Shown here in pieces: positions 1 through 39,838 of a stretch of 39,838 bases of DNA. The translations under genes and the position numbers were made by a program. How positions within the stretch are numbered: the stretch's first letter is position 1; each line of letters starts with the position of its first letter. The DNA is from Candidatus Peregrinibacteria bacterium. Its GTDB lineage: Bacteria > Patescibacteriota > Gracilibacteria > UBA1369 > LOWO2-01-FULL-3. A model generated the notes under the pieces. The model did not search any database, had not been told where the DNA came from, and saw nothing but the letters and a program-made list of their open reading frames with translations. The stretch spans positions 1-39,838 of the forward strand of contig JACRIB010000016.1 of the NCBI GenBank assembly GCA_016235895.1, written 5' to 3'.

Positions 1-7
1 AACGTTT

Positions 8-109
8 CGCACTTTGCGATGATTGGCGCTGGTACAATTTTAGCACGCAGTGCTACACCAGCGCCAAATATGGGCGTAGCGACCGTAGGGAGCGGAGCCG
101 CAAAGTGCG
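8..109. repeat. GC-rich nested inverted-repeat element at the window edge
   Basis: Outer arms CGCACTTTGCG (8-18) / CGCAAAGTGCG (99-109). Inner arms TTGGCGCTGGT (23-33) / ACCAGCGCCAA (57-67). Apical arms AGCAC (42-46) / GTGCT (50-54). GC-rich against AT-rich surroundings. Confidence 0.5.
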
Positions 110-136
110 TGTTGTACGATGCTGAGAAAAACCCTT

Positions 137-298
137 TTACAACTTACTTCTTACTTCGTCTCTAACACCCTCTACTCCGGAATGTTCACCCAGAACTTTT
201 CCCATTTCTTGTAGTTGAGGATTATCAAGGTTACGAAGTACATTGTGCAAAATTAAAAGCTGATCTGCTGACATACCAGCTTTTTCGCAGCGTTCCAA
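137..298 (-). CDS. possible small ORF or gene remnant (53 aa from TTG)
   Basis: The minus-strand frame is open from 421 down to the TAA at 137-139. It has no ATG/GTG/TTG before the TTG at 298. No family recognised. Confidence 0.2.
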   Translation of the reverse strand: MERCEKAGMSADQLLILHNVLRNLDNPQLQEMGKVLGEHSGVEGVRDEVRSKL

Positions 299-560
299 TA
301 CTTGATTTTGTACTTCTCCAGGAATAGTTTCTGGAGCTTTAGGTTGATCTGATCCTTCTGTAGCTATATTTGAGAAGATTAAATAATAAGATGTGACTTT
401 ATCAGCTTTTAATTTTGCGTGTCAATACGTTTTGGGTTTTTCTCAGTTTCGTACAACTCCTGTTTATGCGAACTTTTTGTGGTATGGTAACATAAGTCCT
501 GCATTTGCGCTATGCAAAAAAAGTTTGCATAAACAGCGGAGGAGAGCGGTTTTGGAAAAT

Positions 561-628
561 ATTTTAGAAAAATTTTAAGTTTATTTTAGATTTATTTTAA
601 GAAAATTTTAGATTCGACTGGTATTAAT
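561..628 (+). promoter_or_regulatory. phased ATTTTA(A)G repeat tract followed by extended -10 (TGgTATTAAT, 619-628)
   Basis: Five ATTTTAG/ATTTTAAG units with roughly 10-11 bp spacing. The 20-mer TTTATTTTAAGAAAATTTTA (591-610) is identical to 2551-2570. Confidence 0.4.
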
Positions 629-689
629 AAAATAAATTTTTGTGATTATCAAAAACTGTTCTATAATTGAGGAGCTTTAATACATCCTT

Positions 690-842
690 ATGAAAAAAAT
701 CAACTGGGGAAAATTAGACCATGATGTATGGCCTGAATATACCGAAGAAGAAAAAAAAGCTCTTATTAAAGCTATCGAAAAAGCTCCAGCAGTTGTTGAT
801 TATCACGAAAAAAAGAGACGTTTCGTGATAATTTATGATTAA
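690..842 (+). CDS. small putative antitoxin (50 aa) paired with the PIN protein
   Basis: ATG at 690 lies downstream of GAGGAG (669-674) and TATAAT (662-667). Its stop overlaps the ATG of the downstream PIN ORF by 8 nt. It is below the ORF-track length cutoff. Confidence 0.45.
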   Translation: MKKINWGKLDHDVWPEYTEEEKKALIKAIEKAPAVVDYHEKKRRFVIIYD

Positions 843-1332
843 AAATTCGCACATATTGTTTGATACATGTATTTTAAATAATCTTTTATCTAAAGAGTTT
901 TTCTTGAGGGATCAAACGAAATTGTTGTTTAAAGAATTAACTAATCTCGGCAATATTTTATATGTTAGTGAATTTACAAAATACGAATTATTAAGAGATG
1001 CCAACCTTAATAAAAAAATGGCATTTGGGGAATTGCTGAATACCTTCCGTGTGATTACCAATAGCAGGGATAGGTTGGAAAGAGCAGTAAAACTTTATGA
1101 ATCATACAAACATGAGCCGAGTATTAATAGCATTCTTCACTCAATTTCAGACGTTGATATTTTTATCGGCTCTTTGATTTTTACTGATCAAAAACCTTAT
1201 CTTCTTACTGCGGATTTTGCTGATTTTCCCAGGCCTTTTTTTGTTGAAAGGGATATTTTTCCAATTGAATTCAGAAGACCGCGGGGAAATATGAACTGTT
1301 TGTATTACTACTTATTGCAGGCAAATATATGA
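835..1332 (+). CDS. PIN-domain protein (VapC-like toxin)
   Basis: N-terminal ILFDTCIL resembles the first acidic PIN motif, with later E (YELL) and D (DVDIF) residues. The gene overlaps a small upstream ORF in toxin-antitoxin fashion. Confidence 0.55.
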   Translation: MIKNSHILFDTCILNNLLSKEFFLRDQTKLLFKELTNLGNILYVSEFTKYELLRDANLNKKMAFGELLNTFRVITNSRDRLERAVKLYESYKHEPSINSILHSISDVDIFIGSLIFTDQKPYLLTADFADFPRPFFVERDIFPIEFRRPRGNMNCLYYYLLQANI

Positions 1333-1347
1333 TTAACTTATAATTTT

Positions 1348-2181
1348 ATGATGGAGGCGGATGTTCGCTATCTCGAAAGAGAATTAAAAATCAGAAATTA
1401 CAGCATCAGAACAGTGCAGGCCTATTGTTTGGCCGTGCGGGAATTTCTGAAATTTGCGCAAAAATTTGGCAAAACGTACCTGAATTTTAAGCGGCTGGAT
1501 GAGGATTTTATCAAGGATTTTTTGTTGCGCAAAAAGGACCTCGATTGTTCGCCTAAAACACTAAATGTTTATCTGTCTGGAATAAAATATTTCTACAAAG
1601 AAGTTTTGGGAATAACGCATCCAATAAAAATAAAATTCGCTAAGATAAACAATAAATTGCCGGTGATTTTGTCACATGAAGAAATTATGGAAATTATACG
1701 AACTTTGCAAAATTTCAAGCATCGGGCAATCATTGCCCTGGCTTACGGCGCGGGATTGAGAGTCAGTGAAGTTACAAAAATAAAAATCGCCGACCTGAAT
1801 TTTCATCAAAAATCCATCAATATTCGCCAATCCAAAGGCAATAGAGATAGAATTTCTCTTCTTCCAGAGCCATTGATCAATGATTTGAAAAAATTAATCG
1901 GCAATCGCGAGCCAAAAGAATATTTATTCCAAAGCAATCGAGGTGGAAAACTGACCACTCGTACATTACAAAAGATTTTTCGCATGGCCGTCGACCGTGC
2001 CCGTATCTGTAAAAACCCGACATTTCATTCTCTAAGACATAGTTTTGCCACTCACCTACTTGAAGGTGGTACTAATCTGCGCCTTATTCAGGAACTCCTT
2101 GGCCACCAAAATATTCGCACCACGCAAATTTACACGCAAGTTTCCCCTTCCATGATGACAAGCGTGAAAAGTCCGCTATAA
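1348..2181 (+). CDS. tyrosine recombinase (XerC/XerD / phage-integrase family), apparently intact
   Basis: GLRVSEV (Arg I), SKGNRDR (Lys), HSLRHSFATHLL (H-x-x-R) and LGHQNIRTTQIYTQV (His/Tyr) are all present. Confidence 0.9.
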   Translation: MMEADVRYLERELKIRNYSIRTVQAYCLAVREFLKFAQKFGKTYLNFKRLDEDFIKDFLLRKKDLDCSPKTLNVYLSGIKYFYKEVLGITHPIKIKFAKINNKLPVILSHEEIMEIIRTLQNFKHRAIIALAYGAGLRVSEVTKIKIADLNFHQKSINIRQSKGNRDRISLLPEPLINDLKKLIGNREPKEYLFQSNRGGKLTTRTLQKIFRMAVDRARICKNPTFHSLRHSFATHLLEGGTNLRLIQELLGHQNIRTTQIYTQVSPSMMTSVKSPL

Positions 2182-2188
2182 TGGCGGC

Positions 2189-2515
2189 ATGAGTGATACA
2201 CAAGCAATATCGAGTTCAGCCCAAGTGGTTGAGGCAAAGCCGGCGCCGGTGGTAGCGGTTGATGACAATCCCATACTTTTCTACTGCAAAGATTGCGCGG
2301 AAATCGTGGAAACCCGTAGGGTTGGCGGAAAATACGTCTACACCTGCAAAAAATGCGGTACAAAAAACGTAGCTTTTGGTACGAAGAAAAGCATTTATGG
2401 CTTTTTCAAGCTGGCGGATAAAGAAAAAGCCAAGCTGCGTGAAGAGAAACGTGAGGAAAAGCGCCGTATGCAGATGGAAAAATCCAGTAAATCCTTGCCG
2501 CCGCGCGCTGTTTAA
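2189..2515 (+). CDS. zinc-ribbon protein with Lys/Glu-rich tail, function unknown
   Basis: CKDC...CKKC four-Cys ribbon, followed by a charged C-terminus. Confidence 0.55.
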   Translation: MSDTQAISSSAQVVEAKPAPVVAVDDNPILFYCKDCAEIVETRRVGGKYVYTCKKCGTKNVAFGTKKSIYGFFKLADKEKAKLREEKREEKRRMQMEKSSKSLPPRAV

Positions 2516-2522
2516 CGACGAG

Positions 2523-2588
2523 ATTTTAGAAATTTTAGATTTTTTTTAATTTTATTTTAAGAAAATTTTAAGTTAGTGTGCTATTAAT
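2523..2588 (+). promoter_or_regulatory. second copy of the ATTTTA(A)G repeat tract plus extended -10 (TGcTATTAAT, 2579-2588), upstream of recA
   Basis: ATTTTAAGAAAATTTTAAG at 2554-2572. The 20-mer 2551-2570 is identical to 591-610. Confidence 0.4.
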
Positions 2589-2628
2589 CTGATGTCTTCA
2601 GATTTTTCAAGGATTTTGTAAAATTCCC

Positions 2629-2657
2629 TTGACGGTGAGTGTATGCTCACCTATACT
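2629..2657 (+). promoter_or_regulatory. near-consensus sigma70-type recA promoter with a palindrome in the spacer
   Basis: TTGACG (2629-2634), a 17-nt spacer, then TATACT (2652-2657). The spacer carries GGTGAG-N6-CTCACC (2634-2651). Confidence 0.6.
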
Positions 2658-2686
2658 GGGGACGAATAATCCTTAACACAAAAAAT

Positions 2687-3748
2687 ATGGATGCAAAAAG
2701 TGAGAAGAGCAAGGCTATCGAGCTGGCCATTGCGCAGATCGAAAAAAATTTCGGTAAAGGCTCGATTATGAAAATGGGTGAAATTGGGAAGTTTCCAATT
2801 GAGACGATTTCAACCGGTTCTATATCCTTGGATGTGGCATTGGGCGGAGGTATTCCGCGCGGCAGAATCATCGAAATCTTTGGGCCGGAAAGTTCAGGCA
2901 AAACCACTTTGAGTTTGCACATTCTGGCTGAAGCGCAAAAAAAGGGCGGCACGGTTGGATTCATTGATGCGGAACATGCTCTTGATCCGGAGTATGCCAA
3001 AAGAATTGGCGTAAATATCGATGAATTGGTCCTATCGCAGCCGGATAGCGGTGAGCAGGCGCTGGACATTGTCGAAACTTTGGTAAGAAGTAACGCGCTG
3101 GATGTGGTGGTGGTGGATTCCGTGGCGGCTCTTGTGCCAAAAGCGGAAATTGATGGCGATATGGGCGATTCTCATATGGGACTTCAAGCTCGTCTTATGA
3201 GTCAGGCGCTCCGTAAATTGACAGCGGTTGTTTCCAAATCAAAAACAACGGTCATTTTTCTCAATCAGTTGCGCATGAAAATTGGCATAATGTTTGGCAA
3301 TCCGGAGACCACAACTGGTGGTCAGGCACTGAAATTTTATGCTTCGGTACGTATGGATATTCGCGCTGCCGGCAAGATCGAAGATCCGGCAAGCGCTGAA
3401 AAAGAATTGATCGGCAATCATGTTAGAGTGAAGATTGTCAAAAACAAAATGGCTCCGCCCTTCAAGGTCGCGGAGTTCGATATCATGTACAACAGAGGCA
3501 TTTCTTTCGAGGGTGATCTGTTGGATTTGGCCACAAAATACAATGTTACTCGTAAGTCCGGGGCTTTTTATACCTACAAGGATACCAAGCTCGGCCAGGG
3601 TCGCGAAAATGCCAAAAATTTTCTGATGGAAAATGATAAGGCCTGCAAAGCCATCGAGAAAGATGTGAAAACCTTGCTTTATGGCGATCCGAAAGAGGTG
3701 GAAAAATTAGTAGAAAAATTAACTGAAAAATTACCGGAAGAAGTATGA
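2687..3748 (+). CDS. recA: recombinase RecA
   Basis: Walker [10 protein letters not shown], plus [17 protein letters not shown] and [10 protein letters not shown]. The ATG at 2687 gives a typical N-terminus ([14 protein letters not shown]). The ORF-track start at 2639 is probably too early. Confidence 0.97.
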
Positions 3749-4269
3749 CTAAATATGAAAAATTAATTCAGTACGCTTTGCGCATCATCGCTAAAAAACG
3801 TTATACCACTTTTGAAATTGAAAAAAAGTTGAAGCTGTTTTTGGCAAGGCAGGCCTGCCTGCCGGACAGGCAGAAGAAATTGGCAAAGGAGAACGCCGAG
3901 GAAGAGACCGAAGCCATCAATGCCGTGCTCGCAAGGCTGCAAGAATTAAAATATTTGGATGATTCAGTTTATGCCGATGATTATATCGCGGATAGAAAAA
4001 AGTTCAGACCTCGCGGCAAGTTTTTACTTGCCCGAGAATTAAAAAAGAAAGGACTGGATGCGGACTTGATTCAAAACGCCCTAGAAAAGCAAAAGTCAGA
4101 CGAGTCCGAAACCGCAGTTAGAGCCCTGGAAAAAAAGTCCAGGCAATGGCATGATATTCCATTACCAAAGCAGAGAGAGAGAGCTTATCGCTTTCTCTCT
4201 GCCCGGGGCTTCGATTCGGATGCTATTTACAAAGCCATAAGTTGCTGTTACAATCGGGCCATAGAGTAG
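3745..4269 (+). CDS. recX: RecX regulatory protein
   Basis: ATGA overlap with the recA stop. Helical-repeat protein with RecX-like motifs ([30 protein letters not shown]). Confidence 0.8.
3847..3873. repeat. GC-rich palindromic element inside recX
   Basis: AGGCAGG/CCTGCCT palindrome followed by the CTGCC-GGACA-GGCAG hairpin. The 17-mer 3857-3873 is identical to 5793-5809. Confidence 0.7.
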
Positions 4270-4296
4270 AATCAAGTTTTGATTCTGCTTTTTGTT
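4268..4296 (+). terminator. rho-independent terminator after recX
   Basis: AGAATCAA-GTT-TTGATTCT (8-bp stem) followed by GCTTTTTGTTTTG. Confidence 0.75.
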
Positions 4297-4321
4297 TTGT
4301 TTATTTTGTAAATTTATTCAT

Positions 4322-5575
4322 ATGCAATCCCAATTTTTTGCTGCTATTAACCAGCTATGTGACGAAAAAAATATTCCGCGCGAGCGCGTGCTTGAAACCA
4401 TTAAAGCCGCTTTGAAAGCCGCTTACCGCAAGGACTACGGCCACAAAGAAGAAAATGTGGACGTGGAAATTGATGAGAATTCCGGTTTGGCCACCGTTTT
4501 TTTGCTTAAAAAAGTGGTGAAAAAAGTGGCGGATGAATTCCTGGAAATTGTGCAAAAAGATGCTCTTAAATACAATAAAAACGCCAAAGTTGGTGATGAC
4601 ATAAAAATCGATGTTACGCCGATGAATTACGGCCGTATTGCCGCGCAAGCCGCAAAACAAGTTATCATTCAGAGGATCCAGGAAGCCGAAAGAGATGTGA
4701 TGTATGACACCTTCAAGGATCGTGAAAATGAGCTGGTGAATGCGATGGTTCACCGTGTGGATGGCAACAATGTTTACATCAATCTTGACGATAAAATCAC
4801 CACTCTGCTCCCACATGATCAGCAAATTCGCGGTGAAAAATATTATTCCGGCCAGAGAATAAAATTGTATTTGGACAGAGTTATCAAAACCACAAAGGGT
4901 CCGGAACTTTTGATTTCGCGTACCAATCCAAATCTCGTGAAAAAATTGTTGGAACTGGAAATTCCGGAGATCAAATCCGGCCTGGTGGTAGTGAAATCAA
5001 TCGCGCGCGATCCGGGCGTGCGTTGTAAGGTGGCGGTTTCATCCAATGACGAAAAAATTGATCCGATCGGCTCGTGTGTAGGCCAAAAAGGCGTGCGCGT
5101 GCAAAACATCATGCAAGAGTTGAATGGCGAAAGAATCGACATTATTCAGTGGTCGGAAAATATGGAAGATTACATCCGTACTTCTTTGGCGCCGGCTAAA
5201 ACTGCTGTAATTAAATTGTCGCTTGAGGAAAAGCGCGCCAAGGTTTATGTAAATCCAGATCAACGACCTTTGGCCATCGGTAAACAGGGCCAAAATGTGC
5301 GTCTGGCTTCCATTCTTACCGGTTGGGAAATTGATATCATGGATATCAGTGAATTCGCCGGAGCCCCGGGCGCGCCAAAAACGGAGGAGAAGCTTGAGGT
5401 AAAAAATCTGGAAGATTTGGGTCTGGATGCCGGCTTGGTTGAGAAATTGAAGACCGCTAATTTGACTTTGGTAGAACAGTTAAAGGGCTTGGGAGCTAAA
5501 GATCTGATGGAAGTCGAAGGCATCGACGAGGAGGGAGCTAAAGCCATCGCCGAAGCCGTGAAGAAGGTGAAGTAA
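4322..5575 (+). CDS. nusA: transcription termination/antitermination factor NusA
   Basis: S1 and KH-domain motifs (DPIGSCVGQKGVRVQNI, LAIGKQGQNVRLASILTGWEIDI) and a C-terminal HhH-like tail. The ATG at 4322 gives MQSQFFAAINQL. Confidence 0.93.
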   Translation: MQSQFFAAINQLCDEKNIPRERVLETIKAALKAAYRKDYGHKEENVDVEIDENSGLATVFLLKKVVKKVADEFLEIVQKDALKYNKNAKVGDDIKIDVTPMNYGRIAAQAAKQVIIQRIQEAERDVMYDTFKDRENELVNAMVHRVDGNNVYINLDDKITTLLPHDQQIRGEKYYSGQRIKLYLDRVIKTTKGPELLISRTNPNLVKKLLELEIPEIKSGLVVVKSIARDPGVRCKVAVSSNDEKIDPIGSCVGQKGVRVQNIMQELNGERIDIIQWSENMEDYIRTSLAPAKTAVIKLSLEEKRAKVYVNPDQRPLAIGKQGQNVRLASILTGWEIDIMDISEFAGAPGAPKTEEKLEVKNLEDLGLDAGLVEKLKTANLTLVEQLKGLGAKDLMEVEGIDEEGAKAIAEAVKKVK

Positions 5576-5605
5576 GGGTTTTCCCTTCTATTTAGGCCTC
5601 TTTTC

Positions 5606-5700
5606 TGCTATAATAATGGGATATTTTCGAACCCACAGAGCGCTTGCGTTCCGGCGAGCCTAAGGGCGAGCATGGTGAGCGAAGCGAAAACCTATTATTT
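5606..5700 (+). promoter_or_regulatory. extended -10 (TGcTATAAT, 5606-5614) plus GC-rich leader of pilB
   Basis: The leader 5629-5690 is GC-rich and contains GCGAGC-CTAAGG-GCGAGC (5654-5671). It is open in frame with pilB from TTG 5644, so translation cannot be excluded. Confidence 0.4.
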
Positions 5701-7494
5701 ATGGCAGACGATAAGGCTATACAAGCAGCCCAACAACTGGAAAAGGACCTGCAGGCCAAAAAAATTCAAGAAGCCGGCGGTGAAACAAGCTCGCCTGCCG
5801 GACAGGCAGGCGCGAAAACGGCCGTAAAAGATAATTCAAAAAATGCCGCCGAAACTCAAGTTGTTCTTACCGGTATGACCGGTATCAATCGGGAATTTCA
5901 GGAAAAATCGGTCTTGAAACAGGCCGAATCGCTGAATTTGCCGTATGTGAATATCGGCAAGACCCCACTAAATCCGGATTTCTTGAAATTGGTGGATCTT
6001 GAAACGGCTAAAAAAGCGCGTATTGTTCCATTTTTCAGAGTGGGTAAAAAAGTGCGTGTGGCCGTGCAGGACAGCAATAATCCCGATACCCAAGCCGTAA
6101 TCAAGTCTTTGCAGGAAAAAGGTTTTGAAATCAATTTGAATCTGGCTTCGTCCGCGGGTATTGATGATGCGCTCTACATTTACGACCAGACCCAGAAGTA
6201 CAGAAAAATGGAAATCGTGGAAAGTGTGGAAAAAAAATCCATCAAAACTTACGAAAAAGAAATTGCCACTTTGAAAGAATTGACGACTAAACTCGACAGC
6301 GTGACGGCCGAAGAAGGCTTGAATCTGCTCAATGTCGGCGCCATGAAGACCGGTGCTTCCGATGTGCATTATGAGCCCAATGAAAAAACGGTAATCGTGA
6401 GATTTCGTATTGATGGCGTTCTACATAAAGTTTTTGAAATCAAACCGGACACTTATATCAAAATTGTAAATCAACTCAAGTACAACAGCAGGATGAGGCT
6501 CAATGTCACGACGGTGCCGCAAGACGGACGTTATGATTTCTTGTTCAATGACCAGAGAATCGCGGTGCGTGTTTCTTCCATTCCAACGCCTTATACCGAG
6601 TCGTTCGTATGCAGATATTTGCCGAGCGAAGAGATTACCTTGAGTTTTGAAGAACTGGGATTTCAGGGCTTGGCGCTAATAAAATTGCAGAAAGTTTGTG
6701 AAATTTCTCATGGCATGGTGCTGGTCACGGGCCCTACCGGTTCGGGAAAAACAACCACGCTGTATTCCATTTTGAGTAAAATGAATACGCCTGAGGCGAA
6801 GATTATTACACTGGAGGATCCGGTGGAATACAATTTGCGCGGGGTGACCCAGAGCCAGATCGATGAAAAAAGAGACTATGATTTTGCCAAAGGTTTGCGC
6901 GCGATTTTGAGGCAGGATCCGGACATCGTGATGCTCGGAGAAATACGTGATTTGGAAACGGCGCAGACGGCCGCGCAGGCGGCGCTTACCGGTCACGTGG
7001 TGCTTTCCACTTTGCATACCAATAGCGCGATAGAAACTATTCCGCGCTTGGTAAATATGGGCTTGCCGCCATTCATGATCGGCCCTTCTTTGGATACCAT
7101 TGTGGCCCAGAGGTTGGTGAGAAAAATGTGTCCAAAATGTTCTACCATGGAGCCGATTTCCGATTCCGCCAAAAAGGAATTTGAAGCAATTATGACGAAT
7201 TTGAAAAATGTAAATCCGGCGGTGGTGGTGAATATTCCCGAAAAAATTCCGGCCGCTCACGGCTGTGATGACTGCAGCCAGACGGGGTATAAAGGCCGTT
7301 TGGTTATTTGCGAAGTGATTACTTTGAATAATGCCTTGAAAGATTTGATTTTAAATAAGGCCAGTCTGGTGGATTTGATTGGCGCGGCCAGAAAAGATGG
7401 CATGACTACCATGAAAGAAGATGGATTTTTGAAAGTGGCGCAGGGTCTTACTACGCTGGAAGAAGTCTATCGTGTGACTAACGTTTTAGATTAG
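5701..7494 (+). CDS. pilB: type IV pilus / type II secretion assembly ATPase (PilB/GspE family)
   Basis: GSPII_E N-terminal-like region, Walker A GPTGSGKTT, LRQDPDI, and a tetracysteine CPKC...CDDC motif. Confidence 0.9.
   Translation: MADDKAIQAAQQLEKDLQAKKIQEAGGETSSPAGQAGAKTAVKDNSKNAAETQVVLTGMTGINREFQEKSVLKQAESLNLPYVNIGKTPLNPDFLKLVDLETAKKARIVPFFRVGKKVRVAVQDSNNPDTQAVIKSLQEKGFEINLNLASSAGIDDALYIYDQTQKYRKMEIVESVEKKSIKTYEKEIATLKELTTKLDSVTAEEGLNLLNVGAMKTGASDVHYEPNEKTVIVRFRIDGVLHKVFEIKPDTYIKIVNQLKYNSRMRLNVTTVPQDGRYDFLFNDQRIAVRVSSIPTPYTESFVCRYLPSEEITLSFEELGFQGLALIKLQKVCEISHGMVLVTGPTGSGKTTTLYSILSKMNTPEAKIITLEDPVEYNLRGVTQSQIDEKRDYDFAKGLRAILRQDPDIVMLGEIRDLETAQTAAQAALTGHVVLSTLHTNSAIETIPRLVNMGLPPFMIGPSLDTIVAQRLVRKMCPKCSTMEPISDSAKKEFEAIMTNLKNVNPAVVVNIPEKIPAAHGCDDCSQTGYKGRLVICEVITLNNALKDLILNKASLVDLIGAARKDGMTTMKEDGFLKVAQGLTTLEEVYRVTNVLD
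5789..5814. repeat. GC-rich palindromic element inside pilB
   Basis: GCTCGC followed by CGCCTGCC-GGACA-GGCAGGCG (8-bp perfect stem, 5792-5812). Confidence 0.7.
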
Positions 7495-15971: not shown

Positions 15972-17093
15972 ATGCTTTCAAAAAAACTTTCAATTGTTTT
16001 AGTGGCTGTTTTGACAGCCGGTATACTGGTAAACAGCAGCACTTTCGCGGCAGCGAAAAAGGTTAAAGACATCTCCGGCACGGAAGATTTTAAGGATTTG
16101 AATATTGTGGTCGACGGCAAAAAGTTGGATTCAAAGAAAACTGAAGCGCCAAAAAAGGTTCGCAAAAAGGTAAAACAGATCGGCGCGACGGTGATTTCCA
16201 ATCCCGACTCTTGCGCCTTTAATTATCCCGATACCGAATCTTATGGCGCCGATGTGGTTTCTATCAGACGTCAATTAAAAGTTAATCCGGGTGAGAGTTT
16301 TCGGGTGAAAGTATTTTTGAGAAATACCAGTAATATGCCCTGGTTCTCAAACAAAAGCGACTGTCATGGATTAAAAATGTCTTTGGGTACCGATAAAGAA
16401 CGGGATCACGATAGTATTTTTTACAATCAGGGGTTGGCCGGATGGGAAGGATCAAATCGCATTGGAATGGATCAGTTAAGAGTAGATCCGGGACAAATCG
16501 CTTCATTTACCTTTACCGCTCAGGCCGCCACAAATGGCGATGTTTACAAGGAATATTTCGCCCCTGTTTTGAAAGATGTACAGTGGCTCGACAGCTCCCG
16601 ATTTTATTTGGATGTAATGGTGGGAGATACCGATGAAAGTGCCGGTGACTTAAGAAAGAAGATTGCTTATTCCACAACCAGCGGTTCGGTGATGAATATT
16701 GATTTAAACGCGCAAAAAAGTGTACACGTGGATCTTGCCGAACAAACTTTACATGCGTATTTGGGAGATTCGGAAGTACAAAGCTTTAGGGTAAGCACGG
16801 GTAAGTCTTCCACTCCCACCCCAAAAGGTTCATTTAAAATTTTCCTTAAGCAAAATGTGAGAGTTGGATCTGAGCCACCCCATTATGTTATGCCAAAATT
16901 TCAAATGTTTATAGACAACGGTACCGGTTTTCATGCTTTGCCAAGCTTAGCCGGAGATGGCGGGACTTTCTGGACGGAAGCGAGAAATCATATCGGTATA
17001 CCCGTAAGTCATGGTTGCGTAAGATTGTTACCTGAAGACGCGGATTGGCTGTTTGATTTTTCGGATACGGAAACGAAGGTGAATATTTCCTGA
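15972..17093 (+). CDS. L,D-transpeptidase (YkuD domain) with N-terminal membrane anchor
   Basis: C-terminal HALPS...SHGCVRL catalytic motif and a hydrophobic N-terminus. Confidence 0.85.
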   Translation: MLSKKLSIVLVAVLTAGILVNSSTFAAAKKVKDISGTEDFKDLNIVVDGKKLDSKKTEAPKKVRKKVKQIGATVISNPDSCAFNYPDTESYGADVVSIRRQLKVNPGESFRVKVFLRNTSNMPWFSNKSDCHGLKMSLGTDKERDHDSIFYNQGLAGWEGSNRIGMDQLRVDPGQIASFTFTAQAATNGDVYKEYFAPVLKDVQWLDSSRFYLDVMVGDTDESAGDLRKKIAYSTTSGSVMNIDLNAQKSVHVDLAEQTLHAYLGDSEVQSFRVSTGKSSTPTPKGSFKIFLKQNVRVGSEPPHYVMPKFQMFIDNGTGFHALPSLAGDGGTFWTEARNHIGIPVSHGCVRLLPEDADWLFDFSDTETKVNIS

Positions 17094-17168
17094 TCGTAGA
17101 ATTCAATCTCAAAATATACCCTTTTTTCATAGTCGGGTTTTGGATATAATGCGAGTCCGAGATCAACT

Positions 17169-19364
17169 ATGAATAAAATTCTGGAAAATTTGAACGATAA
17201 GCAGCTTGAGGTGGTGACGCACTTTAAAGGACCTTTGCTGGTTATTGCCGGCGCGGGTAGTGGCAAGACGCGAGCCTTGACGCACAGGATTGCTTATTTA
17301 ATACAGGAAAAAGGTGTAAATCCCTGGAATATTTTGGCGGTTACTTTTACCAATAAGGCGGCTAATGAAATGAAGAAAAGGGTTGAGAGACTATTGGTGC
17401 GAGATGGTTTTTTGGGTAACAATGCCCCAGCTTCGCCGGGCTGGCTTACCATCGGCACTTTTCATTCCGCCTGTATGCGTATTTTGCGCAAACATATTCA
17501 TCTTCTGGGCTATGAAAATACCTTTGTGGTTTACGATGACGCCGATCAGCAAATTTTGATAAAAAGAATTATTGAAGAAATGGGTTTGGACACCAAAAAG
17601 GTCACTCCAAAAGCTGTTTTGAATCATATTTCCAACGCTAAGAATCAATTGATCGGTCCGGCGGAATATATGCAATTTGCCGGTGATTATTTTTCGGAAA
17701 AAGTGGCGCAAATTTATCCGCGTTATCAAAAGAATTTACAAAAAAATAACGCGGTGGATTTTGATGATATTATCATGAAAACCGTCGAACTTTTTCATCA
17801 ATTTCCGGACATTCTCGATTATTATCAGGAAAAATTTAAATTCATTTCGGTGGATGAGTATCAGGATACCAACAAAGCGCAGTATGTGTTGATAAAATTG
17901 TTGGCTCAAAAATATCAAAATATTTGTGTGATCGGTGATGTGGATCAGAGTATTTACAGTTGGCGCGGAGCCACCATTCAGAATATTCTGGATTTCGAGA
18001 AAGATTATAGAGACGTAAAGGCCGTGGTTTTGGAACAGAATTATCGTTCGACGCAAATTATTTTGGATGCTTCCAACATTGTCATTCAAAAAAATGTAAA
18101 AAGAAAAGAGAAAAAATTGTGGACCGATAGGGAGGGTGGAGAAAAAATCAGGCATTGGCTGGCGGATAATGAGCGCCATGAGGGAGAGATGATTGCCGGT
18201 GAAATCGAGAATCTTTTAGTGGGTAGCGAATGTCCTCGTTATAACGATTTTGTTGTTTTGTATCGCACAAATGCCCAGTCGCGCGTGCTGGAAGAAGTTT
18301 TTTTGAAATATGGAATTCCTTACAGGATCATGGGGGGTATTCGCTTTTATCAGCGCAAGGAAATAAAGGATATTTTGGCTTATCTCCGTGTTATTCAGAA
18401 TCCGAACGATTCCGTGAGTTTGACTAGAATTATTAATGTGCCCGCCAGAAAAATCGGCGCGAAAACCCTGGAATGTCTGCAGGAATTCGCTTCAAGAAAT
18501 AATTTGTCTTTATTTAACGCCATGATTTTGGCCAATGACGTGCCGGAACTTTCCGGCAGCAAGTCCGAAGAAATTAACAAATTCGTGAAGATTATTAAAG
18601 AGCTGCAAAAATTGAATACTGAATTTCGGGCCTCGGGAATGATAAAACTGGTGCTGGATCGTAGCGGTTACAAAAAATTTATTGATGATGGAAGCGTCGA
18701 GGCCGAGGCCAGGCTGGAAAATATCGCGGAGCTGGTATCCGTGGCGGCTAAATATGACAAGCTGGAGCCGGCGATGTCCTTGAATATTTTCCTGGAAGAA
18801 GTGAGTTTGATTGCCGATGTGGATTCTTTGAAGGAAGAAGATAATGCCGTTACCTTGATGACCGTGCATTCGGCTAAGGGCCTGGAATTTCCTTGTGTAT
18901 TTATCGCCGGTCTGGAGGAAGGAATTTTCCCTCACAATCGTAGTTTGCTCGATAGGCAGGAGCTGGAAGAAGAACGCAGATTGATGTATGTGGCGATGAC
19001 CAGAGCAATGGATGTTTTGTATTTGTTGCACGCGCGGCAACGTACTCTTTACGGTGAATCGCGGGTCAATGCACCATCACAATTTTTGGAAGAAATTGAC
19101 GATGAGTTAGTGGAGGCGAATTTCGGCGGACATGGAAGTAAGAGTCGTTTAGCGGTTGAAGATATTGTGTATAGGCCCATTCCTGTGGAATTAGACCGAG
19201 GCATTGAGGTGGAATTTGGCGTCGGTGATAAAGTAGGGCATAATGTTTTTGGTACGGGTATTGTAATCAATATTACCGGTGGTGTGGCGACAATAGCTTT
19301 CGAAGATCCAAAAATCGGGATAAGAAAACTGGCCTTGAGCATCGCGCCTCTAAAAAAAGTTTAA
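17169..19364 (+). CDS. pcrA: ATP-dependent DNA helicase PcrA/UvrD
   Basis: AGAGSGKTR, DEYQDTN, QNYRST, TVHSAKGLEF, VAMTRA, and a C-terminal Tudor-like tail. Confidence 0.95.
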   Translation: MNKILENLNDKQLEVVTHFKGPLLVIAGAGSGKTRALTHRIAYLIQEKGVNPWNILAVTFTNKAANEMKKRVERLLVRDGFLGNNAPASPGWLTIGTFHSACMRILRKHIHLLGYENTFVVYDDADQQILIKRIIEEMGLDTKKVTPKAVLNHISNAKNQLIGPAEYMQFAGDYFSEKVAQIYPRYQKNLQKNNAVDFDDIIMKTVELFHQFPDILDYYQEKFKFISVDEYQDTNKAQYVLIKLLAQKYQNICVIGDVDQSIYSWRGATIQNILDFEKDYRDVKAVVLEQNYRSTQIILDASNIVIQKNVKRKEKKLWTDREGGEKIRHWLADNERHEGEMIAGEIENLLVGSECPRYNDFVVLYRTNAQSRVLEEVFLKYGIPYRIMGGIRFYQRKEIKDILAYLRVIQNPNDSVSLTRIINVPARKIGAKTLECLQEFASRNNLSLFNAMILANDVPELSGSKSEEINKFVKIIKELQKLNTEFRASGMIKLVLDRSGYKKFIDDGSVEAEARLENIAELVSVAAKYDKLEPAMSLNIFLEEVSLIADVDSLKEEDNAVTLMTVHSAKGLEFPCVFIAGLEEGIFPHNRSLLDRQELEEERRLMYVAMTRAMDVLYLLHARQRTLYGESRVNAPSQFLEEIDDELVEANFGGHGSKSRLAVEDIVYRPIPVELDRGIEVEFGVGDKVGHNVFGTGIVINITGGVATIAFEDPKIGIRKLALSIAPLKKV

Positions 19365-19381
19365 AAATAACCTGCTAAAAA

Positions 19382-20626
19382 ATGCAAATGTACAACGAGA
19401 TTGGACCGAGAAGATCTTATAGATTTTATTTTTATGTTTTGGTAGCGATTGTGAGTTTTGCCATTGGCTGGGAAGCCAGTAGATTGGGCTGGTTTACCAC
19501 AAATATGGTCAAAGTCGAAACCAATAATAATGCCGGTAAGATTTTTGATCAGTCCAAGAAAAATGTGGATATGGGCTTGTTCTGGAAGATTTGGGGAGAA
19601 TTGGAAGACAAGTACGTGGATGAAAATGTGATTAAAAATGAGAGCATGGTTTATGGAGCCATCAAAGGCATGGTGAATGCTTTGAGTGATCCGTATACCG
19701 TTTTTATGACGCCGGAAGAGAGCGTGCAATTCAGTGAAAGTCTGGAAGGAACCTTGGAGGGAATTGGCGCGGAATTGACGGTGAAAGACAAAAATTTAAT
19801 TATCGCTTCTCCTTTGAAAAAAAGTCCGGCGGAAAAAGCGGGTTTGCTTTCCGGTGATATTATATACAAAATTGATGGCAAATCGGCTGAAAATATGAAT
19901 TTGGTGGATGCGATTAATAAGATACGTGGGAAAAAAGGTACGACGGTAACCCTGACGATTATTCGTAAGAAACTGGATAAACCTTTTGACGTGACAATTG
20001 TCAGAGACAGTATAGACATTGAAAGTGTCACCGAAGAAAAACTCCCCAATGGTATTGTTTATTTGAGTGTTAATCAATTTAACGACAAAACGAATGATGA
20101 GTTTGGAAAATATATTTCCGAATTGATTTTAAATGAGCCAAAAGGTTTGATTATAGATCTACGCTACAACGGTGGCGGCTACCTGGATATCGCGGTGCAG
20201 CTTTTGTCCTATTTGATGCCAAAAGATACTTCTGCGGTGATTATTAAGGAAAGGGGTAAAGGCGACAATACTTTATATACCAATGGTAATCCCAAGCTTT
20301 TGAATGTGCCGCTGGTGGTTTTGGTGAATGATGGCAGCGCTTCAGCTTCGGAAATTGTGGCCGGAGCCATTCAGGATCATAAGCGCGGGGTGTTGATGGG
20401 CGTGAAAACTTTCGGTAAAGGCAGTGTGCAAGAGGTGGAGAAGTTTTCTGATGGATCAAGTTTGAGAGTGACCATTGCCAAGTGGTTTACGCCTAATAAT
20501 AGGACGATAAACAAGGTGGGGCTGATTCCCGATGTAGTGGTGGAAATTAGTGATGAGGACATAAAAAAGACTTATGATCGACAGAAGGAAGAGGCAATAA
20601 AGTATCTGGAAAATTTGAAGAAATAA
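19382..20626 (+). CDS. ctpA: S41 carboxy-terminal processing protease with PDZ domain
   Basis: PDZ (GDIIYKIDG), GSASASEIVAGA, TFGKGSVQ, and an N-terminal TM segment. Confidence 0.9.
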   Translation: MQMYNEIGPRRSYRFYFYVLVAIVSFAIGWEASRLGWFTTNMVKVETNNNAGKIFDQSKKNVDMGLFWKIWGELEDKYVDENVIKNESMVYGAIKGMVNALSDPYTVFMTPEESVQFSESLEGTLEGIGAELTVKDKNLIIASPLKKSPAEKAGLLSGDIIYKIDGKSAENMNLVDAINKIRGKKGTTVTLTIIRKKLDKPFDVTIVRDSIDIESVTEEKLPNGIVYLSVNQFNDKTNDEFGKYISELILNEPKGLIIDLRYNGGGYLDIAVQLLSYLMPKDTSAVIIKERGKGDNTLYTNGNPKLLNVPLVVLVNDGSASASEIVAGAIQDHKRGVLMGVKTFGKGSVQEVEKFSDGSSLRVTIAKWFTPNNRTINKVGLIPDVVVEISDEDIKKTYDRQKEEAIKYLENLKK

Positions 20627-20666
20627 GGAATTAAAGGGCCTGGTGAATATGCTGGGCTCTTTTTTC

Positions 20667-20718
20667 TTGACAATTTTTGACAGCTTGATATTATGCTATT
20701 GTACTATTATGATAGCAC
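20667..20718 (+). promoter_or_regulatory. trp operon promoter (TTGACA-16-TATTAT) with a TrpR-type operator
   Basis: TTGACA at 20667-20672 (second copy at 20677-20682) and TATTAT at 20689-20694. GTACTAT-TATG-ATAGCAC at 20701-20718 has the same geometry as the E. coli trp operator GTACTAG-TTAA-CTAGTAC. Confidence 0.5.
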
Positions 20719-20734
20719 GTAAATATTTCGGTTT

Positions 20735-20995
20735 ATGGAAAAACAATACGTAAAAGAATTGGCAAAAACGGTGGCTTCAATAAGGGATAATGAGTTGGCG
20801 GAGGCATTCCTGCACAATATCCTGACTCCCGCTGAATTGGATGAAATATCCAAGAGATTACAGATCGTAAAGCTTCTGATGAAAGGTGTTTCCCAGCGAG
20901 ATGTAGCCAAGAAATTGGGTGTAAGCATGGGCACTGTAAGTCGTGGATCGCGAGAACTTAAATATGGTGAAAATGGTTTTAAAAAAATATTGTAA
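20735..20995 (+). CDS. Trp-repressor-family (TrpR/YerC) protein
   Basis: LTPAELDEISKRLQIVKLL and the HTH SQRDVAKKLGVSMGTVSRGS resemble TrpR. Confidence 0.75.
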   Translation: MEKQYVKELAKTVASIRDNELAEAFLHNILTPAELDEISKRLQIVKLLMKGVSQRDVAKKLGVSMGTVSRGSRELKYGENGFKKIL

Positions 20996-22415
20996 AGAAA
21001 TAAAGTGTGAGGATGCCTCGAAAGTTTTTTCCAGAATAATTGGATTATCCGAGAAAAATTTTTTATTGGAATCCAAGGATATTTCTCATATTTATGGCAG
21101 GTTGAGTCTGATGGGTGTGGATCCGGTGCTGGAAATACGAGGCAAGAATAATGGCTTCGGAATTGAGATTTTGAATGGTCGCGGTAAAAAATATTTGCAC
21201 GAATTGGCTGATAAAGATTTGAAGATTTGTGATAGTTTTAAAAGAACGAAAACGGGAATCGAGAGTGTTGTAAAAAAATCTAAAAATAAAAATATTTCGC
21301 AAATTATTAGATTGTTTATTAAAAAATTTAAGCAGGAGAAAAAAGAATTGATTGGTTTATATGGTGCGGTGGCTTACGATTTTATCAGATTATTCGAAGA
21401 TATTCCGGAAATTTTGTCTGATGGCGGAGTGGATGATTTCAGATTGTGTTTATATGATACTTTCGTGTTTTTTGATCACTTGAAGGATAAAGCGGAGATT
21501 GTGGCCTATCGCGAAACCATAAAAGAAGGTGAAAAAGTGGCGGAAAGTTTGGCAAGGAAAGTTTGCGGAAAAGACATAAAATTTGGCTTTAAAATCAAAA
21601 ATGCTAAATTTGGACTGGACAAAGAAAGGTACAAAGATTTGGTGAAAGATGCCAAGGATTTGGCTAAGCGTGGCGAGTTATTTGAGGTTGTGTACTCAAA
21701 TACTTTAAGGGCGGATTTTAGCGGGAAGCCTTTTGCTTTGTATCAAAAATATCGAGAAGTGAATCCCTCGCCTTATCTTTTTTATTTTGATTTTTGTGAT
21801 GAACAATTGGTGGGGGCTTCTCCGGAAATGATGGTGAGAGTGGAAAACGGTTTGGTGCATCTAAGGCCGATTTCGGGTACGGCAAAAAGGGGGGATGATC
21901 CAATCGAGGATCACGAAAATATGTTGGCTTTATTGGCCAGTGAAAAAGAGCGTGCCGAGCTTGATATGCTTATAGATTTGGGGCGTAATGATTTAGCCAT
22001 TGTTTGCGAACCGGGAATTGAAATCAGTGATTATCGTTTCGTGGAAAAATATTCAAAAGTAATGCATACGGTGGCTCATTTGAGCGGTAAATTGCGCAGC
22101 GAATGCACCGCTTTGGACGCTCTTATCGCTTGTTTAAATGCCGGTACTTTGACCGGTGCGCCCAAGGTCGCGGCGATGATCGAAATTGAGAAAAAAGAAG
22201 ATTCAAGACGTGGCTATTATGGCGGCACCGTGGGCTATTTTGCTTTTTCGGGAGAAATGGATACCGGCATAATTATTCGTACGGCACATATAAAAAATGG
22301 CAGTTTGAGCTTTAGAAGCGGCGCTACTTTACTCTACGATTCCGATCCTGAAGCCGAATACCAGGAAACGATGAATAAAGCGCGGGCTTTTTTAACAACT
22401 TTTCAATATGAATAA
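20943..22415 (+). CDS. trpE: anthranilate synthase component I
   Basis: LRPISGTAKRG, GAPKVAAMIEIE and RRGYYGGTVGYF. The true start is probably 20964 or 20973, because the ORF-track start overlaps the trpR-like gene. Confidence 0.9.
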   Translation: MDRENLNMVKMVLKKYCKEIKCEDASKVFSRIIGLSEKNFLLESKDISHIYGRLSLMGVDPVLEIRGKNNGFGIEILNGRGKKYLHELADKDLKICDSFKRTKTGIESVVKKSKNKNISQIIRLFIKKFKQEKKELIGLYGAVAYDFIRLFEDIPEILSDGGVDDFRLCLYDTFVFFDHLKDKAEIVAYRETIKEGEKVAESLARKVCGKDIKFGFKIKNAKFGLDKERYKDLVKDAKDLAKRGELFEVVYSNTLRADFSGKPFALYQKYREVNPSPYLFYFDFCDEQLVGASPEMMVRVENGLVHLRPISGTAKRGDDPIEDHENMLALLASEKERAELDMLIDLGRNDLAIVCEPGIEISDYRFVEKYSKVMHTVAHLSGKLRSECTALDALIACLNAGTLTGAPKVAAMIEIEKKEDSRRGYYGGTVGYFAFSGEMDTGIIIRTAHIKNGSLSFRSGATLLYDSDPEAEYQETMNKARAFLTTFQYE

Positions 22416-23034
22416 TATGGTGATAAAAAAAGGAAAAGAGAGAGAAAAGAAAATTTTTAAAAAAATTTTCTTGTTAGATAATTTCGATTCGTTTACTTTC
22501 AATTTGGTGGATTATTTTAGGCAGCTGGGATGCGAAGTTTTTGTTTATAGAAACGACGTAGACGTTGGTGTCGTGGACAAAGTGAAACCGGATTTGATTG
22601 TTTTTTCGCCCGGGCCATCGGTGCCGAAGAATGCCGGCAATATGATGAAAATAATTGATAAATATCATAAAAAATATCCGATGTTTGGGGTGTGCTTGGG
22701 TCATGAAGCTTTTGTGGAATACTTTGGTGGCAGTTTGAAATTCGTGAAGCCGGTGCATGGAAGAAATAGTCCGATTGAGCACGATGGAAAGACTATTTTT
22801 AGTGGAATTGAGCCTGGATTTTTGGCTGGCAGATATCATTCTCTTTGTGCAGATAAAGTGCCTGCGTGTTTTGAAGTTAGTGCTAAATTTGAAGGATTGG
22901 TGATGGCGATGAGACATAAAACTTTGCCAATTGAAGGGGTGCAGTTTCATCCGGAATCGGTGTTGACCATGAAGCATGGAAATGGCTTCAAGATGATAGA
23001 AAACGTAGTTAATAAAAAATTTGCCAATGTTTAA
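22408..23034 (+). CDS. trpG: anthranilate synthase component II (glutamine amidotransferase)
   Basis: LLDNFDSFTFNL, GVCLGHEA and GVQFHPES. Confidence 0.9.
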   Translation: MNNMVIKKGKEREKKIFKKIFLLDNFDSFTFNLVDYFRQLGCEVFVYRNDVDVGVVDKVKPDLIVFSPGPSVPKNAGNMMKIIDKYHKKYPMFGVCLGHEAFVEYFGGSLKFVKPVHGRNSPIEHDGKTIFSGIEPGFLAGRYHSLCADKVPACFEVSAKFEGLVMAMRHKTLPIEGVQFHPESVLTMKHGNGFKMIENVVNKKFANV

Positions 23035-24724
23035 GAAAAAGGAAATTAGGGCTTTTTTGAATGACTCAATTGCGGGGAAATTGTGTGTGGATGAACAGGT
23101 AAAATTTTTGGCGGAATTCACGCCAGAGAAAGTCACTGCCGAGCAGCTAAAAATATTTGCAAAATTTATGTTAAGCAAAATCACCACCAAGCTGAAAATG
23201 CCTGGAGCAATTGACATTTGTGGTACCGGTGGGTCGGGTTTAGCGCGTATAAATACGTCCACAATTGCGGCTTTTATTCTTACCGAGTTGGGCGTGGGAG
23301 TTGCTAAGCACGGCAACAAAGCGGCGAGTGGCAGATGTGGCAGTTTCGATCTACTGGAAGCGCTGGGTGTGCAGATTGACAAGAGCCCCGAAGAGCTGGA
23401 AAAAATGTATAGGAAAAAAGGCTTGGCATTTATTTTTGCCAGAAATTTCCATCCGGTTATGAAGCATTTTGCGGAGGCAAGAAAAATTCTTGGCAAACCT
23501 ACAATTCTGAATTTGCTTGGCCCTTTGCTTAATCCGGCCGAGCCTAAAATGCAGATTATTGGAACGAGTTTCAAGGGTCAAATGAGAATGATCGCTCAAA
23601 CAGCGAAGCTTTTGGGAAAGAAAAATGTGTTAATAGTAAGGGGTGAAGATGGCTTGGATGAGGTCACATTGACCGGTAAAACTGACGTGGTGGAGTTGAG
23701 TGATGGGAAAATTAAAGAATATCAAATTCGGCCGGAGGATTTTGGGTTGAAAGCCGTTGATTTTGCGGAAATTAGTGGTGGAAATTTGGAAACTAACAAG
23801 AAAATTGCTGAGGAAATTCTATGTGGTGAACGAAAAGATAGTAAAGCTGATTTGGTCTTTGTGAATTGTGCCTTAGTACTGAAAATGATGGGGAAAGTTG
23901 AGGCTTTGAGAGATGGATATGAGTTGGCAAAAAGTGTTAGCGGGAAGAGGAAATTAGAGGCTTGCAGGGGAAATGTCTTAGAGGAGATTGCTGCTTCTAA
24001 AATAATCAAGAAGGCCACGAGGAATTTTTTTGAGACTTTATTCAAAAAAAGCGCTCGCGGTGCCTTGCCTACCGGCAGGCAGGCTCGCGCTTTGATTGCC
24101 GAAGTGAAATTTGCTTCGCCAAGCAAAGGGAAAATTTATAAAGGGAAAATTGGCGCTGAAACAGCGGTGAAAATTGCTAAATTATATGAAAAATATGGAG
24201 CAAGCGCCGTGTCAGTTTTAACTGATGAAAAATATTTTAATGGCAGTTTTGAATATTTGAAAAAAGTAAAAGAAGTGACAAAAAATGTGCCGATCCTATG
24301 TAAGGATTTCATTGTAACCGAATATCAAATTTTTAAAGCGCGAGAATATGGCGCAGATGCAATTTTGCTGATTGCTAAACTGCTTACTGTAGGGCAAATG
24401 CAGCATTTTTTGAAACTTGCAAGGAGCTTAAGTATGGAATGTTTGGTTGAAGTTCACAACGAAGAAGAATTGGCAAAAGTTCTAAAAACTGATGCGAAAA
24501 TCATTGGCATAAATAATAGAAATTTGAGTGATTTTACGATTGATTTGGAGACTACAAATAGGCTGGTGAAGCAAATTCCAAAAGATAAGATAATTGTTGC
24601 GGAAAGCGGCATATCCAGCCGTGAAGATTTGAATAAATTAGATAAAAGAGTCGATGCGATACTTGTCGGCACCGGCTTAATGAGTGCGAAAAATATAACC
24701 AAGAAAATTCATGAACTCACTTAA
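23021..24724 (+). CDS. fusion: anthranilate phosphoribosyltransferase (TrpD) :: indole-3-glycerol-phosphate synthase (TrpC)
   Basis: The N-terminal half has CGTGGSG and HGNKAASGRCGSFDLLEALG. The C-terminal half has LIAEVKFASPSKG and LTDEKYFNGS. There is no TrpF-sized segment. Confidence 0.85.
   Translation: MPMFKKKEIRAFLNDSIAGKLCVDEQVKFLAEFTPEKVTAEQLKIFAKFMLSKITTKLKMPGAIDICGTGGSGLARINTSTIAAFILTELGVGVAKHGNKAASGRCGSFDLLEALGVQIDKSPEELEKMYRKKGLAFIFARNFHPVMKHFAEARKILGKPTILNLLGPLLNPAEPKMQIIGTSFKGQMRMIAQTAKLLGKKNVLIVRGEDGLDEVTLTGKTDVVELSDGKIKEYQIRPEDFGLKAVDFAEISGGNLETNKKIAEEILCGERKDSKADLVFVNCALVLKMMGKVEALRDGYELAKSVSGKRKLEACRGNVLEEIAASKIIKKATRNFFETLFKKSARGALPTGRQARALIAEVKFASPSKGKIYKGKIGAETAVKIAKLYEKYGASAVSVLTDEKYFNGSFEYLKKVKEVTKNVPILCKDFIVTEYQIFKAREYGADAILLIAKLLTVGQMQHFLKLARSLSMECLVEVHNEEELAKVLKTDAKIIGINNRNLSDFTIDLETTNRLVKQIPKDKIIVAESGISSREDLNKLDKRVDAILVGTGLMSAKNITKKIHELT
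24051..24090. repeat. GC-rich GCTCGC-bounded palindromic element inside the TrpC part
   Basis: GCTCGC (24053-24058), then N24, then GCTCGC (24083-24088). The core GCCTACCGGCAGGCAGG closely resembles the recX/pilB 17-mer. GGCAGGCTCGC is shared with 36476-36486. Confidence 0.65.
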
Positions 24725-25943
24725 AAAATATTTGCTGAATTCGGACGGACATTTCGGAAAATTCGGCGGTAGATATGTCCCGGAATTGCTAATTCCAATA
24801 ATGGAAGAATTGCAGAAAGCCTTTTTGCAAGCCAAAAAAGACTCTTCGTTTAAAAAAGATTTGCTGAATTTGTATCACAATTATTCGGGACGCCCCACAC
24901 CGCTCTATTTCTGTGAAAATCTGACAAGAAAAATCGGCGGTGCAAAAATTTATTTAAAAAATGAGGGATTGAATCACACGGGCGCACATAAAATTAATCA
25001 TTGTCTTGGCCAGGCCTTGCTCGCCAAGCGCATGGGCAAAAAAAGGCTTATTGCTGAGACTGGAGCGGGCCAACACGGACTGGCGACAGCGACGGTTGCC
25101 GCAAAATTTGGTTTAAAATGTCGGGTATATATGGGTGCGCGTGATGTGGAAAGACAGCGCCCGAATGTTTTCTGGATGGAACAATTGGGAGCAGAAGTGA
25201 TTCCGGTCAAAGAGGGTGGGCAGATTTTACGTGATGCAATAAATGCAGCTTTGCGCGATCTTATTTCAAATCCTGAAGACACGCATTACTTGCTTGGCAC
25301 AGTCTGTGGGCCGCATCCCTATCCCGTAATTAACACTTATTTCCAAAAAATCGTGGGCGAGGAAGTAAAAAAACAACTCGGTGCTTTGCCGGATTATTTG
25401 GTGGCGTGTGTGGGTGGTGGCAGCAATGCAATGGGGCTTTTTTATAATTTTCTGGATGACAAAAAAGTGCAGATGTTGGCGGTGGAAGCCGGTGGTAAGG
25501 GCATCAAAAAAGAGAAAGGTAAATTTACGCACGCGGCGCGTTTTCAAGCTGGTGAAGTGGGTGTCGTGGAAGGTTTTAAGTCTTATTTTTTACAAAATTC
25601 TGAAGGGCAAATTGAAGAAACTTTTAGCATTTCGGCCGGCCTGGATTATTCCGGCGTTGGCCCACAGTTGGCTTATCTCCATGATATTGGGCGTGTGGAA
25701 TTTACTTATGCGGTGGATGATGAGGTGATGGCAGCTTATAAATTACTGGCAAAAACCGAGGGAATTTTTGCAGCCCTGGAATCAGCTCACGCCGTTGCCG
25801 GAGCAATAAAATTGGCCAAAAATTTGCCGAAAAATAAAACAATCGTGATGAATTGTTCCGGTCGTGGAGACAAGGACCTTTTTATTGTGACGAAAAAATT
25901 AGGTGATGAAAACTTTGCGAATTTTCTAAAAAAACAAGCATGA
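24711..25943 (+). CDS. trpB: tryptophan synthase beta chain
   Basis: HTGAHKINH (PLP lysine), GAGQHG and GGGSNAMG. Confidence 0.95.
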   Translation: MNSLKKYLLNSDGHFGKFGGRYVPELLIPIMEELQKAFLQAKKDSSFKKDLLNLYHNYSGRPTPLYFCENLTRKIGGAKIYLKNEGLNHTGAHKINHCLGQALLAKRMGKKRLIAETGAGQHGLATATVAAKFGLKCRVYMGARDVERQRPNVFWMEQLGAEVIPVKEGGQILRDAINAALRDLISNPEDTHYLLGTVCGPHPYPVINTYFQKIVGEEVKKQLGALPDYLVACVGGGSNAMGLFYNFLDDKKVQMLAVEAGGKGIKKEKGKFTHAARFQAGEVGVVEGFKSYFLQNSEGQIEETFSISAGLDYSGVGPQLAYLHDIGRVEFTYAVDDEVMAAYKLLAKTEGIFAALESAHAVAGAIKLAKNLPKNKTIVMNCSGRGDKDLFIVTKKLGDENFANFLKKQA

Positions 25944-26716
25944 AAAAATTGATGACGCACATTGTGGCAGGTTATCCTAGCCTGAAAAAGAGTGAGGAAT
26001 TATTGCGTTTAATGGCCAAGAATGGCGCGGATTTCATAGAGATCCAGATCCCTTTTTCTGATCCTGTAGCCGATGGACCGACTATTATGCAGGCGAATCA
26101 AAAGTCACTGGAGGCCGGGACGAAAGTAGAAGATTGTTTTGAATTGATGAAGAAGATGACAAAAATTGGCAGTGAAACGAAGTTTTTATTTATGACCTAT
26201 TTCAATATTCTACACCACTACGGCGTGGAAAAGTTTTGCAGTAGAGCAGCCAAGTGTGGCTGTTATGGCTTGATTGTTCCGGATATGCCGATTGACGAAG
26301 AGGCTCAAGAGCATTACCTGAAAAATTGTAGGAAACATGGGCTGGCGCCTATTCAGATAATCTCGCCTCTCACGCCTGAACGCAGATTAAAAATGATCGC
26401 AAAGGTAGCCGCGCACCCCGCGCGGCATGGAGCCTTGGCATCAGCCGAAGGATTTGTGTATTGCGTTTCGAGATTTGGCACAACTGGACAGGAAAGTAAG
26501 CTCAATCCGCAGCTTAGTTCTTATTTGAAAAAAGTAAAAAAACACATAAAAGTGCCACTGGCTGTTGGCTTTGGAATATCAAATAAAGCCCATGTGGAAG
26601 CTGTTTGGAAGGAGGCTGATATTGCTGTTGTCGGGTCCAAAATTATCAATATTTTGAATGAGAATAGTGGAGATTTGAAGAAGTTGGAGGAGTTCGTGAA
26701 GGGTTTAAAATTGTAA
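25940..26716 (+). CDS. trpA: tryptophan synthase alpha chain
   Basis: EIQIPFSDPVADGPTI, YCVSRFGTTG and GFGIS. Confidence 0.9.
   Translation: MKKLMTHIVAGYPSLKKSEELLRLMAKNGADFIEIQIPFSDPVADGPTIMQANQKSLEAGTKVEDCFELMKKMTKIGSETKFLFMTYFNILHHYGVEKFCSRAAKCGCYGLIVPDMPIDEEAQEHYLKNCRKHGLAPIQIISPLTPERRLKMIAKVAAHPARHGALASAEGFVYCVSRFGTTGQESKLNPQLSSYLKKVKKHIKVPLAVGFGISNKAHVEAVWKEADIAVVGSKIINILNENSGDLKKLEEFVKGLKL
26408..26445. repeat. GC-rich hairpin-containing insert inside trpA
   Basis: CCGCGC-ACCCC-GCGCGG hairpin (26408-26424). CATGGAGCCTTGGCATCAGCC (26425-26445) matches intergenic 12144-12164 at 17 of 21 positions. Confidence 0.6.
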
Positions 26717-26758
26717 TTTCCAATTGTCTTTTTTTGGCTTACGCTATACATTATTCAC

Positions 26759-27622
26759 ATGTTATCAGCAAAAGACTGGAAAGATTTCGAACTACTGGAT
26801 CTGGGCGCGGGAGATAAACTGGAGCGTTGGGGTGGTTTTATTTTGCAAAGACCGGATCCGCAAGTGATTTGGCCGGAGAAAGGAAATGCTAAACTCTGGG
26901 CAAAAGCAGACGCAATTTATCATCGCAGTGAGGCCGGTGGCGGCAAGTGGGAATTTAAAAAACAGTTACCGGAGAGGTGGACTGTTGCCTACAAAAATCT
27001 GAAATTTTACGTAAAAACAATGGGTTTCAAACACACCGGTTTATTCCCTGAACAAGCGGTAAATTGGGATTTCATGATGGAAAAAATTAAAGCGGCAAAA
27101 CGTCCGATCAATGTGCTAAATCTTTTTGCTTATACCGGTGCGGCGTCGGTAGCCTGCGCGGCTGCGGGTGCGTCCGTATGCCATGTGGACGCGGCGAAAG
27201 AAATGGTTAGGCGGGCAAAAGAAAATTTGGAACTTTCCGGATTGAAAGAAAAACCGGTGCGCTTTATCACTGATGACGTAATCAAATTTGTAAAACGTGA
27301 AATTCGTCGCGGTCGAAAATATGATGGCATTGTGATGGATCCCCCATCGTTTGGGCGCGGTCCGAGTGGTGAATTATGGAAATTGGAAAATCAGCTTTAT
27401 GGCTTGATTGAGCTGTGCGCGCAGGTTCTTTCGGACAAACCAATTTTCTTTTTAATCAATTCTTACACCACCGGTTTCGCGCCCGGAATTCTCGAAAATC
27501 TTTTAAAAATTCAGGTGAGCAGTAAACATGGTGGAAAAGTTTCTTCCGACGCGCTGGGTTTGCCTGTTAGTTCTTCAAATTTAGTACTTCCGTGTGGAAT
27601 AGTGGCGAGATGGGAAGCTTAA
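26759..27622 (+). CDS. class I SAM-dependent methyltransferase (RlmI/YwbD-like catalytic domain)
   Basis: LNLFAYTGAAS (motif I) and VMDPPSF (motif IV). Confidence 0.7.
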   Translation: MLSAKDWKDFELLDLGAGDKLERWGGFILQRPDPQVIWPEKGNAKLWAKADAIYHRSEAGGGKWEFKKQLPERWTVAYKNLKFYVKTMGFKHTGLFPEQAVNWDFMMEKIKAAKRPINVLNLFAYTGAASVACAAAGASVCHVDAAKEMVRRAKENLELSGLKEKPVRFITDDVIKFVKREIRRGRKYDGIVMDPPSFGRGPSGELWKLENQLYGLIELCAQVLSDKPIFFLINSYTTGFAPGILENLLKIQVSSKHGGKVSSDALGLPVSSSNLVLPCGIVARWEA

Positions 27623-27644
27623 GCGTACTGATGAATCAATTATC

Positions 27645-27667
27645 TACCGCTGGCGGTACGTTTTATT
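27645..27667 (+). terminator. rho-independent terminator of the methyltransferase gene
   Basis: TACCGCTGGCGGTA palindrome followed by CGTTTTATT. Confidence 0.55.
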
Positions 27668-27700
27668 CTGGAAATAGTGCGTTTTTCGGATTATTTCTGG

Positions 27701-27723
27701 AATAAAATGCCGTCCCGGGACGG
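27701..27723 (-). terminator. rho-independent terminator of the membrane-protein gene
   Basis: CCGTCCCGGGACGG palindrome, followed on the minus strand by CATTTTATT. Confidence 0.55.
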
Positions 27724-27747
27724 ACTGACCAAATAGTTCTAAAAATT

Positions 27748-28287
27748 TTACTTCTTGTGACGATGCAAATTTTTGATTAGATAGTAGCCCGAGAAAAGCG
27801 CAAAAAACACATTAAGCCAGAAAAACACCCAACTGGCTTCCAGATAACTAAAAACGGCAATCAAGATGCTGCCTAAAGTAAGGGCGACATCACGTCTTAG
27901 CGTGCCATTATTAAAAGCATAACCAAAACCTATTCCAGCAAGTCCGAGGATGAATATAACCGTATTGTAACCTTGAAAAAGATAGAGTGACCAAATAATC
28001 AGGCCCAAACTTCCGATGCTTATGACGACCGCATCAATCCTGTCATCCAAATTCAACATCATCATGAGGCTTGCCAATGTGACTAAAACTTCCAAGAAAA
28101 CAAAAAATATCGGTCCCCCTTGTTGATAGCCGAGAAATGAATAAAGTAGCATCACCAAGCCGCCAATTGCGAAGAGCCAATTCTTCATGGACTTTACAGG
28201 GTGCTTGGCTTCGCCAACATTTGGCCAGGCGGCGCCTGAAACTAAAATCAAAGACCCTATAAGTCCGGTAAGAAAAATAATGTCCAT
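27748..28287 (-). CDS. integral membrane protein, unknown function
   Basis: 179 aa with about 5-6 hydrophobic spans. Confidence 0.55.
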   Translation of the reverse strand: MDIIFLTGLIGSLILVSGAAWPNVGEAKHPVKSMKNWLFAIGGLVMLLYSFLGYQQGGPIFFVFLEVLVTLASLMMMLNLDDRIDAVVISIGSLGLIIWSLYLFQGYNTVIFILGLAGIGFGYAFNNGTLRRDVALTLGSILIAVFSYLEASWVFFWLNVFFALFSGYYLIKNLHRHKK

Positions 28288-28431
28288 GGAGTTTGAGGTT
28301 AAAATATCTTTAGTTTTATAACATAATCTTGGACTTACCTCAATCTGTTTTCTGAAAATTTTCAGCGTGCAAACATTTACATTTAAAACCCAGAGTGTAC
28401 ATTTGAAATATGTTTTTTTAATCTAAAAAAT

Positions 28432-29634
28432 ATGAGTACGGTTTTAATTATCGGAGCGGGAGGTGTAGGGGGAGTTGTGGCGCATAAATGCGCGCAAAAT
28501 ATGGATGTTTTTACCAAAATTGTGATGGCCAGTCGTACGCTTTCCAAGGTTCAAAAAATCGCCGATGATATTGGCGGAAACAAAGTTGAGCCAATGCAAG
28601 TGGATGCGGATAATGTGCCGGAATTAGTAGCTCTGATTAAAAAAGTGCAACCTTCATTAGTGATAAATGTGGCTTTGCCATATCAAGATTTGCACATCAT
28701 GGATGCTTGCTTGGAAACGGGTGTGAATTATATGGACACGGCGAATTATGAACCGCCGGACGTGGCAAAATTCGAATATAAATGGCAATGGGCTTATCAG
28801 GATAGATTTAAAGAGAAAGGAATAATGGCTTTACTCGGCTCCGGATTCGACCCTGGTGTGACAAATGTTTTTTGTGCATATGCGCAAAAATATTTATTTG
28901 ATGAAATTGAAACGGTGGATATTTTGGATGCCAATGGTGGTGATCATGGTCATCCTTTTGCGACAAATTTCAATCCGGAAATTAATATTCGCGAAGTAAC
29001 GGCCAAGGGTCGCTACTTTGAGAATGGCGAATGGAAGGAAACAGAGCCGCTTTCGGTTCATCAGGCTTTTAATTTTGAAGGAATTGGTCCGAAAGAAATG
29101 TATGTGATGTATCACGAAGAGATGGAGTCGCTTTCGAAGAATATTAAAGGTGTAAAAAGAATGAGATTTTTTATGACTTTTGGAGAAAAATATCTGACTC
29201 ATTTAAAAGTTTTGGAGAATGTGGGAATGACCAGAATTGATCCTGTGATGTACGAGGGGCATCCGGTTGTGCCATTGCAATTTTTGAAGGCGGTATTGCC
29301 GGATCCCGCTTCGCTGGGCCCTACTACTAAAGGAAAAACAAACATCGGCTGTATCATTAAAGGCAAGAAAGATGGCGTGGAAAAACGTGTTTATATCTAC
29401 AATATTTGCGACCATGAAGAATGTTACAAAGAAGTAAAAAGTCAGGCGATTTCTTACACTACCGGTGTGCCGGCGATGATTGGCGCCAAGATGATTTTGA
29501 CCGGTGCCTGGAAAGGTACCGGAGTCTTCAATATGGAAGAATTTGATGCCAAGCCGTTCATGGATGAATTGAATTTGCGCGGTTTGCCCTGGGTAGTAAA
29601 AGAGCTGAAGCCGGACGAATGTGTGGTGCAATAA
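28432..29634 (+). CDS. saccharopine-dehydrogenase-family enzyme, likely carboxynorspermidine synthase
   Basis: IIGAGGVGG Rossmann start, about 400 aa, directly upstream of an nspC-like gene. Confidence 0.8.
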   Translation: MSTVLIIGAGGVGGVVAHKCAQNMDVFTKIVMASRTLSKVQKIADDIGGNKVEPMQVDADNVPELVALIKKVQPSLVINVALPYQDLHIMDACLETGVNYMDTANYEPPDVAKFEYKWQWAYQDRFKEKGIMALLGSGFDPGVTNVFCAYAQKYLFDEIETVDILDANGGDHGHPFATNFNPEINIREVTAKGRYFENGEWKETEPLSVHQAFNFEGIGPKEMYVMYHEEMESLSKNIKGVKRMRFFMTFGEKYLTHLKVLENVGMTRIDPVMYEGHPVVPLQFLKAVLPDPASLGPTTKGKTNIGCIIKGKKDGVEKRVYIYNICDHEECYKEVKSQAISYTTGVPAMIGAKMILTGAWKGTGVFNMEEFDAKPFMDELNLRGLPWVVKELKPDECVVQ

Positions 29635-29658
29635 ACTAATTTTTGTTAGATTGGTTTC

Positions 29659-30873
29659 ATGAAAAAGAGACCTTCATCGACTTTAGATTCGTCCAAAGTG
29701 CAAACTCCGGTTTTTGTAATTGAGGATGAGCTTTTGAAACACAATTTGGAGCGACTAAAATATGTGAAAGATCGATCCGGTTGTAAAATTTTTCTCGCGA
29801 TGAAGGCTTGGGCGACCTGGCCGCTGTTTAAAATGGTGAAAAAATACTTGAATGGCAGCGAAGTGAGTTCTTTGAATGAGGCGCGTCTTGGTTTTGAAAA
29901 ATTTGGACCGGAAGTGCATATTTATTCACCGGCCTATAAATCTACTGAATTTGATGAGATTCTAAAGAATTGCAGTCATATAATCTTTAATTCATTTGGT
30001 CAATGGTGGCAATTTCGCCATCAGGTTGAGAAATTTTCCAAAAAACACAGAAAAAACATAGAATGCGGTTTACGCATCAATCCGGAGGTGAATATGGGTG
30101 CGGACGCCGGTGACATGTATAATCCTTGCGCGCCCGATTCGCGTCTGGGGGTGCGTTTTGGAGAGTTTGAAAAAGTGCTAAAAAACGATCAAAAAGCTTT
30201 GGAAGGTCTTTCGGGAATTCATTTTCATATCTTTTTTGAAAAAGACGAGCAAGATTTGGAAAAAGTTCTGCCACAAATTGAAAAAAAATTCGGCAAATAT
30301 TTTAAACAGCTAAAATGGGTAAATTTTGGTGGCGGACAGAAAATTACCGACGATAATTATGACGTAGAGAAATTAATTAGTCTTATAAAGAATTTCAAAA
30401 AGCGTTACGGCGTGCAAGTTCACTTGGAACCGGGAGCGGCCGTAGTGTGGCAAACGGGCATTTTAGTGGCTTCGGTTTTGGATATTGTGGAAAGGGATGG
30501 CGTAGCTTATAAAATCCCGATTTTGGACATTTCTTTCGAGGCGCATCTGATGGATTTCGTGCTAAGCCCTGATTTGGAATTGCGGATACGCGGAGCAGGT
30601 GGCGAAAAGAAATATAAAAACATTTATCAGTTTGGCGGCTGTACTTGTCTGGCCGGAGATAAACTCTCGCAGCTGTACAGTTTTCCTAAGGAATTAAAAG
30701 TTGGTGACAAAATTGTGATTGAAGATGGAATTCAATATTCATTGGTAAAAGTTACGATGTTTAATGGTGTACAGCATCCGGATATCGTGCTGTGGAAAAA
30801 GGCCGGTAAAGAATATATTCCAAAACTGATCCGTAGATTTGGTTATGAAGATTTCAAGAAGAGGATGGGGTGA
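29659..30873 (+). CDS. nspC: carboxynorspermidine/carboxyspermidine decarboxylase
   Basis: Size and layout of a PLP-dependent alanine-racemase-fold decarboxylase (NFGGGQ, LEPGAAVV), plus pairing with the upstream dehydrogenase. Confidence 0.8.
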   Translation: MKKRPSSTLDSSKVQTPVFVIEDELLKHNLERLKYVKDRSGCKIFLAMKAWATWPLFKMVKKYLNGSEVSSLNEARLGFEKFGPEVHIYSPAYKSTEFDEILKNCSHIIFNSFGQWWQFRHQVEKFSKKHRKNIECGLRINPEVNMGADAGDMYNPCAPDSRLGVRFGEFEKVLKNDQKALEGLSGIHFHIFFEKDEQDLEKVLPQIEKKFGKYFKQLKWVNFGGGQKITDDNYDVEKLISLIKNFKKRYGVQVHLEPGAAVVWQTGILVASVLDIVERDGVAYKIPILDISFEAHLMDFVLSPDLELRIRGAGGEKKYKNIYQFGGCTCLAGDKLSQLYSFPKELKVGDKIVIEDGIQYSLVKVTMFNGVQHPDIVLWKKAGKEYIPKLIRRFGYEDFKKRMG

Positions 30874-30887
30874 TATGGATAAACAAT

Positions 30888-30909
30888 GCCCCCGACGAAA
30901 TGTCGGGGC
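30888..30909. terminator. hairpin between nspC and tRNA-Ser (possible bidirectional terminator)
   Basis: CCCCGAC-GAAAT-GTCGGGG (7-bp stem). Confidence 0.45.
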
Positions 30910-30912
30910 TGC

Positions 30913-31006
30913 TGGCGGAGAGGGAGAGATTCGAACTCTCGCTAGGGGTTAACCCCCTACTACAGGATTAGCAATCCCGCCCCTTCAGCCACTTGGGTAC
31001 CTCTCC
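30913..31006 (-). tRNA. tRNA-Ser (anticodon GCU), CCA encoded
   Basis: Folded by hand. Acceptor GGAGAGG/CCTCTCC, anticodon loop TTGCTAA, long variable arm, T-arm GAGAG-TTCGAAT-CTCTC, 3' GCCA. Confidence 0.9.
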
Positions 31007-31093
31007 CGACTAATTCCTACTTGTCAAAAGCGTAGACACTATAAGAAAAAGCCTATTTAAAGTCTAGGGGATTTCGCCGATGATCCGGGAAAA

Positions 31094-31504
31094 CTATTTC
31101 TTTTTATTTAACTCTTTTATCTTATCGCGCCACTTGTCTGCTTCATCCCGAAAAACGGTACATTGTTTATGGCCGGCGAAAAATGCGTCCAGGGCCTTTT
31201 CCTTGCATTCTTTTTTCTGTTTTTCGGTCATCCATGTCGACTTGTTACAGGCATTTATTTCATCATGATAAGTTTGCTCGAATTTGTAGACACATCTGTT
31301 AAACAGTAAATCCCAAAATTGCATTTCCTCGGTGTATGTTTTTATAAGATCGGCCTTGGTTTGTCCGGTTCGGTCTTGATTGCCCTGACCTCCTTTAGTG
31401 CCGGTACTGGGATTATCCCCATATGCAGGCGCACTATTCGCTAGCGCCATTGCGACGATGAAAGCGACCAGTGTCAAATATTTGCCGAAAGAATGTTTTT
31501 TCAT
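31094..31504 (-). CDS. secreted Cys-containing protein, unknown function
   Basis: Signal-peptide-like N-terminus (MKKHSFGKYLTLVAFIVAMALANSAPAYG). Confidence 0.55.
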   Translation of the reverse strand: MKKHSFGKYLTLVAFIVAMALANSAPAYGDNPSTGTKGGQGNQDRTGQTKADLIKTYTEEMQFWDLLFNRCVYKFEQTYHDEINACNKSTWMTEKQKKECKEKALDAFFAGHKQCTVFRDEADKWRDKIKELNKKK

Positions 31505-31540
31505 GCGCCAACCTTATCACTGTTCGGCAAAATAGCGCAA

Positions 31541-31561
31541 GCCCTGCCTATGGCAGACAGG
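31541..31561. repeat. intergenic member of the CCTGCC...GGCAG palindromic family
   Basis: GCCCTGCC-TAT-GGCAG-ACAGG. Confidence 0.45.
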
Positions 31562-31651
31562 TACTATACTACCGGAACTTTGCGGCTGGACGTAAGATTG
31601 GACTGGCTGACTGATTTGATGCAAAAAGAGCATTTTACAACCTTACTAAAT

Positions 31652-31792
31652 CTAAATTAATTCATCATACAATTCCTGAATCTGTTTTTTAAGCCATGGA
31701 ATTTGAGAATATTGTTTTCGAAATGACGGAGGAAGATTTTTCACGGCTTCTCCAATAATTTCTACACGTCTAATGATAGCATCCTGCATCAT
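31652..31792 (-). pseudogene. HEPN/DUF86 (HepT-like) fragment
   Basis: The translation MMQDAIIRRVEIIGEAVKNLPPSFRKQYSQIPW matches the central DUF86 motif. The N-terminal third and the RxxxxH catalytic motif are missing. Confidence 0.55.
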
Positions 31793-32012
31793 TTTCATTT
31801 GTACAAACTTTTCTATTAATACTGGCTTCCAGAGTTGTTTTTAAATGTGCCAATTCTAGCAAGCCAATAGTTTTACTGAATTTTACAAGTAAATCCAAAT
31901 CACTTGTTTTTTTTTCGTTTCCAGTTGCAAATGATCCAAAAATTGCTGCTTTGGTAACACCTTGGCTTTTTAGAATGGGGATAATTCTTTTTTTGATTAC
32001 TTGAATGGTCAT
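31770..32012 (-). CDS. MNT-type nucleotidyltransferase (MntA-like antitoxin) with aberrant C-terminus
   Basis: GSFATGNEKKTSDLDLLV minimal nucleotidyltransferase motif. After RKV the sequence diverges and overlaps the HEPN fragment out of frame. The Met at 32012 is preferred as the start. Confidence 0.6.
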   Translation of the reverse strand: MTIQVIKKRIIPILKSQGVTKAAIFGSFATGNEKKTSDLDLLVKFSKTIGLLELAHLKTTLEASINRKVCTNENDAGCYH

Positions 32013-32114
32013 GTAGTGAGTATAGCAATAGCCATCAATGCTTGTAAATTGATTACTAACCGATTCTAACAAAAGAAAACTATGTGCCGTGTCCACTTTT
32101 TGGGGTACAGATCA

Positions 32115-32204
32115 TGGCGGAGAGAGAGGGATTCGAACCCCCGAGGAGCTTGCGCCCCTAACGGTTTTCAAGACCGTCGCTTTCGACCGCTCAGCCATCT
32201 CTCC
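32115..32204 (-). tRNA. tRNA-Ser (anticodon UGA), CCA encoded
   Basis: Folded by hand. Acceptor GGAGAGA/TCTCTCC, anticodon arm ACGGT-CTTGAAA-ACCGT, long variable arm, TTCGAAT T-loop. Confidence 0.9.
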
Positions 32205-32230
32205 CGAATTTTATAAGCTCGCGTAATATA

Positions 32231-34792
32231 TTACATCTCCTCCACAACTTCAACCCCAAGTAAATTTAGTCCATTCTTCAGAATTTGCGCGCTGGCGCGG
32301 ACTATTTCAAGACGCTCTTTTTTGTCTTTTGGATCAGCTATTTTTAGCACCGGAACACTATTATAAAAAGCATTGAATTTTTGAGCCAATGCGTAGAGAT
32401 AATTGCAAAGCACGTTTGGCTTGTATTCTTGGGCTGCCAAATTTAAAAATTCGGCGTATTGCGGGAAAAGGGCTATTAGTGCCCGAGTTTTTTCCCGGCT
32501 TTGAGTCTTATCTTCCTTGATTCCGTCCGTGCTTAATTCTTCCTCCGCCTTCCTCAAAATACTCCTGGCCCGGGCGTAAGAATATTGCAAATATGGCGCG
32601 CTGTTACCATCGAGGGCGAGCATTTTGTCCCAGTCGAAAACAATGTTGGTGGTGCGATTTTGCGACAGAACATTGTATTTTACCGCGCCGATACCGATTG
32701 CACGGGCGACCGCGTCCATATTTTTGAGTTCGGGGTTTTTTTCTTTGATAATTTTACCGGCACGTTCGATCGCTTCATTCAAAACTTCATCTAAAAGGAT
32801 AATATTACCCTTTCTGGTACTCATTTTGCTGTCTTTAAATTGCATTCTGCCGAAAGCCACGTGTTCGGCTTCGCCTTTATACCAGCCGAGTTTTGTGGCT
32901 GCGGTAAGCAGTTGTTTGAAGTGCAGGGTTTGGGCTACATCCACGACATATATTATTTTTGCGGGCTTCCAGGTATCGATGCGATATTTGAGAGCGGCAA
33001 AATCGCGGGTGATGTAGAGCGTAGCGCCATTGCCTTTTTGCACCGGAACCGTAGGAATATTGGGGTCGTCATATTTGATAACCAAGGCTCCTTCATCGCC
33101 TTTAACAAAGACTTTTTTCTTTTTTCCGTCCTTGATAATTGCCGCCATTTTCTCCTCGTAAAAGCTCTCTCCCTGCGTGTAATCAAAATGAATTCCTCCC
33201 AACAAATCATAGGTTTTTTGAATTTCTTTGAGGCTTTCGCGCACAAACCATTCCCAAAGTTCCCGATTGGTCTTGTTTCCATCTTCAAAATCTTTGAATT
33301 CTTTGCGAGCTTCGTCTTCCAATTTCGGATTTTTTTCCGCTTCTTCATGAAATTTTACGTATAATTTCAAAAGTTCGTCTATTGGATTTTTTTCTATCAC
33401 TTTTTTTTCGCCCCAATTCTTATAAGCGTAAATAAGTTTGCCGAATTGCGTGCCCCAATCCCCTATGTGATTTATGCTGATGGCTTTGAAGCCGAGTTTG
33501 TTAAAAATATTATAAATACTTTGGCCGATAATTGTGGATAAAAGATGGTGAATTCCCAATGGCTTAGCGATATTCGGCTGGCTGTATTCAACAATTAAAT
33601 TTTTATTTTTGCCAATTTCGCCGGTGCCAAAATTATCTTTTTCTCTATTCACCAGCTCGACCTGATATCGCAAAAAAGAATCTTTGATGAAAAAATTTAT
33701 GAAACCCGGTCCGGCAATTTCGACTTTTTCAATCAAATCATCTGTGTCAATTTCCTTGACCAGTTTTTCGGCAATTTCGCGAGGGGGCAGATTTAGGATT
33801 TTGCTTAATTGCAGGGCCACGCCGGAGGCATAGTCGCCGTAATTTTCCTGATTGGGATGGTCGATTTTCACCTCCGCCAAATCACTATTCGGAAAACTCT
33901 TATGAATGGCCTTTAGAAAAATCGTGGCCAGTTTGTTTTTGAGCAAATTTTGATCATGAAGATCAAATTTCAGATTGGGAGAGGAAGTTCGCGCTTTTTT
34001 TTTTATATTTTCAGTCTCCTCTTTTTCCAGAAAATGCACCTTCTCTTGAAGAGGAATCTTGGAATCATCCGCGTGTTTTCTACCGGCAATCCCTAGATCA
34101 AGGTAGCGATTTTCCTCGTTAAGGATAAAGGTTTCCGTGTGACCGCCAATATATTTCAAAATGGTGTTTTCTATTTCCTTGAGAATGTGGCCAAATTCAT
34201 CCATGTGCATTTTGCTCAAATCCTCAATTAACAAGACAGCATTTACTGTTTTTGGAGTAAATTTGGTTCTTTCACATTCACGATAATTCCAATATCTGCA
34301 GGTGATTCCACCATTATCAATGTAGGCTGCTTCACCTTCCTGCGCTCTTTCGACTTCAATGGAGCCAAGAGGTCTAAAGGGCTCACCACCTTTGGTAAAA
34401 GTAAGGTTCAGGTCTCCGCAAAGCCAATCCAGGTCTTCGCCACCAATCGGCAAAAGATATTTGAGAGAGAAATAATTGTAAATATCCACCAAAATATTGA
34501 TGTGAGGAATGTCTTTACCGGCTTTGATTCTTTTTAATAAAGCGGCGATGGATGGTGGGAATTTTCTCGGATTGATGCCAAATTTGCCATAAGCCTGACT
34601 CCAGGCCTGCACCATGGGATGCTCGTAAACATCTTTTTCGGTAAATTCTTTAGTGCGTTGAGCGCAAACGCCGCGCAGAAGGCCTTCTACGGCTGAAACT
34701 CTACGGGAATTATTGATCCCTTTTATGAGCAACGCTCCTACCTTAAGGTCCGGCTGCTGTTCAAAAATTTTCTGATCGATGATTAACTTCAT
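32231..34792 (-). CDS. argS: arginyl-tRNA synthetase fused to an N-terminal PheT-type B3/4 domain
   Basis: Residues ~290-853 look like ArgRS (PNIAKPLGIHHL HIGH-type motif, MSTRKG, YLQYSYARARSIL). Residues 1-~215 resemble stand-alone B3/4-domain proteins. It is one uninterrupted 853-aa ORF. Confidence 0.88.
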   Translation of the reverse strand: MKLIIDQKIFEQQPDLKVGALLIKGINNSRRVSAVEGLLRGVCAQRTKEFTEKDVYEHPMVQAWSQAYGKFGINPRKFPPSIAALLKRIKAGKDIPHINILVDIYNYFSLKYLLPIGGEDLDWLCGDLNLTFTKGGEPFRPLGSIEVERAQEGEAAYIDNGGITCRYWNYRECERTKFTPKTVNAVLLIEDLSKMHMDEFGHILKEIENTILKYIGGHTETFILNEENRYLDLGIAGRKHADDSKIPLQEKVHFLEKEETENIKKKARTSSPNLKFDLHDQNLLKNKLATIFLKAIHKSFPNSDLAEVKIDHPNQENYGDYASGVALQLSKILNLPPREIAEKLVKEIDTDDLIEKVEIAGPGFINFFIKDSFLRYQVELVNREKDNFGTGEIGKNKNLIVEYSQPNIAKPLGIHHLLSTIIGQSIYNIFNKLGFKAISINHIGDWGTQFGKLIYAYKNWGEKKVIEKNPIDELLKLYVKFHEEAEKNPKLEDEARKEFKDFEDGNKTNRELWEWFVRESLKEIQKTYDLLGGIHFDYTQGESFYEEKMAAIIKDGKKKKVFVKGDEGALVIKYDDPNIPTVPVQKGNGATLYITRDFAALKYRIDTWKPAKIIYVVDVAQTLHFKQLLTAATKLGWYKGEAEHVAFGRMQFKDSKMSTRKGNIILLDEVLNEAIERAGKIIKEKNPELKNMDAVARAIGIGAVKYNVLSQNRTTNIVFDWDKMLALDGNSAPYLQYSYARARSILRKAEEELSTDGIKEDKTQSREKTRALIALFPQYAEFLNLAAQEYKPNVLCNYLYALAQKFNAFYNSVPVLKIADPKDKKERLEIVRASAQILKNGLNLLGVEVVEEM

Positions 34793-34935
34793 TTGAAAGC
34801 TTTATTTCGGGGCCTATTGTACTGAAAAATAGAAGGAAAGCAAAGTTACCTCAAAATGGTGATTGATTTATTTGGAAAAATTTGCTATAATGGCTAGATA
34901 AAAATTCAAACAAACAAAAAATAATACAAACAAAT

Positions 34936-36429
34936 ATGAAAAAGATAACCTATTTTCTTCTGGTAACAGCGCTGCTTTCCGTGTTCTCTTTCAGGGCCTT
35001 TGCGGCTGATACCGCTAATCCAACCAACGTTAAAAACGTAAAAGTGGTGGCTGCGATGGATGGAGCTGTAAAGCTCGGTTGGAGTAAAGCCACGGATGAT
35101 GTGGGCGTCGTGGGTTATAAAGTATACTATGGTCTGACGTCGGTGACGCAAAAAGGTAAAACTTACGATAAAAATATTGACGCAAAGAACGTGCAGGAAT
35201 TTACCGTTAGCGGTCTTACAAATGACACCAAGTATTATTTTACGGTTATTGCTTATGATGCCGCCGGCAATGAGAGTTTAGCCTGGGGCAATGAGGTATC
35301 GGCTACACCGGCAAAAGGTTCAGGCAGCGGGAGTGGAGCCGGTAGTGATATCGGTAGCGATAAGACTGCTCCTCAAGTTGCTGATGCTTCTGCTATAGAT
35401 AATCAGGATGTAAAAGTGGTTTTTTCCGAAGAAATTGTGCTGCCAAAAAGTAATCCGCAGGATGCTTTTGACATTGAAGATCAGGATAAATTCCAGCCTT
35501 TATTGGTTACCGATGCCAGGATGGATGCGACCGATACCTCTAATAAGACGGTTATTTTGGGCACTTCCAAGCAGAAAGAAAATGCCGCTTATAAATTGAC
35601 TGTGGGGATTGACGTGAAGGACAAAGCCGGCAATCCAATTGTCAGTGGCACCTCCGATACCGCGCCATTCAAGGGTAGCGGTGTGGAAAAACCGGCGGAG
35701 GATAAGAAGGGTCCTTCGATAACGAAGGTGGAAAGCATGGATAATACGCATTTTATTGTTAATTTTGATGAAACTGTGGTTTTGAGTATCGATCCGTCGG
35801 AGGATTTTGTGATTACCGCTGAAAGCGACAATACCAAAAAGCTGGATGTTCTTGGTGTTAAATTGGGTACAAACAGCGCGAATGTGGAAGATGCCACGGC
35901 TGTTATTACCACTTCACCTCAAGAGGCCGTTAAATACAAAGTGAAGGTGACTAATGTTAAAGATGGCAGCGGAAACAAGGTGTCGGATACTAAAAATAGC
36001 GGTTCTTTCGCCGGCACAGCTGCGGCTACCGGAGGGGATCAACTAAAGGATATTATTCCGCCAAAAGATGTGGTTAATTTCATCGCCGATAAGATATTGA
36101 ATGGCAAGCAATATACGGTAACTCTTAACTGGAAGATTCCCGCCGAAAATAAAGATACGGAAAAACAGTTGATTTATAAGAGTACCGATAAGGGTGTTAA
36201 TTACGGTAACGAGGCCACTCTTGCCTCCGATAAGACCCAATACAAAGCGGAGAAAATGGATCCCGGTGAATACTGGTTTAAAATTACCGAAAAAGATTTT
36301 GCCGGAAATGAAAGCAAGGGTGTGATCACTAAAATTGTGTTGCCAAAGACCGGTCCGGAAATGATTGGTTTGGTGGCTTTCTCTCTTATAGCCGGTAGAA
36401 TCGTTGGCAGAAAGAAAAGGAAAAAATAA
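34936..36429 (+). CDS. cell-surface protein with FN3/Ig-like repeats and an LPXTG sorting signal
   Basis: Signal peptide, FN3-like ends, GSGSGSG linker, and a C-terminal LPKTG plus hydrophobic segment plus RKKRKK. Confidence 0.8.
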   Translation: MKKITYFLLVTALLSVFSFRAFAADTANPTNVKNVKVVAAMDGAVKLGWSKATDDVGVVGYKVYYGLTSVTQKGKTYDKNIDAKNVQEFTVSGLTNDTKYYFTVIAYDAAGNESLAWGNEVSATPAKGSGSGSGAGSDIGSDKTAPQVADASAIDNQDVKVVFSEEIVLPKSNPQDAFDIEDQDKFQPLLVTDARMDATDTSNKTVILGTSKQKENAAYKLTVGIDVKDKAGNPIVSGTSDTAPFKGSGVEKPAEDKKGPSITKVESMDNTHFIVNFDETVVLSIDPSEDFVITAESDNTKKLDVLGVKLGTNSANVEDATAVITTSPQEAVKYKVKVTNVKDGSGNKVSDTKNSGSFAGTAAATGGDQLKDIIPPKDVVNFIADKILNGKQYTVTLNWKIPAENKDTEKQLIYKSTDKGVNYGNEATLASDKTQYKAEKMDPGEYWFKITEKDFAGNESKGVITKIVLPKTGPEMIGLVAFSLIAGRIVGRKKRKK

Positions 36430-36451
36430 GGTTTCAGCTTCACTGATTTTT

Positions 36452-36503
36452 GCTCGCCTTACCGGGTAGGTGCAGGGCAGGCTCGCTAGAGCGCAAGCGC
36501 TCT
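36452..36503. repeat. GC-rich GCTCGC-bounded element plus AGAGCGC-AA-GCGCTCT palindrome between convergent genes
   Basis: GCTCGC (36452-36457), then N23, then GCTCGC (36481-36486). A perfect 7-bp-arm palindrome at 36488-36503 overlaps the murA stop. Confidence 0.55.
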
Positions 36504-37748
36504 GTCGATTTTGGCTCCCAAGGATCTTAATTTTTCATCGAGCTTTTCGTAGCCGCGATCGATGTAGTAAATATTGGAGATTTCTGTAGTGCCCTCCGCA
36601 ATTAAAGCGGCGATAACCATAGCCGCTCCGGCACGGATATCACAGCTGGAGATAGGCAGACTTTTCAGCTTGCCAGGGCCAATAATCAGGGCCTGATGAG
36701 GATTTAAAAATTCGATATGCGCGCCCATTTTTTCCAACTCAAAAAGATAATTCAAACGTCCTTCAAAAAGAGTTTCAAAAATTTTGCTGACGCCATGCGC
36801 TTGAGTTAATAAAACCGTAAAAGGAGCTTGTAAATCGGTGGCAAAACTGGGATAAACCGCGGTGCGTAGCATTTTGGTGGCATGTAATTCTTTACCGGGA
36901 AAAATTTCCACTGCTGATTTTGAAAGCTTGAATTTACCGCCAATTTCTTCAAGTTTTTGCCAAAAACTGTCGAGATGATCGGGGTTTATTCCCTTGATGG
37001 TGATGTTGCTTTTGGTGGCCACTGCGGCAATAGCAAAAGTACCGGCTTCAAGATAGTCCCCGGTGATGGTGTATTTTCCCCCTTTGAGGGTTTTTACACC
37101 TTTAATTTTTACGTTATTGGTTCCGATGCCGGAAATTTTGGCGCCCATTTTGCACAGAAAATTACAAAGATCCTGAACATGAGGCTCGCAGGCGGCCAGA
37201 CGTATTTCGGTTTCTCCTTCAGCCAAAACAGCGGCCATGATGGCATTTTCCGTAGCGGTAACACTTAATTCAGGCAGAACAATTTTCTTACCTTGGAGTT
37301 TTTTTGCTTTAATATGCAGACCTTTTTGGTCGTCCAAAATTTCGCAACCAAGTTCTTTGAGGGCGTGAGTGTGAGCATGCACGGATCTTTTACCGAGGAC
37401 GCAGCCCCCGGGGAAAGCCATTTTTACCTCACCGAAGCGCTGAATCAAGGGGCCTAAAATCAGGATTGAGGCGCGCATTTTTTTAACGAGATCGTTGGGG
37501 GTGTTTTTACCTTTTAAAGCGGTGGCGTCTATTTCCAAAATATTATTTTTGAAAATGATTTTGGCGCCAAAGCCGGCTAGAATTTTGGCCATGGAATGAA
37601 TATCTTCGATATTCGGCACATTTTCCAAAATCACTTTGCACTTTATCAATAGAGCAGCGCACATAATTGGAAGAGTGGCGTTTTTTGAACCGCTGACCGT
37701 TACTTCTCCACTTAATTTTTGTCCTCCATGGACGATAAAATTTGCCAT
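36486..37748 (-). CDS. murA: UDP-N-acetylglucosamine 1-carboxyvinyltransferase
   Basis: GSKNATLPIM and the active-site loop FPGGCVLGKR. The ATG at 37748 (MANFIVHGG) matches typical MurA N-termini. Confidence 0.95.
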   Translation of the reverse strand: MANFIVHGGQKLSGEVTVSGSKNATLPIMCAALLIKCKVILENVPNIEDIHSMAKILAGFGAKIIFKNNILEIDATALKGKNTPNDLVKKMRASILILGPLIQRFGEVKMAFPGGCVLGKRSVHAHTHALKELGCEILDDQKGLHIKAKKLQGKKIVLPELSVTATENAIMAAVLAEGETEIRLAACEPHVQDLCNFLCKMGAKISGIGTNNVKIKGVKTLKGGKYTITGDYLEAGTFAIAAVATKSNITIKGINPDHLDSFWQKLEEIGGKFKLSKSAVEIFPGKELHATKMLRTAVYPSFATDLQAPFTVLLTQAHGVSKIFETLFEGRLNYLFELEKMGAHIEFLNPHQALIIGPGKLKSLPISSCDIRAGAAMVIAALIAEGTTEISNIYYIDRGYEKLDEKLRSLGAKIDRALAL

Positions 37749-37761
37749 GTTTCTTTTGTAA

Positions 37762-37800
37762 GCTCGCGCCGTGCGCTCGCTGTGCATTTATACAATATTT
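37762..37800 (-). promoter_or_regulatory. TTGTATAAA promoter-like box plus GC-rich 19-mer in the murA leader
   Basis: The minus strand reads TTGTATAAATGCACA-GCGAGCGCACGGCGCGAGC. The 19-mer is identical to 15865-15883. Confidence 0.45.
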
Positions 37801-37906
37801 GTCTTTAAAAGTCTATCCCAGATGATGATTTGACCCACTGGGATATTGAGAATCCGGCTTATTTGTGCTATAATTTCGTGAATAAAAAAACAAAAAGAAA
37901 AACAAA

Positions 37907-39091
37907 ATGCGTAGTGGTTTTAAGAAAAAAATTATTCTTTATGTCGTCATCGGTCTTGGATCGATATTTGTTGTTAATAATGTAAAAATTTCCGAGGGCA
38001 ATTTTGGTCTTTTCAGAACTTCTTCTATTGCCGTTTTTGAACCCGTAGATCTGGGAATTGAAAAGGTAACTTTGAAAAAAATTGCCGATAAATACAGCGC
38101 AAATATTGTCATTACCAATTATGGTGGTGATTTGAAAAACGGTCAGCTTGTCCTTCAAGCCGGAGATGAGGAAAAACATGTTTACTTAAAAAATGATGAC
38201 CGGGGATTTTCGTTGGCAAAAGGCAAAAGTTACATAGTGGAAAATTATGAATTGCTTTTTGGCGGTGATTACAATGGTGGTAAATTGAGCGTAGAAATCA
38301 AGCTGCCGGAAAAGGTCGATTATTTCGCCGGAAACAATAAATATGATGTGGATGTTTTTACTCTGCCGGCAAAAATCGAGGCTCTGGGAATTGATGAAAT
38401 TGAAGATGACGGCACGATAAAATTGGCTTTTGAAGCTAAAAATCATTCAACAATAACCGATGACTTTGAAATTTATAAAACCGCTGCTCTGAATTTTGAT
38501 GAAAATGAATCCAGGTACGCGGAAGCGGCTTCCGAGTCGGGAGATAAAATTTTTGGCTATTATCGGATAAAAAACTCCGAGGATTTGATCAAGAATAATA
38601 ACTGGTCACAGATACAAAGCGTTGGTACGGATCCTCATTTTATTAAATTGGCGAGCGATCCCTTCAAGGATCCTGCCGCTCATTATCTCTATATTAAGGC
38701 TATAAACAAGGAAACCGGAAATTATGTAGTGAGCAACATTATCTCTTTGGTTCCGGGAAAAGATTTGACGCGTGCGGCTTTTGCCAAATTTTTTGTCGAA
38801 TATGGTGAAGTAAAAATTGACGATGATGTAAAAAATAATTTCGCGGATGTGGCCGAGGATGAATGGTATGCACCCTATGTGAAAACACTTTCAAAATTGG
38901 ATTTGATAAAAGACGATCAGTCTGAATTTCATCCCGAGAAAATGATGACGCGTGGTGAAGCCTTCAGGATGGTGAAGGATTATTTCGAAGTGGGCGAAGA
39001 TAAAGCTTTTGATAAAAATTTACAGCCGGAGAAGCCGGCCACAAAAAATTATTTAAAATACTTGATATATGAGTACAAAAAAAATTCTTAA
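37907..39091 (+). CDS. membrane-anchored envelope protein with a C-terminal SLH-like domain
   Basis: N-terminal TM segment. FADVAEDEWYAPYVKTL...FHPEKMMTRGEAFRMV resembles an S-layer homology motif. Confidence 0.55.
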   Translation: MRSGFKKKIILYVVIGLGSIFVVNNVKISEGNFGLFRTSSIAVFEPVDLGIEKVTLKKIADKYSANIVITNYGGDLKNGQLVLQAGDEEKHVYLKNDDRGFSLAKGKSYIVENYELLFGGDYNGGKLSVEIKLPEKVDYFAGNNKYDVDVFTLPAKIEALGIDEIEDDGTIKLAFEAKNHSTITDDFEIYKTAALNFDENESRYAEAASESGDKIFGYYRIKNSEDLIKNNNWSQIQSVGTDPHFIKLASDPFKDPAAHYLYIKAINKETGNYVVSNIISLVPGKDLTRAAFAKFFVEYGEVKIDDDVKNNFADVAEDEWYAPYVKTLSKLDLIKDDQSEFHPEKMMTRGEAFRMVKDYFEVGEDKAFDKNLQPEKPATKNYLKYLIYEYKKNS

Positions 39092-39695
39092 ATTTTATCT
39101 AATTACCACTTTGTCATTGAGTTCCCTGGCTGTTTTTAGCCTTAATGATGGCTTTCGCGAGTATCTTTCCTACGGCTATGCCAGTGTAATTACTGATTCG
39201 AAGCCAAATCCGGTCGGAGCGCAAAGTAAAATAATTAATCAAGATAATCCGGCACGCATGATTTTTTCCATAATTCATGACGGAGCCAATTCTTTGGTGG
39301 GCGCCGGTGAAGAAAATGTTGATTTTATGAATCTGGTTTTTGCAATGGGGGCTACAAAAGCAAAATTAAAAAACCTGACTTTCACTATAAAAGGCGTAGA
39401 CGGCAATAATATCAAAAATGCCTATTTGGCTCATGAGAAAGACGTTCTTGCTACCGGAAGGATTGCGGACAATAAGATAAAATTTACGAATATTGACTTT
39501 GAACTTAAGCCAAATACCAAAATTACTTTGCCGGTGAGACTGGATCTCGGTGAAAATTTGCAGGCCGGTAATATTATCACTTTGGATATTGAAAAAGCTG
39601 ACGATGTGAGCCTTGAAGTTAATGGCAGAAACTATGGATTAAATGGACGCTATCCGATTAAAGGCGGTTATTTGAGTATCGTGAAATTCAGATAG
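39069..39695 (+). CDS. hypothetical secreted protein
   Basis: Hydrophobic N-terminus. The gene overlaps the previous gene by 23 nt. No motif recognised. Confidence 0.45.
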   Translation: MSTKKILKFYLITTLSLSSLAVFSLNDGFREYLSYGYASVITDSKPNPVGAQSKIINQDNPARMIFSIIHDGANSLVGAGEENVDFMNLVFAMGATKAKLKNLTFTIKGVDGNNIKNAYLAHEKDVLATGRIADNKIKFTNIDFELKPNTKITLPVRLDLGENLQAGNIITLDIEKADDVSLEVNGRNYGLNGRYPIKGGYLSIVKFR

Positions 39696-39838
39696 GTGCT
39701 AGTGTAGTGTCTCCAACTTAGCTTTACAATTTCCATGGATGACTGTAGAATGTGGACATGTGGAAAACAGCTCATCATTTGAATGGAACAGAAAGTCAGA
39801 AACGGCAACTTATACAATGGGTGCGTTCTGGAACCACG

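What the first reader, a model, noticed from the sequence alone, without database searches (positions are those of the whole stretch)
3847..3873. Exact GC-rich palindromic 17-mer embedded in-frame in recX and pilB, translated in different reading frames
GCCTGCCGGACAGGCAG occurs at 3857-3873 (recX, read as A-C-L-P-D-R-Q) and at 5793-5809 (pilB, read as S-P-A-G-Q-A-G). It forms a CTGCC-GGACA-GGCAG hairpin, with an 8-bp stem in pilB. A GC-rich 17-mer occurring twice in an AT-rich 40-kb window is very unlikely by chance. The different frames mean the conservation is at the DNA level, not the protein level. Near-copies lie in trpD/C (24067-24083) and in intergenic DNA (31541-31561, 36452-36486). 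This resembles the behaviour of Rickettsia palindromic elements, which insert in-frame into genes. I am not aware of such a family described for this kind of genome.
Basis: seen in the sequence. Interest (0 to 1): 0.85.

Follow-up and report, generated by a model that had tools for sequence, protein, structure and literature searches.

The report
21-base hairpin repeat inserted inside genes
The repeated 17-mer is the core of a 21-base (seven-codon) GC-rich hairpin repeat that sits in frame inside ordinary genes of this Peregrinibacteria genome. The same sequence is found, present or absent between near-identical genes, in several unrelated uncultivated bacterial lineages and phage contigs, so it behaves like a very small selfish DNA element.

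Summary
GCCTGCCGGACAGGCAG occurs exactly at 3857-3873 (recX, read ACLPDRQ) and 5793-5809 (pilB, read SPAGQAG); about 0.03 matches are expected by chance. It is the core of a 21-nt perfect palindrome, CCTGCCTG-CCGGN-CAGGCAGG.

The trpD/C near-copy (24061-24081) is a clean 21-nt, 7-codon insertion. The sister species shares it and about 15 closer orthologues lack it.

The unit is not specific to this genome. Most hits lie in low-GC contigs, are extended to the full palindrome, and sit inside real genes, with a strong reading-frame bias towards LPAGQAG.

Four sets of near-identical proteins (Omnitrophota enolase, a radical-SAM enzyme, an Ignavibacteria oxidoreductase, a Patescibacteria surface protein) differ by exactly these 7 residues. 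One pair was checked at DNA level and differs by exactly 21 nt.

The element has no GTAG or CGTC tag, no target-site duplication, no Rfam match and no literature hit.

It is wrong in supposing the family is genome-specific and in counting the two intergenic "copies". I classify it as a new, unusually small and widely spread variant of intragenic REP/RPE-like elements. How it moves is unknown.

The parts
3854..3874 (+). Copy E1 in recX: CCTGCCTGCCGGACAGGCAGA. It matches 20 of 21 consensus positions, forms a 7-bp stem with a 5-nt loop, and is read (A)CLPDRQ(K). It lies in the hypervariable linker between the RecX helical repeats.
   Evidence: It is absent from the recX genes of L001-L004.
5790..5812 (+). 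Copy E2 in pilB: CTCGCCTGCCGGACAGGCAGGCG. It matches 19 of 21 consensus positions and forms an 8-bp stem, CGCCTGCC/GGCAGGCG. It is read S-S-P-A-G-Q-A-G, the reading frame favoured across the family. It lies in the hypervariable N-terminal linker of PilB.
   Evidence: L001 pilB has a stretch of the same length that keeps the core GCCGGTCAG, possibly a decayed orthologue (inference).
24061..24081 (+). Copy E3 in the trpD-trpC fusion gene, at the start of the TrpC part: TGCCTTGCCTACCGGCAGGCA, in the opposite orientation to the other two copies and diverged from the consensus. It is a clean 21-nt, 7-codon insertion (ALPTGRQ).
   Evidence: Protein alignment: the window and P0035 carry it, and about 15 orthologues of 76-80% identity lack exactly 7 residues. 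DNA alignment: L224 is empty, and the L222 copy is filled and forms a perfect 7-bp palindrome.
3745..4269 (+). recX, the host gene of E1.
   Evidence: Pfam RecX domains in the homologues.
5701..7494 (+). pilB (type IV pilus / T2SS ATPase), the host gene of E2. The true start is the ATG at 5701.
23027..24724 (+). trpD-trpC fusion gene, the host gene of E3.
26407..26442 (+). Same class of event but an unrelated sequence: a 36-nt in-frame GC-rich insertion in trpA (AAHPARHGALAS) containing the perfect hairpin GCCGCGC-ACCCC-GCGCGGC.
   Evidence: It is absent from L222 and L224. This sequence was found only in high-GC viral contigs.
31541..31561 (.). Family membership is not shown.
36452..36512 (.). 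Family membership is not shown.

Best explanation
The 17-mer is the core of a 21-bp perfect-palindrome mini-repeat with consensus R|CCTGCCTG-CCGGN-CAGGCAGG|G (8-bp stem, 5-nt loop). It is a dispersed, REP/RPE-like selfish hairpin element that is gained, and possibly precisely lost, as a unit of exactly 21 bp.

Because 21 bp is seven codons and none of the six reading frames contains a stop codon, copies that land in genes keep the frame. Selection then retains those in surface loops or linkers and in the mildest frame, LPAGQAG.

The window holds three family members. E3 in trpC predates the split from the sister species and has diverged. E2 in pilB is possibly also old. E1 in recX is not found in any relative examined. 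Related species carry their own copies at other sites, so the family has been active in this Peribacteria clade.

What is shown and what is inferred:
- Shown: the family exists, its unit size is 21 bp, insertions are in frame, sites are filled or empty between close relatives, reading-frame usage is biased, and the family is spread across phyla.
- Inferred: that the element is selfish or neutral, and how it is copied. My guess is copying through single-stranded hairpin DNA at replication forks, either by a trans-acting enzyme or by template switching to another copy, with phages carrying it between lineages.
For: In the window and its relatives:
- Exact duplication and hairpins.
- A clean 21-nt insertion at trpC, shared with the sister species and since diverged.
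- Independent family insertions in relatives: L222 trpB (21 nt, QAMPDGR); L224:4542 inside the ctpB terminator and L004:16542 intergenic.

Across other genomes:
Of these, 87 lie in contigs of GC 0.50 or lower, where chance matches are very unlikely. Among the low-GC copies that could be checked there were 71 different surroundings for the full 21-mer.
- 64 of those 87 are spanned by an open frame of at least 100 aa, against 87% of random positions.
- Hosts are recognisable enzymes, and where Pfam was run the insert lies inside a Pfam domain.
- Frame usage in ORFs of at least 150 aa is 39/12/8/8/7/6, chi-square p = 8e-12.

Filled and empty sites between close relatives:
- Omnitrophota enolase, 91-92% identical proteins; the DNA pair L190/L291 differs by exactly 21 nt.
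- Three further sets within clusters of at least 90% identity, two of them assigned to Ignavibacteria and Patescibacteria.

Other points:
- In viral contigs the loop stays CCGGN across unrelated sites, unlike hairpins of the same base composition used as controls.
- Three copies occur in one low-GC IMG/VR contig.
Against: - No mobilising enzyme was found. The window has no HUH/Y1 transposase among the ORFs scanned, only Xer-like recombinases.
- There are no terminal tags and no target-site duplication, so no known transposition chemistry fits.
- For recX and pilB an insertion cannot be delimited, because the linkers vary in length among orthologues.
- Filled/empty pairs cannot tell gain from precise loss.
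- Sixteen related Peregrinibacteria loci lack close copies, so copy number per genome is low.
- The L222 trpC copy is a perfect palindrome despite substitutions, which hints at selection or self-correction for structure. A purely neutral reading does not explain that.
Confidence: 0.72

Rival explanations
1. The hairpin is a functional element kept by selection, for example an RNA stability or processing element, a terminator or attenuator, or a protein or nucleic-acid recognition site such as a DNA-uptake signal in these competence-dependent small-genome bacteria. On this reading the copies inside genes are tolerated by-products or regulatory pause sites.
For: - Some intergenic copies are followed by T-runs or sit inside terminators: L159, L220, L174, L210 and L224:4542.
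- The L222 trpC copy keeps a perfect 7-bp stem through changes on both arms relative to the window copy.
- Predicted stabilities are -12 to -18 kcal/mol.
- Two of the window's three host genes, recX and pilB, belong to recombination/competence functions and lie near recA and dprA.
Against: - There are only about 3 copies in 40 kb and none in 16 related loci, far below the density of uptake sequences.
- The same sequence occurs in unrelated phyla.
- Near-identical genes do without it.
- Insertion sites are unrelated loops of unrelated enzymes.
- The copies inside genes in this window have no T-run.
- No Rfam family matches.
Confidence: 0.15
2. The hairpins arise anew at each site by template-switch (fold-back) replication errors that copy adjacent sequence in inverted orientation. 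No mobile donor exists, and the similarity between copies is convergence on GC-rich (CCTG)n/(CAGG)n arms.
For: - Empty target sites already resemble one arm. The empty enolase site reads AGGCAAG and the trpB target reads CAGGCC/T, which is repeated at both edges of the insert.
- This lineage also has GC-rich in-frame hairpin insertions of unrelated sequence: trpA, 36 nt, and uvrD in L222.
- Template switching is a documented source of new hairpins (preprint 10.1101/2023.04.19.537475, seen only as a listing).
Against: - It cannot explain identical 21-mers, including the unpaired loop CCGGA, at 71 unrelated low-GC sites.
- It cannot explain the conserved CCGGN loop in viral contigs, when control hairpins have variable loops.
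- Flanks generally share at most 1 nt with the element.
Confidence: 0.08
3. The repeat is a chance match or an artefact: low-complexity Pro/Ala/Gly/Gln linker coding, or a sequencing or assembly artefact such as an adapter-like hairpin.
For: Both window copies lie in low-complexity, variable linkers. The sequence is built from short CCTG/CAGG repeats.
Against: - Shuffles expect 0.00-0.03 matches.
- The two copies are read in different frames.
- A second assembler reproduces both copies.
- The trpC copy is inherited in a second species from a different study and has diverged.
- The same filled sites occur in many contigs and MAGs from different projects.
- The reading-frame bias implies selection acting in living cells.
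Confidence: 0.02

Closest known systems
Rickettsia palindromic elements (RPE; Ogata et al. 2000, from my own knowledge. RPE-4 and RPE-6 were re-classified as CGTC-tagged REPs in PMC3733652)
   Same: Palindromic, hairpin-forming repeats inserted in frame into unrelated protein-coding genes. They are tolerated in loops, occur both inside and between genes, and decay after insertion.
   Different: RPE-1-type elements are about 100-150 bp and confined to Rickettsia, and the short RPE-4 and RPE-6 carry CGTC tags. This unit is 21 bp, untagged, unrelated in sequence, and found in CPR, Omnitrophota, Ignavibacteria and phage contigs.
REP elements and REPINs with RAYT transposases (GTAG and CGTC super-families; Di Nocera et al. 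2013, PMC3733652)
   Same: A small GC-rich stem-loop; CGTC REPs have 8-9-bp stems and 4-5-nt loops. Copies are dispersed, some are associated with terminators, and occasional intragenic copies occur, often in DNA repair genes.
   Different: No GTAG or CGTC tag and no 3-bp tail. No dimers (REPIN arrangement) were noticed in the copies I looked at; this was not tested systematically. Copies are mostly inside ORFs rather than between genes. No RAYT was seen. Copy number per genome is low, but the identical sequence is shared across phyla, whereas REP families are usually specific to a species or genus.
GC clusters of yeast mitochondrial DNA and the PstI palindromes of Neurospora mitochondria (from my own knowledge)
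   Same: Short GC-rich palindromes spreading in an AT-rich genome. Some are polymorphic in-frame insertions in a coding gene (var1). How they move is not established.
   Different: They occur in organelles, not bacteria, have different sequences and are longer (about 18-50 bp). This is an analogy only.
DNA uptake sequences (Neisseria DUS, Pasteurellaceae USS; from my own knowledge)
   Same: Short DNA-level motifs found inside genes in preferred reading frames and in tolerant parts of proteins, and enriched in genome-maintenance genes.
   Different: Uptake sequences occur about once per kb, are specific to a lineage and are not hairpins on their own. Here there are about 3 copies in 40 kb, and the sequence is shared among phyla.

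Membership tests
Rickettsia palindromic elements | Palindromic repeat inserted in frame in protein-coding genes | tested here: met
   Insertions of 21 nt (7 codons) at trpC and enolase; three further sets that differ by exactly 7 residues.
Rickettsia palindromic elements | Element length of about 100-150 bp, or membership of the RPE sequence families, with the short RPE-4 and RPE-6 carrying CGTC tags | tested here: not met
   The unit is 21 nt. No CGTC/GACG tag lies next to the 71 copies examined. Tag definition is from PMC3733652.
REP / REPIN (RAYT-associated) | Palindromic stem-loop of 20-40 bp present in many copies | tested here: met
   8-bp stem with a 5-nt loop. More than 120 loci in metagenomes. 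Only 3 copies in this window.
REP / REPIN (RAYT-associated) | Unpaired GTAG or CGTC tag at one end | tested here: not met
   Each tag occurs in at most 2 of 71 flanks. The flank consensus is only R at -1 and G at +1.
REP / REPIN (RAYT-associated) | Located mainly between genes | tested here: not met
   74% of the low-GC copies are spanned by an ORF of at least 100 aa, against 87% of random positions.
REP / REPIN (RAYT-associated) | A cognate RAYT (HUH Y1 transposase) in the genome | not testable with these tools
   Only 40 kb of the genome is available. No Y1 transposase domain was found in the 20 window ORFs scanned against Pfam.
MITE | Terminal inverted repeats plus a target-site duplication; length 50-500 bp | tested here: not met
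   No duplication beyond 1 nt in 62 of 71 copies. The 7-nt flank matches occur only inside heptamer arrays. The unit is 21 nt.
Intrinsic terminator | GC-rich hairpin directly followed by a T-run, downstream of a gene | tested here: not met
   The three window copies lie inside ORFs and have no T-run. Some copies elsewhere do fit this description.
DNA uptake sequence | Very high density (about one per kb) in one lineage | tested here: not met
   3 copies in 39.8 kb. None in 16 related loci.
Known structured RNA (Rfam) | Match to a curated covariance model | tested here: not met
   In the whole window at E-value up to 1, Rfam found only the two tRNAs plus three sub-threshold matches that overlap them; nothing matched at the element copies.

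The most novel reading that the evidence does not exclude
A previously undescribed, extremely small mobile element: a 21-bp, seven-codon palindrome free of stop codons in all six frames, which moves between and within genomes of distant phyla (CPR/Patescibacteria, Omnitrophota, Ignavibacteria) and their phages. It would insert without a target-site duplication by a mechanism that fits no known transposase family, and it would routinely add a seven-residue loop (LPAGQAG) to housekeeping enzymes.
Probability: 0.35. Interest if true: 0.85.

Novelty: new variant of a known kind. Interest (0 to 1): 0.72.

Why it matters
If this reading holds, this would be among the smallest mobile or copy-spreading DNA units I know of. 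Its length and stop-free frames let it live inside essential genes, and its identical sequence across phyla implies horizontal spread, probably through phages.

Practical consequences:
- It is a source of recurrent 7-residue indels in conserved proteins of uncultivated lineages.
- It can confound alignment, phylogeny and strain typing of MAGs.
- The filled/empty pairs found here make the question of how such hairpins move directly testable.

Tried and rejected
- Rfam at a permissive threshold found nothing at the elements.
- Literature searches for the DNA string and for the encoded peptides gave 0 papers. Keyword searches found only general REP/RPE work.
- Searching 16 related Peregrinibacteria loci for the 17-mer with up to 3 mismatches found only one weak hit, L012:3653. 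Looser arm-based searching was needed to find the family copies in L222, L224 and L004.
- I tried to show that E1 and E2 are insertions by DNA alignment with L001-L004. This was inconclusive, because the linkers are hypervariable.
- The PDB alignment of the window's TrpC region showed no gap against 6bma, which was misleading. The close-orthologue alignment was decisive.
- The other GC-rich repeats of the window (the trpA hairpin and the 19-mer GCGAGCGCACGGCGCGAGC) were scanned in viral contigs. They occur only in high-GC contigs, so they are not part of a comparable cross-genome family.
- A period-7 test on the flanks flagged only 2 of 121 sites, so association with heptamer arrays is a minority feature.
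- CRISPR, MITE, uptake-sequence and terminator readings were rejected for the reasons given in the membership table.
- One Pfam call failed on a wrong frame and was not repeated.

Full report
**Observation.** The 17-mer GCCTGCCGGACAGGCAG is present exactly at 3857-3873 and 5793-5809. Dinucleotide-preserving shuffles expect 0.03 matches even with 3 mismatches allowed. Among all exact repeats of 17 nt or more in the window, only this one and one other are GC-rich; the rest are AT-rich promoter-like blocks.

The first copy lies in recX (3745-4269) and is read QACLPDRQ. The second lies in pilB and is read SSPAGQAG. The true pilB start is the ATG at 5701, as orthologues and an independent gene call show. 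An independent Logan assembly of run SRR12113407 reproduces both regions at 100% identity. RecX homologues identify the window as a Peregrinibacteria (Peribacteria) MAG contig, and the nearest GTDB genomes have only about 66% RecX identity.

**What the unit is.** Viral-contig and metagenome scans show that the 17-mer is almost always extended to a perfect 21-nt palindrome, CCTGCCTG-CCGGA-CAGGCAGG, with an 8-bp stem, a 5-nt loop and a predicted stability of -13.8 kcal/mol. With the loop left free, 32 of 46 viral hits have a CCGGN loop. Two control hairpins of the same base composition occur too, but mainly as orthologous terminators, and their loops are unrelated across independent contexts.

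Against the consensus CCTGCCTGCCGGNCAGGCAGG, the recX copy (3854-3874) has 1 mismatch and the pilB copy (5790-5810) has 2, with 0.00 expected by chance. The two copies fold in different registers: 7 bp in recX and 8 bp in pilB. No Rfam family matches.

**Insertion evidence in this lineage.** The trpD/C 'near-copy' is decisive.
- The window reads SARG-ALPTGRQ-ARALIAEVK.
- The sister species (GCA_964480115.1, contig CAYZOB010000051, loci L001 and L222) reads SARG-ALPAGRQ-ARALIAEVK.
- About 15 orthologues of 76-80% identity lack exactly these 7 residues.
- At DNA level it is a clean 21-nt insertion at 24061-24081. L224 is the empty site.
- The L222 copy has diverged into a different but perfect 7-bp palindrome, CTTGCCT-GCCGGT-AGGCAAG.

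Other species of the clade have family copies at other sites:
- a 21-nt insertion (QAMPDGR) in trpB of L222;
- a near-consensus copy inside the ctpB terminator of L224;
- a palindromic variant in intergenic DNA of L004.

For recX and pilB, the copies lie in linkers that vary in length and sequence among all orthologues. An insertion there can be neither delimited nor excluded. The recX copy has no counterpart in any relative. L001 pilB has a stretch of the same length that keeps the central GCCGGTCAG, possibly a decayed orthologue (inference).

The lineage also shows in-frame GC-rich hairpin insertions of unrelated sequence, for example 36 nt in trpA at 26407-26442.

- 87 matches are in contigs of GC 0.50 or lower. 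The full 21-mer was found there in 71 different surroundings.
- 64 of the 87 are spanned by an open frame of at least 100 aa, against 87% of random positions. So, unlike REPs, the element does not avoid genes.
- The hosts are ordinary enzymes: enolase, UDP-glucose dehydrogenase, GyrB, PurL, a 2-oxoacid dehydrogenase E2 component, pullulanase, radical-SAM enzymes and RsmF. Where Pfam was run, the insert lies inside the domain.
- Reading-frame use is strongly skewed: PAGQA 39, PVRQA 12, and 6-8 each for the other four frames (chi-square p = 8e-12). Orientation is skewed 55:25. This indicates selection on the encoded peptide and argues against an artefact.

**Filled and empty sites between close relatives.**
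- Omnitrophota enolases of 94-100% identity carry DKA[SLPAGQA]GILPVP, and relatives of 91-92% identity lack it. The DNA pair L190/L291, about 95% identical, differs by exactly 21 nt. B. subtilis and E. faecalis enolases also lack these 7 residues.
- Within clusters of at least 90% identity, a radical-SAM enzyme (2 with, 8 without), an Ignavibacteria SQR-like protein (9 with, 1 without) and a Patescibacteria Fn3 protein (3 with, 1 without) differ by the same 7 residues.

The source names in these searches give four lineages: Peregrinibacteria, other Patescibacteria, Omnitrophota and Ignavibacteria. IMG/VR viral contigs carry it as well, one of them with three copies.

**Anatomy of insertion.** Flanks show only a purine at -1 (65 of 71) and a tendency to G at +1. 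There is no GTAG or CGTC tag and no target-site duplication. A minority of intergenic copies sit in phase inside short heptamer arrays or are followed by T-runs. In two cases (enolase and trpB of L222) the empty site already resembles one arm of the element. That is compatible with microhomology-guided copying, but it is not general.

**Interpretation.** The best-supported reading is a REP/RPE-like selfish hairpin repeat whose unit is 21 bp. It is stop-free in all six frames, so it is tolerated in frame inside genes. It has been gained, or precisely lost, repeatedly, and it is shared horizontally.

The mechanism is not shown. The window contains no HUH transposase among the ORFs scanned, only Xer-like recombinases. 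I favour copying through single-stranded hairpin intermediates, with either a trans-acting enzyme or template switching to another copy, and phages as carriers.

The rivals are:
- a selected functional hairpin, supported by terminator-like copies and by the perfect stem kept in L222;
- hairpins arising anew at each site by template switching, which cannot explain identical loops at unrelated sites;
- chance or artefact, which is effectively excluded.

**Relation to known families.** Intragenic REPs and RPEs are known. In PMC3733652, RPE-4 and RPE-6 are classed as CGTC-tagged REPs, and many intragenic REPs lie in repair genes. This element shares their geometry and behaviour. It fails the defining tests for membership, namely the tags and the mainly extragenic location; its sequence identity across phyla is also unlike the usual genus-level restriction of REP families. 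It is also much smaller than RPE-1-type elements. Neither the DNA string nor the peptides appear in the searched literature. I therefore classify it as a new variant of a known kind.

**Verdict.** Interest is high for bacterial genome evolution and mobile-element biology.

Noticed in passing
window 570-628 (+), 2530-2588 (+), 9664-9699 (-): A shared AT-rich upstream block. Its core ATTTTAAGAAAATTTTA is exact three times, and 36-59 nt of each copy are 81-86% alike. Each copy ends in a TATTAAT-like -10 box just upstream of a small ORF (about 690), recA (2639) and dprA (9675, - strand). It looks like one common promoter or operator for recombination and competence genes.
   Followed up: no
window 5632-5690; L004 about 12400-12470; window 36479-36510: A GC-rich block of about 60-75 nt between the TATAAT box and the ATG of pilB. 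It is present at the same site in L004 but absent in L001-L003. Part of it recurs as a reverse complement at 36479-36510 (I3). It may be a second, unrelated insertion family in 5'UTRs.
   Followed up: partly
window 15865-15883 (+) and 37762-37780 (-): The exact 19-mer GCGAGCGCACGGCGCGAGC occurs in two 5'UTRs, directly downstream of TATAAT-like boxes: the L,D-transpeptidase gene at 15972, and murA, whose real start is probably about 37748. The stretch 15869-15889 is a 21-nt insertion relative to L222. In viral contigs the 19-mer occurs only in contigs of GC 0.55 or higher.
   Followed up: partly
window 26407-26442 (trpA): A 36-nt in-frame GC-rich insertion (AAHPARHGALAS) with the perfect hairpin GCCGCGC-ACCCC-GCGCGGC. 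It is absent from both L222 and L224.
   Followed up: partly
window 12128-12153: A tandem heptamer, AGCACGG twice, flanked by AGCCTGG and AGCCT, in the intergenic region between the Fic gene and the ABC-ATPase gene. It recalls the heptamer arrays that flank some metagenomic copies of the 21-mer.
   Followed up: no
window 111-134/434-457 and 247-264/401-418: Nested inverted repeats (24 nt at 92% and 18 nt exact) enclosing about 300 nt at the start of the contig. No Rfam match.
   Followed up: no
window 13219-13788 (-) and 1348-2181 (+): Two Xer-like tyrosine recombinase genes. The one at 13219-13788 matches only the N-terminal SAM-like domain and the last third of the catalytic domain, so it is probably internally deleted. 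A Fic-domain gene (12163-13068) lies next to it, in a stretch that did not align to L001 or L003.
   Followed up: no
Omnitrophota enolases P0152-P0167 (L190 and relatives): A second in-frame unit of 14 residues (PEGxGLASxSQSHK) is absent, single or tandemly triplicated among close relatives. Other short inserts occur at further sites, so these genomes carry several kinds of in-frame short repeats.
   Followed up: no
L121 (PurL), L134 and L125 (histidine kinases), L157, L198: Single genes or short contigs carry two or three copies or variants of the 21-mer in different reading frames, for example ACLPDRQGQAG and ACLSGRQA in one PurL.
   Followed up: no

What the first reader, a model, noticed from the sequence alone, without database searches (positions are those of the whole stretch)
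24051..24090. GCTCGC-bounded palindromic element inserted in-frame in the IGPS (TrpC) N-terminal region
GCGCTCGCGGTGCCTTGCCTACCGGCAGGCAGGCTCGCGC encodes S-A-R-G-A-L-P-T-G-R-Q-A-R-A, just before the conserved LIAEVK(F)ASPSKG strand. It is bounded by GCTCGC at 24053-24058 and 24083-24088. Its core, GCCTACCGGCAGGCAGG, differs from the recX/pilB 17-mer region by one substitution and one deletion. The intergenic element 36452-36486 has the same ends, the same length (35 versus 36 nt) and shares GGCAGGCTCGC. So the same element type is present in both coding and non-coding contexts.
Basis: seen in the sequence. Interest (0 to 1): 0.65.

Follow-up and report, generated by a model that had tools for sequence, protein, structure and literature searches.

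The report
21-base hairpin inserted in trpC
The GC-rich stretch in the tryptophan gene trpC is a decaying copy of a 21-base hairpin repeat that adds exactly seven harmless codons wherever it lands, and near-identical copies sit inside ordinary genes of bacteria from many phyla.

Summary
The in-frame-insertion reading is right, but the element's boundaries and its claimed intergenic relative are wrong.

- **The insertion.** Among close TrpD-TrpC orthologues, only the window and its sister lineage L001 carry the extra segment. Against the next relative, L004, the difference is exactly 21 nt (24063-24083, peptide ALPTGRQ).
- **The GCTCGC repeats.** L004 already has CTCGCG-GTG-CTCGTG without the hairpin. 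The repeats are host codons, not element ends or a target duplication.
- **The family.** The 21 nt lie 3 edits from CCTGCCTGCCGGACAGGCAGG: an 8-bp stem, a 5-nt loop, 7 codons, and no stop codon in any of the six frames. recX and pilB carry fresher copies. L001 and L004 carry one in trpB that the window lacks.
- **Distribution.** A truncated scan of species-representative genomes found 97 exact copies in many phyla. Of these, 72 lie inside long ORFs, including housekeeping enzymes. Ten viral contigs also carry it.
- **Insertion signature.** There is no target duplication. The 5' flank is a purine or AGG more often than chance.
- **Protein context.** AlphaFold2 places the insert in a low-confidence loop just before strand beta1 of IGPS.
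- **The intergenic unit.** The unit at 36452-36486 belongs to a different GC-rich module family.

I read it as a very small selfish or neutral mobile hairpin. What mobilises it is unknown, and I found no published description.

The parts
23021..24724 (+). Host gene: trpD-trpC fusion ORF (anthranilate phosphoribosyltransferase plus indole-3-glycerol-phosphate synthase), 567 codons from the TTG start.
   Evidence: ORF listing. Pfam PF00591 at residues 63-306 and PF00218 at 322-566. Solved IGPS structures match at E=5e-51. Orthologues are 76-81% identical.
24063..24083 (+). The inserted unit: a 21-nt hairpin copy, CCTTGCCTACCGGCAGGCAGG. By codon it is 24062-24082, GCC TTG CCT ACC GGC AGG CAG, encoding ALPTGRQ.
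   Evidence: It lies 3 edits from the consensus CCTGCCTGCCGGACAGGCAGG, while shuffled sequence gives 0.2 hits per window even at 5 or fewer edits. The gap against L004, L006 and L007 is exactly 21 nt. It folds as a hairpin at -25.5 kcal/mol, z = -2.8.
24053..24058 (+). Left GCTCGC, within the codons for Ala-Arg. This is host sequence, not an element terminus.
   Evidence: L004 has ACTCGCGGT-GCTCGTG at the same place without the hairpin.
24083..24088 (+). Right GCTCGC, within the codons for Ala-Arg of ARALIAE. This is host sequence present at empty sites; its first G overlaps the last base of the 21-mer.
   Evidence: The empty sites read GGA GCT CGC GCT TTA in L006 and GGA GCT CGT GCA in L007.
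3854..3874 (+). Family copy in the recX inter-domain linker, CCTGCCTGCCGGACAGGCAGA (1 edit), encoding ACLPDRQ. It is preceded by AAGGCAGG, a 6-nt match to the element's own 3' end.
   Evidence: The relatives L009, L010 and L011 lack it.
5790..5810 (+). Family copy in the variable N-terminal region of pilB, CTCGCCTGCCGGACAGGCAGG (2 edits), encoding SPAGQAG.
   Evidence: It is absent from 25 PilB relatives, including one that is 86% identical.
36452..36510 (.). Not part of the 21-mer family. A window-specific GC-rich composite at the 3' end of murA, here called family 3. It contains the GCTCGC-N23-GCTCGC unit and the palindrome AGAGCGCAAGCGCTCT, which supplies the murA C-terminus ALAL plus the stop codon.
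   Evidence: No hit at 5 or fewer edits. It is 84% complementary to 5630-5661. murA relatives end ...R(I)* without it.
5630..5671 (+). Second copy of family 3, upstream of the pilB start: ACAGAGCGCTTGCGTTCCGGCGAGCCTAAGGGCGAGC.

Best explanation
The GC-rich stretch in trpC is a diverged copy of a very small dispersed repeat. The consensus is the 21-nt hairpin CCTGCCTGCCGGACAGGCAGG: an 8-bp stem of (CCTG)2/(CAGG)2 and a CCGGA loop.

**What is shown**
- The unit entered trpC once, on the branch leading to the window organism and its sister L001. It went into a sequence that already read ...CTCGCG GTG|CTCGYG..., and it has since decayed at about the neutral rate.
- It added seven residues (ALPTGRQ) to the loop between the last N-terminal helix and strand beta1 of the IGPS barrel.
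- Other copies in the same genome are younger (recX, pilB). A copy in trpB of related lineages is missing from the window by exactly 21 nt.

**What follows from the sequence itself**
- Such an insertion is tolerated almost anywhere a loop can take seven residues. The unit is 21 nt (7 codons) and has no stop codon in any of its six frames. It starts with CC and ends with GG, so the junction codons cannot become stop codons either.

**What is inferred**
- It spreads as a non-autonomous element with no target-site duplication. It prefers to land 3' of a purine or AGG, which is the same sequence as its own 3' end.
- This asymmetric signature, a hairpin with no duplication, fits single-strand DNA cut-and-join chemistry of the IS200/IS605 or REP-RAYT type. 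It also fits microhomology-primed copying from another copy or from a circular or tandem donor.
- The enzyme is not identified, and the window encodes none.
- In trpC the copy is a passenger with no demonstrated function.
For: **Insertion**
- Of about 60 TrpD-TrpC homologues inspected at this site, only the window and P0004/L001 carry the segment.
- The DNA alignment shows a 21-nt gap in L003, L004, L006 and L007.
- A neighbour-joining tree on 11,112 shared columns gives (window, L001) at 100% bootstrap, with L004 next.

**Family**
- A fuzzy search finds copies at 1, 2 and 3 edits in recX, pilB and trpC, against 0.2 hits in shuffled sequence.
- L001 has copies in trpC and trpB, and L007 has an intergenic copy.
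- The trpB insertion is exactly 21 nt, has no duplication, and shows a 4-nt CAGG microhomology. It is present in L001 and L004 but not the window.

**Neutral decay**
- Orthologous copies differ at 4 of 21 and 3 of 21 positions, against 22-24% divergence across the aligned region.

**Dispersal**
Of 126 matches, 97 extend to the exact 21-mer with unrelated flanks, where about 0.3 would be expected in the whole collection.
- The hosts include Bacteroidota (some of them cultured isolates), Patescibacteria, Omnitrophota, Planctomycetota, Nitrospirota and a Woesearchaeote. Ten IMG/VR viral contigs also carry it.
- 72 of 97 copies lie in open frames of at least 150 codons, including MetRS, SOD, Mfd, Tgt, AroA, MetH, FolD and SufC.
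- The same loci hold further copies at 1-3 edits, while shuffled sequence gives about 1.

**Insertion signature**
- The base before the element is a purine in 94% of copies, in coding and non-coding contexts alike.
- The left flank matches the element's 3' end over 3 nt or more in 11 of 107 copies, against 1.4 expected. The right flank shows no excess.
- Tandem and adjacent copies occur in L064 and L016.

**Protein context**
- The AlphaFold2 model has mean pLDDT 94. The insert is residues 346-352, in coil between helix 334-342 and strand 355-360. The block 341-350 has the lowest confidence in the protein, 69.
Against: - No mobilising enzyme was found. The window has no HUH or other transposase, only tyrosine recombinases.
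- No polymorphic (empty) allele is visible in the only run that holds this genome. That run is available only as contigs, which cannot show absence.
- Two Bacteroidota MetRS genes that share only about 50% of their residues carry the exact 21-mer at the same codon position. Neutral vertical inheritance does not predict that. It needs recurrent same-site insertion, homogenisation between copies, or selection on the sequence.
- The frame encoding LPAGQAG is about 3 times over-represented: 37 of 81 coding copies. Selection on the peptide or a mechanistic bias therefore shapes which copies survive.
- The trpC copy belongs to a variant form, with one extra base in the left arm and a loop one base shorter. 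Its link to the consensus rests on an edit distance of 3 over 21 nt plus sister variants.
Confidence: 0.78

Rival explanations
1. One reading: a GCTCGC-bounded palindromic element of about 36 nt, of the same type as the intergenic unit 36452-36486, inserted with GCTCGC as its ends or as a target duplication.
For: - GCTCGC pairs are strongly over-represented in the window: 5 against 0.05 expected.
- An empty site in L006 carries a single GCTCGCG.
- Deleting 30 nt restores the length of the 555-residue orthologues.
Against: - L004 has CTCGCG-GTG-CTCGTG with only the 21 nt missing.
- The trpB insertion of the same family has no such flanks and no duplication.
- None of 97 exact copies elsewhere is flanked by GCTCGC.
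- The intergenic unit is not similar to the 21-mer at 5 or fewer edits. It aligns with the module at 5630-5671 instead.
- The other GCTCGC pairs are specific to the window and absent from about 190 kb of relatives.
Confidence: 0.07
2. The hairpin is kept in trpC, or was co-opted there, as a functional nucleic-acid signal. For example, an mRNA stem-loop inside the trp operon transcript could slow ribosomes or control processing and decay, or a DNA site could be bound by a host factor.
For: - The stem-loop is stable: -25.5 kcal/mol in the window and -25.0 in L001.
- The exact 21-mer is conserved at the same MetRS position in distant Bacteroidota.
- REP hairpins are known to act on mRNA stability (PMC3733652, PMC12306157).
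Against: - The insert is absent from most close relatives that have the same operon.
- The two orthologous trpC copies diverged at the neutral rate. Both hit the same stem pair without compensating: A.C in the window and G.T in L001.
- Copies occur in both orientations and in unrelated genes.
- L001's z-score is only -1.35.
Confidence: 0.1
3. The seven residues are an adaptive protein-level loop insertion in IGPS, and the resemblance to other loci is convergent.
For: - The insert is in frame and retained in two lineages.
- It is predicted to form a small self-contained loop, with residues 346 and 352 bridged.
Against: - The same nucleotide string occurs in all six frames, in intergenic DNA and in unrelated proteins.
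- The insert has the lowest model confidence in the protein.
- By the general TIM-barrel rule, the N-terminal end of beta1 is on the face of the barrel opposite the active site.
- Most orthologues do without it.
Confidence: 0.04
4. Assembly or sequencing artefact.
For: Most carriers are metagenome-assembled genomes. The 21-nt unit length coincides with a k-mer size that assemblers commonly use; that second point rests on my own knowledge, not on a tool result.
Against: - The trpC copy appears in independent assemblies and samples: the window, L008, L001 and L002.
- It has diverged between lineages and always keeps the reading frame.
- Copies occur in cultured isolates and in chromosome-level MAG records. 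That those records are long-read assemblies is my assumption; no tool stated the sequencing platform.
Confidence: 0.01

Closest known systems
Small dispersed repeats (SDRs) of heterocyst-forming cyanobacteria (Elhai et al. 2008, Genome Res 18:1484; cited in PMC3116915 and PMC3733652; the paper itself was not readable here, so details are from memory)
   Same: Both are very small dispersed units of about 21-27 nt. In both, mobility is inferred by comparing orthologous loci. Both occur nested in or beside other small repeats, and neither has an associated transposase.
   Different: The sequence is unrelated. The 21-mer is not confined to one clade: it is exact in many phyla and in viral contigs. 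Most copies lie inside genes, and it has a frame-safe design of 7 codons with no stops.
Rickettsia palindromic elements (RPEs; Ogata et al. 2000 and 2002, as summarised in PMC10969869)
   Same: Both are palindromic selfish DNA found as in-frame insertions in unrelated housekeeping genes, where they add a peptide in places compatible with the fold.
   Different: RPEs are about 100-150 bp, encode a longer conserved peptide and are confined to Rickettsia. They end in CGTC (PMC3733652). This unit is 21 nt and crosses phyla.
REP elements and REPINs mobilised by RAYT tyrosine (HUH) transposases (PMC3733652, PMC3116915)
   Same: Both are 20-40-nt imperfect palindromes that are dispersed, lack a target duplication and are sometimes found inside genes. 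Both plausibly act as single-strand hairpins. The asymmetric flank preference recalls target recognition in the IS200/IS605 family.
   Different: This unit has no GTAG or CGTC tag. REPs are mainly extragenic and species-specific, whereas here 74% of exact copies lie in long ORFs and the sequence is shared across phyla. No RAYT was seen.
GC clusters of yeast mitochondrial DNA (from memory; not checked here)
   Same: Both are short GC-rich palindromes scattered in an AT-rich genome, occasionally in frame within a coding gene.
   Different: GC clusters are organellar, 30-50 bp, and reported with short flanking duplications. The sequence is unrelated.
MITEs (PMC10969869)
   Same: Both are non-autonomous elements whose inverted-repeat ends form a hairpin, and both can fuse in frame with host ORFs.
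   Different: MITEs are 50-500 bp and make target-site duplications. This unit is 21 nt, and the two clean filled/empty pairs show no duplication.

Membership tests
Dispersed 21-nt hairpin family (consensus CCTGCCTGCCGGACAGGCAGG), defined here | Sequence within a few edits of the consensus, far beyond chance | tested here: met
   The trpC copy is at 3 edits, recX at 1 and pilB at 2, while shuffled sequence gives 0.2 hits per window at 5 or fewer edits. Sister variants of the form CCWTGCCTRCCGGCAGGCAGG occur in L001 trpC and trpB and at L179 7250.
Dispersed 21-nt hairpin family (consensus CCTGCCTGCCGGACAGGCAGG), defined here | Presence or absence as a discrete 21-nt indel between orthologous loci | tested here: met
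   trpC: 21-nt gap against L004, L006 and L007. trpB: 21-nt gap in the window, L003, L006 and L007.
REP / REPIN (RAYT-associated) | GTAG (or CGTC) tetranucleotide tag at one end | tested here: not met
   The consensus and all window copies lack GTAG and CGTC. The criterion is from PMC3733652.
REP / REPIN (RAYT-associated) | Predominantly extragenic location | tested here: not met
   72 of 97 exact copies lie inside open frames of at least 150 codons. All 3 window copies are in genes.
REP / REPIN (RAYT-associated) | A RAYT (IS200/IS605-like Y1 transposase) gene in the genome | not testable with these tools
   The 39.8-kb window has none. The rest of the genome is not available.
MITE | Target-site duplication flanking terminal inverted repeats, with a size of 50-500 bp | tested here: not met
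   The unit is 21 nt. The trpB and trpC filled/empty pairs show no duplication of the target. There is only a weak excess of nearby direct repeats elsewhere.
Rickettsia palindromic elements | A palindromic element of about 100-150 bp encoding a conserved peptide, inserted in frame | tested here: not met
   In-frame insertion is met, but size and sequence are not: 21 nt and 7 residues.
Small dispersed repeats (Elhai 2008) | A dispersed unit of about 21-27 nt whose mobility is shown by orthologous comparison and nesting | tested here: inconclusive
   Size, orthologous presence/absence and nesting beside other hairpins are met. Sequence relatedness and the original definitions could not be checked because the paper is not held.
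IGPS / TrpC (host protein) | PF00218 domain with the conserved beta1 motif IAE.K.ASPS | tested here: met
   PF00218 at 2.8e-78. I357, E359, K361, S364 and P365 are invariant in 54 sequences. PDB 6bma matches at E=5e-51.

The most novel reading that the evidence does not exclude
CCTGCCTGCCGGACAGGCAGG and its variants form a distinct class of ultra-small mobile DNA.
- It is a 21-nt frame-safe hairpin that actively spreads within genomes and between phyla, with phages as possible carriers.
- It uses a dedicated or hijacked single-strand DNA enzyme that recognises the hairpin and an AGG target.
- It has seeded seven-residue loops in housekeeping enzymes of Bacteroidota, Patescibacteria, Omnitrophota, Planctomycetota and others.
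- It is one member of a wider set of tiny GC-rich hairpin modules. Others are the CTCCCC-N-GGGGAG hairpins and the window's own families 2 and 3.
Probability: 0.35. Interest if true: 0.9.

Novelty: new variant of a known kind. Interest (0 to 1): 0.75.

Why it matters
- **Size.** If the reading holds, this is about the smallest unit of DNA that behaves like a mobile element, and it can enter essential genes without breaking them. Its length and sequence guarantee an in-frame, stop-free seven-residue insertion in either orientation.
- **Protein evolution.** It would be a general source of short indels in conserved proteins. Such indels are often used as phylogenetic markers, and recurrent same-site insertions such as the one in MetRS would undermine that use.
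- **Horizontal spread.** Near-identical copies in many phyla raise a concrete question: what enzyme or vector moves a 21-nt hairpin across such distances?
- **Annotation.** GC-rich islands in AT-rich candidate-phyla genomes need not be functional motifs.
- **This window.** The finding explains the odd GC-rich patches in trpC, recX and pilB. It separates them from two other module families, in trpA and around murA and pilB.

Tried and rejected
1. **A 7-bp target duplication.** I first read GCTCGCG as a 7-bp target-site duplication around a 23-nt core, 30 nt in all. I dropped this when L004 showed the repeat without the hairpin and trpB showed a clean 21-nt insertion.
2. **Excision footprint.** Reading L004's sequence as a footprint left by excision of the hairpin is possible, but the tree does not require it.
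3. **Known RNA families.** Rfam at gathering thresholds found only two tRNA-Ser genes.
4. **Literature.** Searches for the sequence on both strands, for the peptide LPAGQAG, and for Peregrinibacteria plus palindromic repeats found nothing relevant.
5. **Cultured plasmid and phage records.** blastn with a 62-nt composite found no match.
6. **Population polymorphism.** Only Logan contigs of one groundwater run hold this genome. No allele lacking the insert was seen, but contigs cannot show absence.
7. **Empty site for 36452-36510.** Synteny downstream of murA differs in all relatives, so only the murA C-terminal comparison was usable.
8. **recX and pilB boundaries.** Both copies lie in hypervariable linkers, so exact insertion boundaries there are inferred, not shown.
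9. **Compensatory changes.** The two orthologous trpC hairpins show none.
Full report
**1. Observation**

The quoted 40 nt are at 24051-24090. They lie in frame in ORF 23021..24724(+). That ORF is a TrpD-TrpC fusion: PF00591 covers residues 63-306 and PF00218 covers 322-566. It matches solved IGPS structures at E=5e-51. The peptide SARGALPTGRQARA precedes the beta1 motif LIAEVKFASPSKG.

GCTCGC occurs at 24053-58 and 24083-88. recX and pilB share the exact 17-mer GCCTGCCGGACAGGCAG, which gives 4 matches at 3 or fewer mismatches (2 loci, counted on both strands) against 0.03 expected. GCTCGC-N(6-30)-GCTCGC occurs 5 times against 0.05 expected. The window is 41.6% GC. Its homologues identify it as a Peregrinibacteria-like member of the Patescibacteria. 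The only sequencing run that holds it is a groundwater metagenome.

**2. It is an insertion, and the unit is 21 nt**

Among the closest TrpD-TrpC proteins (76-81% identical), only the window and P0004 carry the segment. The others read, for example, FFDALNKKNGRALIAEVK or FFEALDKGGKNGARALIAEVK.

I fetched syntenic DNA for six relatives and aligned it.
- At this site the window and L001 have 21 extra bases relative to L004, L006 and L007.
- L004 reads AAC ACT CGC GGT | GCT CGT GTT.
- The window reads AGC GCT CGC GGT [GCC TTG CCT ACC GGC AGG CAG] GCT CGC GCT.

The CTCGCG...CTCGYG direct repeat therefore exists without the hairpin. It is made of host Ala-Arg codons and is not an element end or a target duplication.

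A neighbour-joining tree on 11,112 shared columns gives (window, L001) at 100% bootstrap, then L004, then (L007, (L003, L006)). One insertion on the window+L001 branch explains the pattern. The two orthologous copies differ at 4 of 21 positions, close to the 22% divergence across the aligned region. The differences are not compensatory.

**3. The family**

A fuzzy search with CCTGCCTGCCGGACAGGCAGG finds these copies, while shuffled sequence gives 0-0.4 hits:

| Locus | Position | Edits |
|---|---|---|
| window recX | 3854-74 | 1 |
| window pilB | 5789-5810 | 2 |
| window trpC | 24063-83 | 3 |
| L001 trpC | 11037-57 | 4 |
| L001 trpB | 12520-40 | 4 |
| L007 intergenic | 4542-62 | 2 |

- The trpB copy is again an exact 21-nt indel with no duplication. 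It shows a 4-nt CAGG overlap between the flank and the element's end.
- The trpB copy is present in L001 and L004 but not in the window. On the tree, that means either a precise 21-nt loss in the window or two separate gains.
- The recX and pilB copies are absent from relatives, so they are younger. They lie in hypervariable linkers, so their boundaries are inferred.
- The trpC and trpB copies share a variant form, CCWTGCCTRCCGGCAGGCAGG, which is also 21 nt. The same form occurs in an unrelated metagenome locus, L179.

**4. Beyond this clade**

- Of 126 matches, 97 extend to the exact 21-mer while the flanks are unrelated. A given 21-mer is expected about 0.3 times in 596 Gb.
- Hosts include Bacteroidota (among them the isolates Aureibaculum, Psychroserpens and Maribacter), several Patescibacteria lineages, Omnitrophota, Planctomycetota, Nitrospirota and a Woesearchaeote. 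Locus GC content ranges from 30% to 69%.
- Ten IMG/VR viral contigs carry it, one of them three times.
- 72 of 97 copies lie in open frames of at least 150 codons. The genes include MetRS, Fe/Mn-SOD, Mfd, Tgt, AroA, MetH, FolD, SufC and methylmalonyl-CoA mutase. In SOD the copy falls in a variable loop relative to solved structures.
- This coding share is roughly ordinary coding density. The element is not excluded from genes, unlike REPs and MITEs.
- The loci that carry an exact copy also hold further copies at 1-3 edits, about 25-30 in 839 kb. An unselected 638 kb of murA loci holds 3. Shuffled sequence gives about 1.

**5. Design and insertion signature**

Reading the sequence directly:
- It is 21 nt, or 7 codons, with no stop codon in any of the six frames.
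- It begins with CC and ends with GG, so the junction codons (NNC, NCC, GGN, GNN) can never be stop codons.

Among coding copies the frame giving xLPAGQAG is over-represented, at 37 of 81.

The base 5' of the element is a purine in 94% of copies, in non-coding contexts too. The 5' flank repeats the element's own 3' end (..AGG) over 3 nt or more in 11 of 107 copies against 1.4 expected. The 3' flank shows no such excess. Tandem or abutting copies occur in L064 and L016. The window's recX copy follows AAGGCAGG.

Copies often sit beside or inside other small hairpins of the form CTCCCC-N4-6-GGGGAG. A 54-nt composite is 98% identical between a Mucilaginibacter MAG and a viral contig.

**6. Protein context**

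An AlphaFold2 model built with 54 homologues has mean pLDDT 94.
- ALPTGRQ is residues 346-352.
- It lies in coil between helix 334-342 and strand beta1 at 355-360.
- The block 341-350 has the lowest confidence in the protein, 69.

By the general TIM-barrel rule, the N-terminal end of beta1 is on the face opposite the catalytic site. A loop extension there should be tolerated.

**7. The intergenic unit and other GC-rich modules**

The intergenic unit 36452-86 is not detected at 5 or fewer edits. Together with AGAGCGCAAGCGCTCT it forms a window-specific tail that supplies the murA C-terminus ALAL plus the stop codon. murA relatives end ...R(I)* without it. The composite is homologous to 5630-5671 upstream of pilB, with 18 extra bases inside. 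GCTCGC pairs other than the trpC one are absent from about 190 kb of relatives.

A further family, here called family 2, has these copies:
- an in-frame 36-nt copy in the window's trpA (26407-42, AAHPARHGALASA);
- an in-frame 72-nt copy in the L004/L005 methyltransferase;
- an intergenic copy at window 12082-12144.

Contig breaks and loose ends at 26408-47 show that family 2 is repeated elsewhere in the sample.

**8. Mechanism**

Shown:
- a discrete 21-nt gain, and probably a discrete loss;
- no target duplication;
- a biased 5' flank;
- wide dispersal;
- neutral decay in trpC.

Inferred: the element is mobilised in trans as a single-strand hairpin, in the manner of IS200/IS605 or RAYT elements, or it is copied by microhomology-primed synthesis. 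No enzyme was found.

Unexplained: two MetRS genes that are about 50% identical carry the exact 21-mer at the same codon position.

**9. Known relatives and novelty**

The nearest concepts are:
- cyanobacterial small dispersed repeats;
- Rickettsia palindromic elements (PMC10969869);
- REPs found inside genes (PMC3733652).

The REP defining tag (GTAG or CGTC) and its extragenic habit are not met. MITE size and target duplication are not met. RPE size is not met. No paper held in the library contains the sequence or the peptide. I rate it a new variant of a known kind: selfish palindromes in coding genes, and very small mobile repeats. Its unusually small size, frame-safe design and cross-phylum identity set it apart.

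Noticed in passing
window 26407-26442 (trpA); L004 14168-14239 and L005 about 6937-7008 (methyltransferase); window 12082-12144: A second GC-rich module family. A 72-nt form, GCCGCGCACCCCGCGCGTCGCACACCCCATGCGACACCAGGCCTTAGCCTGGAGCATGGAGCCTTGGCATCA, is inserted in frame in a SAM methyltransferase of L004/L005. A 36-nt internally deleted form is inserted in frame in the window's TrpA (AAHPARHGALASA). An intergenic copy in the window is 89% identical over 63 nt. Logan contigs break at the trpA copy, so it is repeated elsewhere in the sample.
   Followed up: partly
window 5654-5671, 15865-15883, 37762-37780: GCGAGC-N6/7-GCGAGC direct repeats lie just upstream of the likely true starts of pilB, the YkuD-domain gene and murA, each in the sense orientation. 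Two are the identical 19-mer GCGAGCGCACGGCGCGAGC. They sit in window-specific GC-rich inserts and are absent from relatives. They could be mobile modules or a lineage-specific regulatory site.
   Followed up: partly
window 15864-15951: An 88-nt, 66% GC insert lies directly after a TATAAT-like box upstream of the YkuD-domain gene. It is present only in the window among five syntenic relatives. It has no Rfam match.
   Followed up: partly
window 12040-13218: A segment of about 1.18 kb carrying a Fic/DOC-family gene (12163-13068, minus strand) is inserted between the ABC ATPase gene and a truncated XerC/D-like integrase (13219-13788, 189 aa against 301 aa in relatives). It is flanked by direct repeats of about 60 nt (GGTGTTTTG.T.TCGCAAAACTT ... 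TAGGCCCGAG.TAT.GCTCGG). One of the repeats is interrupted by the family-2 module.
   Followed up: partly
L053 5145 and L078 620 (Bacteroidota MetRS): Two methionyl-tRNA synthetase genes that are only about 50% identical in protein (64% in DNA over 242 nt) carry the exact 21-mer at the same codon position (YW..x|LPAGQAG|TK..FIGKDN). The cause could be same-site re-insertion, homogenisation between copies or selection; it is unresolved.
   Followed up: partly
L038 5168, L058 616, L125 3182, L128 6090, L135 7548 and others: A composite of about 54-60 nt, GTCTCCCCTACCGGGGGAGA + 21-mer + TTTAGAGGGG, recurs in Mucilaginibacter and other Bacteroidota MAGs and in a viral contig, at up to 98% identity. 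In L128 it lies in frame inside methylmalonyl-CoA mutase. Small CTCCCC-N-GGGGAG hairpins accompany the 21-mer in several phyla.
   Followed up: partly
L001 5620-5640 (uvrD/pcrA); L006 17643-17657: Two further lineage-specific GC-rich in-frame inserts: GCCACGGCGGAACCGCGCACA (21 nt) in the helicase of L001, and a 15-nt insert in L006. Neither resembles the 21-mer consensus.
   Followed up: no
window 20943-26716: The trp operon is trpE-trpG-trpDC-trpB-trpA, with a TrpD-TrpC fusion and no trpF (PRA isomerase) in the window. More distant relatives carry PF00697 (TrpF) fused to the same protein.
   Followed up: no
L136 3250 and L140 2080 (IMG/VR contigs): Homologous ORFs of two GC-rich viral contigs, 66% identical in DNA, carry the 21-mer at different positions within the same region (ACLPDRQV and TCLPDRQA). 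From the sequence I take them to be prohead-protease/capsid-type phage proteins; no domain search was run. This suggests independent insertions in phage genomes.
   Followed up: no

What the first reader, a model, noticed from the sequence alone, without database searches (positions are those of the whole stretch)
34150..34792. ArgRS fused to a PheRS-beta-type B3/4 (editing-like) domain
The first ~215 residues of the 853-aa argS product resemble stand-alone B3/4-domain proteins (for example HINILVDIYNYFSLKYLLPIGGEDLD, GGITCRYWNYRECERTKFT). In PheRS this fold is the editing site that hydrolyses mis-acylated tRNA. ArgRS is a class I enzyme without an editing domain and needs tRNA for activation. 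A covalently attached B3/4 module could provide proofreading against near-cognate residues such as canavanine or ornithine, extra tRNA binding, or a regulatory function. A ~70-residue charged linker joins the two parts in one continuous ORF.
Basis: partly seen in the sequence, partly recalled or inferred. Interest (0 to 1): 0.7.

Follow-up and report, generated by a model that had tools for sequence, protein, structure and literature searches.

The report
ArgRS fused to CtdA-like deacylase
This candidate-phyla-radiation (CPR) bacterium's arginyl-tRNA synthetase, an enzyme type not known to have a proofreading domain, carries at its front end a well-conserved copy of the recently discovered canavanyl-tRNA(Arg) deacylase CtdA, so it probably proofreads its own product.

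Summary
One 853-aa ORF (32231-34792, minus strand) has four parts:
- a B3_4 domain;
- a conserved 24-residue extension;
- a roughly 30-residue variable linker;
- a complete ArgRS.

The N-module is not PheRS-like in detail. By both sequence and predicted fold, its closest solved relatives are the two crystal structures of CtdA, the stand-alone canavanyl-tRNA(Arg) deacylase. Every residue shown by mutagenesis to matter in CtdA is present.

The fusion is not an assembly artefact. All 120 closest homologues (49-76% identity, Gracilibacteria/Peregrinibacteria/Peribacteria) have the same architecture. The N-module is as conserved as the ArgRS catalytic core. Some close relatives carry the same two parts as adjacent, translationally coupled genes.

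The most likely function is tethered post-transfer editing of tRNA(Arg) mischarged with an arginine analogue. This is inferred, not shown.

Similar fusions occur sporadically in other CPR lineages. Related modules are also fused to TyrRS and to both classes of LysRS, and their pocket residues differ by partner.

I found no published description. The main CtdA survey kept only proteins of 180-260 residues for its phylogeny.

Caveats: about 10% of the fusions have degenerate active sites, the module phylogeny is unresolved, and the natural substrate is unknown.

The parts
32231..34792 (-). Whole fusion gene: an 853-aa CtdA-like module joined to ArgRS in one frame, with stop codon TAA.
   Evidence: All 120 best homologues share the four-domain architecture at 98-100% query coverage, apart from one partial sequence and one with a long insertion.
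34097..34792 (-). CtdA-like B3/4 deacylase module, residues 1-232. Key residues are S81, Y105, N106, S109, G117, E119, C165, W168, N169, E172, R175 and E190.
   Evidence: Pfam B3_4 scores 85.6 bits. The PDB sequence search hits only CtdA entries 9mkl and 9f7e, at E 5e-23 and 1e-22. The AF2 model has pLDDT 92.6. Foldseek's top hits are 9f7e and 9mkl with target TM 0.80-0.84. Residue positions were checked.
34025..34096 (-). Family-specific C-terminal extension, residues 233-256, with the conserved motif G-R-K-x-A-D-D-S-K-I-P-x-Q-E-K. From residue 248 it forms the start of a predicted helix that runs on to about residue 266. It is present in both fused and split argS-associated forms and absent from stand-alone CtdA-like proteins.
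   Evidence: Alignment A1, conservation among the fusions, and the predicted helix at 248-266/270.
33935..34024 (-). Variable Lys/Glu-rich linker, residues 257-286. Part of it is predicted to be disordered.
   Evidence: Median identity to homologues is 19%. The length of segment 200-287 varies from 79 to 147 residues across the family. pLDDT is below 50 at residues 264-270.
33686..33934 (-). ArgRS N-terminal (Add-1) domain, residues 287-369.
   Evidence: Pfam Arg_tRNA_synt_N, 84.6 bits.
32630..33622 (-). ArgRS class I catalytic domain, residues 391-721. The HIGH-equivalent motif is G413-I-H-H416 and the KMSKS-equivalent is M657-S-T-R-K661.
   Evidence: Pfam tRNA-synt_1d scores 282.5 bits. TIGR00456 is above its cut-off. 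The best solved relative is E. coli ArgRS 4oby at 353.7 bits. Motifs were read.
32234..32590 (-). DALR anticodon-binding domain, residues 735-853.
   Evidence: Pfam DALR_1, 115.4 bits.

Best explanation
The gene encodes a working arginyl-tRNA synthetase whose N-terminus is a CtdA-family aminoacyl-tRNA deacylase.

Shown:
- The domain identities.
- The intact CtdA-type active site.
- Lineage-wide conservation of the fusion.
- Natural two-gene (split) versions in close relatives.

Inferred mechanism:
1. ArgRS charges tRNA(Arg) and, like most ArgRSs, cannot fully reject arginine analogues such as canavanine.
2. The deacylase is held next to the synthetase by a conserved helix plus a flexible linker of about 20-30 residues. 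It captures the 3' end of the released or releasing aminoacyl-tRNA.
3. It hydrolyses the ester bond when the side chain is the analogue. The residues equivalent to CtdA Y104 and N105 (here Y105, N106) act at the ester bond. The acidic pocket floor (E119, E190) and C165/E172 read the guanidino-like side chain.
4. Correct Arg-tRNA(Arg) is spared.

In effect this gives ArgRS a post-transfer editing domain. It is a tethered form of the trans-editing that stand-alone CtdA performs.
For: Module identity:
- The only PDB sequences matched at E<=1 are CtdA 9mkl and 9f7e, at E 5e-23 and 1e-22. No PheRS chain matched.
- The AF2 model (pLDDT 92.6) matches the CtdA structures at E about 2e-18 with target TM 0.80-0.84 over 228-230 columns. 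PheRS-beta matches are at E>=1e-7 with query TM about 0.5.

Active site:
- Every mutagenesis-tested CtdA residue has its counterpart here: S80, Y104, N105, S108, G116, E118, C166 and E191. Y104F, N105D, E118Q and E191V abolish CtdA activity (PMC12268091).
- Q173 is Glu here, as in the active C. perfringens CtdA (PMC12449066).

Selection:
- Of 120 fusion homologues, 79 keep all 11 key positions in an allowed state and 95 have at most one deviation. E191 and R176 are kept in 120/120 and N170 in 119/120.
- Median identity is 67.6% for the module and 66.5% for the ArgRS catalytic domain, against 19% for the linker.

Functional linkage:
- Close relatives encode the module and argS as adjacent coupled genes: an ATGA overlap in L003, and TAA-AAC-ATG in one frame in L004.
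- The fusion recurs with very different ArgRS types.

Pocket matches partner:
- ArgRS-fused modules keep the CtdA-type pocket. TyrRS-fused relatives change positions 118, 170, 176 and 189.

The ArgRS part looks functional: the TIGR00456 equivalog is above its cut-off and PNIAKP...HH and MSTRKG are invariant across the family.
Against: - No activity was measured, so the function rests on homology.
- Identity to authentic CtdA is only 32-35% over 140 residues. In raw distance the module is no closer to CtdA than to the LysRS-fused modules.
- An NJ clade joining ArgRS-fused modules with CtdA had only about 2% bootstrap support in a subsample, so orthology with CtdA-1 is unresolved.
- About 11 of the 120 fusions, and locus L008, have lost several catalytic residues yet keep the domain. 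This suggests the domain has some value beyond catalysis.
- Canavanine is a legume metabolite, and nothing shows that these CPR bacteria meet it.
- The geometry between the editing and synthetic sites could not be examined, because no model coordinates were available.
Confidence: 0.6

Rival explanations
1. The module is a non-catalytic appendage. It would bind the tRNA acceptor end or stabilise the enzyme, raising aminoacylation efficiency in a reduced-genome organism, with no hydrolytic proofreading.
For: - About 10% of the fusions have four or more key residues replaced but retain the domain.
- L008 is fused but lacks the C166-R176 segment and the E191 equivalent.
- Another CPR ArgRS (P0316) carries an unrelated tRNA-binding domain, PF01588, so gaining tRNA-binding appendages happens in these lineages.
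- The CtdA IS1 insert is described as a basic surface for the CCA end (PMC12268091).
Against: - In the window's protein and in 79 of the 120 homologues, every catalytic and pocket residue is intact, including residues needed only for hydrolysis (Y104, N105).
- Pocket-floor residues track the amino-acid class of the fused synthetase, which a generic tRNA binder would not need.
Confidence: 0.2
2. The module is an active deacylase with a different job. It might hydrolyse correctly charged Arg-tRNA(Arg) or another aminoacyl-tRNA as a regulatory brake. Or it might target an arginine-related compound unrelated to canavanine, such as homoarginine or a methylated arginine.
For: - CtdA weakly deacylates Arg-tRNA(Arg), and its authors raise the possibility of other substrates in organisms not exposed to canavanine (PMC12449066).
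- Position 166 varies among the fusions: 82 Cys, 13 Ser, 12 Val and 5 Ala. This residue tunes specificity in CtdA.
- The habitat of these bacteria does not obviously contain canavanine.
Against: - Hydrolysing its own correct product would create an ATP-wasting futile cycle. [quoted passage not shown]
- The pocket is CtdA-like at all tested positions.
- The 'other arginine analogue' version is a sub-case of the best explanation rather than a true rival.
Confidence: 0.15
3. The fusion is an artefact: two adjacent genes joined by an assembly or sequencing error that removed a stop codon or a frameshift.
For: Split two-gene versions do exist in relatives, and in L004 only a stop codon separates the two parts in the same frame.
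Against: - All 120 best homologues, from many independent assemblies and sources (NCBI, JGI, ENA, Logan), have all four domains in one protein.
- Fused forms carry a linker segment that split forms lack.
- No stop or frame change occurs in the window ORF.
Confidence: 0.02

Closest known systems
CtdA, canavanyl-tRNA(Arg) deacylase (stand-alone B3/4 protein; PDB 9F7E from P. canavaninivorans and 9MKL; CtdA-1 group)
   Same: - Same fold, including the region of the long CtdA-specific insert IS1 (target TM 0.80-0.84).
- Same catalytic and pocket residues: S80, Y104, N105, S108, G116, E118, C166 and E191.
- Glu at position 173, as in C. perfringens CtdA.
- Same tRNA species implied, through the physical link to ArgRS.
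   Different: - It is covalently fused to ArgRS, or operon-coupled in relatives, rather than free-standing.
- It has an extra conserved 24-residue extension.
- Identity is only 32-35%.
- Clade membership is unresolved.
- Activity is untested.
PheRS beta-subunit B3/B4 editing domain
   Same: Same Pfam family (B3_4) and the same core fold. It is a cis-acting post-transfer editing domain attached to a synthetase. N105 is reported to be shared with bacterial B3/B4 domains (PMC12268091).
   Different: - No PheRS chain is detectable by sequence at E<=1.
- Fold matches are much weaker (E>=1e-7, query TM about 0.5).
- PheRS domains have a different insert pattern (IS1+IS3 or IS2, per PMC12268091).
- The pocket is different (Tyr in PheRS, a basic side chain here).
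- The partner synthetase belongs to a different class.
Other editing modules that exist both free and fused: AlaX and the AlaRS editing domain, ProXp/YbaK and the ProRS INS domain, archaeal ThrRS-ed (established knowledge; also listed in PMC12449066)
   Same: The same evolutionary pattern: one hydrolytic module occurs as a free trans-editing factor, as a neighbouring gene, and as a domain of the cognate synthetase.
   Different: The folds are unrelated. None of these serves ArgRS, LysRS or TyrRS.
Canonical bacterial ArgRS (E. coli, PDB 4OBY)
   Same: Residues 285-853 align end to end at 353.7 bits. The three-domain layout is the same, and the PNIAKP and MSTRKG-type motifs are present.
   Different: It has an N-terminal deacylase module. 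The HIGH signature reads GIHH instead of HVGH, a lineage trait also seen in unfused Peribacteria ArgRS.

Membership tests
CtdA (canavanyl-tRNA(Arg) deacylase, CtdA-1 group) | B3/B4 core fold with the single long CtdA-type insert (IS1, about residues 31-95) | tested here: met
   Foldseek aligns 228-230 columns to 9f7e and 9mkl with target TM 0.80-0.84 and E about 2e-18. Helices at 33-49, 59-70 and 81-90 fill the IS1 region.
CtdA (canavanyl-tRNA(Arg) deacylase, CtdA-1 group) | Conserved functional residues Y104, N105, S108, E118, C166 and E191 (C166 is the CtdA-1 hallmark) | tested here: met
   The window protein has Y105, N106, S109, E119, C165 and E190. Across 120 homologues these are mostly conserved.
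CtdA (canavanyl-tRNA(Arg) deacylase, CtdA-1 group) | Free-standing single-domain protein of about 230 residues | tested here: not met
   The module forms residues 1-232 of an 853-aa protein. Relatives have it as a 257-272-aa protein with an added extension.
CtdA (canavanyl-tRNA(Arg) deacylase, CtdA-1 group) | Phylogenetic placement inside the CtdA-1 clade | tested here: inconclusive
   An NJ tree groups 41 of 42 ArgRS-fused modules with the two authentic CtdAs and excludes the TyrRS- and LysRS-fused modules. Bootstrap support in a 76-taxon subsample was about 2%.
CtdA (canavanyl-tRNA(Arg) deacylase, CtdA-1 group) | [quoted passage not shown] | not testable with these tools
   This needs deacylation assays.
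Arginyl-tRNA synthetase (TIGR00456 argS) | Equivalog profile above the curated cut-off, with the Arg_tRNA_synt_N + tRNA-synt_1d + DALR_1 layout | tested here: met
   505.8 bits against a cut-off of 261.65. All three Pfam domains are present.
Arginyl-tRNA synthetase (TIGR00456 argS) | Class I signature motifs (HIGH and KMSKS-equivalent) | tested here: inconclusive
   The MSTRK motif is present and invariant. The HIGH position reads GIHH. In this ArgRS subtype the first position naturally varies among H, S, G, T and Q, and GxHH also occurs in unfused Peribacteria ArgRS. The variant is probably compatible with activity, but this is untested.
PheRS beta-subunit B3/B4 editing domain | Sequence and fold membership of the PheRS-type subclass (IS1+IS3 or IS2 inserts), within a PheRS beta chain | tested here: not met
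   No PheRS chain was found at E<=1 by phmmer. Foldseek matches to PheRS-beta have query TM about 0.5 and E>=1e-7, far behind CtdA. The partner is ArgRS.

The most novel reading that the evidence does not exclude
CtdA-like B3/4 modules may be a general, previously overlooked proofreading add-on for synthetases regarded as lacking editing domains. In CPR bacteria they have been recruited repeatedly, either as fused domains or as coupled upstream genes, to ArgRS, class I and class II LysRS, and TyrRS. Each module's pocket appears tuned to analogues of the partner's amino acid. On this reading, the window's enzyme would be the first ArgRS with a genuine post-transfer editing domain.
Probability: 0.45. 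Interest if true: 0.8.

Novelty: new variant of a known kind. Interest (0 to 1): 0.68.

Why it matters
ArgRS is a standard example of a synthetase without an editing domain. Hauth et al. wrote in 2023 (PMC10018355) that no ArgRS editing domain had been described.

A natural, lineage-wide ArgRS-CtdA fusion, together with split operon versions, has three consequences:
- It independently links the young CtdA family to tRNA(Arg) quality control, in the manner of a Rosetta-stone gene fusion.
- It suggests that analogue-charged tRNA(Arg) is a real fitness problem well outside legume-associated bacteria.
- It provides a compact system for studying how a trans-editing factor becomes a cis domain.

The sister fusions to LysRS and TyrRS point to editing activities that nobody has looked for. 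All of this is directly testable with existing CtdA assays.

Tried and rejected
- **Census of GTDB species genomes.** The N-module alignment was too diverse to generate search patterns. It gave comparators but not a census.
- **HIGH-motif variant as a correlate of the fusion.** Rejected. GxHH also occurs in unfused Peribacteria ArgRS, and the first position varies widely in this ArgRS subtype.
- **Phylogenetic proof that ArgRS-fused modules are CtdA orthologues.** The NJ topology looked favourable but failed the bootstrap, so I do not rely on it.
- **Inter-domain geometry from the full-length AF2 model.** No coordinates were available to scripts. Only pLDDT and pTM (0.69) could be used.
- **Regulatory RNA near the gene.** Rfam found only the two tRNA-Ser genes in the window and no T-box.
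- **Internal start that could yield a separate ArgRS.** There is no ATG between residues 240 and 300. Only a GTG and a TTG occur there, with no convincing context.
- **Prior descriptions in the literature.** Five full-text searches combining CtdA, ArgRS, B3/B4, fused, Gracilibacteria, CPR, LysRS and TyrRS found no description of such fusions. The three CtdA papers never use 'fusion' or 'fused'. The supplement of the CtdA survey is not held.
- **Taxon names for most divergent fusions.** These could not be obtained.
Full report
**What is there**

The minus-strand ORF 32231..34792 is one uninterrupted 853-aa frame, ATG to TAA. Pfam places four domains on it: B3_4 at residues 63-189 (85.6 bits, cut-off 29.3), Arg_tRNA_synt_N at 287-369, tRNA-synt_1d at 391-721 and DALR_1 at 735-853. 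NCBIfam's argS equivalog TIGR00456 covers 285-853 at 505.8 bits against a cut-off of 261.65.

**What the N-terminal module is**

A sequence search of all PDB chains with residues 1-245 returned only two hits at E<=1. Both are CtdA, the stand-alone canavanyl-tRNA(Arg) deacylase: 9mkl at 5e-23 and 9f7e at 1e-22. No PheRS beta chain matched.

An AlphaFold2 model of residues 1-275 is confident (mean pLDDT 92.6, pTM 0.87). Its best PDB fold matches are again the CtdA structures (E about 2e-18, target TM 0.80-0.84, 228-230 aligned columns). PheRS-beta B3/B4 domains follow at E>=1e-7 with query TM about 0.5.

**Active site**

Published mutagenesis shows that Y104F, N105D, E118Q and E191V abolish CtdA activity. 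S80, S108, G116, C166 and Q173 line or shape the pocket, and C166 tunes specificity (PMC12268091, PMC12449066). The window protein has S81, Y105, N106, S109, G117, E119, C165 and E190 at these positions. At the Q173 position it has E172, the same residue as the active C. perfringens CtdA. Identity to the two authentic CtdAs is 32-35% over 140 residues.

**The fusion is real and conserved**

All 120 best database homologues (49-76% identity) carry B3_4 plus the ArgRS domains. All but two cover 98-100% of the query. Where a source names them, they are Candidatus Gracilibacteria, Peregrinibacteria or 'Patescibacteria group' arginine--tRNA ligases, apart from one assigned to a Nitrospirota genome bin. 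They come from many independent assemblies, so an assembly chimera is not credible.

Across them, E191 and R176 equivalents are invariant (120/120). N170 is kept in 119, N105 in 114 and S108 in 113. Position C166 is Cys in 82, Ser in 13, Val in 12 and Ala in 5. Seventy-nine of the 120 keep all 11 key positions in an allowed state, and 95 have at most one deviation.

Median identity to the query by segment:

| Segment | Median identity |
|---|---|
| Deacylase module | 67.6% |
| ArgRS catalytic domain | 66.5% |
| Extension | 58% |
| Linker | 19% |

The module is thus under purifying selection as strong as that on the essential catalytic core.

**Anatomy between the two parts**

True stand-alone relatives end around residue 225-235. 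The argS-associated forms have an added conserved motif, G-R-K-x-A-D-D-S-K-I/V-P-x-Q-E-K, at residues 233-256. The end of the fold is predicted as a beta-hairpin (strands 218-224 and 230-232), and the C-terminal part of the motif begins a helix at 248-266/270. Only about residues 257-286 are variable, and only 264-270 are predicted to be disordered. Across the family the length of this region varies by about 70 residues.

**Split versions**

Searching with the module alone found 257-272-aa B3_4-only proteins at 55-74% identity. In every case examined, their gene lies directly upstream of a 557-600-aa argS, in the window's own synteny of murA and an fn3 surface protein followed by B3_4 and argS; the relatives also carry Lactamase_B and CNNM/CorC genes that the window lacks.

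The DNA shows clean stops and starts. L003 has an ATGA overlap. L004 has TAA-AAC-ATG in the same frame, so loss of the stop alone would fuse the genes. In L005 the two genes are 2 nt apart. The split proteins end right after the conserved extension and lack the variable linker. The same two functions therefore exist as a coupled operon and as one polypeptide among close relatives, which is a classic indication of a shared pathway.

**Wider distribution**

An exhaustive profile-free search of 1.84 billion cluster representatives found 2883 relatives of the module at E<=1e-3. Among the best 150, about 33 are module+ArgRS fusions. Their ArgRS parts fall into at least 19 clusters at the 45% identity level, and many are only 24-32% identical to the window's ArgRS.

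One is from Candidatus Shapirobacteria. Another group has a Microgenomates/Woesebacteria-type ArgRS; there only about a dozen of the 120 nearest ArgRSs are fused. The fusion is therefore dominant in the window's clade and sporadic elsewhere in CPR. Some unfused Gracilibacteria and Peribacteria argS genes have no module within 3 kb upstream.

**Unexpected generalisation**

Related modules (31-40% identity) are fused to TyrRS (P0186, P0193, P0254, P0292), class I LysRS (P0185, P0196) and class II LysRS (P0172, P0203, P0204, P0233), at either terminus. All partners score above NCBIfam cut-offs.

The ester-bond residues (S80, Y104, N105, S108, G116) are largely conserved in all groups, although Y104 varies in two of the four TyrRS-fused modules. 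The ArgRS- and LysRS-fused modules keep an acidic CtdA-type pocket. The TyrRS-fused ones replace positions 118 (H/Y/D), 170 (V/A), 176 and 189. The samples are small (4 TyrRS, 6 LysRS), but the pattern is what amino-acid-specific editing pockets would show.

**Mechanism proposed**

The shown facts are the domain identities, the intact active site, the conservation and the split/fused linkage. The inferred mechanism is tethered post-transfer editing. ArgRS, which generally accepts canavanine (PMC10018355), releases aminoacyl-tRNA(Arg). The deacylase, held nearby by the helix and flexible linker, hydrolyses analogue-charged tRNA and spares Arg-tRNA(Arg), which ArgRS and EF-Tu also protect in the CtdA system (PMC12449066). 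The true analogue in these organisms is unknown.

**Evidence against, and limits**

- No activity data exist.
- About 11 of the 120 fusions, and locus L008, have degenerate active sites yet keep the domain. This leaves room for a non-catalytic tRNA-binding or structural role.
- In raw distance the module is no closer to CtdA than to the LysRS-fused modules.
- A favourable NJ grouping had about 2% bootstrap support, so orthology to CtdA-1 is unresolved.
- Inter-domain geometry could not be measured.

**Novelty**

CtdA papers describe only stand-alone proteins and never mention fusions. Hauth et al. state that no ArgRS editing domain had been described. The large CtdA survey restricted its phylogeny to sequences of 180-260 residues, which would exclude fused forms. 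Full-text searches found nothing on ArgRS, LysRS or TyrRS fused to B3/B4 modules. Public databases annotate these proteins simply as arginine--tRNA ligase. I rate this a new variant of a known kind: a known deacylase family serving as a cis editing domain of a synthetase thought to have none.

Noticed in passing
Proteins P0186, P0193, P0254, P0292 (TyrRS); P0185, P0196 (class I LysRS); P0172, P0203, P0204, P0233 (class II LysRS): CtdA-like B3_4 modules 31-40% identical to the window's are fused, at the N- or C-terminus, to TyrRS and to both classes of LysRS. Pocket residues differ by partner. None of these synthetases is known to have an editing domain.
   Followed up: partly
Protein P0163 (1124 aa): An ArgRS fusion with two tandem CtdA-like modules (residues 1-236 and 266-511) ahead of the synthetase.
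   Followed up: no
window 34025-34096 (residues 233-256): A conserved motif, GRKxADDSKIPxQEK, whose end begins a predicted helix. It is found only in argS-associated modules (fused or split) and not in stand-alone CtdA-like proteins. It may be a docking element for ArgRS.
   Followed up: partly
window 33545-33556 (residues 413-416): The ArgRS HIGH signature reads GIHH (E. coli has HVGH). It is conserved as G-V/I/A-H-H in 115 of the 120 relatives and also occurs in unfused Peribacteria ArgRS (L009, L031). It is a lineage trait, not linked to the fusion.
   Followed up: yes
L008 3001-5727: A divergent 908-aa fused form from an uncultured Peribacteria genome. Its N-module has lost the GGITCRYWN...RTK segment and the E191 equivalent, so the domain is degenerate but retained.
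   Followed up: partly
Protein P0316 (783 aa): A Microgenomates-type ArgRS carrying a PF01588 tRNA_bind domain instead of a B3_4 module. This is another appended domain on a CPR ArgRS.
   Followed up: no
L003 8043-8570: In a relative with the split arrangement, a YbaK/ProX-type tRNA_edit (PF04073) gene lies about 1.6 kb downstream of argS.
   Followed up: no
window 32115-32204, 30913-31006 and 31770-32096: tRNA-Ser(TGA) lies 26 nt downstream of the argS stop, and tRNA-Ser(GCT) lies further on. Between them is a 108-aa minimal nucleotidyltransferase ORF (Polbeta/NTP_transf_2).
   Followed up: no
window 28432-30873: Adjacent genes for a saccharopine-dehydrogenase-family protein and an Orn/DAP/Arg-decarboxylase-family protein. 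From general knowledge, this pairing is typical of the carboxy(nor)spermidine route to polyamines.
   Followed up: no
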